Part shown: piece after piece, positions 1 to 64,000 of the stretch
Layout: each line of letters starts with the position of its first letter
How positions within the stretch are numbered: the first letter of the stretch is position 1
Assembly: GCA_001643675.2 (NCBI GenBank)
Contig: LSRY02000039.1
Location: 620,001 to 684,000 of the forward strand
Reading direction: 5' to 3'
DNA from: Monocercomonoides exilis PA203
Taxonomy: Eukaryota > Protista > Preaxostyla
DNA: 64,000 nucleotides
Program-made: the position numbers and the translations under genes
Notes under the pieces: model-generated
What the model saw: the letters and a program-made list of their open reading frames with translations, nothing else
What the model was told of the DNA's origin: nothing
Databases searched by the model: none

Positions 1-520
1 AAACGAGATTAAGAAAAATGATGTAAAATCACACCACAAAGTGTCCAATACTGCTCAATGCTAGTAAAGCTTCTTCCACCTCTTTTTGTGTTTCCTCACT
101 TTCCTCTTTGTTAATCGCCACTTTCATTGGGCAAGGCACACAAATATTTAGCGGCACGAGTCCATATTCTTAATCATAAAGCAAAAAATTGCATTCACAA
201 ATATATGCAAGCATTTTTTCATTCTTCTCGTTGTTCCTAATCAATTCTGAAAAATAAAAACTCAAAAAGGATTTTTTGAACCCAGAAATCCTCAGCCCTC
301 TCAATGCTTTGCAGTATCCCATGCGTTTCAGCAAAAGAATTAAATTTTCCATGGGCAGATTTTTACAAATCACAATTTCGTACAATTTGTTGAAGACTTC
401 TTTTGTTAATATGGTCTTTAATTCGCTATCATCAAAGGAATCGAATAACTGGTTCATCGCCATGATTTTCAACTTTTGATCCGAAATTTGGTAAATGTCT
501 AATCGAGAAAGCATTTCTGC
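1..520 (-). pseudogene. Member of a lineage-expanded alpha-helical protein family (paralog of 52522-53940), frameshifted, continues beyond window start
   Basis: ORF 170-514 (..MENLILLLKRMGYCKAL..NEKMLAYICECNFLL) aligns by eye with 52522-52935 (..MENAILLLKHVGYLKTL..); it continues in another frame as ICVPCPMKVAINKEESEETQKEVEEALLALSSIG. Confidence 0.7.
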
Positions 521-1439
521 TCAAAAAATGAAAATAAGATAAATAAATAAAATTGAAAATATTAATTAGATAATTTGCATAAAAAATTTAAATTGTAAAA
601 TGATTTATTGAACATGCCGCAAAATTCTTTTAAAAGAGGAGATTGCTGCATTGGCTATCAAAGTTATTGCATTTTGACGAAAATAATACTCTTAGGATAT
701 TCAAGTTCTGTTTGAAAACAAATCATGTTTGTTTCTTTTCTTATTGTCACGCAATTATCAAAGAATTGCATTTTGACGAAAAAAAATAATAGGATTTTTA
801 TAATTTCAAAGTCATGATAATCATAAAACGAGTATCCTTTTCATTAAATCAATTCAAAATTCGAAGGAATATCATCGGTCAATTAGAAATGATGTTTGAC
901 TAAGTATTTTCAAACAAAAAAACATAAAATAAAATAATAAATAATAAAACAGATGTTGTAATTTTTTAAAATAATATAAGCAGATATTTCTCCAGTGGTC
1001 AATACTAATTTTATTTAAAAAGAAATTTTAAGAAACCTTTCTTTCTTTCTTTCTTTTGGTTTTATTGAAACGAAGATTTGTGATAAAAACAAAAGAGTCC
1101 AAATGCTTCTAAGATTTCTCAACAAAAAACAAACTGGAGTGGAAAAATGAATATGATTCAAGCATTTACAAAGTTATCAACGATATATGTTGATTTTCCG
1201 TGATATTTCTAGAATAGAAAAAGAATATTTTTTATGAATATATTTCATGGTCTTTAAGTATCCTTCTTTTTTCATCTTTTGAAAATCCTTTCTTTTGATC
1301 TCTTTTCTTTCCTTTTTTTTCATTTCTTTTTCTTTTTTTTCATTTCTTTTTCTTTTTTTTCTTTTTTTTTTCTTGAAAACCTCAAAAAGATTTTCTTATA
1401 TTTATTCGCAATTTTGTTTTCCGAAGTTGTTTACCAAGT

Positions 1440-1830
1440 TTCCTCCAAAACAAGTTTAAAAACTCCTTCCTTCATCAACGATTCAACGCATTCAGCTAAT
1501 ACAAATACCATTTATCGAAAACTTTAATGCATCAACCGAACATTTCATTTTCATTTTCTCTCGCTGTTCAATTCAACCAGATAAAGCAACGAATAAGCTC
1601 AACATATGCATTATCTCACCATTCGCACAAATCAAAAAAACAGATCAAAGTTTCAAGCATCTGATAATATCATACTCTTCTATCTTTTCTTTATTTTTTC
1701 AATCTTCTTCATTTCTTTTCAGTTTCATGCTCTTTACCAGTTCTTCCATCTCTTTTATTGCTTCTCTCTCAAAATATAGCTCATTCATTATTCTCCCTTT
1801 TCATCTCCTTCTTTGCTTTCTAAATTAAAA
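1440..1830 (-). pseudogene. Degraded C-terminal remnant of the same helical family
   Basis: Minus-strand translation NELYFEREAIKEMEELVK..EEYDIIRCL resembles NELHIGREAARELEELTR..EGLIILRWI of 53188-53940; boundaries approximate. Confidence 0.5.
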
Positions 1831-1901
1831 CTAAATAGATGATGAGAAATGTGATGATTCTGTTCTTTTCAACAGAAAATGAAGCTAAGAAGGAGAAGGA
1901 G

Positions 1902-2068
1902 AGGCAAGTTCCAAGGATATGGATTATCGATATAAAAATTCTTTTCATAAAGAACACGAAAGAAAACATTAAATTAATTAATATAAAATTATTTTTATTT
2001 GTTGAAAATTCAATGTTAATAACTTTCTATTTTTTTCATTTGATCTATCCCATTAATATTTTCAAACA
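1902..2068. repeat. Dispersed repeat; uninterrupted (empty-site) paralog of the flanks of the 16374-20533 element
   Basis: Its reverse complement matches ~16290-16373 joined to ~20542-20619 and has a single ATTTTATA at the junction. Confidence 0.85.
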
Positions 2069-2869
2069 GTCATTGTTTTTTATTAGATGAATTGTGAAAT
2101 AAAAAAAAATTTCAAAATTATTGGGTTATTTTGAAATTACCCAATAATTTTGAAATTGTCTATGGAAATCTTGAAATTTTTGGGGAATTTTGCAACAACT
2201 CAGGTGGACAAATTTTTCCGTGAAAAAATATATTATGCATATACATGAAGTTATTCAAATCATATTCATGAAAAATATTCTGTTGTTTTTTATTGTTATT
2301 AATTAAAGAAAAATTTTTAAACAGAACTATTTCGAAATAATTAACAACTTATCGAAATCAGCTTTGGAATACTATTTTGTTCTTTTCAAAGACATTATTA
2401 TGAAAGTTTGAAGGTTTCCATTGCATTTTTTTTCAGATGAATGATAAAGGCCATATTTTCTAAAAAATCGCCAAGGATCAAAATATTTTCAAATTAGAGA
2501 AAACAATGAAACACTCAGCGGACATTATTTATCTCGAATATTCAAAATTTCACAAATGAGAAAGAATATCTTGAAAAACTTCAGGATCCAAAAAAAATGA
2601 CTCTTGAAAGTCAATTTTGATGTTATTTTTGGATCAATTTGAAAATTGATTATCTGGTGAAATAAGATTTGTTGCATTTTATCATTAAAGTTTCTGATCT
2701 AAACATTTGAGGTGCAATGTGTTTCGCAAGTTTTAACGTTGAAAAATTATCCAGATTTGAAATAACTTATTCTTTCTTTTTCGCTGTCTTTCTTTGTTTG
2801 AGCAATTAAAATGAAAAACATTTATCATTAAGGTGAAGCAGAATTGAATAATATTCAAATTCAATGAAA

Positions 2870-4050
2870 AATAAAATGGATGCAAAAGAAAGTTAATCCA
2901 TTTCATTGTGCGAATGGATTGGTTGCACATCGCAACGAGGAGGCGCACTTCATGGACATGATAATTCAGATGCTTTTCTGTATGTTAAAAATTCGTCATT
3001 CACTAAATGCAATGCATCTTCTATGGAGGTGGAGGAATATATGCAATGAATGTTGCTGAATGTTCTGTGTAAAATTCCATATTAAAGAACTGTTCTTGTG
3101 AAGCTACAACAAATAATGGAGGAGGAGGCATTCAGTTTGAAAGTATTTTTGTTCAATCAATAGTTGAAGATTGTTTGTTTCAAAAATGTTCTTTGGGAAA
3201 CGATGGAGGAGCAATTGATCTTCGCCCAACGATGACGAAAAGATAAAAAAAATTGCATTGTTAATTTTTTATTTGTATTTTGCTAAGCAAATCATTCAAC
3301 TTTATCATCTGGGGGAGCAATTATACATTGGGATGAATCAATTCAAAATTCATTCTCAAATTGTTTGTTCTGCAATTGTTATTCAATGCACGGAGGAGGA
3401 GCTGCTTCACAGTTAAAAAATGCAAATAATTGTGGAATATTGTTTTATTACCGTTTTTCCCGCAATAACTCATGCGTGAAAGGTGGGCATGACATTTTTC
3501 TTCAAGACTCTTCGCCAAACGACATTCATCCAAGCTGTTATTCAAACAGATAAACAGAAAACAAAGTGAGCACAAACTTGTGTTCAATCATTGACAGAAG
3601 CGAATGACTTAATAATGTTGGAGGAAGAACCAGATTTGTTTTTTCAACTGCAGCACAACCAAATTCCAAAGGCACTTTTTCATGTGGAATCAATGAAAGC
3701 TATCCGTGAAACACTTTCACCCGTTGTTTGACTTAACTTATTCCTGACTATGTGACGGATGCAGAGATACTCGCATGAACGATAACAGAGACAAGAAATG
3801 TGGACTGCAGTCCCAACACTTACACAATATATGGACAATGTGATATGAGAACAGCAATCCAAACAAAATTTAAAGCATCAAGCTTATCTCTATTTTCAGT
3901 CTCGACAGGTACATTGACTGTTAGGAACTTTGTTCTTTTGCACAACTCAGCTCATGCTAATAATAGCGGTTCAAAGATATTTGCGATTTCTGGAGCAGGA
4001 GAGCTGAAAAAAAGAGCGTTGAACATCTCATCTGGAAGCTGACACTCCAC
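2870..4050 (+). pseudogene. Fragment of the large beta-helix-like (GGAI-repeat) surface protein family
   Basis: Broken frames with GGGGIQF, GNDGGAIDL and KGGHDIFL motifs and SLFSVSTGTLTVRNFVLLHNS; many stops and frameshifts. Confidence 0.65.
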
Positions 4051-4299
4051 AATAATGTCAGTTTCCACAAAGTTGACTATTTTTTTTTTATCAAGAATTA
4101 TTAATGGAAAATGTTAACTGAGCAAGGATCACAAAAATATTTCATTATAAACATCTTCTTTTCAATTAAGGTTTCATTTGCGCGTTTTGAATTTGCCATT
4201 AACGGGATTTCGAGAATAATTAGGAATGTGCAAGATGATAATGAGAAAAGAAAGAGATAGACGCAAATGCATGGGAACAAGGTTAAGTGGATGAAGATT

Positions 4300-5450
4300 G
4301 AGTTTTTGTTCTTTGAGCATCTACCTTCTCTAGTGCTCGCGCTGCTGTCCGCGCTGCAAGCTCCACCGAAGGCTCGTACGCAACAAACCCCACAACCATC
4401 GCGATGAGATGCCCACTCAGCTAGAACAGAACACTGCACTTCCCATCAAAATCAAACGTGATGTTGTGCTCTCGGCAGTTCGAAAAGAACTGTCCGTGCG
4501 GCACACGCGACAGCTCCGGCTGGTAGAACGGCTGCACGATCACAAAGCTGCATGTCGCCTCCGGAGAGAGACAGGCACACGCATGTGCAGAGGCGCTGGC
4601 TGGTCCACACGCCGCCTGAGGAGACACTCTCTCCACACCTGCCACCTGGCGCGGAGAGGCCGACCTGTGTGCCCCGCTCGAACAGCCCTGAGGCCGAGCA
4701 CAGGCAGAATGCGCTGAATCAGAGGACGGAGCACGCACATGCAAAGCGGCTGTGCCACGGCGGCGCGGAAGGAGGTAGTTTCCAGACGCAATCTCGATGC
4801 ACCCCTGCAGCATATACGACATCCACCTGAACGCCGACGACGCTGCCAGCGGGCCCACCGAAAGATCCACCGCACACATCCGCAGCGACTCCCACTCGTC
4901 CACAAACACACAATACGAAACACTAAACACCCCAATCATCCCTTTCCCGTGGCACACTTGCCCAATCGCATACGTCGCATCCCGCAGAGCAATCGACGGC
5001 ACACTTTCCTGCGGCACAACCTCCTCTATCGCAACAAACTCGTCCATCCTCTCTCTCTGCCTGTCCGAGCTCAAATGCAACGTCACTCCATCCGATGCCA
5101 AACACCCACCCCCACCCACACCCACACCCCCTTCTCTTCTCTTCTCTCTTCTCCCAAACAGCCTCTCCCCAATGAACGTGATGCTCATCGTCCCGTCCAG
5201 CTGTATCATCCCTTCCACAACTGGCTTCTCCACGATCAGCTCTCGCTCTGTACACTGCTCCATCAGCTCCTCTTTCACCATCACCATTATAAGATTGCAC
5301 CTCCATCCCCCATTCGCTCATTCTCCTTCAACAATCGCATGCTTCAGATTCACAGGAACACTCAGCAGAAATTTTTCGTCCAGTGATTGGACATCATCAT
5401 CATCATTTTCATCGGCTGCATCATCATAACGCTTTCTTTTATATCACCTG
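4300..5450 (-). pseudogene. IQCH-like (IQ motif containing H) C-terminal fragment
   Basis: PQESVPSIALRDATYAIGQVCHGKGMIGVFSVSY..MCAVDLSVG and FFSNCREHNITFDFDGK recall the conserved IQCH C-terminal region; in-frame stops; paralog at 48600-50045. Confidence 0.55.
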
Positions 5451-7223
5451 AGCATTGGAAAAAATAAAGATTATTTTCATTAATTTCTTCTTCTTCTTCA
5501 TCTGTATCTTCTTCTACTACTGCTTCTTCTTCTTCTTCTTCAATCTCTTTCTTATTCGCATTAACTCCTATTTTTCTTTATTGTTGTTCAAACTTCTTTC
5601 AAACATTTGCAATCGTCATGTACTTCCTCAACTTTATTCCCCTCATATTTCCGAAATAGTGAGCACTCAGCTGCTTCTCACTCCTCATCTCATCAAATGA
5701 ATTTGTTATTTGTCCATTTCGAACAATATCGTTACGCCCTGACTACCAGCAAAAAATGAAAATGAAAATACATAAAAAATTCTTTGATGAACACAAACAA
5801 ATAATAAAGTTCATTATTCACCTCTTTATGTTGGTATAATGGAAGCTCATGCTTCTACACGCATTCCAGCAATTAGAATAATCGACTTTCACTTCCATCA
5901 GAAAAACACAGTTGCAATCTGATCGGACTCATCACTGCAAAAAACTTATCTATTCCAGCCACCACATTTTGAATACATGGAATATTTACTCTTTGGGTTC
6001 TTGTGTCACTTTTGTTGAATTTTGCTTCATTTTGTCGTTTCCATAACAGATTTGGAGTAGATTAAATAAAGGCACAACTCGATGCATCGTGGCAGAATGG
6101 ATATGCAAATGAGATTGAGGCAACCAGCTGTATTTATTGTGCTTGTGGAAGGATTTTAGTGGTTGGGGAGAAGCAGGGTTTTGAAGGGGACTGGAGAGTG
6201 TGAGGTTTTTTTTATTTTGGGGAGAGAGAGAGAGAGATATTTTTGTGAGGTTTTGTTGTGGAAATTGATGTGAGGGAGATGGATTGGCATAAGATTTGGA
6301 AGGGCTTTTTTTGAGATTTTTACCGGAATGAGGAGTGGGAATTGCGTTTATTATAGGAGAAATGGAATTTGATGTGGAGGAGATGGAGCGAGGCGGGGCA
6401 ACAGAAGAAAAAAAAATGTGTGGGGCAAAAAGAACATATTTATTGGAGGGGAAGATATTGGGGGAAAGAAGGAGGGCAGTGGAAGAAATGGAAAAGGGAT
6501 GTTATTTTTTTTTCCAAAAAACAGAGAGAAGGAGGAGGCATATGGGGCGGAGCAAAGAGAAGAGATTTTGTGGATGTATGTTTGATAAGAAAGAGAAGTG
6601 GGGTTGAAGAAAAAAAAAGTGAAGAAAAATATTCTTCACATTTTTATATAATTTATTTTGTGAACCGTTTGGACGCGCCTCTCATTTGCAGGGCAAGCGT
6701 TGGAGGCTAAAGCGGAGGAAGGCGGGAAGAAGGAACATCAGCGCTGGCACTTTGCATTGGGGGTGTGGAGGCAGAGGAAGATGAGGAGTTGACTATGGGA
6801 GGTGCTTTCCAATGGAAAGAGACAGAAAAAGGATGGAGGTTTTTATTTTTTTTTTTATTTTTGGTTGGAAGAAGGGCAATGGGAGATGGGGAGACAGGGG
6901 TTGTGATATTCGGTGGAGTGGTATTGTTGTTGTTTTGAGGGGAAATGGAGAGAAGAAGAGGGCAATACAGCGAAAAGGGATGGGAAGGGATTCTTCAGAT
7001 GGAATCTTCTTCTTTGCCAGTTTTTTATAGAATGGAGTTTGTGGAGGTTATTTGAGTTTTGGAAGAATACAGAATAGCGCATTAAATTTTTTTGGAAGGC
7101 AGAAAGGAGGTGATAATATTTTCATTGAAATTAACAAGAGAGATGGATCAAAATAGTATTAAAGATTAAAGGAAATGATATATATAGAAGAAGAATAAGA
7201 GGAAAACGAAGAAATCACAAAAT

Positions 7224-10200
7224 TAAGCCTGTGTGACATGACAAATCAAAAAAGTTGTGTCAGTCAAAACTGATCGCATGGACCCATTAAACTTTTAAAA
7301 TATCCATTATTGATCAATTCTCAATTTGGTATTTATCATTTTCATATTAATAGGTTATTGAATAAGAAAGTTTGTGATTTTATTTAAATGATTCTTGAAG
7401 CCATTATTTATATTTTTTCACAAATTTTGAAGCTTTTTTTATTCGATGATTAAATGCTTGATCAGAAAATATTGAGTTACTCAAGTTGAATAAACGCTTA
7501 TAGAAATCAAAATATTCTATATTATTTACAAATAGAAAGAGTTGATGTATTTGTAAGCTCGTTTTTCGAGAATGCTATTATTCGATAAACAAATGAAATG
7601 TATTTTGTATAATTACAAACTGATTACGTTCTTTAGAATTTATTGAAAATGATCTGTTCAAGAGATTCACAACGAAATGTTCATTCATTGGTATTCAGAA
7701 ACATTCAACTTGAAAATATAAGCCAACATTTCATAACAGGAGTGGATTAATTTCAAAAAAATAGGTTGATGAATAATATGTTACAGCAATTGTTAAAACG
7801 AATATTAAAAAATAGACTTTATAAGTAGTACAACTGAGAAAAGCATTGCAATGTCTGGAAACAACAGGGAAGGAACCTTTTACTCAGTAGAATTGGTCTA
7901 TCCATTGAACGCATTTGCATTCAGATTAACAAGATCAACTTTCTCTGTAGAAGGAAGCAAAATTGTGCTTGATTGTGAAATAACACTGATGTTAATTGAT
8001 GGCGATCCTTCATTTTCATTATCAACCACATTTTTGGCACAGAAGAAGTTAACGTTGCAGAATATGAAAATTATCTTTTTTCTTAATCATCCAACTTGAC
8101 GAAAAGCATCATCAATAAATCCCTTCCATTTGTGTCTGAAATTTTGGTACAAATTTTATTGGATTCTTTAAACGGTTTTGATTGAAGTTATCCAATGAAT
8201 GCCATTCTTGTTGTTCTTTTCGAACGTGAACTTGAATCAATTATTTTTCTGGAATGATTATCAGGCAATTAATACGTAGAAAAGTTGATTTGCAATCAGG
8301 CTATAAAATTCAATATTAAAGCACGAAAATTTTCTTTCAAAGACAAAAAGCACTGTGCCCGCAGCCTTCTATTTGGTAAAAATTGTTTCGTCGAATTTTT
8401 AATACAAAAACAACGTTTCTTTTTTAAAAGAGATGTGTATGTGAGATGCCACTCAATCGATACACAAATAGTTGATGAGCAATTCTTGCTGGATTTCAGA
8501 TTGCCATTTGTGAAGAAGCTGGCAATATGGGGCTGCACAACAGATACCTTTCTGGATGAAGAAGATCTTCTGCTGAGGGTTGTGAAATATCAGAGCGAGA
8601 CGATATTTGTCTCAGCTATCGCAGACAACCACACGGACAACAATGTGAAGTGTTCAGCGCGTCATGCCACTTATTGAGCTTTAGGGTGCAGTCGATCGTT
8701 CCGTCTCAATAATCTCAGCTGTTGGTATCACTCCAGACAGCCATCTGCGCGCCATGCAGCGCAACCAGCATGAACATCCGCTCTCGAGTTCCCGTCCTCT
8801 GCGCTCGTCCACTCAACTCTTCCATTCAGCGCTACCCTGTAATCATCGTAAACACTGCAAACGTCCTTATCGAATGTCTCTTCTTTTTCATCAGTTCATC
8901 CTTTTCGCACACTTGCAATTCTGTTACGTCATGCCAATTAAGTTCTCTTGAATTTCTCTGTCCAGTTTGTTTTCTCTTCCACCTCGCAAGCTGCACATTA
9001 AGTTCTCCACAACTTCTTCCTGCTCGCAGTTGAAGGTTGCTCCTTGAATGGCAACTTGTTCTCCGTCCTTCACCTCACGTTCACTCTTCTGCTTTTCCTC
9101 CTTTCCACTGCAGAATACTTCGCGCCTGCATATATTAACCTCCAGCTCCTCCAGCTATCAGTCATCTACTTCAAGTTACGCAAGTTCTGGAGCTCTATGG
9201 TGCACGGATTGGGTGCGGAGCATCTGGTGTTTTCGCAGGACATCATCCTCAGCCTCTCCTCCACAACAGCACAAGGCATCGACTTTTCTATCTTCTCTTT
9301 CCGCATCTGCACAAACACACACGCCAGCACCAACACCAGCACCAGCGCCTCCTTCGACTCGTCTGTGCTTTTTGTGCCTTTCCCACCTGAGCAAATTTCC
9401 CTTCTAAACTGCAAGTGCTTGTATCATAATCTATCCTCAAGCAGCGAAGCAGTGAACAGACACTGAAAGGGAGCGCTGTGAGCGTGAGGAATGTTCCAGA
9501 ACTCTCGCTTGTTGTGTGATTTATTGAGAGAACTCATAAAAAAATGCTCTTCGAAATAGCACTGAGACAGCTGAAACAACATCTCCTCGTTCATATATGC
9601 AACACAACAGCAGCCATCATCTATCTCAATTTGGAAAGCCCGTCTGATGGAGCGCTGTCTGTCTCGGGAGGAACTGTTCGTATCGGAGATGCAAAGTTTG
9701 TGAGCAACAGCCCTTCAGCCAGCAGCTATCAGTCTGCCCTCCGGAACATCGCCTGCTCCGATGGGGCTTCGCTGACACTGGCGAGCTTGAAAGGGGGAGA
9801 CGGAGCGAAAGACAACACCTCCCTGTGGATACTGGACAGCGAACGCACACTTGCTGGCATCCCCTTCCACAGGCTGTCTCCATTCTTCATTTCAACACTC
9901 CATTCCGCTTTCGAGGTGGTAAACGAAGCAGAGACAATGAGCGAGATCACGATAAGATTCAAGGGAGAGCTCCTTTTCCCTTGCAATCAATCGTTCCGGC
10001 TGGCAACAACGACCGGAACAGAGGAATTGCTTCATCGGTTCGAGTTTGATGCAAAAGGGCTTGCCTCGGAAAAGGAGACCTTTGGTGTTATACAAGGGAG
10101 CATTCTTCGAGAGGTACTAGAAGAGGCAGAGGTGTCCGTGTGTCTGCTCTTTGGCAATGCAGAATCTCCTAACTCAACTCAGCCTTCATTTTGAAGAATG

Positions 10201-11802
10201 CAAGTGAAGCAAAGGGAAATGGAAATGATAAAGTTGTTGAAGGAGGAAAAGAAGGAAAATCATTATGGTTATTGATAATTGCTATCATATTTGTTGTTCT
10301 GTTTTTGATAGTTTTTGTTGTGTCTATTATCCTGGCTGTTCGATGGAGAAAACAAAAGAGACGGGCTGAAGATCTGAGAGAGATTGTGAATGATAATATT
10401 AGAAAAGATCCGAAACTAATTGAGATGGTGACGATGGAGATGTCACCAGAGGAGCAGTGGAGGAGAGCAGAAAGAGAGGCTGAGAAGAATAATGAAGAGA
10501 GGATCAAGAAGAGGGTATATGCGAAAAGCCTTCAGCATTCAGAATCATCAGAGCATCTTCTCTCTGAAAGTGGATCAACAGAATATATCCTTGGAAGAGA
10601 TTCAGACAAGATTCCAGAATGGATGCTGGAGAAGGCTGATGAGAAAGAAGAAGAAGAGACAAGAAAGAGAACGCCATCACCATCAATATCTTCGACATGT
10701 TCAATTGATTCAGAAACAACTTTTGTTCTGCGAGAGATCTGTGTCCAACCACATCAGTTAAGTTGAACTTTATTGATCTAATGGACTGTTTAACTGCATA
10801 TGAAAAACTGATTACTGACTTTTGAGTTTTTCAGTTCATGCTGCTGGACGGATTAAGAAAAAGGAGAGGGATATTGGTATTTGTAATTATTATACGCATA
10901 AATGATTAAAAGAATAAGTATAGATTTGCATTCGTTACATATAATTTAATATTTTTATTCATCATCAATAAATATTTATTTAATAAGTGCAAGTATCAAA
11001 AGGAAGTAACTGTTTTATATAATTCAAAGTAATACATGTTTAGAGAAATTTAGAAAAAATATACAACTTTTTATAAAGATTTCTTAAAGTTTATTAAAAA
11101 TTTTTCATATGTGTAACATTGTAAATAACAAATGTTGAACAGTGTTCAAAATGATAACAGCAACAATCAAGAAGAAATGTGTTTATGTATCAGTTCTTCA
11201 TGTCTTCGACTCTTCGAAAAAACTGAAAATAATGATCAACATAAAGAATTCATGAGAATAGAAAGAAATTGAAAAAAATTCTAAAGAATTGAAAAATAAA
11301 AATACAAAATTCAACCAAAAAATTACGATATTTTACAAAAAAGTCATTCAAAACTGCATAAATCCAATTCAGCAATCAAACAAAATATATTTCATTTGTT
11401 CAGATCATTTAGTGACAAATGAAATTTTTCCTTATAAATAAACAAAATACATTAGCTTTTCGATTTCAGCTTGAATTAAGGAGTGCTATGAAAAATGATA
11501 AAATGACAGATCTGACTTGTCAGTGACAGATCTGACAAGTGACAAAACCACTATATATTTTTTTGATCTATTTGTCACTCGTAAAAAATGCTATCTGAAT
11601 TAGTTAAAATTTCTTTAAAAAGTTGAATAAAATAAAATACAATGTCATAAAAATATTCTTTTCCGAATAAAACAAAAAAATTTTCAATTTTTGATATTTT
11701 CACGAAATTTTGCTGAGTGACAAAAAAAATGACAAATCGAAAAAGTCATGTCTGTCATTTTTGTAAATTTTCATGTTTTTCATGTCATGTCACACAGGAT
11801 TA
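7224..11802. mobile_element. hAT-like non-autonomous cargo-carrying (Pack-type) element, 4579 bp
   Basis: TIR TAAGCCTGTGTGACATGACA (7224-7243) vs TGTCATGTCACACAGGATTA (11783-11802), 19/20; perfect 8-bp TSD CACAAAAT (7216-7223, 11803-11810); dense TGACA subterminal repeats at 11500-11790; no transposase inside. Confidence 0.85.
8400..10800 (+). pseudogene. Surface protein family fragment with single TM helix and cytoplasmic tail (cargo of 7224-11802)
   Basis: YQSETIFVS, SLKGGDGAKDNTSLWIL, TM SLWLLIIAIIFVVLFLIVFVVSIILAV followed by RWRKQKRR; several frameshifts; 5'- and 3'-truncated. Confidence 0.75.
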
Positions 11803-12563
11803 CACAAAATTTACAGTTATCGATATCATTGACAACCTTAATAGCGTTGCATAATTACAGCTAATTATCAGTATCTAAATTGTTTTTCTTTAAAACTTAT
11901 ATGACTTTTTAACAAGAAATGGAAACATTCCACCCCTCCCCTCCCCTCCCAGGAAATATTCATTACTGAAAAAAATCAACATTAGAACCATTTTTGGATA
12001 ATAGGTGGTGCTCTTCATTCATTTTTGATGAATTCTTTATGTTTCACAATAATGAAAAATTTCACAAATATCTTAGCAATATTTTTTTTATATGTTAATT
12101 GTTGACAATCATTTGTTGTTAAAAAACATTTCAATAATCGTTTTAAATTTAACAATTATATTTTTTTTATTAACGATTGTCACAAAAAACGAAAAATGAT
12201 ATATTTCGCATTAATTGTTGTTAAATGTTCTTAAAATTGAACAAAACATATTAAATAAAATTTGTGATAAATAAACTGCGAAATGTGAATGCAGCTATTT
12301 TCAAAAGAAAAATGAAGATCTTCCCACAATTTTTATAAAACTTAAAATTTGTTGGTGAAACTTAAAATAACTACCTTATTTTCTATTTTTCTGGAAAATT
12401 TCAAAATTTCTTGATAATTTCAAAATAACATGCACGAATTTCAAAAATTTTTCAAAAATTTCACAATTACACAAAAATTGTGCAATTCATCTATTATTTC
12501 ATTTTTTCTCTATTGAACAAGTTACACATTTTTCCATTCTTGTTTTTGTTGTGTTAATTATAT

Positions 12564-12831
12564 GGGGGAAAATACGGACTTTCAAGCTTTTTTTGCACAA
12601 GGCATTAAAAAATTGCTTCAATCATTTCTTTATAACGCTCACTCAGATTTCAAAATAAATATGATTTTCACATCCGAAAACAGATGTCGTTGAAATAAAA
12701 ACTTTAAATTTTCCAACATTTCGCGAATGTCAAAAAATGGACCCATTTTTATTTTGTTTTTTGATATAAAAAAGTCAATAAAAAGTGCATAATATTTCTT
12801 CGAAAATACCTAAAGTCAAATATATTTCCCC
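12564..12831. mobile_element. Possible short MITE with GGG...CCC ends flanked by ATAT
   Basis: ATAT|GGGGGAAAATACGGACTTT ... AAAGTCAAATATATTTCCCC|ATAT; degenerate ~20-bp inverted repeat. Confidence 0.35.
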
Positions 12832-13199
12832 ATATGAGAGATACAAACACGTTTTATGTTTATTTTTTTCAAATTTTTTTCAAACGTATGAAGTCCATTT
12901 GAGTTTTTGCTTTTGCACAGGTTATTTCGAGCATTGAAGTGTGTGCTAACTTAGATAACTTCAAATCGATTATCAATTTTCAAAAGTGCACTGTTTTTTT
13001 GTAAATTGTATTTTTTGTTTTAATGAAAAATGTAATAATCAATTTAACAATGTGTTCAATGATGATATCGAAGCTCATGATAATTTTGACACCAAAGCCT
13101 TTCTCAAATTCTCATATATTCGTATGTTAAATAATTAACTTATTTATTTTTTGTATCTTTCCTAAAAAAGAAAAAACGAAAAAAGAATAAATTTGAAGA

Positions 13200-15590
13200 C
13201 AAGGAGGATTTTGACAGCAGATCTTCCGTTGAACGCTTCTTCATAAAGCAACATCAACAATGGAGCATCAAGTCCGTGTTCTTCGATATTCTCTCTTCAG
13301 AACAGCTACAAAATCGAAGTTGTTGGATGCACGTTCCAAACACTCAGCTCAGAAGGATGCAAAAAGGAAGGAGCGATGACTTTTGAGCTGAAAGTGGCAG
13401 ATGGACAGCTGAAGATGAGCAATGTTGGGGTGACGAACAGCATCTGCAGCAGTTCTGAAGGATGTGGCGGAGGAATCTATTTGACATGTGCAACAGACAA
13501 CAATGACAGATATTCATTTTCAGAGATAAGTGTTGGAGGAAACAAGGCACATCAGGGACGAGACATGTTTATTGCAGCGAATGAAATGAGGAAGTGAGTT
13601 TATTATTTGTTGTTTGCGTTTGTTCGACTTTCAAAGGAAAAAGTGGGTTTTTGTATTTGAGCTGCTGCAATTCAATATATGGATTCTCTTTGGCTGATTT
13701 TATGTTTTCTGAGAATGAAGCATTTGTTGGAAGAAACATGTACATATTGAGCTCCGATTTGAATTCTTCAGTTGTCATTGAAAGGTTGATGTTTGATTGG
13801 ACTGAATGGAAAAACACAACAGCTTTCTTTGGGGCAGATGGAGTGAACTTTACAGAAGGCATTTCTTTGGACAAGCTGCTGTTTGAGCACACAGACACTT
13901 CTGTTGTTGTGTTGCCGAGTGGAAGAGACATTCGCGGATGCGGATCAGAAAGGGAGCCTTGTCTGTCGTTTTGGGAAGGGATGAGGCATTTCAGAGAAGG
14001 AATTCAGTTCAGAGAAATAAAAATCAACACAAGTGTTGCCATTTCAGACGAGTTGGACCTTTCAAACAGTTCAATAAGCCCAGCTATTCCTTCTTCTCCG
14101 GCTATTCTTCTTCTTCCTCTTCTGATGAGCCTTCCTCAGATGAATGCACAATCAATGTTAGAAAAACAATTCATTCTCTTTCTGAGCCTTCTGAGGCTGT
14201 GCTCACAAACAAGCTCATGCTCACATTCACCTCCATCAACTTCTGTCTGCCTTCGTCTTTCGAAACACCACAAAAGGAACTTCTTTTCACTGAGACAGGA
14301 ACAGCCACGCTAAACAAATGCTCCTTTGCGATGCAGACAACAGAAGAAGGCATTGCGTTTGTGCTTTTCCATGTTTCGTCTGGGACACTTTCGATTGAAG
14401 AGTCCAAAATGGTCGAGCTCTCCTTTGCGACATCGGCCATCCGGCTTGCTGCGCCGGCTGCACATTTTGTGGCAAGCGCGTTTTCTGTTGATGTTTTGAA
14501 TTTTGCAGATGGATTGTTTATTTTTGTGGGCGATGCAGAAGAGAAGGGGGATGAGGAATCAGTCTTATCAGGGAATGGCAAAGAAAAGAAAGCAAGCAAA
14601 GAAGCGAGCGAAATCAAACTGGAGAATCTTCAGTGGCATCTCATCCGTGGCACAAATGCAAAGGCATCGATCATTTCTTATGAGAGCGCGCTGTCTGTGG
14701 AGCTGACGATGGACAACTCGACATTCAGCGACTGCAACAGCGAGTCTCAGCTGGGAGGGGCGTTTTGTGTGTGGATGAAGGAAAGCTCAGACTGTTCGAC
14801 TTGCTGTTGGGAAAATGAGGGATGAATACAGGAAAATCTGTTTTCTTTTGTGACATGTGCGTGTTCAACAAGTGAAGGAAGAGGAGGCGCAATTGTGTTA
14901 AACTGCCTGAACGATACAGAAGATTCAGATGCTCCGTCATTGGAGAAAGCGAAGGCGCGTATGGTTAAATTTCAACTGATTCAGTTTTCTTTGAACAGAG
15001 CGAGTGTGGGGAAGGATTTTTTCATTGTCTGCCGATCGATTGCTGAGCAGATCAACGAGGTGCTGTTTGTGATGGACTTCAGTGAGTTGGCCTTTGACAG
15101 AGAAAATGCCATCTTCGGGATGGACAAAGAAAACGAGGGGCCAATTGATTTGGTGCCATTTATTGTGTTCTACAAGTCAGAGCAAGTATTTGTGTCAGGA
15201 GAGAAAGGGAAGAACGAGAAGGACTGCGGGCGAAGGGAAGACACGTGTGAGACGCTGAGCGAGGCTGTGCGGCATCTGAACGACGAGCCGTACCAGAACG
15301 TGCTGGTGGTGAAGAAGGCAGCTGTTTCAGCAGAGACAGCCATTTCATCAGCGACTGTGCAGACAGTCGGAGTCAGCCTAGCTGTTTTTGAGTTCAACTC
15401 CGAAATCGCTCAGATGGATGGAAGTGCCGATTGTGTGTCTTCGTCTGAGGAGTGCAGTATTTAGGGGATGGACATCGTCTTCGGCCCCAGCTTCGCTTCG
15501 GCGCATCGCTCTGTCTTTGGAGTGAGGAGCGGAAATCTGATGCTGGGCGAATGCACAATCACGTTAGAAGAGTCAGTGTTGTTTTTAAAC
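13200..15590 (+). pseudogene. Surface protein family (GGAI/beta-helix-like) internal fragment
   Basis: EGCGGGIYL, SQLGGAFC, EGRGGAIVL, GRDIRGCGSEREPCLSF and YKSEQVFVS motifs across frameshifted ORFs 13376-15464. Confidence 0.7.
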
Positions 15591-16373
15591 ACCATTATTT
15601 GTATCAAGTGTAATTGTTGATGGTTAAATAATGTTACTCACTCTGTGATCATCTTGCAAAAATCAATGGAACAGCCATCAGCAGAAGCGTTTGGTGAAAA
15701 GTGATTTGTTTGTTTTTCTTTTGCTTTGACTTCATCTTAATTTTTTTCATCTTTGTATTCTTCGTTATCTTTGTTAAAGCAAAAAGCAGGTGAATCATTA
15801 ATTGAGATTTTCTCAAACTCCACTGCAGCATTGATTGAAGTTAACTTCAAAGAGCTGTCTTTATTTGTTGTGTCTGCTGTTTCCTCTCAGTCACCAAATT
15901 CATTATCAGTGCAAGTCATTCCTCTTTCATATCGCGCACTGAAGCAAATACTTGATCGCTTTAATTTTCTGGATAACTTCCATAAATTTATTTCATTGAA
16001 TTCAGTTTGCAAATTTTGTCAGAAGATCAAATAGTTCGCAATAGCAGTTTGTCCAAGAAAGCTTTCAAATAATGTTTTTCATATCCTAAACTTTGGAAAA
16101 GAATATTTCTAAATAAAATGAAAACGCAAAGATTTTATTTGTTTTGAATTCCAACAGTCAAAAATTATGATGTGAAAATTTCTCAAAAAGTTTTTAGCAA
16201 ACGATGATAAAATAATACTATTTAATTCCTTGTTGCGAGATAATAAAGCTCCAAGCCTTCATGAATAAAATTAAATAAAAATAGGAAAGTTTGAAAATAT
16301 TAATGGGATAGATCAAATGAAAAAATAGAAAGTTATTAACATTGCATTTTCAACGAATAAAAATAATTTTAAA

Positions 16374-19300
16374 TAGGCCTTTGCGACAAGCCGACATTTC
16401 CCGAAGGACCTCGACAAGTCGACCGACAAGACAGTTACAAAATTTTGAATTTTTTGTTTTATATTTTTTATTGAAAAACTCCTTTTTTTTTAATTCTATT
16501 AATTTTTTCAATCAAAATAACAAACAATATTTGATATGAAACTATTTTTTTATCTAATAATTTTCACAAAAAATTACCAAAAATGCTATTAAAATGGGTC
16601 ATCGACAGATCTTTGTCGAGATCAGTCAATCGACAAAGATCTGTCTGTCGAAAGATCAGTCGGTAGAATAGATCAATCTGTCGTATGTGTCTATTTCTTT
16701 TGACTTTTTTTCATAACGGGAATTATTTCTATAACGATTCAATGACGAAAACAATTTTTGATTTTGAATAAAAGGATCATTGAATCAATAGAAATAAAAA
16801 GTTTTTCATGTTTTATATTATGTCACAATTAGTCCATTCCTATTTTTGTTATATATTCCATCTGTTTTTATGTATTACCGAAAAGAATGGAAATATTTGA
16901 ACAAAGTTTTTTTTAGTGTTCCATAATAATAATATGCTTTGAATTTTGCGAACAAACACGATATTTTTGGTTATAGACGAGGAAGACAAAAGAAAGGTGT
17001 GATAAATATCTTTGTTATAATATTTATATACGATTAACAGGAAAAGTTACGAAATGGAATTGATTCTGATAACGATGAAGAATGAAAATAATTTGTGATA
17101 ATCAAAACAGAACAAATGCGGCTTCAAAAGGAATAATTTCTCATCCGAGCAGAAATTGAAAGAAGAAGCGATATCACCGAGATAAGTAGTGTTCAATTAT
17201 TAAACAGGAAATAAGAGAAAGAGAAAGAAGCTGCAAAGGATTAAGAAAAAGAAAGAAGAGCAGGAGCTGAAAACTGAAGGAATAAAAAATATAATTGGAA
17301 ATTGTCTTTCAGCTGTCTTTCTTCTTCTCTTTCTCTTCCTCTTCATATATATCTTCAAGCAGCACATCATTTCAAGTGCTTCAACAGATAAGAGAATGAA
17401 ACAATTTCAATCAAAGATTTCTAAGAAATACCCTCTTCTCAATCCGCCTGTAGATTATGATCCAACATCTAATTCATCTTTTTCCACATCGTTTGAATCA
17501 GTATATGGTTTTGAAGAAAAGAAAAGAGAAAGAAGAAAAGATAAATGCGAAAGTGCAGAAGAAGAAGAAAATGATGAAGAAGATTAAGTAAATGCTTCAT
17601 CTGCCCAAAAGCGATGGAATTGTTAGAAGAAAGAAGCCAAACTGACGTTGAATACAAAGCCAATTTTTGGATATTATTTGGATGGTATGAAAGCTATTTT
17701 ATCTTGTCATTATTATTGTTCATTTCATTTTTTAATTGTGTTCAATATATTTTCATTCTATTTATTTTCATATAATCTTTCTTAATAATCTCCTCTTAAC
17801 TTCTCAGGGATTCTCAACCAATTTGTCTTTGATCCCACCCACGGCGCCTCAAAAAGTGGCATTCAAACTCCTCCTCCGAAGATAATCGAGTCGAAAAAGG
17901 AGAGTTTGAATGCTTCGACTTCTTCTTCCACAAAACTGCTGATGACAAGTTCAGGCATTCCGTGGCTGTCTCTCAAAGAATACGACCCAAACGCAGAGAA
18001 ATCGACAAACCCTTCAAAAACTGCTTTGTCTTCTCCCATCCCATTCACAGCTGATGAAGCCACCTTCCCCTTTTCTGTGTTAACACCTTCCACTGCCCTC
18101 TTTATGAAGGAAGACAACCCACCTCCTCCTCACCCTCTCACACCAGAATATCTCTGCACAACTCCCATTGAAATACCAGAATCTAAATCTTCAGCTCAAT
18201 TTTTTCAATCACTCATCTTCTTCGAATTGATTTCGCCGGAAAGCCAGTTTCCACATCTTCCTGTTTGGGTGAAGACTCCTTTTCTGTTCGTGAGAAGAGC
18301 AACGAAAAGAACAAAAGCGGAAAAACAGTCAGAGACAGAAAGCCGGAGGAAGATGGCGCACTTGTTCCGCTTTTTCAGAAGCAAAAGCAGTCCATTCAGA
18401 TGATAGTGGTTTTTTGAAAAGTGTAATCTTTCATGTTTGGATTCTTTTTTTATAACTTTTTTGCCTTTTAATATTATTTATTTCCTTTTTATTGTTTCCT
18501 TTCCTCATTTCATATCCAGCCACCTCCCTCTACCGATCCCATCTACATTGCCCCTCCTCCTCTCACGCAGCTTCCCCTTGTTCCCATCGCCCCTCTTCCC
18601 AAAGTTCTTCTCAGAAGCACCCGAACTGACGAGCCAGAAGATCACCTCTGCAGCGAATTAACCTTCACTTTCTTTTCTTTCACTCAAAAATGGCCGAGTG
18701 AAAAGACGTTGAGAAGCATTCTGACAGCGCAAGAGTAACACAAAAGCCTGTGCAGCTAACTCGAACAGCAGAAATGATATCCTTTATGAATGAATTGAGT
18801 GATTATCCGTTGGTTTTAGATGAACTTTCTTCTTCTCATCTGGTGGAGATGCCAAAAATGTCTTTCTTCTCCTTCCAAATGTTTGCGCTGTCTCGCTGTT
18901 ACACTCCACCTGGCTATGTGGAGACAGAAGTGGAGAGGAAAAAGAGGGCGATTCTGAGAGAGAAGAGAGAGAGAGAGATGGAAAGGAGAATCACACAAGA
19001 GATGAAAATTATGGAAAGAATGCATTGGAAAGAGGGAGAGGAAGAAGAAGAGATAAAAGAAATAATGTTCAAGTTAGAGATAAAGGCTTGGTTTATCACA
19101 ACACTTCGTATCAGAGCAATCAGCTTTCAATAACAGTTTCAATGCAGTATCCACTTCTGTTTTCGTTTCCTTCCCAGGTTTCACTTTTCACTTTATCTTC
19201 ATCATTATCACATCCACCGCAATCCTTTCATTCTCGTTTTCATCCTTCTTCTTTGCGGTCCTTTAATTATTTTCTGACTGAAATGTGACTGAAACAAATT

Positions 19301-20435
19301 AAACCGAATGTTTCTAGGCCACTGTCTCCCGAACGAGAGCATCGGACTTTAGAGAATCTTCTTTATCCTTCAGTCTTTGATGGGAGATCTTTCATCGTTC
19401 ATCATAAACATCTGCTGAACAGTGCACACGTTGGCCACTGCGAAGATACATCAAATTGTGATGGGCACGTGAGGAACAGGAGTGACATGACTGAGCTGAT
19501 GAATGTTCGTCTTCGTCCTCATTCAGATGTTCACACATCATTCACGTCGAAAGTTGTTTCATTATAAAAGATAAGACTTCCTACGCCTTTTCTGTTCTAT
19601 CTTTTTAACATATCAGATTACTATTTAATGACCAAAGGACAAATAAATTATGTTAAAAGCAGTTGATCTGTTGGACAGCAATACTGTTTTGTACTAAATG
19701 CTAAAGCATGCCAGCTCTGTTTTTGCTTTTCTTTCTGTTCCCAGAACTCTTTTCGATTTTCATCTTTTATTTGTTTTATTCGCTAATAGCTTGTTCAATT
19801 CATTGAAACCATCTCTTCAATTAGCCACCTCCACATCTTCTTCTTCGTCAAGTGCTTGTCCAGCAGTTAAACCTTCTTCATTTTCTTCGTTGAAAAAGTC
19901 ACACTTTTTCATTAATCCAGCTGCAGCTTCTCATCTTCCTATTGCCTTTTCAATGTTCAAATACAGTTCAAAAGTTGACATCTGGATTTTATCGATTGGC
20001 AACGTTTTAGAAAGATCATTTCAGGACGTGAAAGAACAGGATTAGACTGCATGGAATGAATGCAGATAACACAGCAATATTTCTTTTTTCAATATTAACA
20101 AAGTTGGCGAACTGTATCAAGATTGTATCATGAATTTGATGGTTTCCTTTAATATTGAATTTATATAATTAATTATATTTGATTATGGCTTTTGTGTGTT
20201 TTATTTTTCATCTTCAAAATAAAAAATATGTGTTGTTTTCTTTTTTTGAAATTTTTGTTTTTCAATTTTCGTGATTGACGCTTCAGAAGTATCAAATTCT
20301 CAAAAAGTCAAATCTTTATTTCTCGTTCATGAAAATAAAAATTCTTTTTAACATAAAGTCAAAAAAATTTTTTTGGTAAAAATCATTAAATATTAATTTT
20401 CATTTTTATGAAATTATGTGATATTGAATTGAATC

Positions 20436-20471
<36 letters not shown>

Positions 20472-20533
20472 GACACTGGTTGATCCTTTCGACCGACATA
20501 GGTTTCCAAGAATTTCCTTGTCGCAAAGGTCTA
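16374..20533. mobile_element. hAT-like non-autonomous cargo-carrying element, 4160 bp
   Basis: TIR TAGGCCTTTGCGACAAG (16374-16390) vs CTTGTCGCAAAGGTCTA (20517-20533), 16/17; perfect 8-bp TSD ATTTTAAA (16366-16373, 20534-20541); CGACA subterminal repeats; empty-site paralog at 1902-2068. Confidence 0.9.
17040..19560 (+). pseudogene. Disrupted hypothetical gene (cargo of 16374-20533)
   Basis: Coding-like ORFs 17396-17587, 17906-18403 and 18750-19133 separated by AT-rich intron-like gaps and stops; no family recognised. Confidence 0.4.
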
Positions 20534-21529
20534 ATTTTAAATTAATTAATTTAATGTTTTCTTTCGTGTTCTTTATGTAAAGAATTTTTTATCGATAATC
20601 CATATCCTTGGAACATGCCAAAAGGATCAGCCAAATAATACTCAATTTAATTTATTTTGAATAATAAGTACAGATATCGCAAAAAAATACCGGATATCGC
20701 ACAAAATACAGGACAAGATCGATATCTCAATAACCGCAAGAAGAAAAATTCTGTCAATTTTCCTTAAAATCCAAATTATCAATAGATGAATTGTGAAATA
20801 ATAAATTATTTCAAGATAAATATTTATTTCAAGATTCATATGGGTTATTTCAAGTTTATTCACTTATTTCAAAATAACCAAGTTATTTTCAGTATGACTG
20901 ACTTATTTTTATTGTTCAAAACCACAATGATTTTTTTAATGTGACTATTCAATTTAATTAAAATTTTCATATATTCAAATTTCAATGTCTCAGTTATGAA
21001 TAAGAACAATATTTGTGAAAGCAATGTTTCAAAGGTGTGAAATTGGAATTAAAAATCTGAATTAACATGAAATTCGAATAGCTTCATTGGAGTTTATTTA
21101 TTAAATGTAATGATGATTATATAAATTTTTGCAATCATTCAAGCGCAAGCCAAACGGAAAATAGAGAAAATGTCGAAAGATACATTAATTTCTTTCATTT
21201 ATTGTCACCCAAAAAATCTTCTAAATGATCTCTTAAAATCAACAGTTCAATTTTGCAATTTATAAAGCTCAAAGCCCTTTTTTATTACTATGATTGCTGA
21301 AAAAGTGAACTGGTCATTTGAAGTTTATTAAAATTATGTGCAATTTGCTTTTGATTAATTAAAAGTGTGTATTCGATGTCAATGCTCAATTACCACATTA
21401 TTTTAAACTGCAGCGAGATGGCACATATGAACAAACAAAGTTAAATGCTTGCATATTCATTGATCTGAATGCAATGTGCAATAATTTGGTTATCTATCGT
21501 ATTTTTATAAATTATTTTCTTTATTTTCA

Positions 21530-22423
21530 GATTTGGAAACCTGAATGTATTGGACATGAAAATGGAAAAGGGGAGAATGCGTGTGTTTTTGACTGTAGTT
21601 TCACTTCATGTTCACTTACAAGCACTGGAGGTGGAGGCATGTGTTGTGCAAATATTCCAATCACACAATTCAAAATGAGGATCATTCAGTTAATTTCATG
21701 TTTAGCACGACAAGAGGGAGGGGGCTTGAGATTGCATCCAAACAGACAAACAGCTCCTGATGATGGATACTATTGTTATTTCCTTTTCTTCCACGAGTGC
21801 AAATGCTCTGCAGCCACTCCATATGTGCGTGATGTGATGTATCATGATTACCACAGTGTATATTTATCACAAAATAATCCGTTCTATGAATGTTGCACGA
21901 CAAACGCAGATGACCAGAGAGTGTGCTACGGATATAATTATGCAATTGCAAGCGCTTGGTCATATAACCAAACATCGAAAAAGGAGTGACTGAAGAGAGG
22001 GATTCTCAACCGATTTGTGGCAGTAAGCGGAGGTGGTGAAGAGGATTTTTGTGGAATTGATGAATCAAGTGCATGCAGAACCATTGGTGTTGCAGTCAGT
22101 CGATGCGTGATGCAGTTGAGCTTGTCAGTCACGCTGATGGAATGGGATCACACAAGCGAGACGACAACAATTGATATTGGAGAAAAGAAGATTTCAGTCA
22201 TTGGGAAAGGAAGAACGGAGAGTTAGATTGGAACAGGAGCACTTTCATCAACTGGAGCTCTGTTCAGTGTGTCAACAGGTCATCTTGGTTTATTGCACAT
22301 GAAAGTTGATTGTAACTCAAGTGCAAATCCTTCTTCACCGAGTGTGGTTGTGGCGTCTGATGGGAATGTGTCACTCTCATTGGAGGATGTTGTGATCACC
22401 ACGAGTAAAACAGGAAACTATGT
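21530..22423 (+). pseudogene. Surface protein family fragment, 5' part, interrupted by the Sola2-like element
   Basis: TGGGGMCC, QEGGGLRL, DFCGIDESSACRTIGVAV; in-frame stops; ends ..SKTGNY at the insertion site. Confidence 0.75.
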
Positions 22424-22999
22424 GGGTGATTTTTTTTGATATCATAAAAAATTACGAAGGTTGATCAAAATATTTTTTCATTAAGGGTTTGGTTAATAAG
22501 AAAATATTTCTGAAAAATTTTGCGAAAATATGCATTAATATATTATTATAATAATTAATTTGTTGATATTTAATATATTTAAATTGTTTTTATTACAAAT
22601 TTTGAAAAAAACATAATAAAAAACTATTCAAAATATTTCGAAAATTTTATAAACATAAAAACGCAAAAGTTCACATGTTTGAAAACATGAAAACAATTAA
22701 AACAATATCCTATTAATTACTTTTAAGAATGAAATTAGTTTTATGATGTTAATGGAAAGAAATTCAAAAATTGCTGTTGAAGATCCAAAAACGTTTGTCG
22801 AAAACAAACAATTTTAAAAGCAAAGAGATAAAAATTTGATAGAAAGCTAGATATTTATCTAATAAACAACACTTTGTTGTTAATTATTGTTAAAAAACAT
22901 TAATTCTAAAAATTACTTTTTTTATTAATTGATCAAATTTTGAAAAAAAAACAAAAGTGAAAATTTAAAAGAAAAATTTTGCGAAGTTAAAAATTTATT

Positions 23000-25900
23000 T
23001 CTTAAAACGCTTCCGCCCCTCAACCATCCTCATTTCTTCTTCCTCCTCTTCCTCAAATATTCTCATTTTTCATCTTTTTCTTTTTGGCATCGCATTCTAT
23101 TGCTTCAACGACTCCAAAGATCTCACATTCTCTGTGTTATCTGTTCTTCTCTGTTTCTTATCCTTCTTTTATCTATGCCAACTCAGTTGAAATTCCTGAC
23201 AGAGATCCTTCTGCTTTTTAGTCGAGAAAGAAGTTAGCAAGTTTGTGGTTAAACAACGAATCTTCAGCAGAATGCTTTTTTCCTTCCTCTTCCAACATTT
23301 CTTGCTCCTGACGCAAATGTTGAGTCAGCCAGAGTATTATCCTCCGTAGCTGAGCATCGAACCGGAAACATTGTATGTTCCACCTCTATAAATGCATTTT
23401 TTTTCTTATTCTCCCGAAAATTGAACAAAGCAATGTGAATCTGTTGTTTCGTCTCTGGCGCTATTTTGAAGGCTATTGTTTTACCTGTTAAGTCAGCATG
23501 GATATCTTTCTTCATTGTTCCAGCATTCATGCCCAAAACAATGAGTCCCTCTTTTTTCTCGACTTCACCTATCCTTCTCTTGCTACAAACACCTCCATCT
23601 GTAGCTCCGACTCCTCATAGTCCGGCCTTGACCTCGATGTGGATATCTTCTTCCTCCTCTTCATCACCTTCTACCGCGCTTTCCATATATTCGTTATCCA
23701 GGACACTTGCTCCTCTGCCCTCCAGCGCTGCTCCTTGCTTGCGCCCTGCGCCTTCCTCTCCATAGCCTATCTCCACATCTTCCACCAGGGTTGCCTTTCC
23801 TTCATCCGAATCGTATCTGTCTCGTTAAGTCTTGTTCATGTTCGCATCACAACCATTTTCTCGTTGTTGTTGTCGTTTTTTTTCAATACCTGCATGTACT
23901 CCAGCCACCACTTCTCCTTCCATTCCTCTTTCATATTCGCCTGCACCTAAGTCTTCGACCTCCTCGACTGATCGCTTGCTGTGTCCTCCTCCCTCTTATT
24001 CTTCCCCGAACATCATATCGACCTCAACTTTCCTCTCATTTGTTCTTGCCAAGGCAACCTTCGCCTTTCCAACATATCTGTCCATTCCCTCCACCTCACC
24101 TGCCCTGTTTTTCATCTTCCCGCTTCCTCTCTCTTTCTATGCCACGCCAACCTCTTCACCCTAAGTGCAGCCTCGCATGTGCTCCTGTTCGACGATGGTT
24201 CCAGCTGCTTCCTCGATCATCTCATTACCACGAATGTGGAAACCAAATGATTCAGCGTGTCATTTTCATCTTTTTGTTTTTTAAAAGTCAATAAGCTTCT
24301 TCAGCATGATGTACTCCTTCTTCACCACCGTTTTTTTCGACCAGCTCAGAGGCGAACAACTGTGTGCATGTCGACCGCTGCTTGTTCACCTGCAACAGAT
24401 CAGCCCGTCCACTGCGCACTCCCTGGCACTTCCAAGTGGCTTCCCAACCACGGATAAGCTCTTCGAAGCATCACCTTTTAAATCCCTTCCCTGAAGTTTG
24501 TTGCTGTGCTTAAGGACACTCATGAAAAAGAAGCAGCAGACGGAATGATTCAGATAAATAACAATTGATTATTTCTCCGTTTTAGCGTTCTTTTTCTTCT
24601 CGTTGAAGTCTTCTCTTCCAACTTCTCTCCTCTTCCATATTAAACTTTTTTCTTTTTAAATCTCTTCAATTATTTTAATCCGATTTCCATTCGTAATATT
24701 CAGTCTTTAATAAATTTATCTTTCTTTTTATCTTCATTCTCTTCGTTCACCAAACAATCATCTTCTCATCTTCAACCCGTTTCTTTTCATCATAAATTCC
24801 ATTCTTTTTTTTTCGGTTATTATCACTTATGAAGATGCAAAAATGAAGAAATACGATCGGAAGAAGAAGAAAAAGAAGAAGTGGTAGTAGAAGAAGAGAA
24901 AGAGGAAGAAGAAGAAGAAGAAGAAGAAGAAGAATTAATCGAAGAAAATAGAGGAGCCGGGGCAGAAGGGGCATCAGAAGGTGGAGGAAGAAGACGAAGA
25001 GAAGATTTAGAGGAGAAAGTGAGAGAACGAGTAATACGAGAAGAATTTTAGAAGAAGAAGAAGAAGAAGAAGGAAGAAGAAGAAGATTATGAATTAGATT
25101 GTAGCTGTGACAAAAGCAGAACAAGGAGGATAGTTGCAGGTGAAGATGAAAGAGCATCCTTTAACAAATGAGAAAGAATTCGAGAAAGTTGACTTCGCAT
25201 CGTCGAATTATTAGGAACTGTTCCAGATGGCTGGGAGAAAAGAAAGAGAAGGAGATGTTCGTTGATAACTCTGAAGTGAAAGAGAATGAGTCGAAGGAAA
25301 AGGGAGGGAAACTGAAGATGGAGAATTTTTTTATGTGAATGGCGGAGAAGAGGAAGAAGGAGAAGGAGATTGCGAAAGAGAAGAGAAAAGTGACTGAGAG
25401 GAGGTGATGCTTGTCATCAGCTGATGTGGAAGAATAACTGAGAATTAGTCTATCTTTATCTGATAGGAAAGTTCTCCTCCTTTTCCACTTGCTGTTCCTG
25501 ACGCATTTATCGCATTGCCAACAGAAGTTGTATTAGCTCCATCAACAGCAGCGTTTGAAGATCCATTCATGTTTTGTTAATTTGTTGAAACATTCAATAC
25601 CAATGAAGTCGACTGAGGCTCAGATGTTTGCTGAACGGAAGCAAAAGCGGAAGGTGTGGCTTGTTGTGATAACGCAGCACCAACGGCCTTTAACCGCTGA
25701 ATGAGAAAGGAAGAAATGGACACCGAAGGAGAAGAAGAATGTTTCTGGTTTTGGTGCATCTCGAATATGGCTGATATTTTGTGGAACAAGACATCCTTCA
25801 CCATCAGCCTGTGAGCAGCGGTTGCAACAGCAGTGAGTGCAGTGCGCATGGCCAGCAGACAAAGCAGCAGGCGATTGGACTAGGCGGCAGAAGGGCTAAT

Positions 25901-28890
25901 GGGCTGAGTGGAGAATGAGATGATAGCAGGTGTTGTGATGGAGGATGACATGGACTGAGAAATAGAAAAAGAAGTGACACAGGAGCTGAATAAAGAAGGG
26001 ATGGAGAACACGAAAGATGAAGTGAAAGATGCTGAAAGCAGCTTTGAAGGCAGAGTGCGGACGATTGAAGTTAGAGGATAAGAAAGCATGAGAGGGCACG
26101 CATTGACAAGAAGCACTCATGAAAACTTTAGAGAAGACAGAATCGAATGCTTCTTTCCTTTCTGTGGATGCTCAGTGCGCATCGGAACAACCTGAAAAGA
26201 TGGATTTGTCAGTTCGAGCTGAGTTTCTCCGATGGATGGGACATATGCCGTTCATTGAGGAGGAACTAAAATTATATTTTCTGAGGCAGACGGTAATATT
26301 TACTTGTCTTTGATAAAGACAGACGAAGCAAACAGAAGCGGGTCTGCAAATAATCGTGTTGACTGCAAATGTTTCATTGTCAATTGAATCTGAAGAGATG
26401 CCATTACCATTATCTCTATTGATCTTTTTATGCACTTCAAACTCGTTGCTGTAGGTTCACCTCTCTTCGCAAAACAACTCCGCCGTGCCATTTGCAGCGT
26501 CCCTTCCTTCCACAGTGCCCTTCCTTCTCCTCTCCACAAACTCATCTACTTTCTCATGCTCATCACCAGTTGTGTATCTTTCACTGCATCTTCTTCCCCC
26601 AAACTGAACAGCCTCGTGCAACACAGCAGATTCAGAAACTAGTTCGCATCATTCACCGATATTTCCATTGTTACACCTGCGTGAGATGATGGAATCGTAG
26701 AAGGCTTTAGAAGATGCTGAAATTTGAGTTGATTCAAAAAATGGGACAGCGCCTTTCCGAGTGAGTGGAGCAAAGTGGCGCCTTCTTTCTACCCAACCTG
26801 CTGCATCGACCACAAAACAGTGTTTCCAGCCCTGTCTTCAGTCTGCCTTTCCTCCCAAACAGAATGATAATCCCAAAGTCATCCACTCCTCCACCATTAC
26901 ATCCTCCTCCATTGGAATTAATATAAGCGTAACCTGTCTGGCTAGGTAAACTCGCCGAAGAAGAAGAAGAAGAAGAAGACGCATTTACAAACTCGTTCAC
27001 CGCAGCTATTCTGAGGTGTGTCTGCGTTGATCTGCCGAGTGCTGCTCTGATATCAGACAAGACAGGATGAATTCGTGACACTGAAACAGCAGCCAAACTG
27101 TGATTGCTGTGTCTTCTGTGCGGGTTCTGCATGGCTTCTCTGCATCCGTCTGAGCCAATTGCGTTCTCGTCTTCTTCTGTCTCTCTATTTTCCTTCGTGG
27201 GCTTGGCTGAAGGAAAGGTGAACTGCAGAGGAATCGGACTGAGCTCTCCGCTGCCGATGGTCGGAGTGGGTGAGAAAGAAACACGGGACTTCTTCTGATT
27301 GCTCTTTTGGGATGTTGATGAAAGCATCTATGGCTGTTTGTGGGGGAAGCGCAGGGCAGGGCGTGCGTATGAGTCTTCTTCTCTTTCTGTCGTCTTGTCT
27401 GTCTCATCGGCATTTGATGTGTCAGCAGATCGTGATATATCGAAATAATCTTCATCATCGCTAACGTAACTATCATCGCTATCGCCATTCTCGCTATCTT
27501 CTTCTGCTTCTTCTGAGTCTGCTGCACCTGCTCCGTTCATTCTCTCTCTCCTCTCTTCATTCCGCTTCAAATAATACACATTCTTCCATTTCCCTCTCGG
27601 CCACATCTTTCTTTTTGGTGTCTTTTCCCTTCTTTCCTCTTCCTGAACAAGATTAGTCGGTAGCAGAAGGTCAGCTGGCTTGATTGTCGGAATGATCCTT
27701 CCATGTGTCAGTTTCAGTGTGTTCTCCTTCAGCATCGTGATTGCCTCCTTCTTCTGTCTCTCTTTCATCTCAGCTGCTTTGAATGTTGTTTCGACTGAGC
27801 TGTTTTCTCTCATTTTTGCAGAGTTGAATGTGACTGTTGTGTCATATTCAAAAACAGATCTGAACTTTTTCTGTATCTGGCGGTTGGCTTGTATGCTTGT
27901 CAAAGATATTTTTGCACTGAGAATCCTGTATAACTTCAAATCTTCTTCTTTCCCCTCTTCTTTATCCTTATCATTCTCTTCTTTCTCCTCCTCCTCCTCA
28001 TCATCATCCACTTCCTCGTCATATTCATTTTTATCGGTGTTTCATTCACTTCTTCCACTTGTCCCACTCGTGTCAGACTCAGAAGAGTCAAATGTGATGC
28101 AGCCATCTGCCACACGTAGCAGCTCCAGCTCTCTCGAAAGCAGCTCACTCAGCACATCATATAAATTCAACGTCGGACTTGTCTTTGATCTGAATGCTTT
28201 TCCTTTCGCTTTTCCTTTCCCTTTCACGCTCGCTTATCCTCTCCGCTTTTCACCTTTTTGCCTGCAAAACTCCAATTCATCTGATAAAAGCTCTTTAAAC
28301 ACAGAAATAATTCTTTTCTTATCTTTTTCCTTTCTCCTTTCTCCTTTTTTTCTCCTCTTCTTTCACTTTCTCTTTGTTTCCAAGCTTCCTCTAACTCTCC
28401 AATGTTACAACAGTTGACTTCAAACGCCTCGCATTCTGTGCAGTCACATTTGCACTTGCTCCTCCTTCGCTCTTCTTCCCCTGCTGACTCAGCCCCATCG
28501 CCGTCATCATCTTCTTCCTCCACATCTTCGGTGGTCTTCCTCTTGGTATAGCCAGCGGCACTTGTTCCATCACAACACGTAATAGCTTCTTCTTCCTATT
28601 ACTATTATTATTGTTGTTGTTGATGTTATTTCCACTTCCTCCCTTCTTGTTTGTCAGCCCCAGCACTTCTGATTTGAACTCTGGTGAAGCAATTCTTGAG
28701 CCCGTGTGTGTCTTCACACGAACTATCCGCTTGAAGGCAGCAAGCGCTTTTCATCTGTTGCTTCTTTTGAGTGTTCTTCCAAGTGCGGTTGTTGAAACAC
28801 TCAGCAGTGAAACAAATAAAGAAGAGAATGAAGAATTCTTTGTTTGAATTCCTGAAATGGGGAAAGAGGAAGATGGAAATCCAGCATTTA
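23000..28890 (-). pseudogene. Large low-complexity protein gene with AT-hook-like motif, disrupted (left cargo)
   Basis: Chain of frameshifted minus-strand ORFs (28391-28717, 28224-28523, 27328-28011, 26734-27327 and others); PRGRPPK at 28526-28546; Cys cluster CKCDCTEC; boundaries approximate. Confidence 0.5.
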
Positions 28891-29158
28891 ATGAAACAGA
28901 AACAGAAGAAGATAAAAGACTTGAAAATAAAATTTCAAAATAAAAATAAATAAAATACCTTGAAGGACAAACATAGAAAAATTTGCTTTCACTCCATTGG
29001 AAACGGGAAACAGCAAAATTCTACTCAGGATTCAGTTGGATAATAGTGAAAGAATTTCGAATAGGAAAAGAGAAAAAGCATTCGAAATATTAAATGGAGT
29101 CTTTCATAAGTTGCAAAAAATAAACAAAAATAGAGTATCAAACACAAAATTTCAAACC

Positions 29159-29233
29159 TTTTTCTTCGTCGAAATCCCATTTCAAATTTCAATATTTTTA
29201 TTGATCTGCAATTTGCAGAAATGCTTTTTTGAT
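29159..29233. repeat. Internal inverted repeat, left copy (partner 34747-34823)
   Basis: ~75-bp imperfect IR with a perfect 23-bp core TTGATCTGCAATTTGCAGAAATG (29201-29223 vs 34760-34782). Confidence 0.75.
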
Positions 29234-30121
29234 ATATCAAGATAATATTTATATGTTGTTGAAGTATTTAATGAGGTTAATAACGATTTCTTCAAATTTC
29301 CACGTTATAAAAAGTTTTCATGATCATTGAGATCTTTTTTAAAGCAAAAAAATTTTTTTGTTGATCTGTTGAGAAAAATTCATGATGAATTTTTTTGAGT
29401 TTGTTGGTTTTCTTTATATGACATTGCAATGTGGAAGAAATAAAAATGATTACAAGGAGAAAAATGCTTGTATATTTGAATTTGAGTATTTTTTCGAAAT
29501 GGAAAAAAGATCAATGAAATGAAAAAAATACGTTAAAAAATAACAGTCGAACACCAATCAATATGACATAAAAAAACAAAAAGTTCTTCATGATATTAAT
29601 CATTATAAAAATTGAAAACAGTCAGAAATTTTCTAATCAGATTCAATAACTTTCAATAAAACATAATTCTATCACATAATCATAAAAACTATCTCCAAAT
29701 GTCAACAAAACGTCAACAATTTTGAACAATAAAAGATAAATAAAAAATCTATACTATTTCAGCAAATTTGTGGTATCAAAGACAATTCCAAACAAAAAGG
29801 AATACTTGTATAAAAAGTTCAAAAACTAACTTGTCTATTTTCCCTCTGTTTTCCATCCACTCAACCCTTTCTGATATTTCTCTTGTCCAAACTCAAAAAG
29901 AACAAATCCAACAAAGAAAAAAGACAGACACAATGACAAAACATCACTTCACACTCTCAACAACTCTCCCTTCCAAAAATCTCACCCAAAGATCAATGAA
30001 TTCCCTCACAACTCTCTTTATTAATGAATCTCGATATATACATAAAAATTCGGGACTATTACCAAGTGAAAATAGGAACATTAAAGGGACAAAAACCACA
30101 AGAAAACAATCGGATTCTAAC

Positions 30122-30249
30122 TGTTGTGCACCTGGGAGGCTGTTCGTCGTATCCAGGTCCGGATAAAGCAGCCCGAAGGCTGCAATATCTAATACGAACA
30201 GTCATGTCCAGCACCCTTCCGATAGAGTACCAGCTAAGCATGCACAACA
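30122..30249 (-). ncRNA. Candidate structured RNA directly downstream of the transposase stop codon
   Basis: ~52% GC island; 9-bp closing stem 30122-30130/30241-30249; 8-bp stem 30140-30147/30194-30201; GCAGCC-UUCG-GGCUGC hairpin (30168-30183); two more hairpins that need G-U pairs on the minus strand. Confidence 0.55.
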
Positions 30250-30258
30250 ACTAGTTTC

Positions 30259-31624
30259 TTAATTAGGGACACCAAAAGAACAATTTTGAGATTCACAAAT
30301 AGAAGAAGAGTCAAGAAGAAGCTCCAATCTCCTTGAAAGAAGATTTTGAGAAGATTGAGAAAGAAGAGAAGAGTTTGATGATGCATTACCAGAGTGAAAT
30401 GACTTTCTTGTCCGTTGCATTTTCTCTTTCATTGTTGAAGATTCGAGGGCAACCAGAGAGCGTTGAGGAAGATATCCAACAGCCGAAGCACAGACAAATG
30501 AGCCCTTGCGCTCAAAATACAAGTAGTCCTTCATGTGTGGAACAGACAATGATGGCCACGAGATTTGTTGAGATGGTGCATATTCTTCAAAGTTCCTCTC
30601 ATGCACAGAGTCATTGACAGATGTTGAAGATGATGAAGAGTTTGATGATGATGTTGAGATGTTGTTCAATTGTGAAGTTGAAGAAGCTGATGTCGAAATG
30701 TTCATATTGTTTTCGAAGAAGTTGATCAAGTCATGAAGTGTGGTGATGTGTTCAGTTGATGGGTTGTTGTTTGTTGCATTCACTAACGCACCAAATTCAC
30801 TATCACAAATATTCTTTCCGTGGTGCTCAGCGAAGAAGTTGAGTTGAGTGTTTTTCTTTTTCAAAAGTTTTGATTGTTTGGAGAGGATGAAGTGAAGAAG
30901 GAAGCGATTTCTGTTGTATGGACCAGAATCGCAGAAGAACTTAAAAGTGTGAGTGTCTGAGAAGAAGTGTCTTTTGATCACAGATTCCAGACACTCAATA
31001 ACAAATCTGTGATCATTTGAAAGGCAGTCGGAGAAGAAGTTGAATGTTCTTTTTATTTGTTGATTATTTCTTTTTTGAAGAGAGATGATTGTGAACTGAG
31101 AAACCTGTTGATAATTGAAGAATTCTTGTTGAAGTTGATTTTTTCTGATAGGGAGTTTCCATTTCTCTTTGAAGTCGAAAACGAAGACTGCTTCTCCTTC
31201 TTTCAGATTGTCGACAGTTGATTGATAATGTTTTCGTTGCATTTCTGCAACAAGACGATGTTGACGAAGAAGTTTGAGTGCATGAAACTCAGCAGAAGAA
31301 AGTCCATTTTTGTTTTGTGAAGATTTGAGTTTATTCTCCAGATAGTCCAACTTCTCGCACATTCCGCAGAGATCCGTTCGTCTTTTCGCCTTGGAGAAGT
31401 TTGTTGTCAGCTTGTAGAAATGGGAAAGAGATACTTTGATATTCGTTTCTTCTGAAAACTCTTTCCATAATTTAGTCTTGGGCTTGAAGATTAATCTCTT
31501 TTCATTGGGAGAAAAGATGCCCGTTTTCTTTCTTTTTTCCTTTAATGCTTCCAATCCGTAGCTTGATGTTATTGATGAAGAGAGTGGAGGAATGGAAGTT
31601 GGTCGATGAGGTGGTGTGATGAAC

Positions 31625-31669
<45 letters not shown>

Positions 31670-34056
31670 ATGATGTTTGAAGTGTTAATGCTTGATGGTT
31701 CAGAAGATAAAGAAAAAGAGGAACCACCAAATTGAATTGTTGAAATCGTTGGTTTTGTTTTTTCTTTGGTATAGAATGAGAGTGATGGAGTGTAACCTTG
31801 TTCGTAAAGATCCTTCCATGCCTTTGTCCAATTTTCGATGTTCAGTTCTGTCACATCAGCATCGTTGCAAATATTCCATGAGACATCGTTTCCTCTATTT
31901 CTTTTGATGACAGCGATATAATGGCCATTTCTTTGATCCAACTGTTTATGAAGAATTTGCCCAACAAAATGATAAAAATACTCTTCTTTATTGTTCTCCA
32001 GGAGATGTTGAAAATTATCATTTGAAAACCCTTTGCAAAACGAACGCTGATTCACTCTATCGGTTTCCATGACGAAGGTTTTTGAAGGTGCAGAGCAAGC
32101 AGTTTCAGTGCATTCGTGACAGATGGCAAGAACCTCTGGAAATGCAACCATTTCCTCCCATCGAGCAGCACAGCATTTCTCTTTGCATTCATCACAATTA
32201 ACATTGTTTTTTCCATCCAAAATTTCTGTTGCAAAAAGTGAAGATAAACCTTTGTGATGTGATGATGTATTGATGATAACACTGCAACAGGATTCATTAA
32301 AATGATTAGAGACTTTTTGACATTTTTGACATTTGAAATGAGTAATGAGCACTGGATTGAAGGTATCCTTTTCAAATATCTTATTATCTTGAAGAAGTTG
32401 ATGAAGATTTTCAAATGCTTCTGTCACATTCTGTTGCTGCCTGCTTCTGTATCCGCAAAATGTTTCCCATTTGTTGATCAGTGATGGAACCCACGAACGC
32501 ACTGATGAACCATCTTTGGCAAGTTGCTGACAAACACTCAAAACACGAGAAGACATTGTTTTTATTGCTGTTTGCTTTTTAAATAAGAATGGTTTTTGTG
32601 AGGTTATCGAAGAGAAGCATTGAAGAAGAGATGAAAGATAGCATGTGTTTCCTAAATTTATTAATCCTTTTATTGATGTTGATGAAGAAGAATCTGATGA
32701 TATAATTTTTGAAGAGGTAGATGAAGAAGGAGAAGAATTTGAATGAGGAAAATCTGTTTGATTGTTATTCATCGTGATCTGTGCAGTATTTTCATGATGC
32801 GAAATAACATTCTCATCGGCAGGTGTGTTATGTTGAGACGAATAAGTGTTGTTCTCTTTTGAAAATGATGAAAGAAGATTTTGAAATGCTTGTGGTGGAA
32901 TTAGAGTCGGTGAAGTGGCATATTCAATTAATTGATCACTCACCCACACATCATCGTTGAAAAAGGCAGTTGAAGATTCTTCAATAGAAAAAGAATTTAT
33001 ATTTTCTTTTTGTTTCTTTTTGAAAGATGAAGAGGATGAGGATGAAGAGGAGGATGAGGAGGATGAGGATGATGAGGAGGAAGATGAAGATTTCGAAAGT
33101 TTTGCTTTGAATAATTTGTGAATTGGAATTGGTGAAGGAGACGAACAACGTCTATGTTGTGATTTATTTGTTTTTCTTTTTGTTGAACCCCTTTCTCTCC
33201 TAATTGGAGCACTGATTGGAGCATCAACAGCTTGAGATGGAGAAGAATTTGTTGAAGAAGAATTTTTTTCTGTAACGACATTTGATTTTTTGTTTTGCAG
33301 AGATGATATTGAAGGAAAAGAAGATTGTTTTTTTCTTTGAGATGAATTTTCTGTGATGATTTCTTCATCCCACGCTGCTTCGTCAATAAATCTCGCACAG
33401 TCAGGCTCAGCTCGCTGCTTTTTCTTTGCTGACTGAAGCGAAGTTGAGGCTTCAGTTGAATGGGCTAACATCCAGTTGTTGCCCTTTTCCCAGTCCTGTT
33501 CATTTAAGCCTAAAATAAACAGAGAAAATCACAAAAAAAATATTAAATAAATACAAACCACTTTTGCAAGACGGAAGATGAGGTTTTTGAGGCTGAATGA
33601 TAAATCCTTGGTTCTTTTTGAGCGTTTGCTTCGCGTAAATTAATTTTCCTTCTGTCACATCATATCCATAGTTTTGAAAATCGGATAATAATGTGTTTCG
33701 AGACAACGCCTGCAGCAATGTTGTCTGAGTGTGCAATGGAGCGTTATTGTACACCACAGACAGGTCTTCCAGCAGCTTTATGTGATATTCTGTTTTAAAT
33801 TAATAAATAATAAACAAATAATAAAGAAAGAAAAATTAACAGAGAGTTGAAATGACATGTTTCACTCAATCCATAAAATAAAAGCCAAACCATTCAAAGA
33901 CTTCAGTAAATCATTAATTACTGAAGATGATTGCCTATAGTTGAAAAAGAGATAGATATGCAATGAATCAACGTCATCTCCACCAATTCGTTTTATTTCG
34001 TTCCATAAAACTTTGCATCGAGAATTAAGAGTTGATTGAGGTTTTGAAAAAGACAT
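30259..34056 (-). CDS. Sola2-like DDD transposase with inserted USP/peptidase C19 deubiquitinase domain; join(30259..33509,33559..33789,33891..34056), 1215 aa
   Basis: Two GT-AG phase-1 introns join in frame. USP Cys box GLINLGNTCYLSSLLQC, QQQNVTEAF, CxxC pairs, His box ILH..GHYIAVIK..WNICND. Transposase motifs TDLCGMC, VFDFKE, FCDSG, FFAEHHGKNICDSEFG. Confidence 0.88.
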
Positions 34057-34746
34057 TTTTATTGAAAAAATTTTTTAATTATGGTTTGATGATATTAGAG
34101 ATTTATATGCTGTTGTTTGAATTTATAATACTTTTTTATTAATTTTTTTAAATTTTTTTTAAGATTTGTGTTCATTCTAAGAAAAATTGGCAAATAAAAA
34201 AATACAAAGAGCTTCCAAAAATGAATTAATAATATTCAAAATTATCCTTCTGAAAATTTCCGAAAGTTCAAAACTAACATGATTTTTATCTCCTTTTCCA
34301 CATCATCAGGAAAAAACATCAACATTAAACAATAAAATAATAATTCTTTTAAAAAAATGATTAAAAATATTCAATAACAAGAAATTAGCATCTCTATCAC
34401 AACTAAAATATTGTTTAAATTCATTATTCATTTGTTAATAAAAAATTTCACAGCAAAAGAATAAATGGAAATATTTTGAACAGTTATATTTAAAAATATT
34501 GAAAAATTTTTTTCCAAAAAGTTCTTTTTTCAATGTTGACAAATAAAAAACAAATAAAATTTATTTCATCGATTGAAAATTTAAAATTAAAAATTTTTTA
34601 TTTAATTAATGTTTCATAAAATATTCTTTCTGAAAATTGCTCAAGTTGATCTTTTCGATCAATAAAAGATTGTAATTATTTGGCAATTTGCAGAAATCGT
34701 TTTTGCATATATGGATCTCTTCTTTATATCATTTGTACCATTTACA

Positions 34747-34823
34747 ATCAAAAAATTATCATTTCTGCAAATTGCAGATCAACAAAAAATACGAAATTTG
34801 AAATGGGTTTATAACAAGAAAAA
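34747..34823. repeat. Internal inverted repeat, right copy (partner 29159-29233)
   Basis: See left copy; a third partial copy GCAATTTGCAGAAAT at 34683-34697 forms a local inverted repeat with this one. Confidence 0.75.
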
Positions 34824-35109
34824 TAAAATTTGATTATCTTTTGAAAACCTTCGTTTATTGAGGAAACTGCATAATATATAATTCATATCGTAATTTACTA
34901 CTTCTTCTGTTATATACTTCAAAAGATACGCCCAATTCACTTCTCTTCCATTTGACATAAATAATGCTGGTTTCTACTTCACTGCTTCTCGTTAGAAGCA
35001 ACAGAATATAAATTTTTCTCAATTTATTCGAAAATAAGCATATTTTGTCTTTTTCTTCATCTATTACACCTCCTTCCTACTCTCCCTCCCAAGATATTCA
35101 CGTTCAATC

Positions 35110-38100
35110 ATCTTTGATCATGTTGGCTGTGGGAAGTCAGCGCTTCCAGCGTCCATTCTGGGAGAGACTATCAGTTTGGAAGGGAAAGGTTGTTTGAGGG
35201 GGAAAGTGGCATATGTGTCTCAGGTGTGTAAGTTAGAAAGAATATAAGAAAATAAGTTATTATTTATTATTATTATTATTTTAATAACTTTATCTCTTAT
35301 AAACATTATATTCATCATTTGTTTCACTGAATTTATATTCTTCTTCTTCTGACATGCATCATATATCTATTCCTCTGTCATATCCGTTCAGATTCCCCAC
35401 ATTTTCAACGACATTATCAAATCCACATCCTCTTCCACACTCCCTTTGACCCCGTCCGCTACGCTCGTGTCATTCAAGCATGTTGTCTGGAACTAAACTT
35501 GGACATTCTTCCTGGCAGAGACGAAGCAGAAGTGGGCAAAAGAGGATACAACCTGTCGGGCGGGCAGCGAATGAGGATAGCTCTGGCGAGGGCAGTCTAT
35601 TCATCGGCTGAGGTGTTTCTGTTGGATGACATTTTGGCGAGTATCGATGCTCATGTGGGACAAGCGCTGGTCATCAAATGCATCAGCCAGCTGCTGAAAG
35701 GGAAGACCGTCTTGTTAGCGACACATCACACGAAATATCTGCCTCACTTTGACACGGCCATCGCGATGGAAGAGGACGGGAGGATCAGAAAGATAGGCAG
35801 GGCGGAGGAGTTTAAGGGGATTGTGAAGGAGATGGTGGTGATTGTGAAGGAAAAGAAGGAAGGAAGGAAGGAAAGGAAGAGGAGAAGGAGAAGAAGAGGA
35901 GAAGTGAGGAGAAAGAGAAAGAGAAACATTGGGAGATAATTTTGAAAACAATTGTGAGAAGATTAAAGATGCAAATGACATTCCTTCTCCATCATCATCA
36001 TCATCTTCTTCTTCTCCATTCAACTTGACTCACTCAAACACTTCACCTTCTCCACCCATTTCACCCATTTCACATTCACCTTCACATTTATCTTCTTCTT
36101 CTTCTTCTTCAATCATTCAAACTCCGATTTCACTTTCTCCTTCTCCATCCTCTTCTTCCTCATCCTCATTCTCTTCCTCTTCCTCTTCCTCCTCTCCTTC
36201 TCCTTCTCCTTCTCCCTCTGAACTGGGGCATCTGAAGGAGTTCATTGACATGGAGGCTGATTCTGTATCTCTCTCCTCTGTTTTGTGGTATTTCAAGCAT
36301 GCATCGTTTTTCCTGCTATTCTTTGCGCTGCTGACGATTGCACTGAGCAACGTTGCTCAGAATGGGAAGAGCGCTGTGCTCAACACGTGGACTGCGAAGG
36401 ATGCACAGATGGAGCAGATGAACAGGATACTCAATGGACTTGGAGGAGAAAAGAGAGGGGAGGATGAGAAGAAAAGAAAAATGAATTTTGAACAAAACAT
36501 TGAATGATTCAGTTATGTCATCACCACCACCATCATCTCAAGAAAACAATCACAAAAATAGTGACAATTCAAAAACAAGAACATCAAAAAATTCACTTCA
36601 GAAAAACTCCTTCAAGCACAAAAAGCAGAAGAAGCAGAAGAAGAAAATGTTTCTGTTCTCCTTTCTGAGCCGTTTCAATCTTTCGTCAAGTTTCTTATTC
36701 TTTATCCACATCATCATGAAATTATTCTTGTCGCTCGGCGAGATTCTTGTGAATTTGATCACCACCCGCTTCCGGATGCAGTCTGCCCATGCCATCAAGA
36801 CAGAAGTGTTCTCAAAGCTTTTCCACGCAAAGATGAGCTTCTTCGACACCACACACACCAGCATGTTGTACAGAAAACTGAATGGTGTGAACCCCATCAG
36901 CAACAGCGCACTCCATTCCTTCACTGTCACTGCCTCCTCCCTCGTGAAGCTGCCCTTGGCACTGGTGGAGATACATTCATCGATTCCAACGCTACTGCTG
37001 CCTGTTGACCTGGCAACGAGTTCGATGGCACTGATCAGCCATTCAACGTCCCTAGCAAAGCATCACATTTACCGGTCGTTGGTTGCTGTCCGAAGCGACT
37101 CAGTGCTCTTTTTCAAGCAGGTGGCAAAGCAGCTGCAACGTTTGGTGAACAGCAAGATGAATACGCGGGCACATTACAAGAAGCCGCTGTTGATTCACAC
37201 ATGCAAAACAATGTCATTGCAGTTGTGTGGCCAGCTGTTTCCGGAAATACACAGAAACGAAAAGAGGGATGAGAAGCTGTTTAAAAGAACGTGTGAGATC
37301 GAACAGGAGGTGTCGTCTATGGCTCCGTTTGGCTCGATTCGATTGCAGACAGCAGAATGAGAGACAAGAATAGGAGTGATTTAAGAGAGGGAAATGGGGC
37401 TGATAAAGCGATTGCTGCAACTTCTTCTTCTTCTTCTTCTTCTTCTATTTCTTCTTCTTCTCCTTCTCTTTCTTCTTCCATTTCTTCTTATTCTTCTTCT
37501 TCTTCTATTTCTTCTTCCTCTCCTTCTTCTCTTTCTTCTTCTTCTTCATCTTCTTCTTTTTCTTCTTCTTCAGCTTCTACTTTTTCCTCGTAGCGTCGAT
37601 TTTTTTGAAACAAATTCATGACATAAGAAGACCAGCAGATAAAAAGGATGAAGCAACAGCTAAAATGAAGAAGGAAAAGACAATATTTCATTCTCCCACC
37701 AGATGTGTTTGAGGCGCTGCCGCTGTTTGCAGAGTTTCGGATGGTGGAGCGGTATGCGAAGAATCTGGAGAAAAGGAAGAGAGAAAGAGAGAGAGCGAAA
37801 GAGAGAATGAATGAATGAGAGAAGAGAAGAAAGAAGGATAAGAGAACTGATTAAGATGAGGAAGGTATTGAAGCCTGAAAATGATAGAGATTACAATGAT
37901 GATGAAAAAGAAAATAATGTCAAAGCAGAAGAAAACGAGAGTTTATCATTGATTAGAAAAGATTCTTTAAAGGAACCGAAGAAAAATGAAGATAGTGAAT
38001 GCCTTTCCGACAGCTTCATCATCAGTGATGAAGTAGAGCGAAGAGAGAAGAGGCACAAACAGAGAGAGAAACAGAGGTTGATGCGAAGGTATTACCAGGC

Positions 38101-39680
38101 GCTTGAGCTTCAACGTGATTCTGTTGTGAATGAGGTGCTTTTGATGGTCAGACCAAACTTGCTGCTTTCTCCAGCGCCGATTGACGAGTCTCTAAAAAGA
38201 CCAGGAATGAGTGTGGATGCTTCTAAAAGTGAGGGAGATAGCAAAGAAGACAGAAAAGAAGAGAAAGATTGGAATAATTCTGTGAATGCAAATGGAAATA
38301 AGGAAGAAGAGAAAGGATATGAAGATAGCACGAAAGATGATGATAAAGAAGTGGTTTTAGAGGATTCAATGAACAACCCCAAAGAAGCTGCTTCAAAAGA
38401 AAGACTGTCAAACAGAATCAGATAAGAATACAAACGCAAAAGAATCTGTTCAAAACAACAAAAAAGGCGAAACGAATAATAATGAGCCAAAACCAGAGCC
38501 TCTTTCATCGCAATCACAACAAAAACAGCAGCAACAGAACACAACACCATCACCTTCTCCGCGGCCTAAACAATATTCTTCAGGAAGAGGCGCCTTTGAA
38601 ACGATACACTATACGCGAGGGAAGCGAATGGACGGAGGATGGAGATGGGGAGAGGGGCTGTTGGTGCACCTACAACGCCGCTGTCACCTGCTGTTGGAGG
38701 AGGAGGGGGAGAAGGGGTTACGTTGGGTGTTATGGGAACGAAGAATTTCAACAAAGAAGTGACAAGGGCGATATTTGATAAATTTCAGAACGAGAAAGGA
38801 TAAGTAGACGATGAAGAGGCGAAAACTACGTTTTATTCATTGGAATCTGATGATCAGAGAGAAAAACTGCTTCGGCTGATGAAACTGCAGGAAATTCAAA
38901 AGAAGAAAAAGGAGAAGAAAGAAGAGAAAGAGAGGAGGCGGAAGAAGAAAGAAGAGCGGGAGCGCAGGAAAATGGAGAAAGTGCCTGCGTATGCAGCAGT
39001 CGATGCAAGGCAGACAAGAAAGCGGTTGAATCTGATGAGTGCGCTAATGAGCGAGCTGAGGCAGATCAGGGCTGAGCTTAGAAGAGGAAGAGTGATGAAG
39101 TGGCGGGGCTGGTGGCCGTTCAAAGAGGAAGCAGAGACGACACACAGGAAGGGAAGGAAAGGAGCAGGGAAAGATCACCTCTGCTGTTTCAGAAGGAGAA
39201 AGGGATAAGAACATTCAGTCAGAGCAGTGTGCCCGGAAGAAGAGATGCGTTGTCGAAGCTGTTTTCTTCGCTTTCGTTCTCAAAATTTGCATCTTTCTTC
39301 ACATCGCAGAATTCAATGGCTATGGATCTGATGCAGAAACACCCTGTGCTCAATTTTGTTGCGCATTTTGATTCAACTGCAGAATTTGACGCAAATGAAA
39401 ATATTTCTCTTCATCCTCTCTCTAACTGCACTTCTTCACTTTTCAATTCGTTCATGTTTATGAACATCCAACAACAATCTTCTCCTTCCATCAGAACTTC
39501 TTTATCTCCCTCGCAGCAATACCACGCTAAACTTTCATCTTCTGCTAGTCCTGCAGCTCCTGACTCTCTTTCTCTACTCTCACTTACTGCTCTATCTTCA
39601 TCTCCTTCTCTTTCATTCAACTCCCCTCAAATTCGATATCGTTTCTTATCTTTCATTTCTTTTCGGAAGCACAGATAATT
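35110..39680 (+). pseudogene. ABCC/MRP-type ABC transporter pseudogene, 5'-truncated (right cargo)
   Basis: Walker A-like HVGCGKSA..ILGE, KVAYVSQ, signature NLSGGQRMRIALARAVY, Walker B VFLLDDILASIDAHVG, TMD2 motif KMSFFDTT; many frameshifts; no TMD1; 3' limit uncertain. Confidence 0.85.
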
Positions 39681-40809
39681 ATTTATTCTAACATAGAATG
39701 CCAGCTGAAGTTATATGAAAATGAGAGAACTATATTAAACCAAGAAAAGCTGATCAGAAGGCACGAAATCAACAAGAAAATCGATTCTGACTTTTTCATT
39801 TTGAGATTGAAAGAATTTGAGGAAACAGAAAGAACGAGGCGGGGAAATTTTTCTTTGAACAAACAGTTGCAGGGATAGTTTTCGAGAGATTTCACAACAT
39901 CGTGTGCCTTCAAAAAGTCGCTGAACATGAAATGGGAGAGGAAATATAAAAGAGATATAAGTTTTTGAGTGGATGTCAAGGGTTTTTAAAAGCAAGTGAT
40001 GGAACATGCACCAATTAGTTAAGTCGATGAAAACTCATGAATTTTTCTATGAAATGGAAAATGAGAAATTTAGAAAAAGGAAGAAACTATGAGGAAATCA
40101 GAAAAAATTCATTGTTATAAGTGATTTTTGTACCATCGGAGCTGAGTGTGAGTGTTTGAGTTGGAACAAATGTTGAGGTGAGGGGAGTGAGAAAGGCGTC
40201 TTGGTGGAGGGAAATTCCGCCGTTGAGAACATACTCGATGGAAGCATATGGTGTCTGTTGGGGTCTGCCAAAGGCATAAGCTTCAATTTCACTTCTGAAA
40301 TCAATGTTATTCTGGGCAATGAGAGGGAATCAGCTGTTGAACTCAGACTTATCTGATATGCCACTAAATCTATTTTCGTAAGATGAATCCTATGAATGGA
40401 ATAAATGGAATGGGGATTTGTTGGCTATACAAAGGTGAGGAAAAAAAAGAAAAATAACTATTATTGTTAAATTGGTTTCAAAATTTTTGTTTTCTTATCT
40501 TTTTTTCTGTTCTTCTTCATAATTTTTTTTATTTTCAATGTTTTGTTTTTTCTGTTATAAAATAAACATTTTCTTTTTGAAGTTTTATTTATTTGTTTTT
40601 GGTTCATTTTTATTTTACTTGATCAAAAAATTCTTATTAATGAAAAAAGGTATGTTTTTTTGTTCTTATAAATTTTCCAAATATATATGACAGAAATAAA
40701 AGCAAAATACTTGCAAAAAATCATTTATATTCTTTGATCAATAAATACCACAATAGATTTTATTTTTTCGATTTTTGATCTTTTTTTATGATGTCAAAAA
40801 AAATCACCC

Positions 40810-41152
40810 ATGTGATGTCTTTGTCAGTGTTTGTGGTGCCGCTATCGCAGCTGTCGATGGTTGGTGTGGAAATCAAAGATATGAATATCTCAAAACCATT
40901 GTACTCTGAGCCGGATCTATCTCCTTCTTCTTCTTCTTCATTGTTGTCATTGTCGTCATCTGCCCTGTTTTGACATCCACAACATTTGGAGATAGAGTGC
41001 TGGAGAATGTGAAAGTGACGAATGTGAAGTTGACTGAAGGAGATGAGGTGGTTGTGGAAAAGAGTGTGAAGGCTGGAGAGACGTTCGGGATGATGAGCAC
41101 GAGAACAGAAAGTGAAGCAGAGTGGCCGTATATTTGGGAAGGGAGATTCTAG
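40810..41152 (+). pseudogene. Surface protein family fragment, 3' continuation of 21530-22423
   Basis: VMSLSVFVVPLSQLSMVGVEIKDMNISKPLYSEPDLS continues the frame broken at 22423. Confidence 0.75.
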
Positions 41153-42833
41153 ATGAATTTTTGGTTTCATGTGAAATTGGAGAGAAGAATAAAAAATCAC
41201 TACTTCGTTTTTTATTTATTTTTGTTTTATTGAAACGAGTATAAATCTCAAAATTGCAATAGACTCTGTTATTAAACTCTTTTTTTACTGTATCTCTGAG
41301 TGGAAAATTAGTTTTGTTTATGTGTTTTAAATAAAAAGAAGAAAGTTTTTTGATGGAACGACTTTTTTTTAAAAAAATGAAAATTTCATGTCACTATATC
41401 GAAATAATCATCAAATATTCATTTTTGTATTGAAAGATATTTTTCACTTAAACTTTTTTTATTTAAAAACTTCATTCACTCTGTATACATAATGATAAAT
41501 TTATAACATTATCTAGGTTTGAAATATTTTGGAAAATAAACCGTCATGAAATGAAAAATTTATTTATAAATCGGAGCAATGTTTGGATGTTAATTATGTT
41601 AAAAAATTGAATATTAATTAGAAGAACAGATGTTTATCTGAAGAAAAATCAAACACAGATTTATTCTCTCCAATTAACGTGTTTGCAGTTTATTATTTCC
41701 GAACATCTGATGAAACTGCAAAAAAGTTAAATTTTTAAGGTGTGCATGCTTCTTTTGGCACGCTCCAAAACGATGAAAATGACTGAATAACAAATTGATA
41801 ACTTGTTATGGTGTTGTTGAAGATCAATAATTGTTTTTTTTGTGTTAGAATATAGATAACAATAAAACAAAACAAACAAAAAAGAGAATGACGATAAATT
41901 GCAACAAGACAGAAAAAATTATAAAACTTCATTGTCTATACTCAATAAGACTGACTTTTTTTCAAAAGAATTTGTAAAACTCAAAAAACCATTGAAAAAC
42001 TCGAAATAAGTGGGTTATTTCGAAATAACTTCATTATTTCAAAATTTTTCAAATATTTCACATTTCATCTAATACAAACTCAATTGATAAACGAGACTTT
42101 CAAAATAGCTTCATTTGTGCTCAGAAAAAATTATAATAAAAATTTCGGAGAAATAGGATTTTGAATCTCTTCATGATTTTCATTATAATTTTTTCTGAGC
42201 ACAAATGAAGCTATATTGAAAGTTTTGTACATTAAATGAGTTTGTATTAATGAGATGTATTTTGAGGAAAATTGTCAGAATTATTCCTCTTGCAGTTATT
42301 GTGAAATCGAACTTTGTCCGGTATTTTGAGCGATGTCCGGTATCTTATGCGATATCTGTAAGTGAGAGAAGATTCACCAACACACAGGAGTTAACATTGA
42401 TAATCATTATTTAAACGATTTTCATGATCGACAAATAATAAATTAAAAAGTTTTTTACGAATAATAAACATTTTCAAATGTTTAAAATCATCTTCTTTCT
42501 TATCATTAATTAAAAAACAAAATTGGATTTTCAAGGAAAACCCCAACTTTATTTCCTTTTCTTAACCATAGAAATAAAGTCTAGAAAACAATTAGTTTGA
42601 AAACACTAAAAAATTTATAATTCAGAGCTTATTTATGAAAAAATTACAAAATGAATATAAATATAATGGGTGTGATCAAATGAGGAACAGATTTATTCCA
42701 CTTTTACCCAGAAGTTTATCAATTTAGAATAATAAGTTTTCCAAATATGAAGAATAATGGGAAAAAACTTTCTGCTCCCATAACAATAGTATAATTATTG
42801 ATCGTTTTCTATAACCAAAATAATAAGTGTGAA

Positions 42834-44075
42834 ATGGATAAAGAATCCTTTGAATCAATTGAACATAATATCCCGCAACCAATAAGGGAATTTGCTGCGC
42901 GATTGTCAGAGGATCTTAAGAATAAATGCATGAGTTTGTTTTCGAATAGCGCGCAAAATTTACCAATACCCTCTGAATTGGACAGATTTTCAGAATCTCT
43001 GAGCGTTTTGGAAAAAGTGAATTTTTGGAAAGCAGTATCTCAAGTTCAGGATCGATCGACTAATCATGTTCCATTGCCAAGTTTACCTACTTCTGAAAAC
43101 ATTTGCGCATATCCTGCTGCACCACCGAATTTTGACGGAACAAACAATTTAATGCCAGTTGCAGACGAAGTTAGTTGTGATCTTTCCACAGACGAAGGAG
43201 ATGCAGCTCCGAAGAATAAATGGGAATTAAGCTTTGTTGCGCCAGTCATCGATGAAGAGGGCGTTCCTTCTCGGGAATACTTTTCTCAGCTTATGAAAGG
43301 AGAAGTAGCGTTAGAGGAACCAGAGAAAGATACAACTCCATTTTTACGTTCGACAGACGTTCAACATGAAGTTGCCAGGAAATCAATTGAAAATAACACT
43401 TTTCTAAATGATAGGTGCCTTGATGAAGATCAAAAAGCAGTGATAACTGAATTTAAACGAATTTGGGAAAAAGAGAAGAAAAGAGTTGCTTGCAATAATC
43501 GATTTTATTTCGCAGATTCAATAGTTGCTTTATCTTTCAGTGCGTTCCTGTTTGTTGCTGGAATTCCAATTTTAATTGTTGGAGGAGACATTTTGGAGAA
43601 ATCCATCACGAGGAATGCTGGAATTGCATTGATTGCAACTGGAGCATCTTTTATTATTTGCAGTTTAATGTTAGAAATTTGTATACACATTCCGATATGT
43701 ATAAATTCATTTGGTGAAATGAGAGACTTGTCGCATTATAAATTTACGAGCGAATTGAAAGGAGTCATGCGTCCGTGTGTGGAGCAGAGAATAAAAGACT
43801 GGAGAAGAAAAAAGGAGTTGAGATGGCTTTTATCAAAAGAAGAAAGAAAGACTGAAGAAATAATTGACAAAGAGGAGGAAGAAAGAAAGAAAAACAAAGA
43901 AAAAGAAAAAGTTGATAAAGCAACTGCAATTGCGATGGAAAAAATGATTGCAAAGCAAATGATGTTACTTAGCGATGGAAAGACAGGAAATCTGAAGAAT
44001 GACAATTCCACCAGAACAGTTGAATATGTGGAAGTTGGAACAGAAGCAATCGTGAAAGATGACGAATACGTTTGA
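42834..44075 (+). CDS. Hypothetical intronless membrane protein, 413 aa, two predicted TM helices and charged coiled-coil tail
   Basis: Uninterrupted ORF from ATG 42834; hydrophobic segments IVALSFSAFLFVAGIPILIVG and AGIALIATGASFIICSLMLEICI. Confidence 0.75.
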   Translation: MDKESFESIEHNIPQPIREFAARLSEDLKNKCMSLFSNSAQNLPIPSELDRFSESLSVLEKVNFWKAVSQVQDRSTNHVPLPSLPTSENICAYPAAPPNFDGTNNLMPVADEVSCDLSTDEGDAAPKNKWELSFVAPVIDEEGVPSREYFSQLMKGEVALEEPEKDTTPFLRSTDVQHEVARKSIENNTFLNDRCLDEDQKAVITEFKRIWEKEKKRVACNNRFYFADSIVALSFSAFLFVAGIPILIVGGDILEKSITRNAGIALIATGASFIICSLMLEICIHIPICINSFGEMRDLSHYKFTSELKGVMRPCVEQRIKDWRRKKELRWLLSKEERKTEEIIDKEEEERKKNKEKEKVDKATAIAMEKMIAKQMMLLSDGKTGNLKNDNSTRTVEYVEVGTEAIVKDDEYV

Positions 44076-44773
44076 GGCGCACAAGCAAGCTTGATTGTTG
44101 AGGTACTTTTTTATCTAATCGCCAATTGCTTGTTAAATATTTTTATCAAATATGTGTTTTTATGTTGACAGGCATTTTCATGTTGATTTTCATTTTATTT
44201 TGAATTGCGCTTTTAAAGATAATTCTTTTTCATTGTGAAAGTTTATGTTGATTTTTTATTGATGATAAATTTTGTGATTGTCTATTTCATTTCATTTCAT
44301 TTATCTTTTCTTTTGCAAAGATAATGTTTAATTATTGCTTTTGTAATTCAGAGCATATTTTTTTTGTAATAATTTAAAGAAAATTATTTATTTATCATAT
44401 GTTGAATAATCAATTTGGAAATTAAATACTTTCAAACTTGTTTTGTCAAATCAAGTTTTTCAAAAATTTTATTTTCTTTGATAATACTTAATAATTGGAA
44501 TTTCACAAACTTTTCATTTCCTTCAATCCTTTGAATAGTGTTTTTAAAATAAATATGATCATTTTTTTCCCCTTTTATTCATTAACAAAAGTGTAAAAAC
44601 ACAAATTTGTTATTGAATATTAAAATTACAATTTAAATTTTTAATCAATTTTGTGATTTTACCAATAAAAAATTGTCTTTGATCATTTCTTTTAGTTTTT
44701 TCTTAAAAAAAGAATTAAGGAATATTTCAACGGTTTGAAAAATCGTTTTTTTAAGTTTTAAACTTAAGAAAAC

Positions 44774-45480
44774 ATGTCAAGACAAATTGTAATTTGCTTT
44801 GAAGACTATCAAAAAGCACGCATTTCATTTGTGCAAAACATTGCAACTTTTGCGGAGAGGCCACAAAATATTGATGCATTAAAAGAGTCAGAGGTGATGC
44901 TTCTGCTGAAACCTCCTATCACAGATCCAGTTCCATCTGTTTTCTTATCGGCTTCTCTTGCTCTTGGCAGACTTGCAAATGCTTCAGAAGAAATGGCAGA
45001 GGCTGTCTTTCAAAATGACATTTTGCCTCAATTAGTTACGAGTCTGAAGGAACAAAATGCATGAGAAACATTCATTTTTATATAACTTATTTTTTGTTAT
45101 GTTCCATTTGTGAATTTTTTAACTTTTTAGAAATTCTTCAAGAAATCTGCTGCATTTATCATTCGTTCTGTTGTAAAACACAATGCAGCCCTTGTCCAAG
45201 CAGTAGTTGAAAGTGGAGCTTTGGAATCACTTGTTTCATGCCTTCGTATGAATTCTTTTCAGCAATTGAAGATTGAAGACAAATGAATTATTTTTGTCTT
45301 TTTTAGAGGAATTTGACCCTGGATGCAAAGAATCATCACAATTTGCATTAGGCTACACTGCACATCATAATGGAGGTTTTTGTTTATCTTGTTGTTTGTA
45401 ACATGAAGTTTATCGTTCACGCATTTTTTTTTGATCTTGCTCAGTTTATAGTATATGCTGGGGCAGTTCCTCTTCTTCTT
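44774..45480 (+). pseudogene. SPAG6: SPAG6/PF16 armadillo-repeat axonemal protein, 5' fragment
   Basis: FEDYQKARISFVQ..RPQNIDAL..ALGRLAN..KKSAAFIIRSVVKH..EFDPGCKE..AGAVPLL; intron 1 donor is GC (45059), intron 3 lacks AG, homology stops near 45480. Confidence 0.85.
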
Positions 45481-46279
45481 GATATTCCTCTTCTTCCGAC
45501 CTTCCTTCTTCTTTTCTGTTTCAACTCACACACAGTCTCAGTTCCTCCACTTCTTTTGAATCTTCTCTCCCAGAACCCAGCTCATTCACTTTAACTTCCT
45601 CCATCTCTCTGCACTTCAACAATCTCTTCATCGATTTCTTCAAAACTCATCCATTTGCAAGTCCCCTTCAATTGCGTTGCTTCTGATCAAACCTGATGTT
45701 TCATGCTTCTTCCTTCAAACATCACTCGTTGTCTGTCTCCCATTCAAAATACACCCATTTCAAAAAAAAATAATTAATAAATAAATTATATGACACACTT
45801 GAATGTTGTGTGAAAATGATTCAAGCCAAGCAAACGCATTTCAACTTATTTTTGAGTCTCCTCCTTTTCCTTATTTCTCCAACACGCCCTTCAGCAGGCA
45901 AGCCATTCAAATCAACACCAATTCCGCTGAAAGGACTTCATTCAGAATTTCGTTCCATTGCAAACATTCCCACAGGAGCACTACCGTCTTTTTCAACACT
46001 TTTTCGTTTTTCTTCTCTTTATAAGAATTCTTCCTTTCTAATCTTTTCCTTTTCAAAGAAAAACAAGCCATCGTCCCGTTTCACCTTTGGCTCTTCAAAA
46101 CATCCCCTAAAATGCTCCAACACAAAAGTCTCATCATCCAACTCTATTCACTTTCCATCTGCCATTTTCTCGATTTTCTTTTCAACCACCCACTCCACAA
46201 ATCGCATCCGCCTCTTCAAATCTCACATTCTCCACTATTCCTCCCATTCCCTCGCTTTTCCCTTTTACTGTGCTGCATC

Positions 46280-47700
46280 CCTCAAATTCCTCTATTGCCC
46301 AAGTCTCTCTCAAAAGTCAATAAATAATTTCTTTTCTGAATCAAAAAAAAAGAATGACAAAATCGCCTGAATAGTGATTCAGAAATGCCCCATGCACACC
46401 CTGAAACATTTGCCGCTGGTCCTGCTGCATTCGGCAAAATCAAACAGAAACAACAAATTGATTCATTTTCAGAATGTTGGAAGAACATCCGTTTCAAAAG
46501 AGTCACAAATGCCTCTGAAAATGCCCAAATACGTTCAATCATAAACTTATTCCCAGTGCATCATTTTCATTCCTTTGCCTCAAAACAGATAATCCGATGT
46601 GTTATAAAGCATTCATTCGCTTCTTGATAAATTAATAAGGGTTTTCAACCTATGATTTGTTTCATAAAGATTATTTATTGATGTATTGCTGCAGCCAGAG
46701 CATATTTGAGCTGTTTGAGGATGCAGGCACAGATGCACCCATGCAAAATATTGCACCGTAGAAGAGCAGGGATTTTTCTTCCAGATGGAGGAGCGAGTGG
46801 CTGTTTGCATTGATTGCTTGTGAAAAGAGAAGTGGTGGGGGAAATTGCATGAAATTTGAACTCGGTTGTATATCGCAAAACACATGGTGCAACATCAGCT
46901 GTGATATTTTGAATGAGAAATAACTTATGCAAGATGCAGAAAAAGCGAGGAGAATGTTTCTGAAAGATTGAATTGGACAGCTTGTTCATTTCGAGGGGAG
47001 TGCAGTGTGCTTGGCGTATCTTTTGCACAGGATTTGCTTTGAGTGATTTTTATTTTGGAAGAAGGTTTGTTTCGTGGAAGAGGAAAGGGAATAATGGGTT
47101 GGACAATGGAGGAAGAGAGTTGAACGAAGCACTCAGCAGGCCTTTTCAACAATCTCATTTGCATTTTGCAGGAATCCTACTGGCATGCCATCAGCAAAGA
47201 CTTGGCGTTGAACGAGTCATTGAAAAGGGGAACATTTTTTGTTAATTTAGAGAACGTGTGTTTTCATCTGATATTACAGCCAGCTTCACAATGGATTCCA
47301 AGAACAAGAAAACCAGTTTGACAGACAATTACCAATCCATTGGAAATATGAAAATATTTCAAGGCTTAAAAGATGGTTTGACTTTTTTTATTTCATTCAT
47401 TTTTCTCCAAAGATGTTCTTTCAATGAATACAAATTGATAAAGAACAGGAATGCCACGGAGAAAGAGAAGCCTTCTTGACATTTTTCAAAAGAGCCAGAA
47501 GTTTTGAGATTATTCATGTTTGGATTGCATTCAACGATGGCATTCATGACTTCTTCCATCATTTTGACATGCTGCATAGCCTGACAATGCTTTGCATGAG
47601 CTTGAAAGAGAGAAAAAGCAGTCAACTTGGAGTGTTTGTTGGGAGCGTATGGCAGAAATGATGTTTCTTCTGAGCAGATGAGCTTTCTGAACACTCATAT
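46280..47700 (-). pseudogene. Possible highly decayed pogo-like transposase remnant
   Basis: LLFSQAINANSHSLLHLEEKSLLF resembles VLLPSIVKRRKHISLKTEKCLLF of the pogo at ~56250-56320; catalytic residues and TIRs not recoverable. Confidence 0.3.
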
Positions 47701-48599
47701 TCAGAGCACATTCATTTTTTTCTATATCGCAACGTGACTTGGAAAAGCTGATATCTTCTCTTCTTCTTCACATTCCTTATCTTTCTCGACAGTCTCACTT
47801 CAACAAAAGATGTTCATCTCCAGAATCGATACATCAATCACATTATCATGAAATTCTTCTTTCTCTTTTCCTTGTCTTTGAAAAATTTTGCAATTAACGT
47901 CAACATCTTTGATCATCAGTGGTTTCTTCGATTTCGAATTCTTCTTTGCAAATATCCTCATCAAACATGAAGTTCATTTGAATTGTTGACATCATTGGAC
48001 AAACATAATTTTCTTTTTCTGAGGGGCAAAGCAGTTCAACCACACAAAGGCAGTTGATGATTTGTGGACTTCCTTCTTCATCTGTTTGCATCTCTCTCTC
48101 TTTCACATATTTTGTGATGAAGATTGTTTATTTTATCCAAAGATAACTTGACAAACACGATATTTTATAAAATCAATCTCGCTCAATGCATTTTCAGCAT
48201 CTTTATAAAAAGGATTTGATTCTTTTCACAATTCTCAATTGCTCCACCTTTATAGCATTCATCATCTTCTGCTTCCTCTTCCTCCTCCTCTTCCATTTCT
48301 TCTTCAACGTACTCTTTGTTGGATTTCTTCTCACTTTCTGCTGGTCCAAATCATCGATCTTCAAATGCATTTATTCAGTTCGATTCGACAGAGCGGGCAA
48401 ATTGAACCGATAATTGTTTCATTTCCTTTCCTTCAACTCATATAATCAATCATAAAATTAGCCTTCGTTTCATGTTTCATTAACGATTCTAATGATAAAA
48501 AAAATCAATTTGAACGTATTTATTTAATTTCATTTTCGTTGTATTCTTCTTCTTCTTCTTCTGAAATTGGGACAGCACGTCAGTCTGCTTCTCCATTCA

Positions 48600-50045
48600 G
48601 GCGACTGAAAAGCAAAGAAAAGACAGCAGCGAGGGATGAACAATCATCATCATCGTCATCGGAGCATACGATTTACTGTTCAGATAAATGGGGAGTAACT
48701 GCATCATACACGTTTTCAACAGTGATGAACTATATCAAGAGGCAGATGCTGATTGTTGGATCTGAGGAAGGTGGCATTTATTCCAATAATAAGAAGTTGT
48801 AACCGAGAGCACAACAGGAGCTGTAATCATATGGAATGGACTTACACATCTGGTTGTGCTGTTTGGGTGTTATGTGCATGCACATGATGTGGCATTTTTT
48901 GCTATGCTCTAAGTGTAGCTTTTTGAACCGCTTCCGTCGCTTGCAGTGTCGGAAGGTACGAATTCGGGGGGCAAGCGGATCTTTGCTGCGGAGGAAGTGA
49001 ATGCGTTCCCGTCGATCTGCGATCTGTTTGACCTGTCGCTGCAAATATGGCGATCGCCGCAGTCGAGGTGTGTGGTGGTGAAGCTGGACGATGAAGTGAT
49101 GGGGCGAGGGGTTGCAGTGTGTGAAGTGTGAGAGATTGTGGAGAAGGGACTGTCGGCAGCGGGGCTGAGGATGGAGAATGTGGTTCTGTTGCCTGCAGCG
49201 ATTGCGCTGGCGGTGCTGGAGGAGCAGGAAGAGGCAAAGGAAGGAGAAAGGAGAGGCAAAGAGGGAGAAGAAAAGGGAGAAGAAGAGGAAAAAGAGGATG
49301 GAGGGAGAGAAGGAGGTGATGGGAATGAGGAGAAAGGAGGCTATCCGGCAGCTCACAGAAAGTTTGTGGAGAGAATCAAAGAGAACCAGGGGAAGCTGGA
49401 AGAAGCGATGGTGCCTCTGGTTGTGGATGCTCTTGGGCTGAGTGGGCTGAGATTTGTGAAGGTAGAGACTGAGGCGGGTGCAGACAAGCAGCATTCAGTT
49501 GAACCAGAAGTGTGCAGATCTTCTCCATCTGATGGCATCCAACAGGAGAACAGGAGAGCAGAAGAAGAAGTAGCAGACGGGTCTTTGGGAATAGCTTCAG
49601 ATGGAAGAGAAGAAAATGTGGGGAAAGATGAGGAACAGGTGGAAATGGCTGCGAATGATTTGGGGATGAATGAGGAGTCAGGGAGAGAGTGAAGTTCGAA
49701 AGATTTGGAGAAGGAAGAAGGAAAAGAAGAGGAAGAAGAAGAAGAAGAGGAACAGATTCTGGATGTGGAATCGCTGCTGTGTGTTCCTGCGCATCCGGAG
49801 TGTGTGACGCTGGTTGACGAGAGTGCGTATGGGAGCTGGCGGGACTATCTGGTGACGATGAAGGTGACGGGGGCGCTGGTGGAGCTGTGTGCGGAGCGGG
49901 AGCGGATTGTGGGGAAGCCGGTTGTGGAAGGGACGATACATCCGGACGGGACGATGAGCTTCACGTTTATTGAGAGAGGCTGTTTGGGGGAAGAGAGATG
50001 AGAAGAGAAGGGCGCGGGGGAGGGTGTATTGCATCAGATGGGGCA
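48600..50045 (+). pseudogene. IQCH-like fragment (middle region), paralog of 4300-5450
   Basis: SGGKRIFAAEEV, VVKLDDEVMGRGVAVC; ELCAERERIVGKPVVEGTIHPDGTMSFTFI matches EQCTERELIVEKPVVEGMIQLDGTMSITFI; stops and frameshifts. Confidence 0.55.
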
Positions 50046-52521
50046 TTGATGCATTTGGAAAAAAGATTTAACAATAAGCGATGGAATAAAATGATGAGAA
50101 GACGAAACCAATGTGAAAATGAGATGAATAGATTTGTGGAAAAGTAGAGTTAAGATACAAGAAAAATTGTACATTTGCAAAGTGAAAGCATTAATGGATT
50201 TGACAAAGTTGAATTTATTCAAAAATTTCTATTAGTTTTAATTTATTTGTTATTCGATATAAAAAACAATTGTTAAAGTTGTGCTTTTTATTATAACTCA
50301 TATTTTTTTCAATTTTTATTAATTCCCAGCTTACACCAAAAACTATTCAAAATGAAAATTATTCAATATTCTTTTCAAAATTGTTTTTTTACGCTATAAA
50401 TGATATGTTTTCAAAAAAGAAAAACTTTTTTGTGAACAAAGACAAAAAAGTGAATTTCGTGGAGCTTAATATTTTCTCTTAAGATGCTTATGTGACAAAA
50501 TTCAAAGAAAACTAGAAGAATGAATATTAGTTTTTATTTAGACAAATTTTTCCATTCAAATTTCTTCTCTTTGCATTGAAAAATTGATTGGCCTGAGCCA
50601 CAGTGAGAGTCTGATATCTTCTAAAGCTGCTGGGGTTCTGGATCTGCAGAATTCTGCGCTTCATGGATGAATGCACATTTGAAGTGGTACGTATTTTAGG
50701 ACTGGTTGGATACTGTGGAAGTGGAAAAGGGAAAGACGTGCTCCATCCTCTCGTAAGGGCAATTGAGAAGAAGAAGAAGAAGAAGAAGGAAATGGAGAAA
50801 GAGAATGAAGAAGGAGAAACTGTGTGATATGACGAAGACTTATTTGAAAAAGAATGATGATAATAATAAAAAGAAGAAAACGAAGAAAAAGATGAACGAT
50901 TTGAAGAAGAAAGAGAAGACAAACGAACTGTATTAACAAAATGATCCGAAGTTAAGAATTGCGAAGGAAAATTACAACAAATACAAACTAATTAGATTGC
51001 ATTATTAAACTTCATCACCCTTCCTCTTCTTTGTTCGTGAATATTCTTCTGCCAAACATGAGCCTCTGTATTTTTCAATTATTTCGCTTGGATTCCTCTC
51101 TCTTGACAACATAATACATATAACTTATGAAAATCCCTCTTTTCTTCCTTTCCTCCTTTCTTCCTCTTCCTTTGTCTTCCTGCCCAATCCAAGATATTCT
51201 CTTTCCTTAGACATTTCTTCTAATCTCTCTAAAACTCCTATTAATGTTTCAACATCATCATCTTCTTCTCCTTCTCCTTCTTCTTCTTCTTCTATTTCTC
51301 CGTATTCTAATTCTCCGATGTATTTATCTCCTTCCTCTCCTTCTTCTCCTTCCTTTTATTCCTTTTATTCCTTTCTTCATTTCTTCATATTCCACTTTCA
51401 CTTCCCTTCTCTCACAAAAACCATCTTTCTTCAAAAAAACAATACTTCGCCAAACCACTTTGCCGCGCATCATCGTCACATCCTGTGTTCGAAATCATTG
51501 AATTGTTGTCTTTTTCTTCATTGTTTTTCCTCTTCTTCTTCAATACCATATAATTCAGAACTCTTTCAACAAATTGTGCTTCACAAAAATAATAATTCAA
51601 AAAAATTAAAAAAAAAATAATTAACAAACCTTCAGAATCCATGTTTGTTCCTTTTTAATTTTTTCATTCTAATGGTTATGTCAGATATTTCCAAATAAGA
51701 TATTCCTTTTTAATATTCCATATCGTTTCATCTTCTGTGACTGGATTTGGGCACACAGGCAACAATCTTCCTTTCCAGCATTTTCTCCATTTTGTATGTT
51801 TCAGTAACCAATGTTCCTGTTAAAAATACAAGAATTGCTCAACTTTTTTCTTTCAACATTTTCCTGCTTTTCTCAAAACTTGTGTTCCTCAATAAAACCA
51901 TGCCCAAAGTCTGCATTTGCAGTACGCGTTTTACTCATTGAATTTTCTATGTTATTCGATATTCCATTCCGATATTTGCTTCAAAAAAACAAATTTTCTC
52001 CATTTCAACAATAACTCATATTCCTGCACTTTGGAAAGGATACAGATGGAAACATCTTCACAATCAATAGAACAATATAAACCACATACATTACGTTTTT
52101 TGTGTTTTGATGAAGTTGTTGCATTTTCTTTGGACATCCAATTAACAAAAATCAACAGAAAGAATTCCAAAAATATTGCATCTCCACCATTTCTTGTTGC
52201 TATCACAGGAAATAATATTACTAGTTCTACAGATAATGTTCACTCACGGATTTCTCATTCTGTGAATGGAATATTCCGTTTTTTCAAATCTGATGATCAT
52301 TGAATCCATAACAAATAAATGAAAGTTATTTTTTATTGTTTCTCCTCATTATCCTTTGTTGAAAATATCAACAAAAGAAAAAATCAGTGTGAAAACATTT
52401 TTTTAATAAGAAATTCATGTTTTTATTTTTTTTAACATGCTTCTTCTATCCAAATATATGCTTATTCGATAAAACGCCTAAATATCGTTGCATTCATGAT
52501 CATTTTTTTTAAATAAAAAAT

Positions 52522-53940
52522 ATGTATGCAGAAGACGGACAATACAACAAAGTTCAATGGTTTGCGTTCATTGTTTCACAGAATTCCAGACAATCAAATT
52601 TTCTTTCTATTTTCATTTCAGAATTGTTTTCTGAACTGGAGCATTGCAACGGAGATGAACAGAGAAAGAAAATTAAGGAAATGAATAAAATGGTTGATGA
52701 AATGAATAAAGAAGAATTCAAATCCGTTTTCACAGAAGAAACGTTCAACAAAATAGACAATTTGATTGAAGAAAAGAAACTTTCAATGGAAAATGCCATC
52801 TTGCTGTTGAAGCATGTTGGATATTTGAAAACCCTGAAAAACATGTGGAATATATGCTTTGAATATTCAACATTGAACAGAAGATTTGAGGAGATGATTA
52901 TTGATGAAGAAAAGATAAAAGAAGAAAAGAACTAAAGGCTTTTGATTGATCTTTGCGAGTGCTATCTTTTGTTTCACGCCAAACCTTCGTCAAAATTGAT
53001 ATCGATTTGTGTGCCTTGCCTTCTGAAAGTTGCATTGAGGAAAGAGGAAAGCGAGAAGACTCGAAAAGAAGTTGAAATGGCTTTGCTTACTTTAAGTTGC
53101 ATTTTAAGATGTCGCGTATGAGTATTTTTTATTCATTTTTGATATTTTTGAATTTCTCTCTCATTTTTTGATTAGATAATCAAAAAAGTGCTGTATTATC
53201 ATGAAATTAAAGAAATCATCGAATATCATCAGGAACGCAACAATCTTTCACAGCTCGCCTATCAGTGTACTTGGCAATTTTTGATCCAAAGATTTTTTGG
53301 TGATAAAGATTTTGAATTGGTAATTGTGAATGAGTTACATATTGGAAGAGAAGCAGCAAGAGAATTGGAAGAGCTTACAAGATTCATTGATAGGAAGAAA
53401 GAGAAAGAAGAGGATAAAAAAGAAAAAGATACGAAAGAAGGGCTTATTATATTGAGATGGATACAAACATTGAATCGTTATTTTCTCGATTGTCGGTTGC
53501 ATAATGAAGAATATGTTAGTCTTTTCAGAAGCATGGTTAGAGTATTTAGAGCAGCAAAAGGGAATAAAAGAGAAATTTGTATCTTGTGCATTCATTCCTT
53601 GAGGGATGCAGTTAAAAATAGAAGCGTGAAAATTGATGACTTGCTGAAGAGTGGAGCTATTGATGCTGTTGTGAAGGAGATTCAGCGACCAACATTGAAT
53701 AAAGGCAGGACAATTGAAAGTTTGTATTTCTATATGAATATTTCAGAAAGAATGGAAGACGAGGAAAAAGATGAAATGGAAGAAGCAAAAAGAAAGGCAA
53801 CCAAAAGGAAGATATTTGAAAAGATGGAAGAAGAAGGATACGAAGACATCATCACAAGCTTTCATGAAGCTTTAGAATATTTTAAAAGAAATTATGATCG
53901 TTCGTTATCTTTGAATATTTTTGATTATCTTGAATCATGA
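52522..53940 (+). pseudogene. Lineage-expanded alpha-helical protein family member with one premature stop
   Basis: ORFs 52522-52935 and 53188-53940 are linked through TAA 52933-52935 (frame continues RLLIDLCECYLL) and a GT-AG intron at ~53116-53176. Confidence 0.7.
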
Positions 53941-54421
53941 AATTTTTCAAATTTCATTTCCTCAAACATTTACATTATTTTTGTTTTTCTTTTTTAATCA
54001 TTTCGCAAAACGGTACAAAAATTTATTTTCATATGTTTGCTTTAAGTGATTTGTTAGGGTTATTATTTAACCCCCACCTTTTTTTTTATTACAAAAGTTT
54101 CTTGTCCCACTTTTTGAAATAATAACTTGATTTTTTGTATAAAAGGAATCTATATTGAATTTTCAAAATGCATTTTAAAATGAAGCCAATTTCTTATGGG
54201 GTTAAAACCTTCCATCAAGCTTCCACGAAAAATTGGTTGGTTTCAAGGTGTGAAAAGCCACTTTGTTCATTCAAAATATTTTTTTTATTAATTTTTTGAA
54301 TGAAATTCAATTTGTTTTTAAAAAAAATGAAAATAAGATCAAAAATTAAAAATAAATAATAAAAATACTTGTTGAAGAAAAAAGAAAAGCAGGGCAGATA
54401 ATATTAAAACATGTCATGTAA

Positions 54422-55172
54422 CACCAAAAATTATTCAAAGTCGAAAAAGTTGCAAACGAAATCGAAAAACTTTCAATCGAAATAGAAAAACTTTAATGCG
54501 AAGTCGAAAGTTCGAAAAACTTCAAATTTTCAAAAAATTGACAAAAATCAACAAAAGTCAAAAAAACATTGTGATTGTTAAAATATCGATGATATTTGTT
54601 ATTTTAATGATTTTTCATTTTTTTTCCGATATTTTTCTTTGCTTTCTTTTAACCAATAACAAATTTAAAATTATAAGAGAAATTCTGACAAACTTTTATT
54701 TCATTTCAATTGAAAGCACTCTTCTTCACAGAAAATTTACCATAGAAAATTTTTATTTTTTTTTCCTATTTTATGTGGAATGAAGAATACATTATTGACT
54801 CTCTTATTAAATGTTTTTCATCACAAACAACTCATTTCTTATTGAAGGAAACAAATGCTTGAAGTTTTGTTTTGAGTTTATTTATGAGTTTTTATGGTTC
54901 TAAATCTTCAAAATTTGCAGAAATCAACAATACAAACATTGCTCATAATATTTCCAATAACAAAAGAATATTTTCATCTTTTGTGGAATTCTTTTTATTT
55001 AACGTATATTTATTATGTGAAATTTTCGATTTCGATTGAAAGTTTTTCGATTTCGTTTGCAACTTTTTCGACTTTGAATAATAATTTTCGACTTAGAATG
55101 AAACTTTTTCGACTTTGAATGAAAACTTTCGACTTTGAATGAAAGTTTTCCAACTTTGAATAATTTTTGGTG
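54422..55172. mobile_element. MITE (~750 bp) with ~60-bp TIRs and ~21-bp tandem subterminal repeats, nested in the pogo element
   Basis: CACCAAAAATTATTCAAAGTCGAAAAAGTTGCAAACGAAATCG.. is mirrored at 55029-55082 and 55152-55172; TTTCGACTTTGAAT array on the right; right flank TA, left flank TAA. Confidence 0.8.
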
Positions 55173-55174
55173 TA

Positions 55175-56750
55175 CCTTTTCAATACAGAAATTATAGGAA
55201 CAAACTTGAACGGATGGCACACATTGTGTATGATGGCTTCGTCAGGATCACAGACACCATCAATTCTATGCAATTCAGCTACAGCAGTATAAAAAACGCA
55301 GTTCGGGCGTAGCGAACCAAAAGGGAACTTGGAAAACCAGGGAGACCGCAGGCAATCAGCAAAGAGAAGGAAAAAAACAGTCATGGATGTTATCAAAATT
55401 GATTCCATTTGTGGGAGCAGTTTAACAATGAAGAAAACAAGAGAATTGGTTTGCTCAAGTTTTTTATTGTAAAAATAACATTTTTTCTTTTGATGGAAAA
55501 TGTTTTAAACGATGCAAAAAAAGAAAACAAGCCACATATTTCAGTTTCAAATGCTGCGGCGTACGGGTTTTTGAAGCGGCATCCAGAGTTGAGGAAGAGC
55601 AAACCAAAAAGTTTAGACATAAATCGTCTGGCTGTGTCATGCAAAACTGTGATGAAGCCCTGGTGTCAAATGATTACAAAATTACACGAAAAAAATCACA
55701 ACAAACATTTATTAATATTGAATGTTGACGAATCATCATTGCGTATACCTTCTTCTGCCAATATCGAAGTTATCCATTTATCTTGACAAAGGGCTGGGTC
55801 TGCAAAGAAGCACAAAGAATGGACAAAGCAACACTTGTTGCTTCCATTACTGCATACAGTTATTCATTTCCCTGCATCATTCTCTGTCCAAGTGTTAAAC
55901 AACCGTACGAACTGATGCCTCTTCTCTCTCCAACACTGGACATCTGTCCAAATTCTTTTAAAAAGTTCCTTTTGATGAATTATCAAATAAAGAAAAAATT
56001 TCATATTTTGTTTAAATTTCTGTTTTCACTCATGAAACTTCGCTGTCATGAAAACAATATTATGACAATGTTATAATTTCCATTTTGGAGAAATATCTTG
56101 TGTGGGAACATAAATATGATCGAAATTTAAAATTCTTATTTTTATATGAAAATTAAACAAAAGGAACTTTTCAAGAAAATTCAGACATCCAGCCTGACAA
56201 AAGTGGCTGGATGGACAAGCAAAACTTCAAGAAATATACAGAAACAGTTCTTCTCCCTTCCATCGTTAAAAGAAGAAAGCACATTTCATTAAAAACAGAG
56301 AAATGTCTTCTTTTCATCGACTCTCATCCTTCACGCGGTGATCCTTCAATTTGGAAAACTTAATCAGAAAATAACATTAATCTCGTGACATTCATTCTTC
56401 ACAGAACTCATTTATCTCAACCACTCGACAGAGGAGCATTTACAACTCTGAAAACTTCTCTTTCTTCATCATTTGATGTTCCATCATCCACATCATCGTC
56501 TTCTTTGAGAAAAGCACTTGTCGACGTGCTTCCTCAAGCAATTCACTCCGCTTTCACTCCTTCTGTCATTAAAAAAGCTTTTAAACAAAGCGGAGTTCTT
56601 CATAACACGTTCGGTCCGGTTCTTCGCGAACAACCTGAATCATCAAAATACCCTCTTCCTTCCCATCGTAACCGTTTCGATTATTTTGGAAAGTTAATTA
56701 CAAAAAAAGAACTTCTTGACGATTGGGAAAGATTTTTTTGGAAGAAATGA
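55175..56750 (+). pseudogene. pogo/Tigger-like transposase pseudogene (HTH + DD35D)
   Basis: GKPGRPQAISKEKE, GFLKRHPEL, LNVDES (D1), SGWMD, FIDSHPSR (D2), HLSQPLD (D3, 35 residues after D2); stops and frameshifts; probable ATG at 54411 separated by the MITE. Confidence 0.85.
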
Positions 56751-57510
56751 AGAAAAAAAGAAGGAAAAAGACATGAAATAGAGAGATCAAAAACGAAAAA
56801 GATGAAATGGTTGAATTCAAATACATAATCAAAAGAAAACTCTCTGATGTTGTTTTTGATGACCCAAACGAAGAGGAAAACGAAGAGATGCAAAGAAAAC
56901 CAGGAAAAAGAAAGATAATACGAAGAATTGATTCTTCTTTTGTATTTTTTGCAAATTTTCAAAATTTTTCTCTTCAAAATTTTGTGTCAGAATGAAAAAA
57001 TGGGTTGGGGTCTATTGATAACCCTATTTTTATTTCGATTTGCTCATTGAGTTCTTCACAAACATTTTTCTTTCTATACAGCTTTTTATAAAAAAATTTT
57101 TCATTAATGGACATGTCAATTATTAGTTTTTCAAAAGTTGATAATTTCATAAATTGTTAATGAAGAACAAGAACATTGAATTACTGTTATATTTTGTTTT
57201 TCAGCATGTTCATAGAATTACCAACATGCGAAAAGCCAAAAATTTCAAAAAGCAATCAACAACATCTCAAAAATATGTTAATCAACTGGCAAATCAAGAA
57301 ATCAATATCAAAAAAATGAAATTATCTTAATATTTCATACAAAATTTAGACAAATATAATAATAGTGTTGACTATCTAAAAATTCATAAGGAGAAAAAAA
57401 TATCAATAAATCAAAAACATGAAGTATAAATAAGGCAGTCGAATTACAACATTTCATATGATAATAAAAGATAATGAAATAATTCGAAAAATAATAATAA
57501 AAAAAAAATC

Positions 57511-57610
57511 AAATAAAAATAAAAATAAAAATAAAAATAAAAATAAAAATAAAAATAAAAATAAAAATAAAAATAAAAATAAAAATAAAAATAAAAATAA
57601 AAATAAAAAT
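57511..57610. repeat. (AAATAA)n microsatellite, ~16 copies
   Basis: Direct inspection. Confidence 0.95.
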
Positions 57611-57647
57611 AATAATTAACAATTCTCTTTCAAATTGATATCTAATA

Positions 57648-59626
57648 TCAGCTAGACGTCATTTCTGAGTTTTGAGAGCCTGCATCTAAACCATCAGCAG
57701 GCTGAAGAGAAGACTCTGTTTGACGATCATGCAAAGAAAATGAATGAAGTAAAGAGGAATAAGAAGAAGAAGAAGCTTCGTGAAACACAGACGAAAACGA
57801 AAATGATTCAGAACTGTTGAGCACAAGTTGTGGCGGTGGAGTGGAAGAGGAAGGGATTGAGGGCACAACAGAAGTCACAGGGGGGATGTGGGTGAAGGAA
57901 GAAGAAGAGTCAATTATCCCGGGAGAGTCACGAGTGGAGGCAGAGAGCAGAGGTCGAAGAAAAGAGGAGGCACAGGGCATGAGAGTGGAGGATGATGGGG
58001 AGTAAGAAGAAAGGGTAGAAGAGGAAGAGGAGGCAGAGTAGGAGATGGATTTCGTAGAACAGACGGAAGGAGAGATGGAGCGATGTGCGAAAGAATGATG
58101 CTGGGAAGAGGAAGAGGAAGAAGAAGAATAAGCACTAATCTGCGGATTTGGAGAGTGATCATTGAATGATAAGAGAGAAAAGTGCTCAGAGAAAGTGGAA
58201 TCTGCTTCGGAAGTCGAAGAAGACAGCATGTGAGACGTGAAACATGGAGACATTGGAGGAGAAATCGGAGAAAGCAGAGAAATCGAAGGCTGCTCTAAGG
58301 AATTAGCAGAATGGAGTGATTGCGTTGACTCCTTCCGGAAGAGAATTTGTTCTTTCTCTTTCTTCTTGTTCTTATTCTTTATCAGCTTCTTCTGCCTTTG
58401 CGTTCTTGGTGTCTTGCTTCTTGTTCCTGCATTCTTCCTCTTCCTTCTCTCTGTCCTGAGAGATCTGGATGAATAATCACCTTCATACTGCTTCACGCTG
58501 AATGTCTGGCTTTGTTCGTCTTCTGTCTTTTGTTGAGAAACTTGCCCCACATATATTATGCTCGCTCTGTCGCAACTGTTGCTTCCATTGCTGTCTCCAT
58601 CAGCATTACAGAAATCATCAGCATTGCCAACATTACTAACAAAAGCATCATCATAATCATCGCCACTAATGCCACAGCCTGCACTGCTTTCCTCGCTGCT
58701 TTCATCGCTATAAGCATCACTATCTTCGTTCTCGTTGCCAATCATCCCTATACCTTTTTCAAAACTTCCCTCGTCTTCACTTTCACTTTCTCCTTCTTTT
58801 TGTCTTTCTTCTCCTCTTTCAATATCCTTCTCTTCCCCTCTTCCTCTTCCTCCCTCTTCCTCTTCCTCTTCCTCTTCCCTTCTCCTCTGTTGCTTTGCTC
58901 TTTTATCAAAGCATTCAATTGTTTTTGTTGTTTTTGTTGTTTTTGTGCTTGTTTCGCTGTTTTCAAAGGAATCTTCACTCACCCCATCTCTTTTGCTTTT
59001 CCGACATTTTCTTCTTCTCCGCTTCTTCACAATTTTATTTCCAACTCTTTCTTCTTCTTCTCTTTCTTCTCTTTCTCTCTCCTCTATAATCTCTTTTTTC
59101 CTCCTTAACTCCTCCTTCCCCATCGACTTTTTAATCCACGGAATATCCTTCCTCGGAGCAGCAATCGAAGAAGAAGAAGGAAACGCTGTAATATTCGAAT
59201 AAGGGGTAGGTGAAGAGGAAGAAGCCGAAGAAGAATCAATTTTCTTCGCAGTTACCCAAATTTCTGGGGCCTTATCACTTGAAGAATAATGTTTTTCCCA
59301 TTCATGGTAGGCAGGGGGTTGGAAGTTCATGGAAGAAGAGCGGGAGATTGATTGGAAAAAATTAGCGATTTGAGAAGAGAGACTGTGATCAGAGGGAACA
59401 GAAAGAAGTCTGGCGGAAAGAGGGGTGTGGGGAGGGGTATTGGGAGCAGGGGTAGGGAAGGAGGAAGAGGAGGAGGAAGAGGGCATTAATACATGGGATG
59501 AGGGGTATGGCGAGTGATGAGAAGTAGAAGAAGGGGAAGGAGAAGCAGCTGTAGTTGGAATAGAAGCTGTTTGCAATGTAAGTGATTGATTGGAAAGTTT
59601 GTTGAATGAAAATTTTTTCATTTTAC

Positions 59627-59667
<41 letters not shown>

Positions 59668-60810
59668 ATATCATCAATATCATCAATATCATCAATATCA
59701 TCAATATCATCACCTATGCCTTCATCACAATATTCTGCTTCTGTTTTGGTTTCCTCTTCTTTCACAGCTATTGTTTTGATTATTCCTTCTTTTTCTGGAT
59801 TAGAGAAAGAGATGGAAGACAAAGAAGAAGGACAATAAGTATATAGAGCACCTTTATTGTCACATGGATTGGATAAAGATGCATCAAACACAGCTTGTGC
59901 AGTATCTGCATTGTTGTTTCCTATCTGATTGCCTTCAATTTGATACAATGAATACTGAGAATATGAACTCAAGTGTGGATTAATGGAGTTATTGTTTGAA
60001 CCCTGAGGAAGAAGAAAAAGAGGCTTCGCATGCTCTTCAACATAAATGAAGTTAGTTATCCTTGTGTTGATTTTTTTATCATTCTCGTTCTCGTTCTCGT
60101 TCTCTTCTTCTCTTTCTTCATTTTCTATTGTTATTTTCTCTTTCCTTTCTTCTTCTCGCCCTCTTTTTATCGCTTCTTCTTCTTCCTCCTTCCTTCCTTC
60201 TTCTTCTTCTTCCTCCTTCCTCACTGCCACCATCTGTTGAACGTTCATCGGATTCACCATTTTCTTCTCAAAATGATTCGAATTGTCTTCTAAAAGATCC
60301 TTTGAACTTTTAAAAATCTCAATAAAAGTGTCACTTTTTCTCCGATTTGTGAAAATCGGACTCAATTTTTTGTATCTTTTTGTGAACTTTTCGTTCATAT
60401 TCAGCTTTTCCATCATTAAGCGATTGCGAAAATCCTCTTCTTCCATCTCTCGCCGTTCTCGTGCTTCCTCTCTGACTTCATTTTCTTCTTCTTCTTCTTC
60501 TACTTTGGCCTCTTCTTCTTTTATCGTTTTTATTACCCCATTTTCATCGTTAACATTATTTTTTATTCCTATATTTTTATTATAATCATTATTAATATTG
60601 TTACAATAACTCTTTTTATCACCATTCTGTTTAACTTCATTGTGTTTTCTATCTGGCTTTGTGTTTTTTGCATTTTCAATAAAAGTCACAAAATCGCTTC
60701 TTTCAAACATATTGGATTTATCCGTTGCATCAGAGGAAGAATAAGAATTGAATGAAGAAGAAGAAGAAGAAGAAGAAGAAGAAGAGGAGGAGGAGGAGGA
60801 GGAAGAGGAG

Positions 60811-60845
<35 letters not shown>

Positions 60846-63168
60846 AGAAGAAGAGGAGGAGGAAGAGGAGGAGGAAGGATAAGAGGAAGAAAGAGAAGAA
60901 GAAGAGAGAGAAGATGATGAATTTGATGATGAGGAGGAAGAAGAAGATGATGGGAAGGAAGAAGAATTTGAATTAGAAGAGGAGGAAGAAGAAGAGGAAG
61001 AGGAAGAGGAAGAAGGGCAAGGAGAAGGGCAAGGAGAAGGGCAAGGAGAAGGGCAAGGAGAAAGAGAAGGAGAAAGAGAAGGAGATGATGATACAGATGA
61101 AGAAGCAGAAGAGGAAGAGGAAGAAGGCGAAGAAAGATAAATTTCTTTCTGAAGAGGAGAAGAGAATGGATCAGATAGAGAGACGGATGCTAGAGGAGTA
61201 ACAACAGAACAAGAGAGAGCAGAAGAAGAAGAAGAAGAGAAAGAAGAAGAAGAAGAAGAAGAAGAAGAAGAAGAAGAAGAAGAAGAAGAAGAAGAAGAAG
61301 AAGAAGAAGAAGAAGAAGAATTTTGAGGTTCACTAAGAATGGAAGATAAAGGAGCATAAGAAATAGAGGAAGAAGAAGAAGAAGATAAATAAGTGATTTC
61401 ATTCACTGGGGTATTAACGATTGCTTGATGTTGAGGTGATGATCGAGGAATTATGTTAGAGAAAGAAGAAGAAGAAGAAAAGGAGGAGGAGGAAAATGAG
61501 GAAGGAAGAGGAGGAGAAGACGAAGACGTAGACGAAGACGAAGACGTAGACGAAGAGGAAGACGAAGAGGAGAAGGAGGAAGGAGAAGGAGAATAATAAA
61601 AAGGAGAAGAAGAAGGAGAAGGAGAAGGAGAAGAAGGAGAAGGAGAAGAAGAAGAAGAAGAGGAAAAAGGAGGAAGATGAGAAGGAGAAGGAGGAGGAGG
61701 AGGAATTGAACGTATAAGCGGAAGATGTGAGGACAAAGCAGGTTTAACAGATGAGGAAGGATATGAAGATGAAGAAGAAGCATTGAAAGGCAAAGAGAGA
61801 AGAGGAGAAGAAGAAGATGATGAGACAAAAGATGTATATTCTCTACTTCTTTTTCTCGCAGATGTCGAAGAAGAAGAAGAGGAGGAGGAGGAAGAAGAAG
61901 AAGAAGGATAATTAACATTAGAATGAGAATGGGTTTGAGGATAAGAAGGGGTAAGAGGAGGATGAAGAAGAGAGGTAAGAGGAAGAGAAGGAAGAGAAGG
62001 AAGAGAAGGTGTAGGAAGCAAGTAAGATTGTTGAGAAGGTTGAGATGGCTGAGAAAGAAGAGCAGGAGAAGAGAGTTTTGGATTGGAAGAAGAAGAATAT
62101 GGAATATAGGAGGAAGAGGAAGAGGAAGAGGAAGAAGAAAAGGGAGAAGGAGAAAAAGAAAAAGAAGAAGAAGAAGAAATTACATTAATATCATCCGTTG
62201 ATGTCTTCTTTCTCTGTTCTTTTTGTATTTCCCACTGCTGATTTCTTTGAAATTTCTGTGTCAATTTATCGATTTCTATGTCTAATTGGTTTTGTTGGAT
62301 AACATTTTCAGCACGGTTGAAAGGTGTTTGTGTGGAAGTGCTTTTGAGACTGTCATCAAGAAAAGGAGTGAAGTGAAGAGATTGGGGGAGTGAAGAAGAA
62401 GAAGATATAGAAGAAGAAGAAGAAGATAAAAATAAAGAAGAAGAAGATGATGATGTCTGTGTCAATTCTTGTGGTATAAGAGAAGAATAGCTCTGATGCT
62501 GTATTTGGTTACTGGGAGAAGGTCGAGTTTGGTTGAGTGTGAGCATTTGGCTGCTGGGTTGAAGGTGATTCTGTGAATTAGAGAAAGAAGAGAAAGAATC
62601 AGATTGAGAAAGAGGTTGTGGATAGGAAGAATGCGTTTGGGATTGCATTGGCGATGGAGAAGATGATTGCTGCTGATGATGTGATGGCTTTGGTTGAGGT
62701 TGAGGTTGTGGTTGAGGTTGAGGTTGGTATTGCATTTGTTCTTTTTGATGATCGTTGTGATGACGATTGTTATGACTACGATTACTATTCTGTTGAAGAA
62801 GATGCATCTGTTGCTGAGGACTATGAGGTTCATGAGGAACATGTTGATCATGAGGATTATGAAGATCATAATGGTCATTATGATCTTCATAAAAATTAAG
62901 GCCATAAAGTTGCTGTTGAATCTGTCGAACCAGTTGCAGTTGCTGTTGTTGCTGCGATTGTAGCTGCTGCTTCTGCTGCTGCTGATTCGGTCTGTTATGT
63001 TCTGTCACTTTGATAACAATGGAGCCAACTTCAAGCTTCTTTGCCTCAAGCAGCTTTCTTGCAGACTGGGAAAGGAGGAATTGAAGATTGGAAGAAAAAG
63101 TGTTAGTATTCAAGACATATATGAAATATTATTGAAAGTCAATTGGTATGAGAAGAAAATGAAGAAAT

Positions 63169-63209
<41 letters not shown>

Positions 63210-64000
63210 TGGAAAAAGAAAAGAAAAAACTTTATCAACATCGTCTTCTTCATCTTCTTATCTTCATTTTTATCCCCCACACCTTAATCCCCTTCGAGTT
63301 TGACTCAAAATGTATAAAACCAATCCCTCTGAATTTCTTCCCTTCCTCCATTGGCAGCTCCACCCTCACAACAGCCCCGTATTTTGATGCAGCCTTCATT
63401 ACAGCGTCTTCAAATTTCGAACTCGAAGAATTCACTTTCGTTCCATCGAAGCGGAGCATGACGCTCGACTTGAGGGTGACTGAATCTGCCCAGCCGATGG
63501 CGAGAGGCAAGGGCACTGGGGAGCGTAAGATCCAGGAGTTGGCTTCGTTGACCAAAAAGGAAAATGAATGGAATGTTCGATAGGGGGCAGGTAAGTTTTC
63601 GAAGAATTCTTTAGCTGCTTCAAGTGATGACAATGTTTTCTTTGCAACATAGGCATCAGCTCGCTTGGAGAAACAGACGTACACAGTATTATCATCACTC
63701 ACATCCACACTATCAACTTGACCAAAAAGACCAAACAAGTAACGAAGATGCTCTTCGCTCGTTCCTGACGGAACACCAGAAACTATAAGATTTGAATTTC
63801 TTTTGGCATGACGAACTTTTATTGGACGTGAATCGAGTGGCTAGACATATAATTAATAACAGAAATTAAAAAAAAAAAAAGTTAAAGAAAAAGGAACTTA
63901 ATTAAGGATGACACACATAACCATCGAATTTCAAAATCGCTTTATTTGGAGCTTCAAAATCTTCAAAATAAACAAAGCCATATCCCAAACTTTTCCTCTC
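57648..64000 (-). CDS. Multi-RRM RNA-binding protein with ~1800-aa Ser/Gln/Glu-rich tail; exons 63917..>64000, 63283..63840, 57648..63065; 5' end outside window
   Basis: RNP1 KSLGYGFV, NLIVSGVP..FGLFGQVDSV..VYVCF, RGIGFIHF; GT-AG introns 63841-63916 and 63066-63282 keep the frame; 5.4-kb open last exon. Confidence 0.85.

Follow-up and report, generated by a model that had tools for sequence, protein, structure and literature searches.

The host element and its transposase gene

The window, that is, the whole 64,000-nt stretch of Monocercomonoides exilis PA203 DNA analyzed here, carries on its minus strand a spliced gene whose last exon contains the open reading frame 30259-33471 (Table 1). 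Judging from motifs and a predicted structure, its product is a Sola2-type DDE transposase with an inserted USP domain. The invariant residues of the core match, by eye, the Sola2 alignment in PMC3627910 (supplement S10) and are closest to the DFa-2/PPa-1 type, with which the DxCxxC, DFKE, C/SDxG, and FFxxxHGKxxCD motifs are shared. The structure model, which covers the core and not the N-terminal part, has a pLDDT of 83.5 and matches the Hermes, IstA, and Mos1 transposases as well as retroviral integrases (best Z 12.3, rmsd 2.8, 142 aligned). Pfam recognizes only UCH in the transposase, in agreement with the original prediction that a RuvC domain is lacking, the N-terminal part lying outside the structure model.

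The element differs from known Sola2 transposons in its USP domain and in its ends, which are long imperfect inverted repeats rather than TIRs of 12 to 21 bp, and the 4-bp TSD was not located. No TSD with matching termini occurs within 60 nt of the repeat core, and the element ends are therefore presumed only. No other long ORF was found in the element. Four proteins, named by their source as M. exilis, are 91 to 93% identical over the C-terminal 431 aa, and a second protein search gave ten entries from M. exilis, whole or fragmentary, and one JGI protein; thus, the gene is very likely present in multiple copies in that species. The representative protein search returned 614 relatives at E ≤ 0.001. 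Blattamonas and Streblomastix also have Sola2 elements.

The USP deubiquitinase lies in frame inside the transposase, and its C-terminal half diverges far more than the DDE core among copies. A USP-bearing Sola2 element is not described in the literature searched by title and the start of the abstract, with subscription journals mostly uncovered. A distant Sola2 relative, protein P0012, has an N-terminal stretch that we take to resemble an OTU protease motif, with no such match in Pfam; these sequences hint that deubiquitinases may have been captured repeatedly by Sola2 elements.

Table 1. Features of the element and of the predicted RNA (positions in the window)
Feature	Position	Strand	Details	Basis
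Sola2-type transposase gene	30259-34056	-	Exons 34056-33891, 33789-33559, and 33509-30259; 1,216 aa, no internal stop	Exon model
USP/UCH ubiquitin peptidase domain within the transposase	31834-32667	-	Cys, His, and Asp motifs present	Pfam PF00443, E 3.4e-15
DxCxxC motif and DDE/integrase-fold catalytic core	30562-31500	-		Motifs, predicted structure
Left arm of long imperfect inverted repeat, presumed element end	29159-29330			Repeat search
Right arm of inverted repeat	34660-34823		82% over 78 nt in best part	Repeat search
Predicted structured RNA, whole unit	30099-30261	-	P0 to P5 and candidate pseudoknot, from the stop codon onward	Fold, copy conservation
TAA stop of the transposase	30259-30261	-	First three bases of predicted helix P0	Same end point in homologs P0001-P0004
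Tail outside the predicted fold	30085-30098	-	U5 run; no variant listed	Copy tables
Short GGGAC-containing repeats either side of the RNA	30052-30272		At about 30053, 30073, 30084, and 30264; 3' ones differ among copies	Window sequence, copy tables
P0 (predicted)	30099-30261	-	7 bp, 30255-30261 with 30099-30105; pair probability about 0.4 to 0.76; no variant seen	Fold
P1 (predicted)	30117-30254	-	15 bp, 30240-30254 with 30117-30131; 3 G-U; variants 30123 and 30242	Fold, copy tables
P2 (predicted)	30208-30233	-	10-bp hairpin; 4 G-U; variants 30229, 30231, and 30208	Fold, copy tables
Candidate pseudoknot	30109-30223	-	6 Watson-Crick pairs between P2 loop 30218-30223 and bulge 30109-30114; no variant seen	Fold
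P3 (predicted)	30140-30201	-	8 bp, 30194-30201 with 30140-30147; closes inner junction	Fold
P4 (predicted)	30168-30183	-	6 bp, UUCG loop; loop variants 30175 and 30176 in 3 to 4% of depth	Fold, copy tables
P5 (predicted, ambiguous)	30150-30165	-	6-bp hairpin	Pair probabilities

Extent and predicted fold of the RNA

The original prediction had placed a compact structured RNA at 30122-30249, just past the transposase stop, as an island of about 52% GC in AT-rich DNA. Location and composition both agree with the sequence: the stop codon lies 9 nt away from 30249, and GC is 0.516 in this stretch, against 0.34 and 0.38 on its flanks. The full unit predicted here is larger, at 163 nt, and lies 770 to 940 nt inside the presumed element end as given by the inverted repeat. 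The GGGAC repeats on either side (30052-30091 and 30264-30272) do not occur elsewhere in the element at one mismatch, and their number and spacing differ among copies; they may bind proteins or be what an insertion left behind.

The minus-strand minimum-energy fold is predicted to form two nested three-way junctions with a candidate 6-bp loop-bulge pseudoknot, all six helices nesting without internal mismatches. Every helix listed earlier was recovered, namely, a closing helix of 9 to 10 bp, the 10-bp G-U-rich hairpin, an 8-bp helix, the UUCG hairpin, and the hairpin at 30150-30165, but the first and the last of these need qualification. The closing helix, first given as 9 bp, is actually 15 bp long (P1), with a further 7-bp helix (P0) that includes the stop codon outside it. 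The hairpin at 30150-30165 (P5) is part of the minimum-energy fold, but its pair probabilities are only 0.35 to 0.60, and a longer UUCG stem could form at its expense. In an alternative fold without P5, 1.1 kcal/mol higher, 30153-30157 are freed to pair with 30131-30135, and a second pseudoknot of 5 bp may be envisaged there on speculative grounds. The first pseudoknot has a firmer footing in the model: an 11-nt bulge separates P1 from P0, and six of its bases exactly complement the 6-nt P2 loop, which is the longest possible pairing among the unpaired bases. Any such pairing arises with a chance of 0.029 when the unpaired bases are shuffled (1,500 trials), and this loop-bulge geometry arises with a chance of 0.0015.

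Folding energy is unremarkable on its own and shows no strand preference, and hence is weak evidence. The first-described stretch folds on the minus strand at -49.2 kcal/mol (z = -3.24), and 0 of 200 shuffles are as good; similar z values, however, are not rare in the window, where the tile with the RNA ranks 13th of 638 (15 shuffles per tile). The preference for the minus strand claimed initially holds for G-U pairs, with 9 of 52 pairs on the minus strand compared to 3 of 47 on the plus strand, and for the G-U-type variants described below, but not for energy, which is equal or better on the plus strand (z = -3.64 for the same stretch; -3.95 plus compared to -3.00 minus for the 163-mer). What sets the RNA above chance is not its energy but how little it differs among copies and what pattern its variants follow.

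Variation among genomic copies

Contigs from four DNA runs (X1 to X4), all of one sample, were placed on 29900-30500 and on 30075-30275, and variation was read from the pile-up tables. The former table holds the best 40 of 101 variant rows and the latter all 8 rows; in the outermost 35 nt or so at each end of 30075-30275, rare variants can escape detection. Single-base deletions at 30153, 30159, and 30161 were seen in X1 only and were excluded as likely errors. Over all runs, nine substitution sites fall in the block 30085-30262. In X1, with both tables combined for the inside and outside counts, 8 of 178 nt vary inside the block compared to 73 of 423 flanking nt (P = 1.1e-5), and X2 gives 8 inside and 68 outside (P = 4e-5). 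A conservative core (30110-30240) is still conserved (P = 0.0013), and among the 39 variant places in the best 40 of 101 rows, 3 lie inside and 36 outside (P = 0.001). Most of the signal stems from the downstream flank (P = 3e-5). When only the coding tail serves as the comparison, the best-supported rows give 3/178 and 12/238, a difference that is not significant (P = 0.11). Common variants occur at 30263-30265 and none at 30243-30262 among the variants listed, and the 5' edge of the conserved block is the stop codon.

Most of the RNA's variants spare its predicted pairs. Two common ones turn a G-C pair of P1 into G-U (30123, 45% of depth; 30242, 59%), and two in P2 keep the pair as well, from U-G to C-G (30229, 99.7%) and from G-U to A-U (30231, 4%); a fifth, at about 1% of depth, breaks the terminal pair of P2 (30208), and the remaining 4 of the 9 sites are unpaired. 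Thus, pairs are kept via a G-U state on the minus strand at 4 of the 9 sites, where the same pairs on the plus strand would toggle with A-C mismatches; by itself this four-of-four pattern has P = 0.06. The two common variants that weaken G-C pairs, 30123 and 30242, cost 5.5 and 4.5 kcal/mol on the plus strand compared to 1.9 and 2.0 on the minus strand. The junction strands are almost invariant. P0, P3, P5, and the pseudoknot have no variants and hence are not tested by copy variation, and no two-sided compensatory change was seen among the nine substitution sites. The variant pattern, together with the 9 G-U pairs in uninterrupted helices, favors an RNA on the transposase strand.

The RNA also follows the element. 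On one side, contigs run on into the transposase tail, and on the other they enter related repeats; an independent SINE- or MITE-like insertion is rejected on this ground. Only 0 to 8% of the contigs leave into unlike sequence, so the RNA moves as part of the element. The middle of the RNA owes all its depth in X3 and X4 to a single contig of 133 nt, which covers 30130-30262 with 2 differences. At 30163, X2 and X4 each have one contig that exits the RNA into unrelated AT-rich sequence, probably a deletion derivative. Identity of the annotated copies to the window is 79 to 87% over the last 60 aa, 91 to 97% in the DDE core, and 60 to 66% in the C-terminal half of the USP domain. With so few variable sites, the RNA behaves like the catalytic core and not like a spacer.

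Could the conservation be real and yet have a cause other than RNA, such as a DNA-level site or a GC-rich inverted-repeat block homogenized by gene conversion or a recent sweep? The unexceptional z, alike on both strands, would fit such a cause, as would the small number of variants from one sample and the lack of double compensatory changes. Against it, the variants inside the block are all transitions (8/8, compared to 30/73 outside in X1; P = 0.0015, with base composition as a partial confounder), each of the four stem variants is of the G-U and not the A-C type on one strand, and the six predicted helices nest cleanly from a 5' edge that coincides with the stop codon. We regard a non-RNA cause as rather improbable. 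Copy conservation and G-U-type variants thus back the proposal of a transposon-encoded structured RNA on the transposase strand, and what lies here is a real, copy-conserved, and likely RNA-level element in an unusual Sola2-USP transposon.

Known RNA classes and possible functions

The RNA fits none of 4,227 Rfam families. Rfam searches of 2.5 kb around the locus gave 3 chance matches, none of them on the RNA, and no U1 at E ≤ 5; the 211 nt of 30070-30280 gave no U1 or other structural match at E ≤ 10, only 2 chance matches to lncRNA fragments on the plus strand at about 10 bits, and the window as a whole gave 0 matches at the gathering score. Against phages (20 records) and plasmids (9 records), blastn returned chance matches of 19 to 29 nt only (best E 0.6). 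A covariance model (R1), built from the single sequence and hence weak for distant kin, found only itself in the window and 11 other loci; elsewhere it reached no more than 8.7 bits across 6 loci and 9.7 bits across 28 loci from a pattern scan. No homolog of the RNA was found near the 11 distant transposase relatives, which come from metagenomes at 21 to 37% identity and are mostly truncated or spliced (L001, L002, and L010 end before the stop codon), and no transposase relatives were found in viral contigs. An RNA of this kind is likewise not described in the literature covered by the search of titles and abstract beginnings, in which subscription journals were mostly uncovered. The fold is uncatalogued, and so far a single element family, in one sample, is known to carry it. 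A second Sola2 family of the same species is represented by protein P0006 (MONOS_18616), 41% identical; its 3' region is where a diverged homolog of the RNA might first be expected.

At a probability of about 0.4, we read the RNA as a cis element that sets the lifetime or fate of the transposase mRNA at ribosome termination. This reading by analogy starts from the observed position, orientation, conservation, variant pattern, and linkage to the transposase end and adds the predicted fold and pseudoknot. The element would be transcribed within the spliced mRNA, at the start of its 3' UTR, given that splicing occurs in this gene and that the mean length of host 3' UTRs is 312 nt (PMC8767320). 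In the predicted fold, the UAA stop is paired within P0 and opens its 5' strand. The footprint of a terminating ribosome opens nearby downstream pairing, and a ribosome at this UAA would melt P0 and part of P1, likely the outer part. The melting would reshape the bulge that carries the pseudoknot partner of the P2 loop, so that translated and untranslated messages would fold differently, and the folded state would shield or mark the 3' end, as a dENE does with a different fold. The precedent is found in the triple-helix stability elements known as ENE/dENE, such as that of the rice hAT element TWIFB1, which are structured cis elements behind DNA-transposon transposase genes (PMC13541005 and PMC7583470). 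The RNA itself is not an ENE: it lacks the two-sided, U-rich internal loop with which a poly(A) triple helix would form, its runs of at least four U lie only at the edge of the bulge and P0 (30103-30106) or in the tail, and its predicted multijunction pseudoknot fold pairs the stop codon. From the RNA to the inverted repeat there is just one AAUAAA, at 30017-30022, and about 91% of depth carries a changed form of it. This hints at unusual 3'-end handling but is statistically weak, since by our estimate chance alone would place about 1.5 such hexamers in 755 nt. The present evidence does not separate stability control from the functions of a ribozyme or a partner RNA.

A self-cleaving ribozyme of an undescribed class, cutting the transcript past the stop and so generating its 3' end or restraining expression, is unlikely. 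It would share with small self-cleaving ribozymes (hammerhead, HDV-like, twister, pistol, hatchet, and twister sister) its size, nested junctions, predicted loop-bulge contact, and mobile-element setting, and a compact multijunction fold with one good and one possible pseudoknot, almost invariant junction strands, and the altered AAUAAA all fit cleavage. However, that hexamer is weak evidence for the reason given above, and none of the known classes matches. Hammerheads have a core of CUGANGA and GAAA at a three-way junction, which is absent within one mismatch on either strand. HDV-like ribozymes form a nested double pseudoknot with a conserved L3 and a catalytic C; a descriptor of this fold gave only two overlapping G-U-rich fits, in effect a single one, that start in the variable coding tail and lack the L3 consensus. 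There was no match to the Rfam models of twister, pistol, hatchet, or twister sister or of any other ribozyme. Self-cleaving ribozymes are, moreover, mostly tied to retroelements.

It is improbable that the RNA serves as a partner of the transposase, processed from the mRNA or bound in place, in an RNP through which the enzyme is regulated or steered to the source copy. Such an RNA might be what remains of a Fanzor module: Fanzor1 is found within some Sola2 elements, as Sola2-Fanzor1 chimeras (PMC3627910), and conservation of the 3' UTR across copies revealed a Chlamydomonas Fanzor RNA (PMC10530073). The strong conservation per copy fits selection in cis, and a structured, copy-conserved RNA 3' of a transposon ORF recalls the omega-RNAs (fRNAs) of Fanzor/TnpB, an analogy drawn in the original prediction. 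The analogy is not supported: the neighboring ORF encodes a DDE/integrase-like core and no other long ORF accompanies it, the RNA lies well inside the presumed end and does not overlap it, and the sequence 3' of the RNA is homologous among copies, so that no flank-derived, copy-variable guide stands beside it. Nor is there a complementary match of at least 8 nt to either inverted repeat.

Stability control, our preferred reading, would offer a new fold that couples termination to mRNA fate, and a ribozyme or a transposase partner would add an RNA step to cut-and-paste transposition. The documentable structured RNAs of eukaryotic DNA transposons are ENE/dENE stability elements and Fanzor guide RNAs, and the RNA here, which is small and has natural variants, fits neither. 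In a bolder version, which we hold to be doubtful, a eukaryotic cut-and-paste transposon would supply a functional RNA of its own. This RNA, a double-pseudoknot ribozyme of a new class or one that binds the transposase, would be switched by translation termination and tie each transposase to its source copy; such a tie would explain why the RNA is nearly unchanged in every copy.

Two further alternatives carry very little weight. A signal for stop-codon readthrough or recoding that extends the transposase would suit a predicted pseudoknotted structure directly 3' of the stop and a frame that is open for 18 codons and then long again past one TGA; a readthrough product is nonetheless very unlikely because the common variant 30123 makes codon 47 a stop, and the variants show no codon phase and no conserved domain lies downstream. 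Eukaryotic SECIS elements have an AUGA...GA kink-turn with an AA loop, and the minus strand offers only a lone AUGA at 30205, followed by a helix and then CC instead of GA, with no Rfam match. That the RNA is a U1 snRNA or other host noncoding RNA, captured and remodeled as a decoy, is scarcely credible: the three loosely U1-like words quoted in the original prediction do occur in the order given, the second at the top of the 10-bp hairpin, but the third is mostly paired in P4, the whole sits in an mRNA-sense fold, and of the features that define U1, a 5'-terminal ACUUAC and an Sm site, the former, already described as not intact, is absent within one mismatch and the latter is absent from the minus strand, in line with the absence of a covariance-model match.

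Other repeats and structures lie elsewhere in the window. The strongest z (-6.9) belongs to a fold-back of about 200 nt at 42060-42258 with a near-perfect stem of about 40 bp, and sequence near it is repeated at 2077-2165 and at about 12400, in the manner of a MITE. Further palindromic, inverted, or dispersed repeats are found at 55945-56187, at 54421-54512 with 55083-55173, at 5121-5368 with 49774-50020, and at 1903-2084 with 16272-16374 and 20532-20619. Just right of the element, an ABC-transporter-like gene begins on the plus strand (about 35100-37400), its signature motif identified by eye.

Follow-up and report, generated by a model that had tools for sequence, protein, structure and literature searches.

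The Transposase Gene and Its Element

The window discussed here is a stretch of 64,000 nucleotides from Monocercomonoides exilis PA203 (assembly GCA_001643675.2, contig LSRY02000039.1, positions 620,001 to 684,000 of the forward strand), and it harbors on its minus strand a transposase gene (30259-34056) of three exons and 1215 codons (3645 nt). The bulk of exon 3 is a single unbroken ORF of 1070 amino acids (30259-33471, minus strand), along which all residues mentioned below, such as Cys277 and Asp766, are numbered. The exon/intron model behind the 1215-residue spliced ORF of the preliminary description was reproduced exactly. This two-intron model is supported by a comparison of ten copies, in which the introns are divergent and carry indels and the flanking exons are conserved, and by the NCBI model of a paralogue (MONOS_11334), which shares both junctions (Table 1). 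From the conserved frames and the gene models, we infer that one mRNA and one protein span both a USP/C19 deubiquitinase domain and a Sola2-type catalytic core, the frame being open across the junction of these two parts in about 27 copies. Pfam matched nothing in the first two exons or in the N-terminal part of exon 3.

The gene is carried by an element of 18.4 kb (22424-40809), which is delimited by 28-nt TIRs and an ATGT duplication. ATAT was found on both sides of another copy (C1), and the single flanks recorded for further copies were ATAT, ATTT, ATCT, and AGAT. In the genome searched (82.3 Mb, 101 contigs), the TIR pattern produced 407 matches, versus none for the reversed control, and the spacing of the TIR pairs is 18-25 kb where they enclose a coding copy and 4-7 kb where they do not. 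Coding copies in the genome number at least 43; among the 43 that were scored, the frame is open in about 27 and interrupted by stop codons in about a third. The nearest relative of the window element is 96.5% identical in DNA. A Pfam scan of ten stop-to-stop frames of the element uncovered ABC transporter gene fragments as cargo, but no match to OrfB_Zn_ribbon (Fanzor/TnpB-type) or to any other transposase, and the USP-bearing gene is the sole transposase found in it. The element is very probably an autonomous cut-and-paste DNA transposon of the Sola2 type.

Table 1. Features of the element and its transposase gene (window positions; residues numbered along the 1070-residue ORF).
Feature	Position	Strand	Remarks
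Left target-site duplication, ATGT	22420..22423		same 4 bases at both ends
Left TIR, 28 nt (GGGTGATTTTTTTTGATATCATAAAAAA)	22424..22451	+	similarity to other copies starts here; 27/28 bases match right end
Inner inverted repeat, left arm	29159..29334		downstream of transposase gene; inverted match to 34657-34823, here and in other copies
Exon 3	30259..33509	-	TAA stop 30259-30261; N-terminal Ser-rich region, USP, linker, Sola2 core, C-terminal domain
C-terminal beta-rich domain, aa 956-1015	30427..30606	-	strands at AF2 model residues 318-377, pLDDT 86-92; conserved in relatives; dN/dS 0.10
Sola2-type module, aa 656-930	30682..31506	-	helix-turn-helix-like segment, TDLCxxC..H motif, RNase H-like DDD core
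Tyr852 codon	30916..30918	-	H852Y, private to window copy; near-invariant His
USP/C19 (Pfam UCH) domain, aa 269-546	31834..32667	-	Cys277, His517, Asn536, four zinc-ribbon Cys
Intron 2	33510..33558	-	49 nt, GT..AG; junction CKS|G|LNEQ also in MONOS_11334
Exon 2	33559..33789	-	conserved N-terminal transposase module
Intron 1	33790..33890	-	101 nt, GT..AG; junction SLN|E|YHIK also in MONOS_11334
Exon 1	33891..34056	-	start codon at 34056; ATG and frame kept in 9/10 copies, with most changes falling on third positions of codons
Inner inverted repeat, right arm	34657..34823		upstream of transposase gene; inverted match to left arm
Cargo: ABC transporter gene fragments	35331..37357	+	end of ABC_tran domain, part of ABC_membrane; Pfam E 9.6e-7 and 3.9e-5
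Right TIR, 28 nt	40782..40809	-	27/28 bases match left TIR
Right target-site duplication, ATGT	40810..40813		copy of left ATGT

The USP Domain

The full USP domain that had been proposed from the letters was confirmed by Pfam UCH (PF00443), which matched residues 269-546 with 56.8 bits (cut-off 23.9) and an E value of 3.4e-15 over profile positions 2-241 of 254. The catalytic codons had been placed correctly as well: Cys277 (32641-32643) lies within GLINLGNTCY and His517 (31921-31923) within NGHYIA, while the "ND" and the two CxxC pairs of the preliminary description correspond to N536/D537, four residues past a Trp, and to C381/C384 and C426/C429 of the zinc ribbon. Solved chains of USP34, USP2, USP15, and USP21 match the domain by sequence (E 1.6e-5 to 1e-4), and these cellular USPs have the Cys box, the zinc-ribbon fingers, and the His box with its N-D pair in common with it; in contrast with them, the transposon USP is embedded in a transposase, and the identity amounts to just about 20-25%. 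Its divergence is also apparent from the scores of the family, 57-65 bits versus 100-160 for the host USPs of the M. exilis genome, and at one motif it reads QQN, where the canonical USP motif is QQD.

The catalytic and zinc-ribbon motifs are invariant across the intact copies, and the domain is flanked on both sides by poly-Ser or Ser-rich linkers. A word-indexed search for the donor gene returned just the family itself and one metagenomic USP (22% identical, without a transposase), and no close relative outside the transposon family was found in it. The AF2 model of the domain, built on an alignment of ten sequences, reached a pLDDT of 35.8, which is too low to read the active-site geometry. 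Judged by its sequence, the domain is rather likely to be a catalytically active deubiquitinase.

The Sola2-Type Catalytic Core

The core module has 611 homologues at E<=1e-3, and the three catalytic residues Asp766 (31174-31176), Asp848 (30928-30930), and Asp890 (30802-30804), whose codons had been identified correctly beforehand, are invariant in 30 distant relatives, the invariant columns overall being D, H, D, D, HGK, and D. The AF2 model of the core (pLDDT 79) displays the order b1-b2-b3-a-b4-a-b5-a, which is the RNase H topology. The best solved structural matches of this model in VIA-align were retroviral integrases, Mos1, Metnase, and IstA (Z 8.8-9.7), superposed with an rmsd of about 3 Å over 140-168 residues; Foldseek with the 432-residue model gave nothing beyond low-TM RNase H-like matches, VIA-align being the clearer of the two.

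The relative P0120 (PPL_04538) of Polysphondylium pallidum matched the core with an E value of 6.3e-15 in a library of 1.84 billion and of 2e-22 in pairwise BLASTP, and it reads as the same protein as the "Sola2_PPa-1" printed by Bao & Jurka in 2013, the two containing long identical stretches when compared by eye. The motifs DF[AK]EN, [FI]SD..HD, and NFFA..HG are common to the core and Sola2 in a comparison at motif level only, for which the Sola1-1_AP, Sola2-1_HM, and Sola3-1_HM cores in the supplement of Majorek 2014 served as blocks. The Sola-type core proposed earlier was found to be an RNase H-like DDD domain homologous to P0120, and can very probably be specified as Sola2, an assignment founded on the motif comparison together with a single curated relative, whose identity with the printed sequence was judged by eye. 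Pfam matched no family on the core and DUF7869 weakly in four of the 30 relatives; the nearest Atlas clusters were DUF7869 or unnamed, and cluster look-ups of the relatives yielded no family name. A profile search for named relatives, swamped by low-complexity words, returned nothing but one sponge protein and models from M. exilis. Both the USP-Sola2 architecture and the identity of the element as a Sola2 transposon can be regarded with high confidence.

Within the core, the window copy carries Tyr852 at a position occupied by His in all 13 other copies examined and in at least 90% of the 30 distant relatives. With this substitution, the window copy may itself be inactive.

Insertion of the USP and Selection on the Protein

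Iterated profile searches located the exon-2 module N-terminal of the core in relatives that lack the USP, and gave a weak match to it in the Sola2-type P0120. The spacing from this module to the core is about 20-70 residues in about 45 USP-less relatives versus about 650 here; since the USP lies between modules so close together in those relatives, it is an insertion. At the level of sequence, this shows that an ancestral Sola2 transposase gained about 600 residues, comprising the USP and its Ser-rich linkers, between its core and the N-terminal module in front of it. The insertion is in frame and sits where it had been suggested, between the N-terminal region, now recognized as a conserved transposase module, and the KRL..CxxC core, now recognized as the DDD core. 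The USP occupies one and the same position in the 43 coding loci that were scored, each of which aligns across it, and it is absent from each of the approximately 140 relatives outside M. exilis. A USP-less relative, P0006, was observed within M. exilis.

Among nine intact copies (dS 0.4-1.0), pairwise dN/dS, which in transposon copies is a mix of selected and neutral branches, was 0.054 for the transposase core, 0.19 for the USP, and 0.36 for the linker. On these sequence ratios, the USP is under purifying selection, and its non-synonymous evolution is about four times faster than that of the core. The earlier suggestion of "recent activity or selection" is therefore retained in its second half, whereas recent activity of the window copy was overstated, given the identity of only 96.5% with its nearest relative and its private H852Y.

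Relation to Known Transposons

Sola2 DNA transposons were reportedly described by Bao et al. in 2009. Giant Sola2 elements from Dictyostelium fasciculatum (DFa-1/2/3) and Polysphondylium pallidum (PPa-1/4/5) are 10-15 kb long, with short TIRs, 4-bp AWWT duplications, and Fanzor1 as a cargo encoded by a separate gene (Bao & Jurka 2013, PMC3627910). They share with the present family a homologous DDD core, the motifs RTDxCxxC, DFKEN, SD..HD, SDxGxHF, and HGKSxCD, AT-rich duplications of 4 bp, short TIRs, cargo genes, and a large size, which is 18-25 kb here. The hosts are amoebozoans in their case and a metamonad in the present one; moreover, their transposases are free of a USP, whereas the extra enzyme described here resides inside the transposase polypeptide.

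Ulp1/C48 SUMO-protease domains accompany Mutator-like (KI-MULE) and Zisupton cut-and-paste elements. Such elements likewise couple a cut-and-paste transposase with a cysteine protease that acts on a ubiquitin-like protein, but the protease belongs to clan CE rather than CA, the modifier is SUMO rather than ubiquitin, and the transposon superfamily is another one.

Deubiquitinases of the OTU and VTD types are known from Helitrons, the VTD having been shown to be active and suggested to shield proteins on which transposition depends (PMC9741609), and the HELIANO survey lists Pfam UCH, without characterization, among the domains that Helitron-like elements carry stably (PMC11417382). In Helitrons and Helentrons, as here, a cysteine protease of the deubiquitinase class is stably carried and often fused to a transposition protein; these elements, however, are rolling-circle transposons with a RepHel protein, in contrast with the DDD transposase of the present family. 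The novelty claimed in the preliminary description was thus overstated, inasmuch as OTU, VTD, and Pfam UCH domains are catalogued in Helitron-like elements and deubiquitinase carriage by transposons is already known; the USP-transposase combination had not been described for cut-and-paste transposons. Deubiquitinase capture would have recurred with a third protease class, the USP, in a mechanistically different transposon type, the DDD cut-and-paste elements, and such recurrence would strengthen the case for host ubiquitination as a general barrier to transposition.

Proposed Function and Alternative Explanations

The USP and the transposase would travel in cis as one polypeptide, in which the USP would be a working deubiquitinase. 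It might strip ubiquitin from the transposase or the transpososome, which would be stabilized against the proteasome and thereby succeed more often in transposition; alternatively, its target might be the ubiquitin on chromatin or on repair factors at the donor and target sites. An identical role has been proposed for the Helitron deubiquitinases of the OTU and VTD types. Taken as a whole, a Sola2 transposase with an inserted, working USP that aids transposition in cis is probably the best explanation of the locus. Protection of the transposase or transpososome, which is put forward by analogy, can be offered as its mechanism only tentatively. Somewhat more doubtful is a USP that acts as an obligatory catalytic partner and, where the element is excised or integrated, edits in cis the ubiquitin marks of the host, for instance those on histones, PCNA-type repair signals, or ubiquitin-dependent silencing or transposase degradation. 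If the latter were true, this would be the first direct manipulation of ubiquitin signalling demonstrated for a DDE/DDD transposon, and an independent, convergent repeat of the use of OTU/VTD domains by Helitrons and herpesviruses. One polypeptide with both predicted activities, many natural intact variants, and clear catalytic residues provides a tractable system for the role of a transposon-borne deubiquitinase.

It is improbable that the USP has been kept merely for binding ubiquitin or proteins, without catalysis, as a module that might anchor the transposase to a host factor or to chromatin bearing ubiquitin, although its low scores relative to host USPs, the QQN motif, a dN above that of the core, and the inactive deubiquitinase-derived domains known among domesticated VTDs (PMC9741609) would fit such a role. 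Against it, no intact copy departs from the Cys box GLxNLGNTCY, from the His box GHY[IV]A, or from the N-D pair, at dS values reaching 1.0. Residues of the catalytic boxes are usually lost in pseudo-enzymes. Still less probable is a fusion that exists at the ORF level only, in which internal initiation, alternative splicing, or self-proteolysis within the Ser-rich linker would release a USP protein and a transposase as two products. The poly-Ser linkers that bracket the USP are indeed long, and the NCBI gene models cut the locus of the family in several ways; these models, however, are mutually inconsistent and one of them omits the Cys box, pointing to artefacts of gene prediction, and about 27 copies keep the frame open along both linkers, with the linker dN/dS of 0.36 likewise speaking against separate products.

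Also judged unlikely were an ORF arisen by chance, a pair of separate genes, and a host gene family. The last of these, in which expanded or domesticated host genes would simply lie within repeats and no longer encode a transposase, would be suggested by the many intact copies with dS of 0.4-1.0 under strong purifying selection, and by the suspicion voiced in the M. exilis genome paper that expanded gene families are present among the "repeats". It is nonetheless most improbable, in that the copies sit in units with common 28-nt TIRs and 4-bp duplications, the 407 TIR ends include short non-coding pairs, stop codons interrupt about a third of the copies that were scored, and no second transposase was found in the element beside this one, whose DDD triad is invariant. 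In the same genome paper, 35% is designated as "unclassified repeats"; the USP-Sola2 family classifies part of this fraction and corrects about 40 fragmentary gene models annotated as "uncharacterized protein".

Gene structure

The gene codes for a DDD transposase of the Sola2 type that carries a conserved USP domain in frame. An uninterrupted 1070-codon ORF (30259-33471, minus strand), to which the residue numbers refer, is extended by two predicted upstream exons. The 1215-codon spliced model of the preliminary description was reproduced exactly, and every codon position named there was found to be correct. In an alignment of ten copies over the region preceding the long exon, the frame of exons 1 and 2 is kept, and most substitutions there fall on third codon positions. 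The putative introns diverge by indels but still have GT and AG, and one copy (L003) carries a stop codon in exon 1. The NCBI model of a paralogue, MONOS_11334, has identical junctions (SLN/E/YHIK and CKS/G/LNEQ), and further downstream it leaves out the Cys box of the USP by calling it an "intron". The exons of the spliced gene were analysed one by one.

Six NCBI models (MONOS_11334, 12024, 7069, 5520, 16375 and 16548; protein matches P0001-P0004, P0040 and P0162) are truncated or split, and all are named "uncharacterized protein", with the PF00443 label on only two fragments.

Features of the transposase gene and of the element that carries it
Feature	Window position	Strand	Remark
Exon 1	34056-33891	minus	spliced model
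Intron 1		minus	101 nt, between exons 1 and 2
Exon 2	33789-33559	minus	spliced model
Intron 2		minus	49 nt, between exons 2 and 3
Exon 3	33509-30259	minus	spliced model
Cys277 codon	32641-32643	minus	USP
His517 codon	31921-31923	minus	USP
Asp766 codon	31174-31176	minus	core
Asp848 codon	30928-30930	minus	core
Asp890 codon	30802-30804	minus	core
ABC transporter cargo fragments	35331-35936 and 36485-37357	plus	end of ABC_tran, part of ABC_membrane
Inner inverted repeat	29159-29334 and 34657-34823		about 175 bp, brackets the transposase gene

Transposase core

Residues 639-1070, used as the query of an exhaustive HMMER search, retrieved 611 homologues at E≤1e-3, none of which carries a Pfam family. 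In an alignment of 30 homologues, Asp700 (in TDLCxxC), His738, Asp766, Asp848, His884-Gly-Lys and Asp890 are invariant, and the AlphaFold2 model built on it (pLDDT 79, pTM 0.75) displays the canonical β1-β2-β3-α-β4-α-β5-α topology, with one of the three Asp on strand 1, another behind strand 4 and another where the helix that follows strand 5 begins. Comparison with 48,161 solved chains, made independently of Foldseek, gave retroviral integrase cores, Mos1, Metnase and IstA as the best matches (Z 8.8-9.7, rmsd about 3 Å across 140-168 residues), followed by TnsB (Z 8.3) and then Sleeping Beauty, Hermes, Mu, Tn5 and P element (Z 5.6-8.3).

The assignment to Sola2 is based on P0120, the protein PPL_04538 of Polysphondylium pallidum PN500, which matches the core (E 6.3e-15 in the library search, 2e-22 pairwise), shares its motifs, and is visibly the same protein as Sola2_PPa-1, which Bao & Jurka 2013 printed in their Additional file 3 (PMC3627910); Sola2_DFa-2, the other Sola2 protein printed there, has the same motifs. 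In a motif-level comparison with the core blocks of Sola1-1_AP, Sola2-1_HM and Sola3-1_HM (Majorek et al. 2014, supplement), DF[AK]EN, SD..HD and NFFA..HG were common to the M. exilis protein and Sola2. The Sola-type catalytic core suggested earlier is thus borne out by the RNase H-like fold model, the invariant DDD and the Sola2_PPa-1 match.

USP domain and its insertion

Pfam UCH (PF00443) matches residues 269-546 with 56.8 bits (cut-off 23.9; E 3.4e-15), spanning profile positions 2-241 of 254, and sequence matches extend to solved chains of USP34, USP2, USP15, USP21 and USP36. The Cys box (GLINLGNTCY), the His box (NGHYIA), the N536-D537 pair four residues past the conserved Trp, and the zinc-ribbon pairs C381/C384 and C426/C429 are all present, as had been proposed. 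Since the structure model of the domain reached a pLDDT of only 36, its USP fold and triad geometry are predicted from sequence.

Exon 2 encodes 76 residues that match the N-terminal part of the relative P0053, and the iterated search, conducted in a small, pre-selected sequence set with many fragments, matched about 45 USP-less relatives, among them, weakly, the Sola2-type P0120. In these relatives the module precedes the core in every case and stops roughly 20-70 residues ahead of it, whereas the same gap in the M. exilis protein measures about 650 residues, made up of the USP and Ser-rich linkers; on this comparison the USP is an insertion between N-terminal module and core, in line with the earlier proposal. 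No USP was found among roughly 140 relatives retrieved from outside M. exilis, many of them fragments. Outside the family, the closest USP shares 22-25% identity and has no transposase domain. Coding poly-Ser tracts flank the domain (32900-33000 and 31560-31700), occurring at the same sites in other copies with lengths that differ by up to about 30 residues.

Element and genomic copies

Similarity to other genomic copies ends at 22424 and 40809, where 28-nt inverted repeats identical at 27 of 28 bases are both adjoined by ATGT. A second complete copy of 19.5 kb on contig C1 has ATAT on each side, and other copies are flanked by ATAT, ATTT, ATCT or AGAT; amoebozoan Sola2 elements likewise have 4-bp (AWWT) duplications and short TIRs, with sizes of 10-15 kb (PMC3627910). 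In the 82.3-Mb nanopore assembly of 101 contigs (PMC8767320), the TIR pattern occurs 407 times and its reversed control not once. The spacing within a pair is 18-25 kb around coding copies and 4-7 kb at sites for which no coding copy turned up; the latter pairs are likely to mark non-autonomous derivatives of the family. Inverted pairs spaced 4.4-6.8 kb without a transposase match in between include C1:2516291-2521606, C8:623776-628233, C17:958322-963828 and C27:172056-177774.

At least 43 protein loci were scored (77-97% identity), and in about 27 of them the frame is open over 1052-1184 codons, while the others contain 1-4 stops each. The rest of the element in the window holds gene fragments only, so that the description of the ORF as intact among pseudogenes was fair; the ABC transporter pieces appear to include no intact gene. 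The inner inverted repeat, which has conserved blocks such as TTGATCTGCAATTTGCAGAAATG and occurs in other copies too, may have a regulatory role, provide binding sites for the transposase or be what is left of a smaller ancestral element.

Selection and history of the copies

Among nine intact copies (Nei-Gojobori, dS 0.4-1.0), median dN/dS was 0.054 for the catalytic core, 0.10 for the C-terminal tail, 0.19 for the USP, 0.24 for the N-terminus and 0.36 for the USP-core linker. Depending on the copy pair, synonymous divergence is anywhere between 0.2 and 1.0 in the USP segment, against a steady 0.4-0.5 in the core (L003-L011 versus the window), suggesting that the copies are mosaics from recombination between subfamilies. 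Only the window copy has Tyr at residue 852 (codon 30916-30918), four residues past the catalytic Asp848, where His stands in 13 of 13 other copies examined and, among 30 distant relatives, in at least 90%; its closest relative, 96.5% identical in DNA, contains two stops. Although its frame is open, the window copy may therefore encode a defective transposase. Of the recent activity or selection once read from the intact ORF, selection holds, but the ORF does not prove this copy active; the family as a whole has clearly been active.

Proposed function and precedents

The USP would be a deubiquitinase, probably a catalytically active one, acting in cis with the transposase. It might spare the transposase or transpososome degradation through the ubiquitin pathway, or clear ubiquitin from the donor and target sites; self-protection specifically is a tentative choice, less likely than not. 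The closest functional precedent is provided by the OTU and VTD deubiquitinases established in Helitrons, whose VTDs are biochemically active and were proposed to keep proteins that transposition requires from being degraded by the proteasome (PMC9741609).

Alternatively, but less probably, the USP could be a non-catalytic binding module; its Cys and His boxes, together with the DDD motifs, are kept in every intact copy. Less likely still, the locus could yield two separate products; the conserved frames and the paralogue's gene model speak for a probable single transcript. A domesticated gene family is the remaining and least likely rival.

No fusion of a USP (PF00443) to a DDE/DDD transposase was found in full-text searches of the literature, while a Repbase or Dfam entry for the family is possible; 35% of the assembly was left as unclassified repeats in the genome paper (PMC8767320). 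The supposed novelty of the fusion stands to that extent only, because the HELIANO survey names UCH as one of the stable passenger domains of Helentron-type elements (PMC11417382), OTU and VTD deubiquitinases are established in Helitrons, and giant Sola2 elements with cargo were already known (PMC3627910); the transposon adds a variant to known phenomena, not a new category. Elsewhere in the genome, strong UCH domains (125-160 bits) lie inside single open frames of 3,250 to 10,690 codons, for example C18:971861-973780, C69:1943494-1944951 and C2:942835-944391, which belong either to giant USP proteins or to a further family of repeats.
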